Shown: positions 1-32,000 of the stretch, piece by piece | How positions within the stretch are numbered: the stretch's first letter is position 1 | Layout of the letters: every line of letters starts with the position of its first letter | NCBI GenBank assembly: GCA_965228485.1 | Contig: OZ245819.1 | Location: 150,001-182,000 of the forward strand | From: Candidatus Saccharimonadota bacterium | Lineage (GTDB): Bacteria > Patescibacteriota > Gracilibacteria > UBA4473 | Length of the DNA stretch: 32,000 bases | Direction: 5' to 3' | The notes under the pieces: model-generated | Databases searched by the model: none | What the model saw: the letters and a program-made list of their open reading frames with translations, nothing else | Told to the model about the DNA's origin: nothing | Translations under genes and position numbers: made by a program

Positions 1-3
1 CAA

Positions 4-279
4 ATGGGAGACATGTATAAGCTTCAGAAAGAAGCGAAAAAAATTAAAAAAGAACTTGCTAATACGCATATCTTTTCTGAGTCAGACGGTGTGAAAGTTA
101 CCGTTTCAGGAGAACAAGAAATGATTAAAGTAGAAATTCTGGATGAGACAATTCTTGGAGATACTAAGCGATTGGAAAAGGCAGTATTAGAAGCTTCTAA
201 TAAAGCTTTCAAAAAGGCTCAACAAGTGGCAGCTGAAAAAATGAAAGCTGTTATGGGAGATTTTCCAGGAATGGCATAA
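4..279 (+). CDS. ybaB: YbaB/EbfC family nucleoid-associated DNA-binding protein
   Basis: 91-aa ORF with ATG start and TAA stop. Size and layout fit the YbaB/EbfC family: K/E-rich N-terminal helix 'LQKEAKKIKKEL', central 'GVKVTVSGEQEMIKVEI', C-terminal helix 'AFKKAQQVAAEKM'. Confidence 0.8.
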   Translation: MGDMYKLQKEAKKIKKELANTHIFSESDGVKVTVSGEQEMIKVEILDETILGDTKRLEKAVLEASNKAFKKAQQVAAEKMKAVMGDFPGMA

Positions 280-289
280 ATTTACTTTC

Positions 290-1264
290 ATGAAAAAGTA
301 TTTATTTTTAGTCTTACTCCTCATTTTTTGTTACTTTGCGGGGAGGGTGGTTATGGTTTGGGATAAACCCAATAGTGATAGCTCATCTCGTGTGACTTTT
401 ACCGTTCCAAAGGGAGCGAGTTTGAATAAGATTATTGGTATTCTTGATGAAAAAGAGCTTATTAGAGATCCTTTGGTTTTTAAATGGTTTATTCGTTACA
501 ATGGACTTTCAACTAAATTGCAAGCGGGGGACTATGTAGTTCAAAAGGATTTAACCTTTGCTGAGTTGGCTGAAATTTTGCAAAACGGAAAATCTGAGGA
601 AGTAAGAATTACTATCCCAGAAGGTTACACTATAGAGCAAATTGATGCTTTGCTAGCCAAAAAAAGCTTAACAAGTCCTGGGGAATTTAAAGATTGTACG
701 AGTACTTGTGATTTAGGATTTCAAGTAGAGGCTTTAGAGGGATATCTTTTTCCTTCTACTTATTTTGAGCCTTATCAATCATTCACCGTTCGTAAATTTA
801 TTCAGCGATTATATCGAACTTTTCAACAACAGATTACAGCGCTTCGAATGGACATTAGTGCTTCAGAGAGAACTTTAGATGAAGTTGTAAAGGTGGCTTC
901 TATGATTGAAAGGGAGGCTTTTGGTGACAGCTATGAAGAAAAGCAAATGATTGCAGACGTTATATGGAAACGTCTAGATGAAGGTATTCATTTAGGAATC
1001 GATGCGACTACTCGTTACGAAAAAAATGATTGGACTGGACCGTTGTATGCCGAAGACTTTGCGAAAGATACGCCTTATAATACTCGTAGAAAACTCGGAC
1101 TTCCACCAACGGCAATCTCAAATCCTGGTTTAGATTCTTTGAAAGCGGCGGTTTACCCAAAATCAACAGAGTACTACTATTACCTGCATGACAGTTCTGG
1201 AAAAGTTCATTTTGGAAAGAACTTGGAGGAACACAACGAAAATAAACGAAAGTACATTTATTAA
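290..1264 (+). CDS. mltG: Endolytic murein transglycosylase MltG (YceG-like)
   Basis: 324-aa ORF with an N-terminal TM helix and YceG hallmarks 'LEGYLFPSTY', 'ASMIEREA' and 'YNTRRKLGLPPTAISNPG'. Confidence 0.9.
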   Translation: MKKYLFLVLLLIFCYFAGRVVMVWDKPNSDSSSRVTFTVPKGASLNKIIGILDEKELIRDPLVFKWFIRYNGLSTKLQAGDYVVQKDLTFAELAEILQNGKSEEVRITIPEGYTIEQIDALLAKKSLTSPGEFKDCTSTCDLGFQVEALEGYLFPSTYFEPYQSFTVRKFIQRLYRTFQQQITALRMDISASERTLDEVVKVASMIEREAFGDSYEEKQMIADVIWKRLDEGIHLGIDATTRYEKNDWTGPLYAEDFAKDTPYNTRRKLGLPPTAISNPGLDSLKAAVYPKSTEYYYYLHDSSGKVHFGKNLEEHNENKRKYIY

Positions 1265-1545
1265 GCTGCTACTTGTTTTACCGGTTCTTTAACGATCTCT
1301 GAGGCTCTTTTTCGAATTTGTAAAGATAATTTTTCTATTAGTATTTCAGCTCGTGCAATATCAATGGTAGTTCTTTCATGGGCTCCTTGTGCAAGTTTGT
1401 TTCGTCCTTCTGGAGTTGATAATAGATCTTCACTGGTATCATTTAAAACTTCAGCAAACACCTCAATATTTCCTGATTCGATTTTTGCTAATTCATCTAT
1501 CTCTCTATCTTCTAGCCCTCGAGTGTAATCGTATGCGTATTCCAT
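1261..1545 (-). CDS. Hypothetical protein (94 aa, acidic, helical)
   Basis: ATG-to-TAA ORF filling the gap between mltG and the next gene. Its 3' end overlaps the mltG stop by 4 nt. I recognise no family. Confidence 0.45.
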   Translation of the reverse strand: MEYAYDYTRGLEDREIDELAKIESGNIEVFAEVLNDTSEDLLSTPEGRNKLAQGAHERTTIDIARAEILIEKLSLQIRKRASEIVKEPVKQVAA

Positions 1546-1630
1546 TTTTAAAAAAATTATCTTGTCCCAAATGATACTCCTAAGCAGTTTGTTTTGGGAA
1601 GTGAATTTTTGATGAACTGTTAGATGTTTG

Positions 1631-1659
1631 TTGACATATTTTCTATATATTTTATTAAT
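1631..1659 (+). promoter_or_regulatory. Sigma70-like promoter, probably leaderless
   Basis: TTGACA (1631-1636), 17-nt spacer, ATTAAT (1654-1659). Only 5 nt separate the -10 box from ATG 1665. Confidence 0.4.
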
Positions 1660-1664
1660 ATTTC

Positions 1665-2555
1665 ATGGATTTGGAAAAATTTGATAGTATTGGAGCTTCA
1701 GAGCGTATTTCTCGTTCATTAGAGGTTGTTTCGAGGGCCAGTGATAATGTTCGAACAAGTTTAATTCCAGATTTAATATCTAAGGGAATCTCATCTGAAG
1801 AAGCTTACTTTTCTATGCATCGTTCATATTTTGATGAAGATCCCCTTATGTCTCAGTTTCATCATGACTACTTGTTAGAAGCTCCAGAATTAACAGTTGC
1901 TTATGTTCGATCTATTGCAGAGAGGACTGCTGGTGATTATTCCAATATGGTTGGGTGTCTTCGCCAAAATGATCCCAAAGTAGGGGATATAACTTTTCCA
2001 AGAGCTAGCGAACTACCTTCATTGTCAAAACGTTTTTTCGAAGCGATTGATGCTTATGAAAAATTTGAAGATCAAGAAGATTTTTGGAATTTTTTACTAG
2101 CGGTTGATTGTTTTCTACGTTTTACGCATTTGCCTTATGATGGTTCAGGTAGAGTTAATGAAGATTTTTTGGTTTTTCTCTGTGAAAAATTCGAGATTAA
2201 CTTCTCTCTGTCTCCATCGGGCTTTAGAGGTATGTTAAGTGGCGAGTTGGTTGCACAAAGTGATGACTTGAAAGACTTACTAAAGCAAAGTGCAGCTCAT
2301 GACACCTATTTGATGATGTCTCTAAGAATATTATCCAATTTGGAAAATAGAGATTTTACCTCATTGCAAAATTCTTCCTATTATTCACCTGCAACTACTC
2401 TATATCGTGATAGAGGCACCTTAGTTCACTATAAAGGTACTCCTGAAGAAATTAGACTTTCAGTTTGTGAGAGGATTGGTAATTTGGTTGGAGAACCTGG
2501 TATCACTCGGGAAATACACTTGCAGGGGATAGAGAAAGAATTAGGGTTAAAATAA
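1665..2555 (+). CDS. Hypothetical protein with a degenerate Fic-like core motif
   Basis: 296-aa ORF. Residues 155-166 (nt 2127-2162) read 'HLPYDGSGRVNE', against the Fic core HxFx(D/E)GNGRxxR. The surrounding 'FLRFTH...DFLVFL' hydrophobic pattern is Fic-like. Confidence 0.55.
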   Translation: MDLEKFDSIGASERISRSLEVVSRASDNVRTSLIPDLISKGISSEEAYFSMHRSYFDEDPLMSQFHHDYLLEAPELTVAYVRSIAERTAGDYSNMVGCLRQNDPKVGDITFPRASELPSLSKRFFEAIDAYEKFEDQEDFWNFLLAVDCFLRFTHLPYDGSGRVNEDFLVFLCEKFEINFSLSPSGFRGMLSGELVAQSDDLKDLLKQSAAHDTYLMMSLRILSNLENRDFTSLQNSSYYSPATTLYRDRGTLVHYKGTPEEIRLSVCERIGNLVGEPGITREIHLQGIEKELGLK

Positions 2556-3482
2556 ATGAAAAAAACCCTGCTGGTTGGTAATTTTGGAGCAAAGAATATT
2601 GGAGATGAACTTATTCTCGATGTGGCTCTAAAAGCCTACCCAGAGTCGGTTATAATGACGGCTGCCCCAGAGTGGACACGGGATTTTTGTGAAAATCCTT
2701 TTGAAACGGTCTTATTTCCTCCCACAGCTTTTCGAAGTTGGTGGAAATTTGTAACGAGTTCGGCTTATCGTCGTCAGTTGTTCGGTCTTAAAGATCGAGT
2801 TGATAAAGTCGTTTTTGTTGGAGGTGGACTTTTTGCGATTAAACTTCGGGCTTGTATTTTATGGTTTCAGGTTTTTATCTGGTTGAAATTTTTATTAGGC
2901 AAAAATATACCAGTCATTATGGAGTATCAGGGGATTGATGAAAAACTTGGTTTTATTAGTAAAAAGCTCGCTCGATATGTGTTTGAGCGGGTAGATCATG
3001 TTTCGGTGAGAGACGAGGCGTCTGCTCGAGCCATAAAGGCTTTTGGAATTTTAGATTATGGACTTAAGGAAGATCGAGTTTTTGAAGCTTTTAAAGACAA
3101 TGAAATTGCTGATAAAAACTCAAAACTTATTGTCTTTAATGCTTTGTCTTTTTTGGATTTAGATCACTGGGAAAAAATATTTTCTAATCTTGATGGGTTT
3201 GATTGTGTTTTTTTGGTTTGTCAGCCTAGTGACCGAAATTTTGTGCCAGAAATTTTTCCTGGAGAAATTATAGAACCTAAGAATAAAACAGAACTTTTTC
3301 AGCTTTTGAAGCGAGCTGATTTCATGGTAGCGGAACGTTTGCATGCTATCATTTTAGGAGCCTGTTTTTGTGGAGTGCAGAAAACTTTTACGCTTAAATC
3401 ACCTTACAGTGAAAAGGTAAAAAGTTTTTGTGAGAAAGAGGGGATTAAGGTTTATCCTAGATGCTGTCTGAAGTACTCGTAA
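2556..3482 (+). CDS. Polysaccharide pyruvyl transferase family protein (CsaB-like)
   Basis: 308-aa ORF. The N-terminal 'LLVGNFGAKNIGDELIL' and C-terminal 'ADFMVAERLHAIILGA' are the characteristic PS_pyruv_trans signatures. The ATG immediately follows the stop of the upstream gene. Confidence 0.7.
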   Translation: MKKTLLVGNFGAKNIGDELILDVALKAYPESVIMTAAPEWTRDFCENPFETVLFPPTAFRSWWKFVTSSAYRRQLFGLKDRVDKVVFVGGGLFAIKLRACILWFQVFIWLKFLLGKNIPVIMEYQGIDEKLGFISKKLARYVFERVDHVSVRDEASARAIKAFGILDYGLKEDRVFEAFKDNEIADKNSKLIVFNALSFLDLDHWEKIFSNLDGFDCVFLVCQPSDRNFVPEIFPGEIIEPKNKTELFQLLKRADFMVAERLHAIILGACFCGVQKTFTLKSPYSEKVKSFCEKEGIKVYPRCCLKYS

Positions 3483-4249
3483 GTACAAAGGCTCGTAGCG
3501 GTTGCCACATTTAGACTTTCGACGCTATTAACCATCGGAATCGATATTTTTTTATCAATTGCTTTCTCTATATCTGGTGAAAGTCCTTGTCCTTCATTAC
3601 CGAAAACAAAAGCCGATTTTTTATCCAGCTTTGTTTTGAAACAGCTCTCACCTTCCATAAAAGCTCCGTAGGTAGTACCAGGAAATGTTTTGATACTTTC
3701 AGATAGATTTTGAGTGGTGTAAATTGGGATTTTAAAATGGCTTCCCATGCCTGCACGAAGAACTTTTGGTGACCAGGCGTCCGTTGTCTTTTGATCTATA
3801 AATATAGCGTTTACCCCACTAGCAGCACAGCTTCTAATAATTGTTCCAAGGTTTCCTGGGTCCTGAATGTTTTCCATGAAAACGAGGCTATTTGAAGCTT
3901 TCAAAATAATCTCGGGGACTTCTTGTTTAGGTTTTTTTGCAACAGTTACAATTCCTGTGGAGGTTTTGGTTGAACTTACTTTTTGGATGAGTCCATGTTT
4001 AAGTACGGCGACTTTTTTTGAGTGAGAATGGATGATTTTTGCTTCAGGGTTTTTGAGTTGAGTTTCACAGATAAATATGTTTTCAATTTCTGGATTTTCA
4101 AAGGTAAGATATTCTCCCAAGAGATGAAATCCTTCAAGAAGGATAACCTTATTTTTTACTCTAGCCTTACTTTTTTGTTGTAATTCAGCGGCTTTTTTGA
4201 GTTTTGGGTTTTGAGCAGAAGCAATTGTTAAAAAATCCATCAAAAACAT
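3452..4249 (-). CDS. TrmH/SpoU family RNA 2'-O-methyltransferase (RlmB-like)
   Basis: 265-aa ORF with the SPOUT motifs 'NIQDPGNLGTIIRSCAASG', 'FVFGNEGQGLS' and 'IPMVNSVESLNVATA'. Its 3' end overlaps the convergent gene by 31 nt. Confidence 0.85.
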   Translation of the reverse strand: MFLMDFLTIASAQNPKLKKAAELQQKSKARVKNKVILLEGFHLLGEYLTFENPEIENIFICETQLKNPEAKIIHSHSKKVAVLKHGLIQKVSSTKTSTGIVTVAKKPKQEVPEIILKASNSLVFMENIQDPGNLGTIIRSCAASGVNAIFIDQKTTDAWSPKVLRAGMGSHFKIPIYTTQNLSESIKTFPGTTYGAFMEGESCFKTKLDKKSAFVFGNEGQGLSPDIEKAIDKKISIPMVNSVESLNVATATSLCTYEYFRQHLG

Positions 4250-4290
4250 TTTTATGATTTATAAAAAATTTGTAAACTCACGGCAATACA

Positions 4291-5868
4291 ATGACCCACA
4301 AGAAAAAAATTCTCATTATCGGCTCAGGTCCATACTGTATTGGAAGTTCTGTTGAGTTTGATTGGTGCGGGGTTCAGGTATTAAGAACATTAAAACGTCT
4401 CGGGTGTGAGACGGTTTTTATTAATTCTAACCCTGAGACCGTCTCGACAGACTTTGATGAGTGTGACCGTTTATATTTTGATGAACTCACGCTTGAAAGA
4501 GTTCTAGATATTTATGAAAAAGAAGAACCTGATGGAGTGATATTCTCAACAGGAGGACAAATTGCTCAGAATCTTGCAGTAGAATTACACAAGTTCGGAG
4601 TCAAGCTTATAGGAACTCCAATTGAATCAATTGAAGCTTGTGAAGATCGAGGGCAGTTTTCAGTACTTTGTGATGAACTGGAGATTGATCAGCCTGCTTG
4701 GGCAAAGTTTGAAAACATTGATGAAGCCTTTGCTTTTGCCAATGAAGTGGGATATCCTGTATTGGTTCGTCCATCATTTGTTCTTTCTGGGGCAGCCATG
4801 GCGGTTGCAACAAATGAAGAAATGCTTCGAAATTATTTGGACAAAGCGGTAGGAACGACCGATAGTAGTGTTGTTATCTCTAAATTTTTAGATAATGCCA
4901 AGGAAGTAGAGTTTGATGGAGTAGCTCAAGATGGTGAAATTATCGTTTCAGCTATTTCTGAACACATTGAAAATGCAGGAGTTCATTCAGGGGATGCCAC
5001 GATTGTGTTACCTCCTCAGAATTTATATGTGGAAACGGTTAGACGTGTGAACCACCTAGCTAGACAATTAGCAAAAAAACTAAATATTTCTGGACCATTT
5101 AATATCCAGTTTTTGGCTCGAGAAAATGATATTAAAGTAATCGAATGTAACTTGAGAGCGAGTCGTAGTTTTCCGTTTGCTTCAAAAGTTTTGGATCAAA
5201 ACTTCATTGAAATTGCTACAAAAATTTGGATGGGAGAAAAGCTTGAACCACAGGAACGAAATCTTCTAGATATTCAGTCTGTGGGAGTAAAAGCTGCTCA
5301 ATTTTCTTTTTCTCGACTTAAGAACGCTGATCCGAATCTTGGAGTTGAAATGAGTTCTACGGGGGAAGTTGCTTGTTTTGGAGACACCATGGAAGAGGCT
5401 TTTCTTAAAAGTCTTATCTCTGTTGGGTTTGAAGTTCCAAAAGCTCCAGCCAAAATTTTGGTAACACTTGGAAAGATAAAAGATAAAGTAGATTTCTTAC
5501 CGATTGCTCGAAAGTTTGAGCGTTTAGGATTTAGTTTTGTTGGGACAGAGAATACGGCTGAATTTTTAAGAGAAAACGGTTTTGAGTGTGAGACGGTTTA
5601 CAAAATTTCTTCTGATAAACATCCAAATGTTATTGATATGATTGAAAATAAAGAAGTTTCTTTAGTGATAAATACTTCTAATAAATTTTCTCATGAAGAA
5701 GTTTCTGATGGTTATTTAATCCGTCGTAAAGCGGTGGATCAGAATGTTCCGTTACTTATCAATTTGCAGCTAGCAAAAACCCTAGCCCGAAGTATGTCTC
5801 ATATTCCTGATATTCATGATTTGGAGATTTTTCCCTACCATGAAAGAGCTCAGAAAAGATATATATAA
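4291..5868 (+). CDS. carB: Carbamoyl-phosphate synthase large-subunit homologue, C-terminal half only (ATP-grasp plus MGS-like domain)
   Basis: 525 aa, collinear with roughly the second half of E. coli CarB. Shared segments: 'KKILIIGSGPYCIGSSVEFDWC', 'NSNPETVSTDFDECDRLYF', 'GYPVLVRPSFVLSGAAM', 'EHIENAGVHSGD', 'MSSTGEV', then an MGS-like tail. Confidence 0.85.
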   Translation: MTHKKKILIIGSGPYCIGSSVEFDWCGVQVLRTLKRLGCETVFINSNPETVSTDFDECDRLYFDELTLERVLDIYEKEEPDGVIFSTGGQIAQNLAVELHKFGVKLIGTPIESIEACEDRGQFSVLCDELEIDQPAWAKFENIDEAFAFANEVGYPVLVRPSFVLSGAAMAVATNEEMLRNYLDKAVGTTDSSVVISKFLDNAKEVEFDGVAQDGEIIVSAISEHIENAGVHSGDATIVLPPQNLYVETVRRVNHLARQLAKKLNISGPFNIQFLARENDIKVIECNLRASRSFPFASKVLDQNFIEIATKIWMGEKLEPQERNLLDIQSVGVKAAQFSFSRLKNADPNLGVEMSSTGEVACFGDTMEEAFLKSLISVGFEVPKAPAKILVTLGKIKDKVDFLPIARKFERLGFSFVGTENTAEFLRENGFECETVYKISSDKHPNVIDMIENKEVSLVINTSNKFSHEEVSDGYLIRRKAVDQNVPLLINLQLAKTLARSMSHIPDIHDLEIFPYHERAQKRYI

Positions 5869-5920
5869 AATATTTTTATTTTTTTTCTACCCTGTTTATT
5901 GACCAAAGCTCCCTTGTGGA

Positions 5921-5949
5921 TTGAATTTTAGGCTATTTTTTGGTATAAT
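5921..5949 (+). promoter_or_regulatory. Sigma70-like promoter with extended -10
   Basis: TTGAAT (5921-5926), 17-nt spacer, TATAAT (5944-5949), preceded by TGn (5941-5943). It lies about 20 nt upstream of the mscS ATG. Confidence 0.45.
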
Positions 5950-5969
5950 GGTCGGATTAATTTTGGTTG

Positions 5970-7037
5970 ATGAAACAATCGTTTTGGACTCGGCTTACTC
6001 AAAAATGTTACTTATTGCTCGCAATTTCTTCTCCAGTTATTGCCTTTGCTCAGAACAATAACAATGATCAGAGTTGGTTTGATCAGTGGGGGGTATTCGG
6101 AGAGATTATAAAATGGGCAGTTGCTATTTTTCTCTTCTTGTTTTTTATTTTTATAGCCTTTCTTATTGCAAAGCTTGTCGCTACAAGAATGAAGAAAAGA
6201 AGTAAGTATGAACTTCATAAGGAAGTGATTATTCTTATCGAAAGATGTGTTTACTTTACGATTATTATCCTTGGGGCGGTTGTTGCTTTTTCTATTGTGG
6301 GAGTTGATATGACTTGGATTCTAGGGCCATTGACCTTTGGTCTTGGTTTTGCCTTCCGAGATTTATTGGCCAATATTATTGCCGGGATGGTTATTCTGAC
6401 TCAGAAGAAGTTTAAAATTGATGATATTATTAATATTAATGGTCGTTTGGGAAGAATTACGAATATTGAGATTAGATCGACTGATGTTCAGTCTTTTGAT
6501 GGAACTAACTTAGTAATTCCAAATGCGGACTTACTCAATAATGTAGTTCAAAATTATACGGCTAATACTTTCCGACGGATTTCTATTCGTGTTGGGGTGC
6601 ATTATTCTACACCTTTACCGTATGCTATTGAGACGGCACTTAAGGGGGTTAAACAACACCCTCAAATTGTTCCAGATCCACATCCTGAAGTGCTTACACT
6701 GGAATTTGGTGAGTCAGCGATTCTCTTAGAAGTTCGTTTCTGGATTGAATCAACCGTTCGGTGGTGGACTATTCAATCAGAAGTGATTCAATTGATTAAA
6801 AAAGAATTTGATACGGCTGGGATTACTATTCCATTCCCAATTAGGACGCTATCACTTGATCCGTATGACAAAAATCTACTTCATACGATTAATGCTGAAC
6901 CAGACCTTAATCCATCTTATTCTGGATATACCGCTGATGATCTTAAACCGACGAAGCCTGCTCCAGCCTCTAAATCAAAACCTAAGGCTTCTACAGATGC
7001 AGCCGTTGCGGCTAATCTGAATTTAGGTGGGAAGTAA
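5970..7037 (+). CDS. mscS: Small-conductance mechanosensitive channel (MscS family)
   Basis: The ORF track opens at TTG 5967 and ATG 5970 follows directly. TM helices are followed by the MscS core 'FAFRDLLANIIAGMVILTQKKFKIDDII...GRITNIEIRSTDVQSFDGTNLVIPNADLLNNVVQNY'. The C-terminal tail is low-complexity and P/K/A-rich. Confidence 0.85.
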   Translation: MKQSFWTRLTQKCYLLLAISSPVIAFAQNNNNDQSWFDQWGVFGEIIKWAVAIFLFLFFIFIAFLIAKLVATRMKKRSKYELHKEVIILIERCVYFTIIILGAVVAFSIVGVDMTWILGPLTFGLGFAFRDLLANIIAGMVILTQKKFKIDDIININGRLGRITNIEIRSTDVQSFDGTNLVIPNADLLNNVVQNYTANTFRRISIRVGVHYSTPLPYAIETALKGVKQHPQIVPDPHPEVLTLEFGESAILLEVRFWIESTVRWWTIQSEVIQLIKKEFDTAGITIPFPIRTLSLDPYDKNLLHTINAEPDLNPSYSGYTADDLKPTKPAPASKSKPKASTDAAVAANLNLGGK

Positions 7038-7056
7038 GAGGTTTGAAGGAGGAAAG

Positions 7057-7102
7057 CTTCTTATTTGTCTGAATAGACAAAACGAAGTCTTCAGCACCAA
7101 AT
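7057..7102 (-). repeat. Conserved tRNA-trailer element, copy A
   Basis: The minus-strand reading 'atttggtgctgaagacttcgtt-ttgtctattcagacaa-ataagaag' matches 27020-27066: 21/22 nt, then a hairpin with compensatory changes, then 8/8 nt. Confidence 0.6.
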
Positions 7103-7166
7103 TTAAATTTGGGCTTTCGATCCAACCCTTGAGGCTTCGATTTGAGTTCCACCTTGTGGAACATGT

Positions 7167-7203
7167 GAAAAAAGTCCTGGATCAAGAAATCCAAAACTTT
7201 TTC
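7167..7203 (-). terminator. Two-tier hairpin directly after tRNA-Leu (intrinsic-terminator-like)
   Basis: The minus-strand reading 'aaaaagt-ttt-tggat-ttcttg-atcca-gg-acttttt' has an A-tract/T-tract outer stem (7 bp) and a 5-bp upper stem. It starts 2 nt after the CCA end. Confidence 0.5.
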
Positions 7204-7205
7204 CA

Positions 7206-7290
7206 TGGTGCCGAAGGAGGGAATCGAACCCTCACTCCTTGCGGAACACGATTTTGAGTCGTGCGCGTCTACCAATTCCGCCACTTCGGC
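7206..7290 (-). tRNA. tRNA-Leu (anticodon CAA), CCA encoded
   Basis: The reverse complement reads GCCGAAGTGGCGGAATTGGTAGACGCGCACGACTCAAAATCGTG...GAGGGTTCGATTCCCTCCTTCGGCACCA. It has a 7-bp acceptor stem, a CT-CAA-AA anticodon loop, a long variable arm and a GGTTCGATTCC T-arm. Confidence 0.95.
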
Positions 7291-7302
7291 AAAAGCCAAA
7301 AG

Positions 7303-7330
7303 ATTCTAAAGAGTATTTTCTTTGGAGCAA
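7303..7330 (-). promoter_or_regulatory. Candidate tRNA-Leu promoter
   Basis: On the minus strand: TTGCTC (7325-7330), 16-nt spacer, TAGAAT (7303-7308). The -10 box ends 12 nt upstream of the mature tRNA 5' end. Confidence 0.3.
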
Positions 7331-7388
7331 GTTTTACTTTTAAAATTTCTAGTTACCCGTTAGCATTAGTTCTGCAATAATTTTCTTT

Positions 7389-7670
7389 ATGGCAAAACTC
7401 CTCATACTGCCAGTTCTCGTGATGCTTGGATGTACTCAATCAGTGGGAAACTCTGTTGGTGTTGATCCAAAGAAGATTGAATTCAAGTGGGCTCAAAAAA
7501 TAGTTGAAGAAGAAATCATAAGAGAGGAAGAATCGATACCTGCTTTGGCACTTGAAACTCACTTTATAGAGCCAGATATTTTGATAGAAGAAGCTGAAGA
7601 TCAATCTGATGAGCCTTTAATAGAGGATGCGGATGAAACCGATAGCCAAGAGGAACTTATAGAAGAGTAG
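7389..7670 (+). CDS. Small, highly acidic putative lipoprotein
   Basis: 93-aa ORF. The N-terminal 'MAKLLILPVLVMLGC' looks like a signal peptide with a lipobox-like LGC. The remainder is E/D-rich. Confidence 0.5.
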   Translation: MAKLLILPVLVMLGCTQSVGNSVGVDPKKIEFKWAQKIVEEEIIREEESIPALALETHFIEPDILIEEAEDQSDEPLIEDADETDSQEELIEE

Positions 7671-7675
7671 GCAAG

Positions 7676-8734
7676 CTATTTGGTTTTTCCTTTGTTGATA
7701 AACTCGATCTTATAGATGTGTAGAAAAGCTAGAAGGAGTGTTAAGAGTAGTGGACCAAAAACAAGTCCTTTAAACCCAAAGGCAAGAACTCCTCCTAAAA
7801 TTACCAATAAAATTGCAAATGGATGGAGCATCGTTCTGGCTCCAATAAGGAATGGTTTTACTACATTATCGATATTTGCTACAAAAACCAGACTCCAGAT
7901 AAGAAGGAAGATTCCAGCTCCCCATTCTCCCTGAATAAATAGAGAGGCGGTGATTGGTATCCAAACGAGTCCTACTCCGATATACGGTACTGGTGCTAGG
8001 AAGGCGGCTACAGTTGCCCAGAAGAGAGGATTATTAATGCCAACAATACTCAGCCCTATACCGAGAACGATCCCTTGTGCTATGGCTCCACCAAAAATTC
8101 CATAGATGATTGATTTCATAAGATCTTCGGTTTTTCGGAAGAGTTCGTTTTTTTGTCGGGTTGATAGAGGGATTAGGTTTTTTACGTATCCCGTAATTTT
8201 TGGTCCATCGAGAAGAAAGAAGAAAAGTGAGGTAAAGAGGACTATTCCATGAAGTAAAACTAGTGAGAGTTGTTTTAGGAACCCAGCAGCAGAACGAACC
8301 GTTTCTGCCATCACATTTTGCATAATTCCGACGAAGCTCTCTAGATTTATTTCGTTCACTCGTTCTTCCAGAATAGGAACTTTACTCAGGGCGGTTCGAA
8401 TTTCGGTTTCGGCTTCATAGGCGAGACTTGGAAGGTTCAAGATGATATTGGTGGCATCTTGAAGGAGTGATAAAAATATCCAAACCGTTGGAATAATAAT
8501 TAGAAGAATGACCCCAATAAAAATAATCAAAACATTGAGAACTCTTGGCCATTTATTTTTCTTCTCGAGGTAGTTTAGTGTTGGGTATACAGCGGTACTA
8601 ATAACCGCTGCCATGAAGAGTGTTGTAAGAAATGGCTCAAAAATTTTGAAAACCAACCATAATAAAATCCCAATACATCCAAAAAGGAATATGTTGTGTA
8701 GAGATTCATCCGATAGTGTTTTTTTGTTGGGCAT
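7676..8734 (-). CDS. AI-2E family transporter (PerM/UPF0118)
   Basis: 352-aa polytopic membrane protein with a central soluble insert and the typical C-terminal 'NIDNVVKPFLIG...HPFAILLVILGG' segment of the AI-2E/PerM family. Confidence 0.8.
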   Translation of the reverse strand: MPNKKTLSDESLHNIFLFGCIGILLWLVFKIFEPFLTTLFMAAVISTAVYPTLNYLEKKNKWPRVLNVLIIFIGVILLIIIPTVWIFLSLLQDATNIILNLPSLAYEAETEIRTALSKVPILEERVNEINLESFVGIMQNVMAETVRSAAGFLKQLSLVLLHGIVLFTSLFFFLLDGPKITGYVKNLIPLSTRQKNELFRKTEDLMKSIIYGIFGGAIAQGIVLGIGLSIVGINNPLFWATVAAFLAPVPYIGVGLVWIPITASLFIQGEWGAGIFLLIWSLVFVANIDNVVKPFLIGARTMLHPFAILLVILGGVLAFGFKGLVFGPLLLTLLLAFLHIYKIEFINKGKTK

Positions 8735-8799
8735 GTGTTTTTATTATCCCCATTTTATAAATTTTTTGAGAAAAAAATAAAGTTTGTATTTCTAATTTT

Positions 8800-8828
8800 T
8801 TGACACCACTATATTAGCACTCTATAAT
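8800..8828 (+). promoter_or_regulatory. Consensus sigma70 promoter
   Basis: TTGACA (8800-8805), exactly 17 nt, TATAAT (8823-8828). Both hexamers match consensus perfectly. Confidence 0.65.
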
Positions 8829-8840
8829 ACAGAGTGCTAA
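8814..8840 (+). promoter_or_regulatory. CIRCE operator (HrcA binding site)
   Basis: TTAGCACTC-tataataca-GAGTGCTAA is a perfect match to the CIRCE consensus TTAGCACTC-N9-GAGTGCTAA. The 9-nt spacer contains the -10 TATAAT. Confidence 0.85.
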
Positions 8841-8855
8841 AATTAATTTTTTCAT

Positions 8856-9413
8856 ATGGTATTTACAAGATCGGCAAGCGATGGAGACTTTGTTCAGAGC
8901 TTTGAAATTCGTCAATCATTTATGATTTTTATTTGTAGACTAATGTTGATTGAGATTTTTATTTTATCTCTTCATGTTATTTTGTCTTTATCGTTTAAGG
9001 CTGTAATTCCAGATTTAGTTATTTTTGGATATTCAGTGTTTTCTTTAGAGCTTTTGTTTATACATTTTTTAAATACGTTCTTAGTTATTTATAAGACGTT
9101 ATTTTGGTTTAACCGTTATTATGTTATTAGTTCAAGAGCTATTACGAGAGTTGAGGGAGTTTTTAATCGTAATATAGCGTCTCAAGATATTAGGACGATT
9201 TCAACGGTAAATGTTAACCAAGGGTTTTGGGGATTTATCTTTAGATTTGGAAATGTGATCATTGAAAACCCGTTTTCAAAAAATGAAATAAAACTTTTAT
9301 TTGTACACAACCCTGAAAAGTGGGCGACAGAAATTCGCCATCTCAAAGAAATGGCGTTACGCGATAGACCTTTTAATGAAAATGAAATGGCATTATTAGC
9401 TAAATATAGATAA
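8856..9413 (+). CDS. Membrane protein with bacterial PH-like (bPH_2/DUF304-type) domain
   Basis: 185 aa with two or three N-terminal TM helices. Then 'YYVISSRAITRVEGVFNRNIASQDIRTISTVNVNQGFWGFIFRFGNVIIE...VHNPEKWATEI', which follows the YdbS/YdbT membrane-flanked PH-domain pattern. Confidence 0.6.
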   Translation: MVFTRSASDGDFVQSFEIRQSFMIFICRLMLIEIFILSLHVILSLSFKAVIPDLVIFGYSVFSLELLFIHFLNTFLVIYKTLFWFNRYYVISSRAITRVEGVFNRNIASQDIRTISTVNVNQGFWGFIFRFGNVIIENPFSKNEIKLLFVHNPEKWATEIRHLKEMALRDRPFNENEMALLAKYR

Positions 9414-9426
9414 TTTTTGAATTATT

Positions 9427-11970
9427 ATGAACTTTGATAAATGGACAACGGCAGCGGCAGAATCGGTTGTTAACACGCAGAAGTTAGCCGATGATTTTAG
9501 TGCTTCAACATTAGAAATTGAGCACTGGGTTCTGGCAGTTTTGAATGACGAGAACTCATTTTTGCACAAAATATTGCAAAAATTGGGAATAGATTCAGTT
9601 TCGGTGAAATCAGTTTTCGCTCAAAAAGTATCACAGTTTTCAAAAGTAGAAGGAGCGCAAAGAATGCCTTCTCGGGATTTTGGTGAAATGATTCAGAAAG
9701 CCGAAAAAATCCAATCAAAAATGGGAGATGATTATTTGGCGATTGATCATCTTTTTTTAGCCGTTTTTGAAGGTTCTTCAATGGCCAAGTCTGAGTTAGA
9801 AAAACTAGGGATCGATAAAAAGGCGGTTCAATCTGCTATAGAAAACCTTCGAAATGGAGAAAAAATTGATTCTCAGGAAGGCCATGAAAAATTGGAAGCT
9901 CTAGAAAAATATACCATTGATTTCACGGCTTTGGCCGAAAAAGGGAAAATTGATCCAATCATTGGAAGGGATGAAGAAATTCGTCGAACGATTCAGATTC
10001 TTTCCAGACGGACCAAAAATAATCCTTGTTTAGTGGGAGATCCAGGGGTCGGGAAGACGGCTATTGCTGAGGGGTTAGCGGTGAAAATTTATCAGAAAGA
10101 AGTCCCCGAAAGTTTAAGAAACAAACGAGTACTTTCTCTTGATCTAGCCGCCTTAGTAGCGGGGGCTAAGTATCGGGGGGAGTTCGAAGACAGGCTTAAA
10201 AATGTACTGAAAGCCCTCGAAAAAGCAGAAGGAAGAATCATTTTGTTTATCGATGAACTTCACACGATTGTCGGAGCCGGAGCGTCGGAAGGTTCGATGG
10301 ATGCAGGGAATTTATTGAAGCCAGCCCTAGCTCGGGGGACGCTTCATTGTGTGGGAGCGACGACGCTTTCTGAATACCGGAAATATATAGAAAAAGACGC
10401 GGCTCTTGAACGTCGGTTTCAACCCGTTCCTGTTGAAGAACCAACCTTTGAAGAAGCTTTAGCCATTTTGAGAGGGATTCGTGAAAAATATGAACTTCAT
10501 CATGGAGTACGGATTACCGATGATGCTTTGATCTCGGCGGTTAATTTATCGATGCGGTATTTAACGGATCGAAAGCTGCCTGATAAAGCGATCGATCTGA
10601 TTGATGAATCGATGAGTAAACTCAAACTTGAAATCGAATCAGAACCAGAAGCGATTTCAGAAATCAAAAGACAACTCGTAACGCTTGAGATTGAACGAGC
10701 CGCACTAACTAAGGAGAATACCAAACCAAAGAGACTCAAAGAGGTAGAAAAGCGTGTCGCTGATCTTAAGGAAGAACTCAAAAACCTAGAATCTGAATGG
10801 CAGTTAGAAAAGGCCAGTGTGACGGATGTAAATGACCTCAAAGAGAAGCTCGAGTTGCTCAAATTCGAAGCTGAACGGGCCGAAAAAGATGCTGATTTTG
10901 CTCGAGCCGCAGAACTGAGACACGGAGAAATTCCAGAACTAGAAACACAAATTGCAGAACTTGCCAAAAAAGCTAATGGGAAAAAACTTCTTCGTGAAGA
11001 AATTACCGAAAACGATATTGCTGAAATTATTGCCCGTTGGACGGGAATTCCAGCCGCAAAATTAACCGAAAAAGAATCAGAAAAACTCGCTCATCTAGAA
11101 AATAATCTCCATGAAAATTTAATCGGACAGGAAAAAGCTATCTCCGCCGTATCGAATGCTATTCGTCGAAATAGAGCAGGTTTGGGAGCAGAAAATAGAC
11201 CGATTGGTTCTTTTCTTTTCCTGGGGCCAACGGGAGTCGGGAAGACCGAGCTGGCTAAAACGCTCGCTAAACTACTTTTCGATTCGGAAGAAGCGATGCT
11301 TCGATTTGATATGTCGGAGTACATGGAGCCACACAGTGTCGCGAAACTTATTGGTGCGCCTCCAGGGTACATCGGTCATGATGAAGGGGGACAGTTGACG
11401 GAAAAGGTTCGACGACGACCGTATTCTGTCTTACTTTTTGATGAGGTAGAAAAAGCTCATCGTGATGTCTTTAATGTGTTTTTACAGATTCTTGATGATG
11501 GACACATAACCGATAGCAAAGGACGAAAAGTAAACTTCAAAAATACGATTATTATTTTTACTTCTAACTTATTGGCGGATTTATTTGCTCAAGGTGATAC
11601 CCCTGAAGAAAAGAAAATGAGAGAAGAATTGGTGAATTTTTTCCGACCAGAATTTTTGAATCGGTTGGATGAAATTATTGGGTTTCACCAGCTTGGAAAA
11701 TCCCATATTGAGAAAATTCTTGAACTTCAACTCTCGGATGTTTCTCGTCGGTTAAAAGAAAACCAAGATATTGATCTCACATTTGAAAAGAGTGCCAAAG
11801 ATTACCTTGCTCAAGAGGGATTTGATCCGGCATTTGGAGCGAGACCTTTGAAAAGAGCGATAGAGAGAGAACTACTTAACCCACTCGCATTAAGATTACT
11901 TGAAGGTGGGGGAATGACAGGGAAAACAATTTTGGTTAAGAGTGGGAAAGAAGGATTAATTTTTGAGTAG
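9427..11970 (+). CDS. clpB: ATP-dependent chaperone/disaggregase ClpB
   Basis: 847 aa. It has a Clp N-domain, Walker A motifs 'GDPGVGKT' (NBD1) and 'GPTGVGKT' (NBD2), a long coiled-coil middle domain and 'ARPLKRAIE'. Confidence 0.95.
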
Positions 11971-11975
11971 AAAGC

Positions 11976-12884
11976 TTAACTTTTTTCTAGTTCTAGCATT
12001 GTTAGCGCAGAAGCCTTTAGCGGGTCTCTTAAAAATTCTCCAACTTTTATAGGAAGGTCTTCTCCTTGATATGGAACGCGGTATCTTTCCTCAAGTAGAT
12101 CAAAGTCTTCTTTTTTTAGAAGTCCGTTGGCTCCACTAAGTAGAGTGAATATTGCACAATCTCTACTTGCCTTAGGAACTCTGTAATCGTTTTCTCTTGT
12201 TACCCAGTCTAATGCATAATCAATAACAAAATGGTCTCCATTCCTATAAAGAATGAGGTAATTATTTAGATCAGAAGTTAGATTCCCTGTTCGTAGAAAT
12301 GCCTCAAACTGTTCAGCAAATAAATTATGCGAGACATCTAAAATAATTTTTCCCTTGGTATGATCAATCTCATGGTGCATGGCTACAGCCTCGAATCCAG
12401 TCATATCATGTGTTTGTGGTAGACCGTGTCGATTAAGACCATTGACCATTAGGTAGGCGGGGCGTGTAGTATTTTTTATAATGAGTGAAAGAGGGGGGCA
12501 TTCTTCGTCTTTATCTACGAGAAAGACACTCCCGCAGCCTTCGTATTCTGTCTGGGGTTCGCTTTGCCCTATGATTTTAGGGTTAAAGAGAACCATAGGG
12601 TCTCTCTCATCATCTGGTTCGCCGTCTGTCCATTTTTGTATAACCACTAGGCTTGGCATACTATCAAAATGGTAATTTTGAGGACATCCTCCAACGACGT
12701 TTGGTCGAGCAAGATACTGGTCGATACAATAAGTCACCATCTGTTGAAACTCTCGACTTAAAATATCGGTAGGAGTTACCTCAAACCCAGGAGTTCTTAG
12801 GTGCTCTTCGTCTGAAAAAATGTTGGTAAATTCAAAGCGTCGATTCATTGAATTCAATGTAGAAATAAAATTTTTTTTATACAA
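11976..12884 (-). CDS. Divergent peptide-deformylase-like metalloprotein with long extensions
   Basis: 302 aa. The three PDF motifs are recognisable but altered: 'GGCPQ' (against GxGxAAxQ), 'EGCGS' (nt 12528-12542, against EGCLS) and 'HEIDH' (nt 12360-12374, against HExDH). Codon 12884 is TTG and the first ATG is at 12848. Confidence 0.6.
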   Translation of the reverse strand: MYKKNFISTLNSMNRRFEFTNIFSDEEHLRTPGFEVTPTDILSREFQQMVTYCIDQYLARPNVVGGCPQNYHFDSMPSLVVIQKWTDGEPDDERDPMVLFNPKIIGQSEPQTEYEGCGSVFLVDKDEECPPLSLIIKNTTRPAYLMVNGLNRHGLPQTHDMTGFEAVAMHHEIDHTKGKIILDVSHNLFAEQFEAFLRTGNLTSDLNNYLILYRNGDHFVIDYALDWVTRENDYRVPKASRDCAIFTLLSGANGLLKKEDFDLLEERYRVPYQGEDLPIKVGEFLRDPLKASALTMLELEKS

Positions 12885-12889
12885 ATATT

Positions 12890-13498
12890 TTATAATAAAC
12901 AGTCTGATCCACAGGTAATGATCAGATCTTCTTGGGCTAAGTCAGGTTGTTCTTCTAGGGCTTTTTCTAGGTCATCGGCAATATGTCCCAAATTTCGATA
13001 TTCAAATGGATGTGGTTCTGGTTTGAGAAATATAGCAAAAACCTCTGTTCCAGTTCCTATAAGTCTTGGCTCAAATTGGATTTTTCCTCCTAGATTTTGA
13101 CTTCCAAAGGAGACAATTCTTTCTTTCTGAGCATTGGTAAGTCGATGAAATCGGCTTAATACGTTTAATAGTCTTGTGGTAGAAATACTCTCCTGAGATT
13201 CAATGTCTTGAGATTCCATGCCTTCTAAGCGGTCTCCTTGCTGAGCATTGTAGCGTGTGAGTCCTACGAGTGTTCCTCCTGCAGCTTTATAGAGATCCAT
13301 TGGTTCACGGTATTTGGTGATCGCATTTTGAACCACCGCTAGATGAGGTCTTGGGGTGGCTTGTTGAATTTCTGCTGTATGGTGTGGAGAAAATACGGCT
13401 TCAGTTACGATAGCTTGTGCGGATGCTGGGATAGTATCGAAAATGTTTTCGGCTAAACATTCAATTTCATGTCCTTCTCCTAATCGATCAATTCCCAT
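12890..13498 (-). CDS. Hypothetical protein (202 aa)
   Basis: ATG-to-TAA ORF that ends 5 nt before the PDF-like gene on the same strand, so the two are probably co-transcribed. No recognisable family. Confidence 0.5.
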   Translation of the reverse strand: MGIDRLGEGHEIECLAENIFDTIPASAQAIVTEAVFSPHHTAEIQQATPRPHLAVVQNAITKYREPMDLYKAAGGTLVGLTRYNAQQGDRLEGMESQDIESQESISTTRLLNVLSRFHRLTNAQKERIVSFGSQNLGGKIQFEPRLIGTGTEVFAIFLKPEPHPFEYRNLGHIADDLEKALEEQPDLAQEDLIITCGSDCLL

Positions 13499-13586
13499 GC
13501 TTTAGTCTTGAAAGTTAATAACATTTTAATGTTAATAGGGCGTATTGCAAATTTTGTTTAATGTTTTATTTTTTAAGATTTGAGCC

Positions 13587-13614
13587 TTGATCTTTACTTT
13601 TTTCTAGCTATTAA
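13587..13614 (+). promoter_or_regulatory. Sigma70-like promoter, near-leaderless
   Basis: TTGATC (13587-13592), 16-nt spacer, TATTAA (13609-13614). 9 nt remain to ATG 13624. Confidence 0.4.
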
Positions 13615-13623
13615 ATTCTCCGA

Positions 13624-14127
13624 ATGGAAAGTAAACGGGAAGTGAATGTGGCTTATGTTTTTCGAGGTGAAAGATACGAGAAGGGGAGTGTGGTGAATAC
13701 CTTTGTAGAAGAAACTCGAGCAATATTGAGAGATCGATTGGGATCAGGATTTGGTATATTTGGAGCGAATGATGCCGTTTTGCTTCAGGGTAAAATCTCA
13801 GAGCGTCCTAAAGCTAGAAAAACACTTTTGGCTATAGAGGCTCCTCATACACATTATAATTTGGGAACCCAAAAACTGATTGGCTGGGCACGAGATTCTT
13901 TGCAGAATGTTTCTTCTTTTGTTTTTCTATCTGATCAGGCGCATGCTTTCCCCGCAAAGAGTCCAAATTTGGGTCCTCGAAATCCAGAGGGGTTCAGGAA
14001 TGTTGAGGCTGATTTAAAAAATTTGGTGGTTGCTTATGGAGTTTTCCCTAACAAAGATATGGAATTGGTTTTACCTTTGTGGTTTGAGTTTTTGAATCGA
14101 GAGTTAGACGAAATCTTAGTTGACTAG
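13624..14127 (+). CDS. Hypothetical protein (167 aa)
   Basis: ATG-to-TAG ORF preceded by a candidate promoter. No recognisable family. Confidence 0.5.
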   Translation: MESKREVNVAYVFRGERYEKGSVVNTFVEETRAILRDRLGSGFGIFGANDAVLLQGKISERPKARKTLLAIEAPHTHYNLGTQKLIGWARDSLQNVSSFVFLSDQAHAFPAKSPNLGPRNPEGFRNVEADLKNLVVAYGVFPNKDMELVLPLWFEFLNRELDEILVD

Positions 14128-14273
14128 TGGTTATAAGTCATAACTTTCTACTTCTGGCCTTCTTGGATTGGGGAAAAAGAAGTAGGGGATTTGGGTCATG
14201 TCTTCTACGAGTTCTTTGAGTTCTTTGAGATGAACTTCTGTGTCTTCCATTGATTGTGGAATTTCAGAAAGTC

Positions 14274-14537
14274 CTATGATAATGATAACCATAATATATG
14301 TGTGCCTAGAAATCTTAGAGCGGGTAAGCCATCAACACAGCTTCTGTAAATATTGAAAGCTTCAAACCGAACGTCAACATTTATAATTTTTTCTCGTATG
14401 AGTTGTTTAAGTTCCTCTTTGGTTTCAGGATGGCCTTCATAACTTCCATCAGGAGCTTTTTGGTTATCGCTGAATTGTCGTCTAGCTTTCTCTTTGTAGC
14501 GTCTCTCTTCGGCTATATATTCTTCATCAAGAATCAT
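14274..14537 (-). CDS. Hypothetical protein (about 87 aa, charged)
   Basis: The ORF track opens at TTG 14546. The first ATG is at 14537, with TTGACT-16-TATTTG ending 6 nt upstream on the minus strand. No recognisable family. Confidence 0.4.
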   Translation of the reverse strand: MILDEEYIAEERRYKEKARRQFSDNQKAPDGSYEGHPETKEELKQLIREKIINVDVRFEAFNIYRSCVDGLPALRFLGTHILWLSLS

Positions 14538-14589
14538 AATACTCAAATATGCTTATTATGAAAAAAGTCAATTAATGAAGCATAATTTC

Positions 14590-14617
14590 TTGATTTTTTT
14601 TTAAAATATATTATAAA
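14590..14617 (+). promoter_or_regulatory. Sigma70-like promoter, leaderless
   Basis: TTGATT (14590-14595), 16-nt spacer, TATAAA (14612-14617). 6 nt remain to ATG 14624. Confidence 0.4.
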
Positions 14618-14623
14618 TGTTGT

Positions 14624-14989
14624 ATGAGTTTTCTAAATATTGGTCACATTGATAATGGTCAGGTGTATGATTCTTTAGATTCAGTCCCACCAAGTGCCGC
14701 GGTTCTAGATACAGAAAGTGGTAAGGCTGTTTGGAAAGACAAGACAGGGAGAGTAGAAGGATCGATTATTGATTTTTGTACCGATTTACCAGTGATGCAG
14801 AGACTATCAGAACTGACTTTTCAGGATAAAGCTCGTGGTCTGGCACGAAATGTGAAATTGGCAGTAGAGGCGAGTGCGGAGGTTTTATCTGAAGGTGTTG
14901 CGGCGAATGTATTAGGAGAAGTTGAAGAGGTTTTAAACGATACAGGACGATTTTATAAGCCCTCACATCCGAGAGCTTTAACGGGATAA
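14624..14989 (+). CDS. Hypothetical protein (121 aa)
   Basis: ATG-to-TAA ORF with its own promoter-like element. No recognisable family. Confidence 0.5.
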   Translation: MSFLNIGHIDNGQVYDSLDSVPPSAAVLDTESGKAVWKDKTGRVEGSIIDFCTDLPVMQRLSELTFQDKARGLARNVKLAVEASAEVLSEGVAANVLGEVEEVLNDTGRFYKPSHPRALTG

Positions 14990-15001
14990 TTTTTTGAAGG
15001 C

Positions 15002-16264
15002 TTGATTTTGAATTTTGGTCACGTTAATCTTACGAGCGTGAAGATTTTTAATTTTTGGCTTCCGTTGGGAATTGGTATCTTAATTTTAATGGCTTTTTTG
15101 GGAAAGCTTTTTTTCCTGCTTTTACTTGGAGTGGGGCTTTATCTTCTTAAAGATCAAAAGCGCACACAGCGTATTTTTAAAGCCGTAAAACATGAGGATC
15201 TTGCAGAGCTCTTTGAAGCTTCTTTTGACATCAGTTTTGAAGACATTAAGGTTAAAAATAAGCCCTCTCAAGCGGCAAGAATGACAAGAAAAAATCAAAA
15301 ATCGAAAACTAAATCTATTTCTTTTCTTCCTATGAAAAAATTTTTTATTACCAAGTTCGTACCGGTGGGAGTGTTAGTGATCGCTTTAATTTTGGTGGTC
15401 ATGGATGGTTTTGTAAATGTTCCAGCGGGGCATGTAGGGGTAATATTTGATCGAGGAAGAGGAGTATTAGAACAAGAGTTTGATGAAGGACTTCATCTAA
15501 AGACTCCATTCTGGCAGAGTGTCGTAATGATGAATACACGACTTCAAACCTATACAATGTCGACTCACTTAAGCGAAGCCGATATGGTTAATAATACCAA
15601 AGCGCTTCAGTTACAGAGTTTGGTTGGACGATCAGAATCTGCTATCAGGCAGTATGCGGTTCAGAGTGGAGGGACAAATAATTCTATCGATGCTCTGACG
15701 AAGGATGGTCAAAGAGTGACGGTTGATTTGACTGTTCAGTTTCAGATAGATGGGAGTAATGCGAGTGTAATCTATCGTTCGATTGGTCTTGGCTATGTAG
15801 ATAAAGTGGTACGTCCTGCGGCTCGTTCTATTACTCGAGAAAAGGTCACCGGTTTTACCTCTAAAGAGCTTTATAACGAATCGACTCGTCAAAAGATGGA
15901 ACAAGAAATCGAAGCGACTATCAAAGAAAACTTTGTCAGTAAGAATATTATCTTAGGCGATGTCCTTATTCGACACATAGGTTTTAGTGGAGCATATCTA
16001 AACGCCATTGAAGAAAAACAAATCGCTCAACAAAAGATTGAAAAAGCTGAGTTTGAAAAACAAGAAGCCGAAATCAGAAAAGAGAAAACTATTATTGAAG
16101 CTCAGGCAGAAGCAGAATCAATTCGTCTAAAAGGGGAGGCTCTAGAGCAAAGTCCTGAGGTGATTCAACTTCAGTTTGTGGAGAAGATGTCACCTCAGAT
16201 CAAATGGGGAGTTTTACCCGATAATGGCTTGCCTTTGTTAGATATTGGGAAATTAACCCAATAA
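15002..16264 (+). CDS. SPFH/band-7 (prohibitin-like) membrane protein with extra N-terminal membrane segment
   Basis: From 'MKKFFITKFVPVGVLVIAL' (ATG 15332) onwards the layout is classic: TM helix, SPFH domain ('VPAGHVGVIFDRGRGV...GLHLKTPFWQSVVMMNTRLQTY') and a coiled-coil tail 'EKQIAQQKIEKAEFEKQEAEIRKEK'. The upstream 110 codons are open from TTG 15002 and encode two more hydrophobic helices, so the true start is uncertain. Confidence 0.8.
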   Translation: MILNFGHVNLTSVKIFNFWLPLGIGILILMAFLGKLFFLLLLGVGLYLLKDQKRTQRIFKAVKHEDLAELFEASFDISFEDIKVKNKPSQAARMTRKNQKSKTKSISFLPMKKFFITKFVPVGVLVIALILVVMDGFVNVPAGHVGVIFDRGRGVLEQEFDEGLHLKTPFWQSVVMMNTRLQTYTMSTHLSEADMVNNTKALQLQSLVGRSESAIRQYAVQSGGTNNSIDALTKDGQRVTVDLTVQFQIDGSNASVIYRSIGLGYVDKVVRPAARSITREKVTGFTSKELYNESTRQKMEQEIEATIKENFVSKNIILGDVLIRHIGFSGAYLNAIEEKQIAQQKIEKAEFEKQEAEIRKEKTIIEAQAEAESIRLKGEALEQSPEVIQLQFVEKMSPQIKWGVLPDNGLPLLDIGKLTQ

Positions 16265-16266
16265 GT

Positions 16267-16549
16267 TTACTTTAATTGTTCTCGAATATTTTTTCTTAGT
16301 GTTGCAAGACTTGGGTATTCGTAGAAGAAAGACATCTTTTGATTGTCCATGCTTGCCTGACAATCTTTTGGTTTTGCCTTAACGACAAAGTGAGCGAAAG
16401 TTTCATAGAGGATTATTAAGGTTTCGGATTGGTTTGCGTTTTTTTTGGGGGGGGGAAGTTCCGTCTGGGTAGCCTTTTATAATCTGGCTTTCTTCTAGAT
16501 AGTTAATAGATTTTTCCCAATCATAATTTTGAGTGTCAGGAAATGCACA
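16267..16549 (-). pseudogene. SLH (S-layer homology) domain gene remnant, 5'-truncated and frameshifted
   Basis: The minus strand reads 'AFPDTQNYDWEKSINYLEESQIIKGYPDGT', which is SLH-like. It then meets the C9A8 tract, and after a -1 shift continues as '(K)NANQSETLIILYETFAHFVVKAKP...REQLK*'. Two TAG codons lie directly upstream and there is no in-frame start. Confidence 0.45.
16439..16455. repeat. Homopolymer pair T8 then G9
   Basis: tttttttt (16439-16446) is followed by ggggggggg (16447-16455). A G9 run is conspicuous in this AT-rich sequence. Confidence 0.95.
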
Positions 16550-16602
16550 CTACTACTGATAAAGACCAAAATCGAAGCTAAAAATAATCGTATAATCCCA
16601 TT

Positions 16603-17001
16603 ATGAAATTTTTTTTGAGTATTGTGAAGAATTTTAGTTGTGCTAGAATCCTTTACATGATGAATGACAAAAAGATCAAAACGATCAAAATCGTAAACAT
16701 TATTCTTTCTGTGATTTGGTGTTTAATCCTCCCTTTTGCCGGAATAATGGCGATGTTTTCACCGATGATGTTTGATTCTCCTGAGTCCACAGAATCCATG
16801 ATGGCTTGGCTGGTTTTTTTCTCAGTCTTCTTTTTTCCGTTGGTGATTATCTTATCGGTTGCGGCGACCTGGATAATTTGGGCTTATAAAAAGTACAAGC
16901 TTTCTCTTTGGATAGCTCTTTTGCCTTTGTTTAATATAATGCTGATTCTTATCAGCTTTTTTTTATTGGCAGTTCTCTGTTCTGGTGAATTTGCCTGTTA
17001 A
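16603..17001 (+). CDS. Hypothetical integral membrane protein (132 aa)
   Basis: It has three or four hydrophobic helices. A perfect TATAAT (16591-16596) lies 6 nt upstream of ATG 16603. An alternative start is MMNDKK, about 16657. Confidence 0.5.
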   Translation: MKFFLSIVKNFSCARILYMMNDKKIKTIKIVNIILSVIWCLILPFAGIMAMFSPMMFDSPESTESMMAWLVFFSVFFFPLVIILSVAATWIIWAYKKYKLSLWIALLPLFNIMLILISFFLLAVLCSGEFAC

Positions 17002-17522
17002 TAAATATAGCCTTCTCGTCTTTGTCGGTAGACATTTTCTTCAATATCTCCGTTTGTTTTCAGCACGGCTTGAACCGTTTGTGAGGTAAGAAGTACTCCG
17101 ATAGCGACTTCTTTTTTTACCTGCCAGTCACCACCTTTTGGGGCTGAAGCGTGTTCAATGATTTTCCCTTCTTTGTCGAACCGAAAGGCAAAAGCCGCTC
17201 TAATAAGGGAATTATCAACTCTTTCAAAAGTATATTCTCCTTCAATGAGTTCTGTTTCGGTGTCATAAGAAATACTCTCTTCATCCACAAAAACATTAAT
17301 AATCCCTGCACTTTCAAAGTAATTTAGAATATCTTCTGGTTTGTTTTTAAGTCCTTGGAAAGTCGAAAAAAGAGCGCTCTTGTTGGCGTATAATTCCGCG
17401 ACAGCATTGGGATCTTGGGTATTAACGGCCTCAACCCAAAAATTAAGCTGTGTCCTTAGATAGTCTCCTGTATCCAATAGTTCTGAAAGCGGGTGATGTG
17501 ATCTTTCCATAAATCCGACCAT
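16998..17522 (-). CDS. NTF2-like/SnoaL-like (DUF4440-type) protein
   Basis: 174 aa. 'WVEAVNTQDPNAVAELYANKSALFSTFQG' is the typical opening of SnoaL-like/DUF4440 domains. The assignment is by pattern only. Confidence 0.4.
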   Translation of the reverse strand: MVGFMERSHHPLSELLDTGDYLRTQLNFWVEAVNTQDPNAVAELYANKSALFSTFQGLKNKPEDILNYFESAGIINVFVDEESISYDTETELIEGEYTFERVDNSLIRAAFAFRFDKEGKIIEHASAPKGGDWQVKKEVAIGVLLTSQTVQAVLKTNGDIEENVYRQRREGYIY

Positions 17523-17552
17523 TATAGCGGATTTTAGATGAATTGAAAACCC

Positions 17553-18164
17553 TTATTTACGACCTTTTTTGGTAAGATAGCCTGACAACCATTTCTTTGC
17601 CATATTGAAAAGATCATCTTTGTAGTCACCATCACCATCTTTATCGAGGAATTGTTTGGCAATATTATCAGCTACTGAACCCATGCTTTTATCTTTTCTT
17701 GTCATTTGTAATAGCGCTCCCAGTTGTTCAGCGTTGAGTTTTTCTGACCGAACGGCTTTTCCTAAAGCTCCCATAACCATTGGAGCGAGTACCATCATCA
17801 TTTTTTTACTACTGTCTTGATCGGCTCCAGATTGGTAAGCAATAGCTTCGGCAACATCTTCCTTTACGTCCCCAAGTACGTGTCGTAAAATACCATTCCC
17901 TTCTCCTTTTTCTGGAGCTTTAAAAAGGTCATCTACGTGTTCTAATATGTTCCCGTTGTGTTTATCTTTTGAGAGTGCCTTGAAAAGACTTTCAGCTCCA
18001 GTCTTACTTTCAGAATTTTTAGCCAGTCCATTCAAAAGTACTGGAAGTGCGTTTTGTGTGAGTTTGCTAGTTTGTTCGGTTTTTAGACCGAATGCTTCAG
18101 CTGCCTTTTGGTTAAAGGCTTCATTTACTTGTTGTTTGATTAATCGGGTTAGAAGATCTTGCAT
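17553..18164 (-). CDS. Hypothetical helical protein, possibly DUF937-like
   Basis: 203 aa. The segments 'ALPVLLNGLAKN', 'GNGILRHVLGD' and 'MMMVLAPMVMGALGK' resemble DUF937 proteins. Family assignment has low certainty. Confidence 0.45.
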   Translation of the reverse strand: MQDLLTRLIKQQVNEAFNQKAAEAFGLKTEQTSKLTQNALPVLLNGLAKNSESKTGAESLFKALSKDKHNGNILEHVDDLFKAPEKGEGNGILRHVLGDVKEDVAEAIAYQSGADQDSSKKMMMVLAPMVMGALGKAVRSEKLNAEQLGALLQMTRKDKSMGSVADNIAKQFLDKDGDGDYKDDLFNMAKKWLSGYLTKKGRK

Positions 18165-18231
18165 TTTTGTGAGTGTAATATTTTCTCAATCAGTATCTTT
18201 AGACACTCTAAAAAGTAAAGTCGTAGTTTTT

Positions 18232-18261
18232 TTGGAAATTTATGACAAAGCTTGGTATCAT
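18232..18261 (+). promoter_or_regulatory. Sigma70-like promoter with TGn, near-leaderless
   Basis: TTGGAA (18232-18237), 18-nt spacer, TATCAT (18256-18261) preceded by TGg. 8 nt remain to ATG 18270. Confidence 0.4.
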
Positions 18262-18269
18262 TCCCGTAA

Positions 18270-18890
18270 ATGAATTGGAGATTGAATTTGAATTTTATAT
18301 TTTTATTAACGTTGTTAGCACCGTTGAGTGTAGAAGCGAAGACAGTTTTCTTGCAGATTAGAGATTTTAATTTTAATCCAAATGTGATTGAGATTGAGGC
18401 TGGCGATACGGTTCGTTGGACGAATATGGGAAACATGCCTCATACTATTGAAGGTGGGGGAATGGATAGTGGAACGATTAATACGGGAGAAACATTTGAA
18501 TTTACTTTTCCAGAGGAAGGAACTTTTGATTACATTTGTGGTCTTCATCCTTCTATGACTGGGCGAGTGGTAGTTTTGCCCGCAACAGCCGCAGTTCCTG
18601 AAGAGGAAAATATTATCATCGATGCCACTGTTGAAGAGGATTTGGGAGATTTAGGTGATTTTTTTGAAGTCAATAATCCTGCTCCAGAACCACCGGAAAA
18701 TCCTCCAGCAGAAAATCCAGAAGCGCCGATTATGGGATCGGTAGATAATAATCAAGATGAACCAGCCGTAGAATATTATTCAGCGGCTCAAGGAGAAGAG
18801 TTAACTACCTCCGGATCTGGCGGATGGGTTATTGCTTTGATTGTTGGGATTGTTGGAGCCTTTTTATTCTTGGGGACTCGAAGGGGGTAG
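18270..18890 (+). CDS. Secreted, C-terminally membrane-anchored type-1 copper (cupredoxin, amicyanin-like) protein
   Basis: Signal peptide '...LLAPLSVEA|K'. Cupredoxin domain with ligand set His ('NMPHTIEG') and Cys-x2-His-x2-Met ('YICGLHPSMTGRVVV', compare amicyanin CTPHPFM). Then an acidic/Pro-rich linker and a TM tail 'WVIALIVGIVGAFLFLGTRRG'. Confidence 0.8.
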   Translation: MNWRLNLNFIFLLTLLAPLSVEAKTVFLQIRDFNFNPNVIEIEAGDTVRWTNMGNMPHTIEGGGMDSGTINTGETFEFTFPEEGTFDYICGLHPSMTGRVVVLPATAAVPEEENIIIDATVEEDLGDLGDFFEVNNPAPEPPENPPAENPEAPIMGSVDNNQDEPAVEYYSAAQGEELTTSGSGGWVIALIVGIVGAFLFLGTRRG

Positions 18891-19439
18891 CCACCATCTT
18901 CCATCTTTTTCGTACCAAAGGTTTCCTGGGGTCACTATTTTTTCGTTGTAGTAATGCCGTACAAAATCTTCTGCTGATTGGACGCTTGAATCCACTCCAG
19001 GGTGTGTTCTTTTGAATCTTAATGTTTTTAGTTTTTCAGTAACAAAAGCTCTTAACTCTTCTTCTGTTCCCACAAACAAAAAAGCTTTGTCACGGGTTTT
19101 GCTTTCTGGAAACTCAAAAAATTGTGCCATATTTCCATCAAAAATTATACCTTCATATTCACCTGAATAATGAAAGAAACCACCTCTTAGGTTAGGTCTG
19201 ATTTCACCACCTGATTCTTGTAGAATGTGCTTAATAAGTTGTTCACTAACAGTTAAACATCGAGCTGCCTCATTTGATATAAGTCGATCTTCAACTGTTT
19301 GGAGAATGGCTTTGAGTTTTGTTTTCTTGGCTTCTATTTCTGTGGGAGTTTCTGTTGTTTCTTCACCGTTTTCTCCAATGGTTAAGATTGGTTCTTCTTC
19401 GGAGTTAAAACAAAATTTATAACCTGAAAATAAAGACAT
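18864..19439 (-). CDS. Hypothetical protein (191 aa)
   Basis: ATG-to-TAA ORF, last gene of the nrnA-led minus-strand cluster. Its start abuts the stop of the upstream gene (19440). Its 3' end overlaps the cupredoxin gene by 27 nt. Confidence 0.5.
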   Translation of the reverse strand: MSLFSGYKFCFNSEEEPILTIGENGEETTETPTEIEAKKTKLKAILQTVEDRLISNEAARCLTVSEQLIKHILQESGGEIRPNLRGGFFHYSGEYEGIIFDGNMAQFFEFPESKTRDKAFLFVGTEEELRAFVTEKLKTLRFKRTHPGVDSSVQSAEDFVRHYYNEKIVTPGNLWYEKDGRWWLPPSSPQE

Positions 19440-20015
19440 TTAAATTTTAGCGGTACTATCAAACCCTGTGTGATGAGCGTCTCGATTAAGGTCTTGAATG
19501 ATTTCTAGAAGAGCCGTTTTTCTCGCGCTTGAATCATTAAGGTCTCGCCCCATAGTGTCGGTGAAAGTTGTCGCCCAGGATTTTGGGTTCGTCAGTTCGG
19601 CGTTGCTCACATCAAAACGAATGTCGAGCATGCCAGTTCCTACGGTGGCAAGGGCATAAAGACCAAGAACAGGAGAAGCGTGTTGACCATTAACGGTTTC
19701 TACTTCAGCCAGGTGATCTTGAGATCTGAGATCATTCACATAAAAGTCGATACACTTTCGCTCAAATTCGCGCGCCATTTCTTTCGCATCTTCTATACAA
19801 TTTTGTAGATCTTGATTGTCTTCACTTTTAACTCCAGGGGTATCATCTACGACTTTCTTTAGACTTTCAGGAAAATCACTCTCTATCTGAGCCACGAGAG
19901 CTTTAATGAGTCGGATTTTTTGAGCGACATTAGCGTTCGTGGTCGGCTGTAATAATTCAGCTTCTATATATTCAGCGGATCCATAAGTATGATTGTTTTG
20001 GTTTGGAGTACTCAT
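19440..20015 (-). CDS. Hypothetical protein (191 aa)
   Basis: The ATG overlaps the upstream stop in a TAATG arrangement at 20013-20017, indicating translational coupling. No recognisable family. Confidence 0.5.
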   Translation of the reverse strand: MSTPNQNNHTYGSAEYIEAELLQPTTNANVAQKIRLIKALVAQIESDFPESLKKVVDDTPGVKSEDNQDLQNCIEDAKEMAREFERKCIDFYVNDLRSQDHLAEVETVNGQHASPVLGLYALATVGTGMLDIRFDVSNAELTNPKSWATTFTDTMGRDLNDSSARKTALLEIIQDLNRDAHHTGFDSTAKI

Positions 20016-20362
20016 TAGTCAAGATTTTTAATAAGTAGTTCTTGGATCACATTTTCTTGATTTTCAAAAAATATCTCTCGTTGTTTAAGCCAGTTTTGTT
20101 GAGCTTTCTCAAAAATGCGTTTTTTGGCTTCAAAAAAATGAATAATAGTTTCGGCTATTTTTCGTTTGTCTTGTTTATTGAGTTTTTTTTCTGTTTGTAC
20201 CGCTTGAAAAGCTACGATGATGAGCTTTTCAAGTTTTTCATCGTTTAGGGTTTCAGCCTCTTTTATAAGATTTTGGTCTAGCAGCTCACTTTCAGAAATA
20301 ATTTTCTTTAGGGTTTCAAGGAGCTGTTTACGAGAAATATTATTCTTCATCTTCTTGAACAA
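20015..20362 (-). CDS. Hypothetical helical protein (about 111-115 aa)
   Basis: The ORF opens at TTG 20362 and the first ATG is at 20350. Either start overlaps the nrnA 3' end. The protein is K/E-rich and looks helical. Confidence 0.45.
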   Translation of the reverse strand: MFKKMKNNISRKQLLETLKKIISESELLDQNLIKEAETLNDEKLEKLIIVAFQAVQTEKKLNKQDKRKIAETIIHFFEAKKRIFEKAQQNWLKQREIFFENQENVIQELLIKNLD

Positions 20363-21350
20363 TTTTCCATTTAACCTCTTTTTCTAGTCGTCCTCCAGGG
20401 ATAGTAAATCCAGAAGCTTTGATATGTCCACCTCCACCGTATTGTTCGGCTAAGGCTTTTACATCAACATCTTCTTTTCTGGTTCTGAGAGAGGCTTTTA
20501 CATTTCCTTTGTTATCTTCAGAAAGCATTACAGAGTAGCGTGCTTCTGGCATAGAATTAATAAAATCAATTACTCCTGTGAGGTCGTCTCGAGTACAACC
20601 AATAGATTCGTAATCTTTTTTCTCTACTCCAACAATAGCGGCACCATCTTTGGTTACGTGTAGGTTTTGTAAAATTTTTCCCCAAAGTTTTAGAGTTTTG
20701 AATTCGTATTTTTGGAAAATATTTTTAGAAATTATCTGAGGATTTCCTCCTTTTTTAATCAGCTCACCAGCATATTGATAGGTAAGTGGTGTAGTGTTTT
20801 GGTGCATAAAGGCCCCTGTATCTGTGTAAATCCCTGTTAAAAGCGCTGTAGCGATTTCTGGAGTGATCTGAATCTCTAGGGTTAGTAAAATTTGATAAAC
20901 AATCATACTGGCAGAAGCCATGTTGGTTAACACAAAATTAATCTCCCCAAATTCATCATTGGATGGATGATGATCAATGTTAATTTTTACAATCTCATCA
21001 GAGAGAATTTTTGGCTTACTGTCTTGATATCTGGTCATTTTTTTACTTCCACAGTCTACAAAGATCACCGCGTCGTAAGCTTCAACATCAAAATCCGATT
21101 TGATGTGTTCATGATTTTGTAAGTACTGAAACTCTTCTGGACATACATCAACACAAGCAATATCAACATCAAACCCTGTATTTTTTAGGGCATTATAGAG
21201 TCCAAGACTTGAACCGAGGGCATCTCCATCTGGGTTAGCATGGGGGAGAATGATACATCGTGGTTTTTCTTGTAAATATCGAGTAAGTTTTTCGATTTCT
21301 TTTGGATCTAGTACAGTTTTCTTATTACTTGGCATTGGCTTGTTTGACAT
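20340..21350 (-). CDS. nrnA: DHH/DHHA1 phosphoesterase (NrnA-like oligoribonuclease/pAp phosphatase)
   Basis: 336 aa with the motifs 'HANPDGDALGS', 'IFVDCG', 'NIDHHPSN' (DHH) and the DHHA1 motif 'GGGGHIKASG'. Confidence 0.85.
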   Translation of the reverse strand: MSNKPMPSNKKTVLDPKEIEKLTRYLQEKPRCIILPHANPDGDALGSSLGLYNALKNTGFDVDIACVDVCPEEFQYLQNHEHIKSDFDVEAYDAVIFVDCGSKKMTRYQDSKPKILSDEIVKINIDHHPSNDEFGEINFVLTNMASASMIVYQILLTLEIQITPEIATALLTGIYTDTGAFMHQNTTPLTYQYAGELIKKGGNPQIISKNIFQKYEFKTLKLWGKILQNLHVTKDGAAIVGVEKKDYESIGCTRDDLTGVIDFINSMPEARYSVMLSEDNKGNVKASLRTRKEDVDVKALAEQYGGGGHIKASGFTIPGGRLEKEVKWKIVQEDEE

Positions 21351-21368
21351 TTTTTTAAAATAGTTTTA

Positions 21369-21397
21369 ATTATAATCTTATTATTAAGATAAGTCAA
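21369..21397 (-). promoter_or_regulatory. Near-consensus sigma70 promoter for the nrnA cluster
   Basis: On the minus strand: TTGACT (21392-21397), 17-nt spacer, TATAAT (21369-21374). An 18-nt A/T-rich stretch precedes ATG 21350. Confidence 0.5.
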
Positions 21398-21427
21398 ACA
21401 TTTTTTCCAAACTTTTTGAGTATTAGA

Positions 21428-22609
21428 TTACTGCTGATTTTCTTTTCTCAGAGCAAAGTAAATACTACTTCCAATACCGAGTAGTAATAGAAAAATAAAC
21501 CACGGAATTTTTATACTTTCTTCGGTTCCCGTTTTTGGTAGATCACCAACATTTAGGAAAGAGTTGGCCTGAAGCAGGGGGGCGCTTGATTGCAAATTTT
21601 CTTCTGTATTTTGAGGTTCTTCTTGCACAGCCGGTATTGTTTCGGTGCTTGGTGGCTCTTGAATCGGTGGAGTGCTCACTGGAGTACTGTCTATAGCTGG
21701 GACAACAATAGGGCCTGTTTCTTCTAGGTCTTCAAGGACAAGGGCATCGTCCAGTTGAGCATCAAAGGCAAATTCACCATTTTCTCGATCGTTATTGATA
21801 ACGGTTTGGCTTCGATTTCCGAGTTCTAATTCCGGATCATCTCCACCAAAAATTCCATCAACAATTCCGTCAATAAACCCTTCACCATTACCATCTTCTC
21901 CAAACCCATCTCTATTAAATCCTGAAGTCGTACCATTTACATCAACACTCGGAAAAGGAGATTCCTCAGCGAGTTCAATCTCTTCTTGATTGGTATTTGG
22001 ATTATAGGTTGGAGAAGGATTCTCGTCCCAGAGTGTGTAGGTTCCTGTCTTATGAATAATAGAAGAGAAGACTTTTGTATCTGGCTCTGAAGATTCAGAA
22101 AGTATTCCTCCCAATCTATCCCATTCTTCAGTTTCAAAATCATAAAACCAAAGCTTCGGACTTCCGATTTCGTCTTCATCATAGATGCGAGTGAGGACTT
22201 GTGCCCCGTATCGTTCTTCAAGATTGTCTTCTTTTAGGCTCAATCGAAGTCTTTCCCGACTTGGCAGTAGTGAGTATTGACTAACGATAGAAACCTCCTC
22301 ACCACTATCGGTGATGACTTCAAAAGTTGAGAGTTCTCTCATCCGAGCTCGTGGTGGTTTATCTGGGGCACTAATTACGGTTGGAGGGAGTATTTCTCCA
22401 TCATAGTTTTCTTTCTTTTGAGTGTAAGCTACTCGGTCTCCAGCTACAAACTCCACAAAGATTGTACTGTTGCCATCGGCTAGAACTCCAGATTCTACAA
22501 TCTTTCCATTTTCCACCATAATGGACTCCGCACTTCTAAGGCGACTTTGAGCGATACTGGTATCACTCCAAATCAATAAGACACAAAGTAAAGGTAAAAA
22601 TTTTTTCAC
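21428..22609 (-). CDS. LPXTG-anchored cell-surface protein
   Basis: GTG start and signal peptide 'MKKFLPLLCVLLIWSDTSIAQ'. The C-terminal half is acidic and Pro-rich. A canonical sorting signal follows: 'LPKTG' (nt 21527-21541), a hydrophobic helix and 'RKENQQ'. Confidence 0.75.
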   Translation of the reverse strand: MKKFLPLLCVLLIWSDTSIAQSRLRSAESIMVENGKIVESGVLADGNSTIFVEFVAGDRVAYTQKKENYDGEILPPTVISAPDKPPRARMRELSTFEVITDSGEEVSIVSQYSLLPSRERLRLSLKEDNLEERYGAQVLTRIYDEDEIGSPKLWFYDFETEEWDRLGGILSESSEPDTKVFSSIIHKTGTYTLWDENPSPTYNPNTNQEEIELAEESPFPSVDVNGTTSGFNRDGFGEDGNGEGFIDGIVDGIFGGDDPELELGNRSQTVINNDRENGEFAFDAQLDDALVLEDLEETGPIVVPAIDSTPVSTPPIQEPPSTETIPAVQEEPQNTEENLQSSAPLLQANSFLNVGDLPKTGTEESIKIPWFIFLLLLGIGSSIYFALRKENQQ

Positions 22610-22698
22610 GACAATATTTTCTATTAAAATGACAATGATTTCAAAGAAAAAGGTGGATTACGCCTTTGAGACACGAATATTAGACTCACTTTGTACCT

Positions 22699-23325
22699 AT
22701 GTGGACACTCGTTGCGACCGTTGTATTAATTCACTTCATGGCTGTCATCAGTCCCGGTCCTGATTTTGTGGTGTGCCTAAAAAACACTTTGAGATATTCT
22801 CGATCTATTGGAATTTGGACGGCACTAGGTTTTGCATTGGGAGTTCTAGTTCACGTTACTTATTGTCTACTTGGAATTGCGCTGATTATTTCTCAGTCAG
22901 TATTGTTGTTTAACATTATTAAACTTATTGGGGCTGGGTATTTGATCTATTTGGGAATTAAAGCTCTAATGGCCTCTTCGGCCCCAGCAATGGAAATTGA
23001 GGTAAAACATGCACGAAAAATGATTACGCCGCTTCAGGCTGTTTGGAGTGGTTTTTTGACAAACCTTTTAAATCCAAAAGCGACTTTGTATTTTTTGGGA
23101 TTCTTTAGTGTGGTGATTCCTCCAGAAACACCAGCATTCTGGATGGGGATTATTATTGTGCTTATTTTTGGGATTGCTTTTGCCTGGTTTGCGGTGGTAG
23201 CGACATTGATGACGGTCAATAAAGTGCGGTCTCAGTTTCTGCGTATAGAACAAATTTTGGATAAAGTTTTTGGCGGAATTTTAATTCTGTTAGGATTAAA
23301 AGTAGCAACAACAAAAATTTCTTAA
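22699..23325 (+). CDS. LysE/RhtB family amino-acid exporter
   Basis: 208 aa with six hydrophobic helices. Family signatures are 'ISPGPDFVVCLKNTL' and 'LTNLLNPKATLYFLGFF'. Confidence 0.85.
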   Translation: MWTLVATVVLIHFMAVISPGPDFVVCLKNTLRYSRSIGIWTALGFALGVLVHVTYCLLGIALIISQSVLLFNIIKLIGAGYLIYLGIKALMASSAPAMEIEVKHARKMITPLQAVWSGFLTNLLNPKATLYFLGFFSVVIPPETPAFWMGIIIVLIFGIAFAWFAVVATLMTVNKVRSQFLRIEQILDKVFGGILILLGLKVATTKIS

Positions 23326-23338
23326 CTTATAAATTTTC

Positions 23339-24568
23339 ATGACAATCAAACACATTCAGGCTCGCGAAATTCTTGATTCCAGAGGGAATCCCACGGTGGA
23401 GGTAGAAATGTCAGATGGTACGAATATTATTCGGGCGTGTGTTCCGAGTGGAGCTTCTACGGGAGTTCATGAAGCACTGGAACTACGAGATGGAGATAAA
23501 GCTCGATATGGAGGGAAAGGAGTTCTAAAGGCTATTGCTAACGTAAATGATATTATCGCTCCAGAAGTTATTGGAATGAATCCAGGAGAGCAAGAAGCAA
23601 TTGATCGTAAAATGCTTGAACTTGATGGGACACCTAATAAATCTAAATTAGGAGCAAATGCTATTCTGGGAGTTTCTCTGGCGGCGGCTAGACTTGCGGC
23701 GGTTCAGACAGGAATTCCGTTATGGCAGCATATTCAAGAACTTTTTGGTTCGGATGAAGTGAGCCTTCCTCGACCAATGATGAATATTATCAATGGAGGA
23801 AGTCATGCAGACTCTGGGCTGGCGGTCCAGGAATTTATGGTTTTCCCAAATCTTGGGAACTTTGCTGACAATCTTCGAGCGGGAGCAGAGACTTTTCACG
23901 CGCTAAAGAAGATTTTGAGTTCGAAAGGACTTTCTGTTGGAGTGGGGGATGAAGGAGGTTTTGCTCCACGGATTCCAACCGTTCCAGAAGCGCTAGAGAC
24001 TATTGCCGAAGCGGTAGAAGCGGCTGGATACAAGTTCGGTTCAGAAATTGAAATTGCAATGGATGCGGCGGCTTCAGAATTCTTTACTGAAGGTGGATAT
24101 GAAATTGACGGTGAAATTCTAACGGCGGATCAATTAACCGATTACTACGGTAAGTTATTTGAAAAATACCCAATTGTTTCTCTTGAAGATTCTCATGCAG
24201 AAGATGATTTTGATGGTTTTGCTGGGATGCAGGCCAAATACGGTAAAAATCATCAACTGGTAGGGGATGATCTTTTGGTAACCAATAAAGAAAGACTTCA
24301 GGTTGGGATTGATAAAGAACTTTGTAACTCAATTCTCATTAAAGTAAATCAGATTGGTTCTCTGACAGAGACTTTTGAAACGATGCACTTAGCGAAAGCA
24401 AATGGATTCACAACGGTTATCTCTCATCGTTCAGGAGAAACAGAAGATGATTTTATTGCTGATCTAGCGGTGGGGACAAATGCTGGTCAAATTAAGACTG
24501 GATCACTGTCTCGTTCAGAGCGGATTTGTAAATACAATCAGCTTCTTCGGATAGCCGAAAAAATTTAG
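23339..24568 (+). CDS. eno: Enolase (phosphopyruvate hydratase)
   Basis: 409 aa with 'AREILDSRGNPTVEVE', 'VPSGASTGVHEALELRDGD', 'MDAAASEF', 'LVGDDLLVTN', 'IKVNQIGSLTET' and 'SHRSGETED'. Confidence 0.95.
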   Translation: MTIKHIQAREILDSRGNPTVEVEMSDGTNIIRACVPSGASTGVHEALELRDGDKARYGGKGVLKAIANVNDIIAPEVIGMNPGEQEAIDRKMLELDGTPNKSKLGANAILGVSLAAARLAAVQTGIPLWQHIQELFGSDEVSLPRPMMNIINGGSHADSGLAVQEFMVFPNLGNFADNLRAGAETFHALKKILSSKGLSVGVGDEGGFAPRIPTVPEALETIAEAVEAAGYKFGSEIEIAMDAAASEFFTEGGYEIDGEILTADQLTDYYGKLFEKYPIVSLEDSHAEDDFDGFAGMQAKYGKNHQLVGDDLLVTNKERLQVGIDKELCNSILIKVNQIGSLTETFETMHLAKANGFTTVISHRSGETEDDFIADLAVGTNAGQIKTGSLSRSERICKYNQLLRIAEKI

Positions 24569-24577
24569 TTTTTCGGC
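24554..24577 (+). terminator. Hairpin spanning the eno stop codon
   Basis: gccgaaaaa (24554-24562) pairs perfectly with tttttcggc (24569-24577) around a 6-nt loop. No downstream T-run follows, so terminator function is uncertain. Confidence 0.3.
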
Positions 24578-24634
24578 CTCCAGAAATTATGCTTAGTTCA
24601 ATAATTTAATCTATTTAATTCCCCTCATACAAAT

Positions 24635-25513
24635 ATGAAAAAAATAAAAAAAGCAATTCTTCCAGTGGCTGGATTTGGGACGCGATTTTTGCCAGCAACA
24701 AAAGCTCAGCCAAAGGAAATGTTGCCGGTTTTTGATACACCGGCTATTCAGTATATCGTGCAAGAAGCGGTAGAAGCAGGAATTGAAGACATAATTGTCG
24801 TAACGGGACGAGGAAAACGAGCGATTGAAGATCACTTTGATGCGAATTTTGAACTGGAACATGCGCTTCAGGAAAAAGGAAAGATTAAGGAACTTGAAAT
24901 GATCAGAGGTATTTCTGATATGGCAAATTTTGTTTATGTTCGTCAGCCACAGCCTCTTGGAGATGGACATGCTTTACTTTGTGCTAAAAGCCTAATTGGA
25001 GAAGATGAGCCCGTGGTGGTGCTTTTTGGAGATGATATTGTGGATAATGAAAGTGGCAAGAATGCCGTTCAGCAACTGATTGAGACTTATGAGCGCACGG
25101 GGGATTCGGTGGTACTGCTTCAGCAAGTACCTGATGAAAAAGTTCATCAGTATGGGATTGTAGATTTTAATGCCGATACAGAATTTGATGGGGTTATTTC
25201 TGAATTTGTCGAAAAACCAACAAAAGAAGAAGCGCCTTCGAACCTAGGAGTAATTGGTAAATATATTCTGACACCAGAAATTTGGGAGAAGTTGGTTCAT
25301 TCAAAACCTTCTAAAGATGGGGAAATTCGATTGGCTAATGCCTTTGAAGACCACTTGGCGGCGAATGGTGCTATCAGAGGACGAATTCTTGAAGGAGAGC
25401 GTTTTGATACGGGTGATAAAATGGGCTTTTTACAGGCGACGATCCATTTTGCTCTAAAACAAGAAAATCAAGGGGTAAAAGATACACTTCGGAAATATAT
25501 ATCTTTACAATAA
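24635..25513 (+). CDS. galU: UTP--glucose-1-phosphate uridylyltransferase
   Basis: 292 aa with 'KAILPVAGFGTRFLPATKAQPKEMLPV', 'IVVTGRGKRAIEDHFD', 'YVRQPQPLGDGHA' and 'VEKP'. Confidence 0.9.
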   Translation: MKKIKKAILPVAGFGTRFLPATKAQPKEMLPVFDTPAIQYIVQEAVEAGIEDIIVVTGRGKRAIEDHFDANFELEHALQEKGKIKELEMIRGISDMANFVYVRQPQPLGDGHALLCAKSLIGEDEPVVVLFGDDIVDNESGKNAVQQLIETYERTGDSVVLLQQVPDEKVHQYGIVDFNADTEFDGVISEFVEKPTKEEAPSNLGVIGKYILTPEIWEKLVHSKPSKDGEIRLANAFEDHLAANGAIRGRILEGERFDTGDKMGFLQATIHFALKQENQGVKDTLRKYISLQ

Positions 25514-25530
25514 ATCCTCATCTTGGGGAG

Positions 25531-25559
25531 TTGTAATCTGTGGTAAATCGGTCTATAAT
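25531..25559 (+). promoter_or_regulatory. Sigma70-like promoter
   Basis: TTGTAA (25531-25536), 17-nt spacer, TATAAT (25554-25559), upstream of the TPR gene. Confidence 0.45.
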
Positions 25560-25574
25560 TCGTTGATAGGAATT

Positions 25575-26207
25575 ATGAGACACATGAAAAATTACGATGC
25601 AGAAATTATCGCTTGGCTAGAACAATCTGAAATCCTGAAGAATCAAGGCGAATCGGGAAAAGCTATTGAATTGCTTCAAAAAGTTATCATGGAAGAACCA
25701 AACTGTTCAGAAGCTTTTGAAGAGCTAGGGGATAACTATTTAAGTATCAGACAGGTAGAAAAGGCAAAAAAAGCCTTAGAAAGAGCTCTAGAGATTGCTC
25801 CAGACTCTTCGAATGCACATTATTTACTTGGATTTCTTTTTTCTCTTGAGGAAAACTGGAAGTCTTCGGTAACAGAGCTTCAAAAAGCAGACGAAATTTC
25901 ACCAAACCATCCAGAAATTTTACGATGCCTTGGATGGGCGGTTTACAATTCAAATCGTCGAAATCAAGGGATTTCTCTTTTAGAAAGATCAAGAAACCTA
26001 AACCCAAATGATCCCAATATCCTTTGTGATTTGGGAGTTTGTTATATGAATTCATTACAGTATCGAGAAGCGGAGAAGGTTTTTGAAAAAGCTTTAAAAC
26101 TCGATCCAAATTCGGAACAGGCTAAAGAGTGTCTAAAAATTCTTAAAGCTCTCAGGGAAGTACGTGATCTGGATGGTAACCAAGACAACACTAAAGGTTT
26201 GATTTAA
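25575..26207 (+). CDS. Tetratricopeptide (TPR) repeat protein
   Basis: The ORF opens at TTG 25563 and the first ATG is at 25575. Repeated 34-residue A/L/Y/P-patterned units are visible, for example 'AFEELGDNYLSIRQVEKAKKALERALEIAPDSS' and 'ILCDLGVCYMNSLQYREAEKVFEKALKLDPNS'. Confidence 0.75.
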   Translation: MRHMKNYDAEIIAWLEQSEILKNQGESGKAIELLQKVIMEEPNCSEAFEELGDNYLSIRQVEKAKKALERALEIAPDSSNAHYLLGFLFSLEENWKSSVTELQKADEISPNHPEILRCLGWAVYNSNRRNQGISLLERSRNLNPNDPNILCDLGVCYMNSLQYREAEKVFEKALKLDPNSEQAKECLKILKALREVRDLDGNQDNTKGLI

Positions 26208-26255
26208 TTGAGAATAAAGTTCAAAATAGGAGTGTATTCTTAATAAATAAAACTT

Positions 26256-26573
26256 ATGGCACAAGCAGTAACTCAAGGCGATTTTGATTCGGTTGTTCTG
26301 CAATCAAGTAAACCAGTATTGGTTGATTTTTGGGCGCCTTGGTGTGGTCCCTGTCAAATGCTTCTTCCAACGATCGAAGAACTTGCAGAAGAAATAGGAG
26401 ACATCGCAGAAATTGTAAAAATTAATGTAGATGAGGAAGCTGAACTGGCGAGTCAATATGGGGTTATGTCTATCCCAGCGCTCAAAGTCTTCAAAGATGG
26501 TGAAATTGTTGATGAAGCGGTTGGAGTTCAATCAAAAGATGATCTTCTGGCGATGCTTAAAAAGCACGCTTAA
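26256..26573 (+). CDS. trxA: Thioredoxin
   Basis: 105 aa with the active site 'WAPWCGPCQ' and 'SIPALKVFKDGE'. Confidence 0.9.
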   Translation: MAQAVTQGDFDSVVLQSSKPVLVDFWAPWCGPCQMLLPTIEELAEEIGDIAEIVKINVDEEAELASQYGVMSIPALKVFKDGEIVDEAVGVQSKDDLLAMLKKHA

Positions 26574-26767
26574 TAAAACTCCCTCAAAAAGTTTGAAATT
26601 TTTCACGCAATAAATATTTTTCTGAGGCTCTAATTTTAGAGTCTCAAATATCTCCCGACTTAAAGCGGAGAGCGAAGCGCGCTTTAAGGAGGAGAGGAAG
26701 AAATAACGACGTAAGTGAAATTAATGGCATTGCCATTCATGAAACGAACAAAGTTATCGATGACGAA

Positions 26768-26844
26768 CGGGGTGTAGCTCAGTTGGCTAGAGTGCATGGT
26801 TTGGGACCATGAGGTCGCAGGTTCGAGTCCTGTCTCCCCGACCA
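26768..26844 (+). tRNA. tRNA-Pro (anticodon TGG), CCA encoded
   Basis: CGGGGTG-TA-GCTCAGTTGGCTAGAGT-G-CATGGTTTGGGACCATG-AGGTC-GCAGGTTCGAGTCCTGT-CTCCCCG-ACCA. The cloverleaf is complete apart from a single U-U at positions 6:67. The anticodon loop is TT-TGG-GA. Confidence 0.9.
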
Positions 26845-26890
26845 GAAAAAGTTTGGTATCCTTGAATGGATAGCAGACTTTTTCTTTTCT
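26845..26890 (+). terminator. Two-tier hairpin plus T-rich tail directly after tRNA-Pro
   Basis: The outer stem gaaaaagt/actttttc (26845-26852 with 26877-26884) encloses the upper stem tatcc/ggata with a 6-nt loop. The tail is 'ttttct'. The architecture and opening 'gaaaaagttt' match the tRNA-Leu trailer. Confidence 0.55.
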
Positions 26891-27019
26891 GCTGAAGCCA
26901 ATGACTTGAACCGTTAAGGTTCGACACGAAAAACGATAGAGCGAAGCGATGAGTATTTGAGGGCTCTGTTGCCAAAGCTTTTGGCATAAAGAGAGTCCTG
27001 TCTCCTTTTCAAATCTTTG

Positions 27020-27066
27020 ATTTGGTGCTGAAGGCTTCGTTTTGAATTTTTGATTCAAATAAGAAG
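27020..27066 (+). repeat. Conserved tRNA-trailer element, copy B
   Basis: 'atttggtgctgaaggcttcgtt-ttgaatttttgattcaa-ataagaag' is the counterpart of 7057-7102 (minus strand). It has the same orientation relative to its tRNA. Confidence 0.6.
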
Positions 27067-27124
27067 TGTCCCATCTCCATACCTTCTCTCTTTTCATCCT
27101 TTCCAAATTTCCTCCTAATCCCAG

Positions 27125-27153
27125 TTGATTTTTTCCCTCATTTTTGCCAGAAT
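27125..27153 (+). promoter_or_regulatory. Sigma70-like promoter, leaderless
   Basis: TTGATT (27125-27130), 17-nt spacer, CAGAAT (27148-27153). 8 nt (cgcgcgcg) remain to ATG 27162. Confidence 0.35.
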
Positions 27154-27161
27154 CGCGCGCG

Positions 27162-28823
27162 ATGCGTTCAATGAAGACAAAAGTAAAAAGTACCCAAAAA
27201 TCCTCTCTATTCTTGGCTGGTTTAGGTTTGTTTGTTGTTGGAATCTTTGGTGGTCTCTTTACGCTGTATCAAACCTATTTCAAACATATTGATGAAATTG
27301 TAGGAGATGATTTTTGGTTTTATACAGAAGTTGATCTCTCGGTAAAACAGCTCAAAGCGCTTCAAGGACACTTTTCTGGAAATGGTGAAGTCCTAGAAAC
27401 TCTGGCGGTTCATGAGGAATTAGATTTCGAGACCTTGTCTCCTTGGGTAAAACACAAAGTTGCCTTTGGTCTTCTTAACGATGGGCATTTTGTTGGTGGA
27501 GCAAAATATAGAAACCGAATTGCGGCAGAAAAATTTATGTCGTCTTTCTTATTACCTGACGAAAGAATCGAATCGGAAGAAACTTCTGTTGGAACGATTT
27601 ATACACCCGCGTATTCTTCGCAACGGGCTTTCTTGTTTTATCGGGGTTGGTTGATCTGGAGTGATTCAAAATACACGCTTATGGAAGTACTGAGTAATGA
27701 AGAAAAGCTTAATGATGAAGAACACTTTGAGGCGCTAAAAAAAGACCTGCCCAAAGGAAAACTTTTTACGGCTTTTGTGAACCTGACACACTGGGAGCCA
27801 AGAGAGAATCTCGATTCAGATATTGCAGCGTATCGTCCGTTGTTACAGGCTTTTGGGAGTGTGATTCCAGCCTTTGGAGTGGTGGTGGAGCTTGAAGACG
27901 ATCGATTGATTTTTAATTCCAAAGCCCTGACTCATGAGGGCGTTTATGATGCTAATGATTACAAAGTGACCAATAGTACGGTTCCTGACCTGGCGTATTT
28001 TTCACCAAAAAATAGTCTTCTTTTCCTGAATGGGGCAAAGGTGTTTGATAAATACAAACACACCCAGGAATTCCTTTCGACGCTGGATCCTCAATTAGCG
28101 CTTGTTTTTGAAGGTGTTATTCGGGCTCAGTCGAATGAAATTTTCGGAGAAGGATTTGATTATGAAAATAATATCCTGGCCTATCTAAATCAAAACTATT
28201 CACTGATTATGGATTTTGAGAATCAGTTGGATTTTGGTTTTGTGGCTCAGATTGAGGCCAATAACGGAAACAAAGAAGCGATCAAAAGTGCTATTTTGAA
28301 AGCGCAAGCCCGATTTGAACCGACTCCAGAAGTGGTGGAACTTCCAGATGGTACTGAGCGGACAGAGCTAGTGGCTAAAGATATTTCTACCATTCCAGTA
28401 GAGAACAAGAAAGTAGGGGACTATGACTATTATGTGGTTAAGGGATTAAATGATGATGGTTTCTCATATGCCTTTATCGATCATTATTTTGTTTTTGCCA
28501 ATAACTCTGGGTATCTAGAAAAACTCCTTCAGACCTATCTAGATCAGAAACTTAGTTTGGCAGAAAATAGAGATTTTAGGCAATCGGTTCTCTTTGATTT
28601 TAAATCGGCTGAGAGTTATGGATTTATGAATATGCCAAAAGTCTTTGCGCTTTGGGATTGGATGAACGTCGTAGAAGAGGCGAGTCAGTCCCTGGAAGCA
28701 GCTGAAGAAGACACCGTTTCTACTTGGGAACAGTTACAGCCGTATGTACGAAATGTGACTTTCTCACGGATGGTTTATCCTGGGGAAGCGTATATTCAGG
28801 GGAATATTTTTCTTAACAATTAA
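27162..28823 (+). CDS. Hypothetical N-terminally membrane-anchored protein (about 553 aa)
   Basis: The ORF opens at TTG 27144 and the first ATG is at 27162. A basic N-terminus and one TM helix 'SLFLAGLGLFVVGIFGGLFTLY' are followed by a large soluble domain. I could not assign a family. Confidence 0.6.
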   Translation: MRSMKTKVKSTQKSSLFLAGLGLFVVGIFGGLFTLYQTYFKHIDEIVGDDFWFYTEVDLSVKQLKALQGHFSGNGEVLETLAVHEELDFETLSPWVKHKVAFGLLNDGHFVGGAKYRNRIAAEKFMSSFLLPDERIESEETSVGTIYTPAYSSQRAFLFYRGWLIWSDSKYTLMEVLSNEEKLNDEEHFEALKKDLPKGKLFTAFVNLTHWEPRENLDSDIAAYRPLLQAFGSVIPAFGVVVELEDDRLIFNSKALTHEGVYDANDYKVTNSTVPDLAYFSPKNSLLFLNGAKVFDKYKHTQEFLSTLDPQLALVFEGVIRAQSNEIFGEGFDYENNILAYLNQNYSLIMDFENQLDFGFVAQIEANNGNKEAIKSAILKAQARFEPTPEVVELPDGTERTELVAKDISTIPVENKKVGDYDYYVVKGLNDDGFSYAFIDHYFVFANNSGYLEKLLQTYLDQKLSLAENRDFRQSVLFDFKSAESYGFMNMPKVFALWDWMNVVEEASQSLEAAEEDTVSTWEQLQPYVRNVTFSRMVYPGEAYIQGNIFLNN

Positions 28824-28910
28824 TTACCGTTGAGAGCATAGATTTTTTGGGAACTATTTTTTTAGAGGGCATAATTTTGTGGCAGTGGTTGTTTGGACAA
28901 CAAGGATTAG

Positions 28911-28940
28911 TTGCTTGTGGGGATGTGTTTGAATTAGAAT
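28911..28940 (+). promoter_or_regulatory. Sigma70-like promoter for msrA
   Basis: TTGCTT (28911-28916), 18-nt spacer, TAGAAT (28935-28940). The -10 box overlaps ATG 28939 and ends 7 nt before the in-frame ATG 28948, which favours 28948 as a leaderless start. Confidence 0.35.
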
Positions 28941-29631
28941 GTTTGAGATGACAAAACACACGAAGAAGTATTTGGGGGTAGCGCTGTTCTTTTTGGGAAT
29001 GGCTGTTTTGGGAGTATTGGCGTATGAATTTACCCCTAAATACACCGCTCATAAATCTACCGAAATTCCTATGACCCAAACTCTAAACGCTACCACAAAC
29101 CAAACCGAAGCCATTGCTATTTTCTCGGGTGGATGTTTTTGGTGCTCGGAAAATCATTTCGAGAAACTAGAGGGCGTCACAGAGGTGATTTCAGGCTACA
29201 CAGGAGGCTCGGAAGAAGACCCAACCTACAAAGAGGTGTCTTCAGGCACAACGGGGCACAAAGAGGGGGTTTTGGTGAAATACAATCCTCAGGTGGTTTC
29301 TTATAACGAATTGGTGGATCATTTTTGGATGCACGTAAACCCAACCGATAGTGGGGGACAGTTCTATGATCGTGGTTCTCAGTACACCACGGCGATTTAT
29401 TATCTTGATGATGCTCAGAAAGACATTGCTACAAAAAATAAGAAGGCTCTCAGTGAAGCAGGTATTTATGAGAGTCCGATTGTTACCCCGATTCTACCAG
29501 CCAGGGATTTCTACCCAGCCGAAGACTATCATCAGGACTATTCGAAAAAGAATCCATTACGTTACAAATACTACACCGATGGTTCGGGGAGATATCAGTT
29601 TGTAGAGTCGGTTTGGGGGGAGGAGGATTAA
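28939..29631 (+). CDS. msrA: Peptide-methionine (S)-S-oxide reductase MsrA with N-terminal membrane anchor
   Basis: 'GGCFWCSENHFEKLEGVTEVISGYTGG' and 'YHQDY' are MsrA signatures. They are preceded by the TM helix 'YLGVALFFLGMAVLGVLAY'. The start is either ATG 28939 or ATG 28948. Confidence 0.9.
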   Translation: MFEMTKHTKKYLGVALFFLGMAVLGVLAYEFTPKYTAHKSTEIPMTQTLNATTNQTEAIAIFSGGCFWCSENHFEKLEGVTEVISGYTGGSEEDPTYKEVSSGTTGHKEGVLVKYNPQVVSYNELVDHFWMHVNPTDSGGQFYDRGSQYTTAIYYLDDAQKDIATKNKKALSEAGIYESPIVTPILPARDFYPAEDYHQDYSKKNPLRYKYYTDGSGRYQFVESVWGEED

Positions 29632-29711
29632 GATTTGATTAAGGTTTGTTCTTTAAAAATCTTGATAATAGATTCTAATTGATATATCTGTTTTTAACCT
29701 CAGATGTTAGA

Positions 29712-30398
29712 ATGAAGGTTCGTGAGAAAATACAACTTATTTCTGATATCGCTCAATTTTTTCAAGATAACTATAGCTATAATAAGATTTCTGAAATTTT
29801 ATCATATTTTGATTTACCTGAAAATGGAGATTACAATGGACCAAATAGTAAACGCCTGTATACAGAACATAAACTAAGAGGCGTTTCAGATGAAGTTATT
29901 CTTCAGATTGCCGAAGACTTTGATGTTCCTTTTACAATAACCAGGGATGGAACTGTGTTACCAAGAAATTGGCAAGATGATTCAAGTGTTAAGATTTTTA
30001 TTAGTCATTTATCAAAAGATAAAGATATAGCCAATAAAATAAAAAAAGAGTTATCTAATTATAATGCTACTTCGTTTGTCGCTCATGAAGATATTCATCC
30101 TACATCGGAATGGGAGAAAGAAATAAAAAAAGCTTTATCCACTATGGATATTTTTATATCTGTGCATACTTTAGGATTTTCTAAAAGTGTATGGTGTCAA
30201 CAGGAAGTTGGTTATGCAATTGGTTCTGGAAAGAAGGTTATTCCCGTAAAGTTTAATGAAAATCCACCAGGTTTTCTTTCTTCAATTCAAGCTCTTCCAC
30301 GTGGTAAAAAGACAGCCAAAGAGTTAATAGAAATTATCTTATTAATTTTAAAAGATGATAAAAATACTAATGAATTATATAAAAAATTACTAAATTAA
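29712..30398 (+). CDS. TIR-domain protein with an unassigned ~90-100-aa N-terminal domain
   Basis: The ORF opens at TTG 29679 and the first ATG is at 29712. The C-terminal region from about nt 29988 has the bacterial TIR pattern 'KIFISHLSKDKDIANKIKKEL...FVAHEDIHPTSEWEKEIKKAL..MDIFISVHT..FSKSVWCQQEVGYAIGSGKKVIPV'. The putative catalytic Glu is in 'WCQQE' at nt 30204-30206. Confidence 0.75.
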   Translation: MKVREKIQLISDIAQFFQDNYSYNKISEILSYFDLPENGDYNGPNSKRLYTEHKLRGVSDEVILQIAEDFDVPFTITRDGTVLPRNWQDDSSVKIFISHLSKDKDIANKIKKELSNYNATSFVAHEDIHPTSEWEKEIKKALSTMDIFISVHTLGFSKSVWCQQEVGYAIGSGKKVIPVKFNENPPGFLSSIQALPRGKKTAKELIEIILLILKDDKNTNELYKKLLN

Positions 30399-30404
30399 AT
30401 TTTA

Positions 30405-31529
30405 ATGACTGAATACAAAATACAGATATATGAAAAGAAAAAATATATTAGAAAATTAACTTTTTTGAATTTAAAAGAAGAGGTTACAAATTTTATGTAC
30501 AAAAGAACGGTTGCCGCCTCTTCCAGAGGTGATTTGTTATTTTTTGTTTTAATATTTTTTCTTTCTATCAAGTCAGAAAATAGCTCAAATTCTTTATTAA
30601 AGGATTTATTAGAGCAAAATATTGGGAGGTTAAAACTACTTAACGAAATGTTTGCAACAAAGAAAAATCAATTAAAAAAATATGAATATCGGGAGGTGGT
30701 TGAATCTTTAGGGCTTCAAAACTTGGTTAAGTATGATGTTATATTTTTGCTTATTGAGGCCATTGAGAATGCAGATTTATTAGAAGTAAAATATCGTGAT
30801 TATTTTTTAATGAATCCAGAATTGCTTAATCAATTAAATTACATTGTGGATTCTCATGGGAAAGATTTGTCAGAATTTTATACTGTTTTTAAGGGATTTG
30901 ATATAGAGGATGATAGATACAATTCAATTACTGGTCATTATTTAGATTTAAGTAAAAGTGTTTACCGTCCTATAAAAATGCGGACACGTCGGAAATTGGA
31001 TATCTCTTTGCAGCAATTTACAGAAATCACTCGAATTAAAAGTGAGAGTCCAATTCTTGTTGAGTTTATTCAATCTATTGATCCTCAAATAATTTTTGAA
31101 TTATGGGATAAGTATCATTTAGCTTCTTATATCCAATCGGTTTGGGTTGAAGCAAATAATTCACCTATAATTTCAAACTTTATAGGAGGCGGTGCTGCTG
31201 GAAGTATAGTGGCTTGGATTCAATGGAAAAATACGAAAGATCCAAATGAAAAAGATTTAATAAAAAAAGAGTTAGATAAACAAAAAGTGCTTTTTTTGGA
31301 AAGAGAAAACGAACTTCTTCGAGCTTTAAATCATTCGATAAAAACTACCCCTGAAAAATTAGCTAATGAAGTTAAGAAATTAAGAGAGGAGATATTAATT
31401 TTGAGAGAAAAAGAAAAAACAAAAGAGGAAAAAAGAATATACTCTTCTTTAAAGTTAGAGTTAAGAAATCTTGAAAATTTATCTGTGGTTGTGAACGATA
31501 AAATAGATTCGGAGATTACTGATTTTTAA
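30405..31529 (+). CDS. Hypothetical protein (374 aa) partnered with the TIR gene
   Basis: ATG lies 6 nt after the TIR stop. There are a short hydrophobic stretch 'LLFFVLIFFLSI', a Gly-rich hydrophobic segment 'IISNFIGGGAAGSIVAWIQW' and a K/E/L-rich coiled-coil-like C-terminus 'EKLANEVKKLREEILILREKEKTKEEK'. I see no known catalytic motif. Confidence 0.6.
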   Translation: MTEYKIQIYEKKKYIRKLTFLNLKEEVTNFMYKRTVAASSRGDLLFFVLIFFLSIKSENSSNSLLKDLLEQNIGRLKLLNEMFATKKNQLKKYEYREVVESLGLQNLVKYDVIFLLIEAIENADLLEVKYRDYFLMNPELLNQLNYIVDSHGKDLSEFYTVFKGFDIEDDRYNSITGHYLDLSKSVYRPIKMRTRRKLDISLQQFTEITRIKSESPILVEFIQSIDPQIIFELWDKYHLASYIQSVWVEANNSPIISNFIGGGAAGSIVAWIQWKNTKDPNEKDLIKKELDKQKVLFLERENELLRALNHSIKTTPEKLANEVKKLREEILILREKEKTKEEKRIYSSLKLELRNLENLSVVVNDKIDSEITDF

Positions 31530-31642
31530 TTTTTGATATAAATTTAAGAGAAAGGATGGGATTACTTAAGCTTTTGAAAAGTTTTTAGCGTGACTGTGTA
31601 TCGAACTCATCTTTCAGATACGGGTTCTCATTCTAACCAATA

Positions 31643-31681
31643 CAAAAATAGTTTTAGACTTGAAAGCCCAAAACTATTTTC
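31643..31681 (-). terminator. Intrinsic-terminator-like hairpin after tRNA-Ser
   Basis: A perfect 11-bp stem pairs aaaatagtttt (31645-31655) with aaaactatttt (31670-31680) around a 14-nt loop. It starts 2 nt after the CCA end and is followed by 'tttttg' on the minus strand, where the first four t pair within the stem. Confidence 0.6.
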
Positions 31682-31682
31682 G

Positions 31683-31772
31683 TGGCGGAGAGGATGGGAT
31701 TCGAACCCACGGTACCATTGCTGGTACACTCCCTTAGCAGGGGAGCGCTTTCGACCACTCAGCCACCTCTCC
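31683..31772 (-). tRNA. tRNA-Ser (anticodon GCT), CCA encoded
   Basis: The reverse complement reads GGAGAGGTGGCTGAGTGGTCGAAAGCGCTCCCCTGCTAAGGGAG-TGTACCAGCAATGGTACC-GTGGGTTCGAATCCCATCCTCTCCGCCA. It has a long variable arm and a CT-GCT-AA anticodon loop. Confidence 0.9.
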
Positions 31773-31865
31773 GTGTACGTTTTGTGGTTACTGTTAAACA
31801 GCCAGTGAATTCTAGATAAAAAGCTATCCCCGTCAAAAAATTTACTTTGCTTTTTTATTACCAGC

Positions 31866-32000
31866 CTAGGTACGAACGATAAAACTCGTCAGCTTTGTAA
31901 ATACATACAAAACCACCAGACTCAGAATGATCCCGCTACTGGCTGGAATATCAAAGTAAAAAGAACTTGTAACTCCAACTAAGACCGCTGAAATATTGGA
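31866..32000 (-). CDS. Partial CDS (C-terminal 44 codons) of a membrane protein, possibly an ABC-3-type metal ABC transporter permease
   Basis: The minus strand reads '...SNISAVLVGVTSSFYFDIPASSGIILSLVVLYVFTKLTSFIVRT*' with TAG at 31866-31868 and runs off the window edge. The resemblance to ZnuB/MntB-type C-termini ('..Y.D.PSG..I') is modest. Confidence 0.4.
   Translation of the reverse strand, partial: SNISAVLVGVTSSFYFDIPASSGIILSLVVLYVFTKLTSFIVRT

What the first reader, a model, noticed from the sequence alone, without database searches (positions are those of the whole stretch)
29632..31682. AT-rich two-gene TIR cassette next to the 3' end of tRNA-Ser: candidate novel TIR-based defence system
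The interval between msrA and tRNA-Ser holds just two co-directional genes separated by 6 nt: a TIR-domain protein and a 374-aa protein of unknown family. Composition changes abruptly here. My hand counts of single 60-nt lines give about 12%, 18% and 30% G+C inside the cassette (lines 30361, 30001 and 30721). The msrA and eno lines I counted (29161, 23401) give about 53% and 47%. The cassette sits immediately downstream of the 3' end of a tRNA gene, a classic landing site for acquired DNA. Bacterial TIR proteins are established NAD+-consuming or signal-producing components of anti-phage systems, for example Thoeris ThsB with a ThsA effector. The partner here shows none of the SIR2, SLOG or Macro motifs I would recognise in ThsA. 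It has hydrophobic, Gly-rich segments and a long coiled coil instead. This suggests a Thoeris-like logic with a new effector or sensor, in a lineage where defence systems are sparsely described.
Basis: partly seen in the sequence, partly recalled or inferred. Interest (0 to 1): 0.8.

Follow-up and report, generated by a model that had tools for sequence, protein, structure and literature searches.

The report
TIR gene plus orphan restriction-linked gene
A small AT-rich insert beside a tRNA gene in a Gracilibacteria genome carries a genuine TIR immune-type gene and an unrelated orphan gene; the two are not a dedicated pair, because in other tiny-genome (CPR) bacteria the orphan gene sits directly behind many different restriction and defence enzymes.

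Summary
Two co-directional genes lie 6 nt apart between msrA and the 3' end of tRNA-Ser, in the most AT-rich 2 kb of the window (28.6% vs 38% G+C).

**Gene A** (29712-30398) is a confident TIR_2 protein. It has the TIR fold and the invariant catalytic Glu at nt 30204-30206.

**Gene B** (30405-31529) belongs to a small orphan family found almost only in CPR bacteria. Its predicted fold is confident but matches nothing in PDB or BFVD.

- No other B homologue (about 22 distinct contexts) has a TIR neighbour.
- No TIR homologue (11 loci) has a B neighbour.

Instead, B sits 3-8 nt after, or overlapping, many different genes: HsdR, HsdM, type III Res, a type II HNH enzyme, GmrSD-HNH and a Schlafen-type helicase. 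It also occurs alone on Rep/serine-recombinase elements. Close B relatives have different partners.

The TIR family is stand-alone elsewhere, often on prophages or satellites.

Best reading: an acquired islet of two autonomous defence-associated modules. The interesting part is B, a new restriction-linked gene family of unknown biochemistry.

The parts
29712..30398 (+). Gene A: stand-alone TIR-domain protein, 228 aa. It has an N-terminal four-helix domain (residues 3-69), a conserved linker (LPRNW here, PPKNW in the family consensus) and a TIR domain (residues about 93-215). The longest ORF starts at TTG 29679.
   Evidence: Pfam TIR_2 E 1.8e-17. AF2 model pLDDT 90.3. Foldseek against PDB finds SARM1, SPARTA, BtpA, AbTir and SpbK TIR domains, all with probability 1.00. 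There are 74 homologues, and those aligned begin at MKVxEK.
30204..30206 (+). GAA codon for the putative catalytic glutamate (E165 of the 228-aa protein; E176 counted from TTG 29679).
   Evidence: The column is invariant in 40 aligned homologues, inside the motif W161-C-Q-Q164-E165-V-G167. That this Glu is the catalytic one rests on established knowledge of TIR NADases and was not tested here.
30405..31529 (+). Gene B: 374-aa member of an orphan family found almost only in CPR bacteria. It is recurrently placed directly behind restriction or defence genes. It is a mixed alpha/beta protein with a helical C-terminal third. Invariant residues are Y95, D111, F114, D169, R171, D181, S183, K184, S185, M192, R193, S215, P216, Q223 and Y242.
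   Evidence: 47 homologues. 49 representatives among 1.84 billion proteins, the full-length ones all about 360-400 aa with no added domain. Alignment. AF2 pLDDT 87.8, pTM 0.85. No PDB or BFVD fold match at E<=0.001. Contexts.
30399..30404 (+). 6-nt spacer between the stop of gene A and the start of gene B.
   Evidence: In other loci the gap to the upstream gene is -4 to +8 nt in nine contexts.
31683..31772 (-). tRNA-Ser (anticodon GCT). Its 3' end faces the cassette.
   Evidence: ARAGORN.
31647..31678 (-). AT-rich hairpin (AATAGTTTT / AAAACTATT) followed on the minus strand by TTTTTG. It is a likely terminator of tRNA-Ser and marks the native edge of the tRNA locus.
   Evidence: Read from the sequence. 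It lies within inverted repeat I1. The consensus terminator scan, which needs 3 G-C pairs, does not flag it.
31550..31563 (+). 14-nt copy (13/14) of part of the tRNA-Ser 3' half (31688-31701). It is a possible att remnant of weak significance.
   Evidence: Repeat D12. No longer copy of the tRNA 3' end exists anywhere in the window at up to 3 mismatches. My estimate is that about 0.5 such matches would arise by chance in 2.7 kb.

Best explanation
The interval is a small horizontally acquired defence islet holding two autonomous modules. It is not a dedicated TIR-plus-effector system.

**Module 1 (gene A).** A single-protein sensor-effector. An N-terminal helical domain is joined to a TIR domain with an intact catalytic Glu. 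Inferred: on infection the TIR domains assemble and hydrolyse NAD+, causing abortive infection as in SpbK, SARM1 or SPARTA-type TIRs.

**Module 2 (gene B).** A member of an orphan family found almost only in CPR bacteria. It attaches to the 3' side of whatever defence operon or mobile-element cargo region it lands in, and is co-translated with that operon. Inferred: it acts on its own as an additional anti-phage or anti-mobile-element protein. A conserved polar cluster (D169, R171, D181, S183-K184-S185, R193, Q223, Y242) on a central beta-sheet would be its active or ligand site, and the C-terminal helices would drive oligomerisation.

**Shown:** TIR identity and fold, compositional foreignness, lack of co-conservation of the pair, and B's recurrent defence and mobile-element neighbourhoods.

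**Inferred:** NADase activity, any defence phenotype, and B's biochemistry.
For: **TIR identity**
-.
- TIR homologues are stand-alone in variable contexts: beside an RDD gene among housekeeping genes; inside an integrase/AlpA/DUF3987 element in Devosia; beside mutS; and in 7 IMG/VR viral contigs.

**B's neighbours**
- B homologues sit directly after HsdR, GmrSD_N-HNH, type III Res, a SLFN-g3 helicase, a type II HNH enzyme, HsdM and an HsdM/S fusion.
- B occurs with no co-directional upstream partner next to serine recombinases or rolling-circle Rep genes.
- A recognised restriction or defence enzyme is an immediate operon neighbour in 11 of about 22 distinct contexts, and lies within 3 kb in 14.

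**Independence of B**
- B is lower in G+C than its surroundings in all 21 loci measured.
- The B tree mixes partner types. B copies linked to type I systems fall in three separate clades, and near relatives sit next to GmrSD, type III Res or nothing.
- No B occurs in TIR loci and no TIR in other B loci.
Against: - The 6-nt spacing implies co-transcription and probably translational coupling of A and B in this genome, so a local functional link cannot be excluded.
- The window's TIR protein uniquely lacks the conserved acidic-IPF C-terminal tail of its family, and it ends exactly where B begins. B or its insertion may therefore have altered how this TIR is regulated.
- No defence phenotype is known for either family.
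- B has no detectable catalytic motif of a known class.
- Defence association is by neighbourhood only, and the sample is about 22 contexts.
- There is no integrase or clear att site in the window, and no empty-site comparison was possible because synteny with the nearest genome breaks before msrA.
Confidence: 0.55

Rival explanations
1. B is a general second-line 'guard' or accessory that works together with whichever defence enzyme lies upstream, here the TIR protein. This would resemble PrrC, which is silenced by its linked type I R-M enzyme and released when a phage inhibits that enzyme.
For: B is embedded inside type I R-M operons in four independent loci: between hsdR and hsdM, or between hsdM and hsdS. 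Gaps to the upstream gene are -4 to +8 nt in nine contexts, which suggests coupled expression. PrrC and RloC set the precedent for R-M-linked suicide modules (papers PMC2610378 and PMC3458546, listed).
Against: A guard that reads its partner by protein contact should co-evolve with that partner. Instead, close B relatives (same clade) sit behind GmrSD-HNH, type III Res or nothing, and type I-linked copies are only 35-40% identical and fall in separate clades. At least seven structurally unrelated partner classes are involved. Six or more contexts have no co-directional upstream gene at all. B has no ABC ATPase or nuclease domain of the PrrC/RloC type.
Confidence: 0.2
2. A and B form a Thoeris-like system in which the TIR protein makes a nucleotide signal and B is a new effector or sensor.
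For: The two genes are adjacent and co-directional with a 6-nt gap. The TIR gives weak hits to ThsB profiles (PADLOC E 4e-8; NCBIfam Thoeris type III ThcB4 E 2.5e-10, 39.7 bits against a cutoff of 220). New Thoeris effectors of unknown domain do exist. B has a hydrophobic Gly-rich segment that could insert into a membrane.
Against: The pair occurs once. There is no TIR beside any other B and no B beside any other TIR. B mostly accompanies R-M enzymes, which make no nucleotide signal. The hydrophobic segment is absent from about half of the family. B has no SLOG, Macro, SIR2, SAVED or other known signal-binding domain or fold. The ThsB and ThcB4 scores are far below family cutoffs and cover only the generic TIR core.
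Confidence: 0.07
3. B is not an immune gene. It is a maintenance, exclusion or addiction function of small CPR integrative elements (Rep plus serine recombinase) and of mobile R-M cassettes, and it has hitch-hiked into this islet.
For: B lies beside serine recombinases and/or rolling-circle Rep genes in at least seven contexts. It is always AT-richer than its flanks. Truncated B remnants occur at one chromosomal site in three contigs.
Against: In the window and in several other loci there is no recombinase or Rep within reach. B sits inside operons, between hsd genes with overlapping or 4-nt junctions, which fits a long-term operon member better than an element backbone gene. It is absent from IMG/VR viral contigs.
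Confidence: 0.12

Closest known systems
SpbK (Bacillus subtilis ICEBs1): a single-gene TIR NADase abortive-infection protein
   Same: Both are single polypeptides with a non-TIR N-terminal domain followed by a C-terminal TIR, and relatives of gene A are carried on mobile elements. The SpbK filament structure 9phb is among the Foldseek hits for gene A (rank 37, probability 1.00). SpbK is an NADase acting by abortive infection (PMC12847820, abstract).
   Different: There is no family-level sequence relationship. The PADLOC spbK profile matches only residues 100-126 at E 7e-4. The N-terminal domain differs. The trigger is unknown. Most of the gene A family ends in an SSB-like acidic-IPF tail, which I am not aware of in SpbK.
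Thoeris (ThsB TIR plus ThsA or another effector), types I-XI
   Same: Both have a TIR protein with the catalytic Glu and a small adjacent gene of unknown domain. In both, the gene pair lies in a defence-type setting.
   Different: Thoeris types are defined by recurrent TIR-effector adjacency. Here the adjacency is unique. The neighbour is mostly linked to R-M enzymes and has no known signal-binding domain.
PrrC and RloC, and other 'restriction-linked ORFs' embedded in type I R-M loci
   Same: A non-R-M gene is inserted between hsd genes and co-expressed with them. It is plausibly a second layer of defence.
   Different: B has no ABC ATPase or anticodon-nuclease domain and is not restricted to type I systems. 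It also follows type II, III and IV enzymes, a Schlafen-type helicase and a TIR protein. Its fold has no PDB or BFVD match. Its phylogeny ignores partner type.
tRNA-adjacent genomic islets and defence hotspots
   Same: An AT-rich pair of non-core genes lies at the 3' end of a tRNA gene, between housekeeping genes.
   Different: There is no integrase and no clear flanking direct repeats. The islet is only 2 kb.

Membership tests
Pfam TIR_2 (PF13676) / TIR fold | Profile score above the gathering cutoff | tested here: met
   64.4 bits against a cutoff of 28, E 1.8e-17, residues 106-206 of the 239-aa ORF.
Pfam TIR_2 (PF13676) / TIR fold | Flavodoxin-like TIR fold | tested here: met
   AF2 pLDDT 90.3 with alternating strands and helices. 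Foldseek probability is 1.00 to the SARM1, SPARTA, BtpA, AbTir and SpbK TIR domains.
Enzymatically active TIR (NADase or cyclase) | Conserved catalytic glutamate in the W-x-x-x-E helix | tested here: met
   E165 is invariant in 40 homologues, in the motif W-C/T-Q-Q-E. Equating it with the catalytic Glu of SARM1, AbTir and plant TIRs rests on established knowledge.
Enzymatically active TIR (NADase or cyclase) | NAD+ cleavage or cADPR-isomer production | not testable with these tools
   Needs biochemistry.
Thoeris | The TIR gene is recurrently adjacent to the same effector gene across genomes | tested here: not met
   No B occurs in 11 TIR-homologue loci, and no TIR occurs in about 40 B loci other than the window.
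Thoeris | The effector carries a signal-binding or killing domain of a known type (SIR2-SLOG, Macro, and so on) | tested here: not met
   No Pfam, PADLOC or NCBIfam family matches any of the 47 members. No PDB or BFVD fold match.
Thoeris | ThsB family membership by curated profile | tested here: not met
   NCBIfam ThcB4 scores 39.7 bits against a cutoff of 220. Pfam ThsB_TIR scores 16.7 against a cutoff of 21.2. The PADLOC ThsB hits (E 4e-8) cover only the generic TIR core.
SpbK-like stand-alone TIR abortive-infection proteins | Single-gene occurrence in variable, often mobile-element, contexts | tested here: met
SpbK-like stand-alone TIR abortive-infection proteins | Sequence membership in the SpbK family | tested here: not met
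   PADLOC spbK E 7e-4 over 27 residues only.
PrrC/RloC-type R-M-linked guards (considered for gene B) | Embedded in an R-M operon | tested here: met
   Met for B homologues in four independent type I loci, plus type II, III and IV loci. In the window itself the neighbour is TIR, not an R-M enzyme.
PrrC/RloC-type R-M-linked guards (considered for gene B) | N-terminal ABC ATPase and C-terminal anticodon-nuclease domains | tested here: not met
   No such domains at E<=1 in any member.
tRNA-integrated genomic island | Compositional deviation and a position at the tRNA 3' end | tested here: met
tRNA-integrated genomic island | Integrase and flanking direct repeats that duplicate the tRNA 3' end | tested here: not met
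   No integrase lies between msrA and the tRNA. Only a 13/14-nt match exists, 138 nt from the tRNA copy, and no longer copy is present. The window ends 228 nt beyond the tRNA, so the far side is unseen.
tRNA-integrated genomic island | Absence from the same site in related genomes | tested here: inconclusive
   In the nearest available genome (enolase 78% identical), synteny ends before msrA, and msrA, TIR and B are not in the 21-kb locus fetched.

The most novel reading that the evidence does not exclude
Gene B founds a new immune protein family, found almost only in CPR bacteria, with a previously unseen fold. It would act as a portable, partner-independent add-on layer that plugs into the 3' end of almost any restriction or defence operon (types I, II, III and IV R-M, a Schlafen-type helicase, TIR). 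In this reading, the window's TIR, which has lost its family's SSB-like tail exactly at the junction with B, has become functionally dependent on B.
Probability: 0.3. Interest if true: 0.75.

Novelty: new variant of a known kind. Interest (0 to 1): 0.55.

Why it matters
CPR/Patescibacteria make up a large share of bacterial diversity. They have tiny genomes, mostly lack CRISPR and rely heavily on restriction-modification, and almost no lineage-specific defence genes are known for them.

A gene family found almost only in this radiation, with no detectable relatives by sequence or fold, repeatedly sits inside or directly behind at least seven unrelated kinds of defence gene. That makes it a concrete, testable candidate for a CPR-specific immune or anti-mobile-element function.

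The result also shows why a single adjacency is weak evidence for a 'system'. The TIR gene here is a stand-alone module whose relatives travel on prophages and satellites. Most of those relatives carry an SSB-like C-terminal tail, which may point to how this class of TIR proteins is localised or triggered.

Tried and rejected
**Function of B from sequence.** Pfam, PADLOC, NCBIfam and PHROG searches were run on the window protein, and the first three on all 47 members. Only scattered weak hits appeared (ZapG-like, LapA, phasin, phrog_3671), all on the C-terminal hydrophobic/helical stretch, and none was consistent. An A1 profile search against PDB sequences gave nothing below E = 1.

**Function of B from structure.**
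- Foldseek against PDB and BFVD gave no hit at E<=0.001 and TM-scores of 0.2 or less.
- IS200/IS608 TnpA recurs among the weak hits (probability 0.16 or less). I rejected it because B has no HUH motif and the TM-scores are low.

**B as an integral membrane protein.** Rejected. The hydrophobic peak moves between members, and the Gly-rich segment is replaced by a polar one in about half of them. The model pairs the N- and C-terminal strands.

**HEPN or PD-(D/E)xK assignment from the D-D-R-Y-D-E...D-L-S-K-S motif.** Considered by eye. It was not adopted because the His is not conserved, the spacing is atypical and there is no fold support.

**B as a discrete cassette with conserved ends.** No conserved nucleotides were found upstream or downstream of B across 21 loci.

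**att site.** Only a 13/14-nt repeat was found.

**Empty-site comparison.** It failed because synteny is broken.

**Exact look-up of the window's own contig.** Not on record.

**Genetic code 25.** Considered because the lineage is Gracilibacteria. Neither gene contains an in-frame TGA, so the translations are unaffected.
Full report
**1. What is in the sequence**

Between msrA and tRNA-Ser lie two co-directional ORFs: 29679-30398 and 30405-31529, separated by 6 nt.
- msrA is 28939-29631 (PMSR, E 4e-59).
- tRNA-Ser(GCT) is 31683-31772 on the minus strand.
- Homologues of the first ORF begin at the position of ATG 29712, so the gene is 29712-30398 and encodes 228 aa.

The interval is 28.6% G+C, the lowest 2-kb stretch of a 38.0% window. 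The two genes have the lowest G+C of 30 genes (z = -3.4 and -3.8) and low third-position G+C. Surrounding genes are housekeeping: ClpB, MscS, enolase, a nucleotidyl transferase, a TPR protein and MsrA. The enolase is 78% identical to enolases named Candidatus Gracilibacteria, so the window comes from that CPR lineage.

There is no integrase in the interval. The only repeat of the tRNA 3' half is a 13/14-nt match 138 nt away, which is close to chance expectation. 'Acquired DNA' rests on composition and position, not on att sites or an empty-site comparison. That comparison failed because synteny with the nearest genome ends before msrA.

**2. Gene A is a real, probably active, stand-alone TIR protein**

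- Pfam TIR_2 scores 64.4 bits against a cutoff of 28.
- The AF2 model is confident (pLDDT 90.3). It shows a four-helix N-terminal domain, a linker and a TIR domain.
- Foldseek matches SARM1, SPARTA TIR-APAZ, BtpA, a B. cereus TIR, AbTir and SpbK with probability 1.00.
- In 40 aligned homologues the Glu encoded at nt 30204-30206 is invariant within W-C/T-Q-Q-E, and every other invariant residue is present in the window's protein.
- Hits to Thoeris ThsB or ThcB4 profiles are far below family cutoffs and cover only the generic TIR core.

The family has 74 members in the word-indexed search. Most are 230-250 aa with the same architecture, and they occur in unrelated phyla, for example Devosia and Deianiraea, and also in marine (TARA) metagenome contigs. 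Where context could be read, the gene stands alone among changing neighbours:
- after an RDD membrane protein between housekeeping genes;
- inside an integrase/AlpA/DUF3987 element in Devosia;
- beside mutS;
- on seven IMG/VR viral contigs, next to an integrase-like gene or phage-type genes, as judged from their sequences only.

The recent systematic Thoeris survey sets such stand-alone TIRs aside as likely NAD+-depleting effectors rather than signal generators. SpbK is the characterised example of a single-gene TIR NADase acting by abortive infection (PMC12847820).

**3. Gene B is an orphan with a confident but unmatched fold**

- No Pfam, PADLOC, NCBIfam or PHROG family matches it or, consistently, any of its 47 homologues.
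- An exhaustive profile search of 1.84 billion representatives finds only 49 proteins. The full-length ones are all about 360-400 aa with no added domain.
- Named sources are Gracilibacteria, Saccharibacteria, Campbellbacteria, Parcubacteria and 'Patescibacteria group', apart from one truncated fragment on a contig labelled Candidatus Azotimanducaceae.
- The family is absent from IMG/VR.
- The AF2 model is good (pLDDT 87.8, pTM 0.85). It has N- and C-terminal strands, helical bundles, a central sheet at residues 170-225 and a helical C-terminal third.
- Foldseek finds nothing at E<=0.001 in PDB or BFVD. The PDB sequence profile search is also empty.
- Fifteen residues are invariant, concentrated in D-D-R-Y-D-E...D-L-S-K-S-V-Y-R...M-R and S-P...Q...Y. 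This argues for a specific active or binding site.
The other half has a polar segment there, so a conserved transmembrane topology is unlikely.

**4. The decisive result: B is not the TIR's partner**

Across about 22 distinct genomic contexts, B lies directly behind very different genes. The figure in brackets is the gap to the upstream gene.
- The TIR gene in the window (6 nt).
- HsdR, with HsdM overlapping its 3' end (4 nt).
- A GmrSD_N-HNH enzyme next to an EcoRI-type methylase (4 nt).
- Type III Res after Mod (4-nt overlap).
- A SLFN-g3 helicase after a MazG-like gene (8 nt).
- A type II HNH endonuclease after two methylases (3 nt).
- HsdM, followed by a 164-aa gene and HsdS, in two loci (4-nt overlap).
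- An HsdM/S fusion after HsdR (3 nt).

A recognised restriction or defence enzyme is an immediate operon neighbour in 11 of about 22 contexts, and lies within 3 kb in 14. For genomes in which such genes are a few per cent of the total (my estimate), this is a very strong enrichment.
- B is AT-richer than its flanks in all 21 loci measured.
- tblastn finds no TIR in any other B locus and no B in any TIR locus.
- A neighbour-joining tree of B proteins mixes partner types. Type I-linked copies fall in three clades at 35-40% identity. One tight clade contains copies behind GmrSD-HNH, behind type III Res and behind nothing. The window's B groups with the HsdR-linked copy from another Gracilibacteria genome.

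B therefore changes neighbours faster than it diverges. This argues against a partner-specific physical coupling and against a role as receptor for a TIR-made signal.

**5. Mechanism**

*Shown:* TIR identity and an intact catalytic core; foreign composition; the unique A-B adjacency; B's recurrent defence and mobile-element neighbourhood; and B's independence from partner type.

*Inferred, most likely (about 0.55):* the islet holds two autonomous modules.
- Gene A is a sensor-effector NADase of the SpbK, SARM1 or SPARTA kind.
- Gene B is a self-sufficient anti-phage or anti-mobile-element protein that gains expression by attaching to the 3' end of defence operons.
- B's conserved polar cluster would be the active or ligand site, and its helical C-terminus the oligomerisation element.

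*Rivals:*
- A partner-agnostic 'guard' like PrrC (0.2). This is weakened by partner swapping, by partner-less copies and by the lack of PrrC/RloC domains.
- A mobile-element maintenance or exclusion function (0.12).

**6. A caveat that keeps a local link open**

About 50 of the 74 TIR homologues end in an acidic-(I/V)PF tail, for example DDDIPF, DDEIPF and EDDIPF. The consensus C-terminal tip of bacterial SSB is DDDIPF, and that tip mediates all the SSB-partner interactions investigated (PMC3045619). The window's protein stops about 12 residues short of this tail, 6 nt before B starts. The arrival of B may have removed the tail, or this lineage may simply be one of the minority of tail-less variants. 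I cannot tell which.

**7. Comparison with known systems and novelty**

Gene A is a new member of a known kind, the stand-alone TIR defence proteins. It is not a member of the SpbK or ThsB families by profile.

Gene B resembles the known phenomenon of restriction-linked ORFs such as PrrC and RloC. It differs in several ways:
- it is a different family with an unmatched fold;
- it is found almost only in CPR bacteria;
- it is not confined to one class of R-M system.

I rate the whole as a new variant of a known kind. The two-gene 'TIR system' claim is not supported. The orphan B family is the part worth following up.

Noticed in passing
Homologues of window 29712-30398 (P0049-P0121); the window protein ends at 30395: About 50 of 74 homologues of the TIR protein end in an acidic-(I/V)PF tail (DDDIPF, DDEIPF, EDDIPF and similar). 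This matches the conserved C-terminal tip of bacterial SSB that recruits SSB-interacting proteins. The window's copy lacks the tail and stops about 12 residues early, 6 nt before gene B. Two literature searches found no paper linking such a tail to TIR proteins.
   Followed up: partly
Whole window, 1-32000; also L056 and L001: All 30 long ORFs end in TAA (25) or TAG (5), and none in TGA. None contains an in-frame TGA when only TAA and TAG are treated as stops. TGA therefore seems avoided both as a stop and as a sense codon. This is unexpected for Gracilibacteria, which are known for code 25 (TGA = Gly). Long ORFs at two related Gracilibacteria loci show much the same pattern, apart from a few with one or two in-frame TGAs whose status was not checked.
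   Followed up: partly
31550-31563 and 31688-31701: A 13/14-nt direct repeat of part of the tRNA-Ser 3' half lies just downstream of gene B. It could be an att remnant, but it is near chance expectation and brackets only 138 nt.
   Followed up: yes
L018 7130-7624 and L031 (downstream of B); also L040 and L048: In two independent type I R-M loci, B is followed by the same 164-aa gene (weak TnsA-like endonuclease hit, E 0.03) and then by HsdS. This suggests a two-gene insert (B plus the 164-aa gene) between hsdM and hsdS.
   Followed up: partly
L029, L034, L044 (also L017 and L036): B homologues sit on what look like small integrated elements of CPR bacteria. These carry a large serine recombinase plus a rolling-circle or CRESS-like Rep (Viral_Rep + RNA_helicase, or REP_ORF2-G2P).
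   Followed up: no
L049 5001-5372, L050 and L020: Truncated remnants of B (46-123 aa) lie next to the same housekeeping-looking 390-aa gene in three contigs, one of them labelled Azotimanducaceae. These may be decayed copies or contig-edge artefacts.
   Followed up: no
L016 5155-5727 (also L038): A 190-aa protein lies upstream of one B copy. It gives a weak TIR-like match to gene A (E 0.13 in a small local BLAST) and has a ribbon-helix-helix-like C-terminus. This is unresolved and probably not significant.
   Followed up: partly
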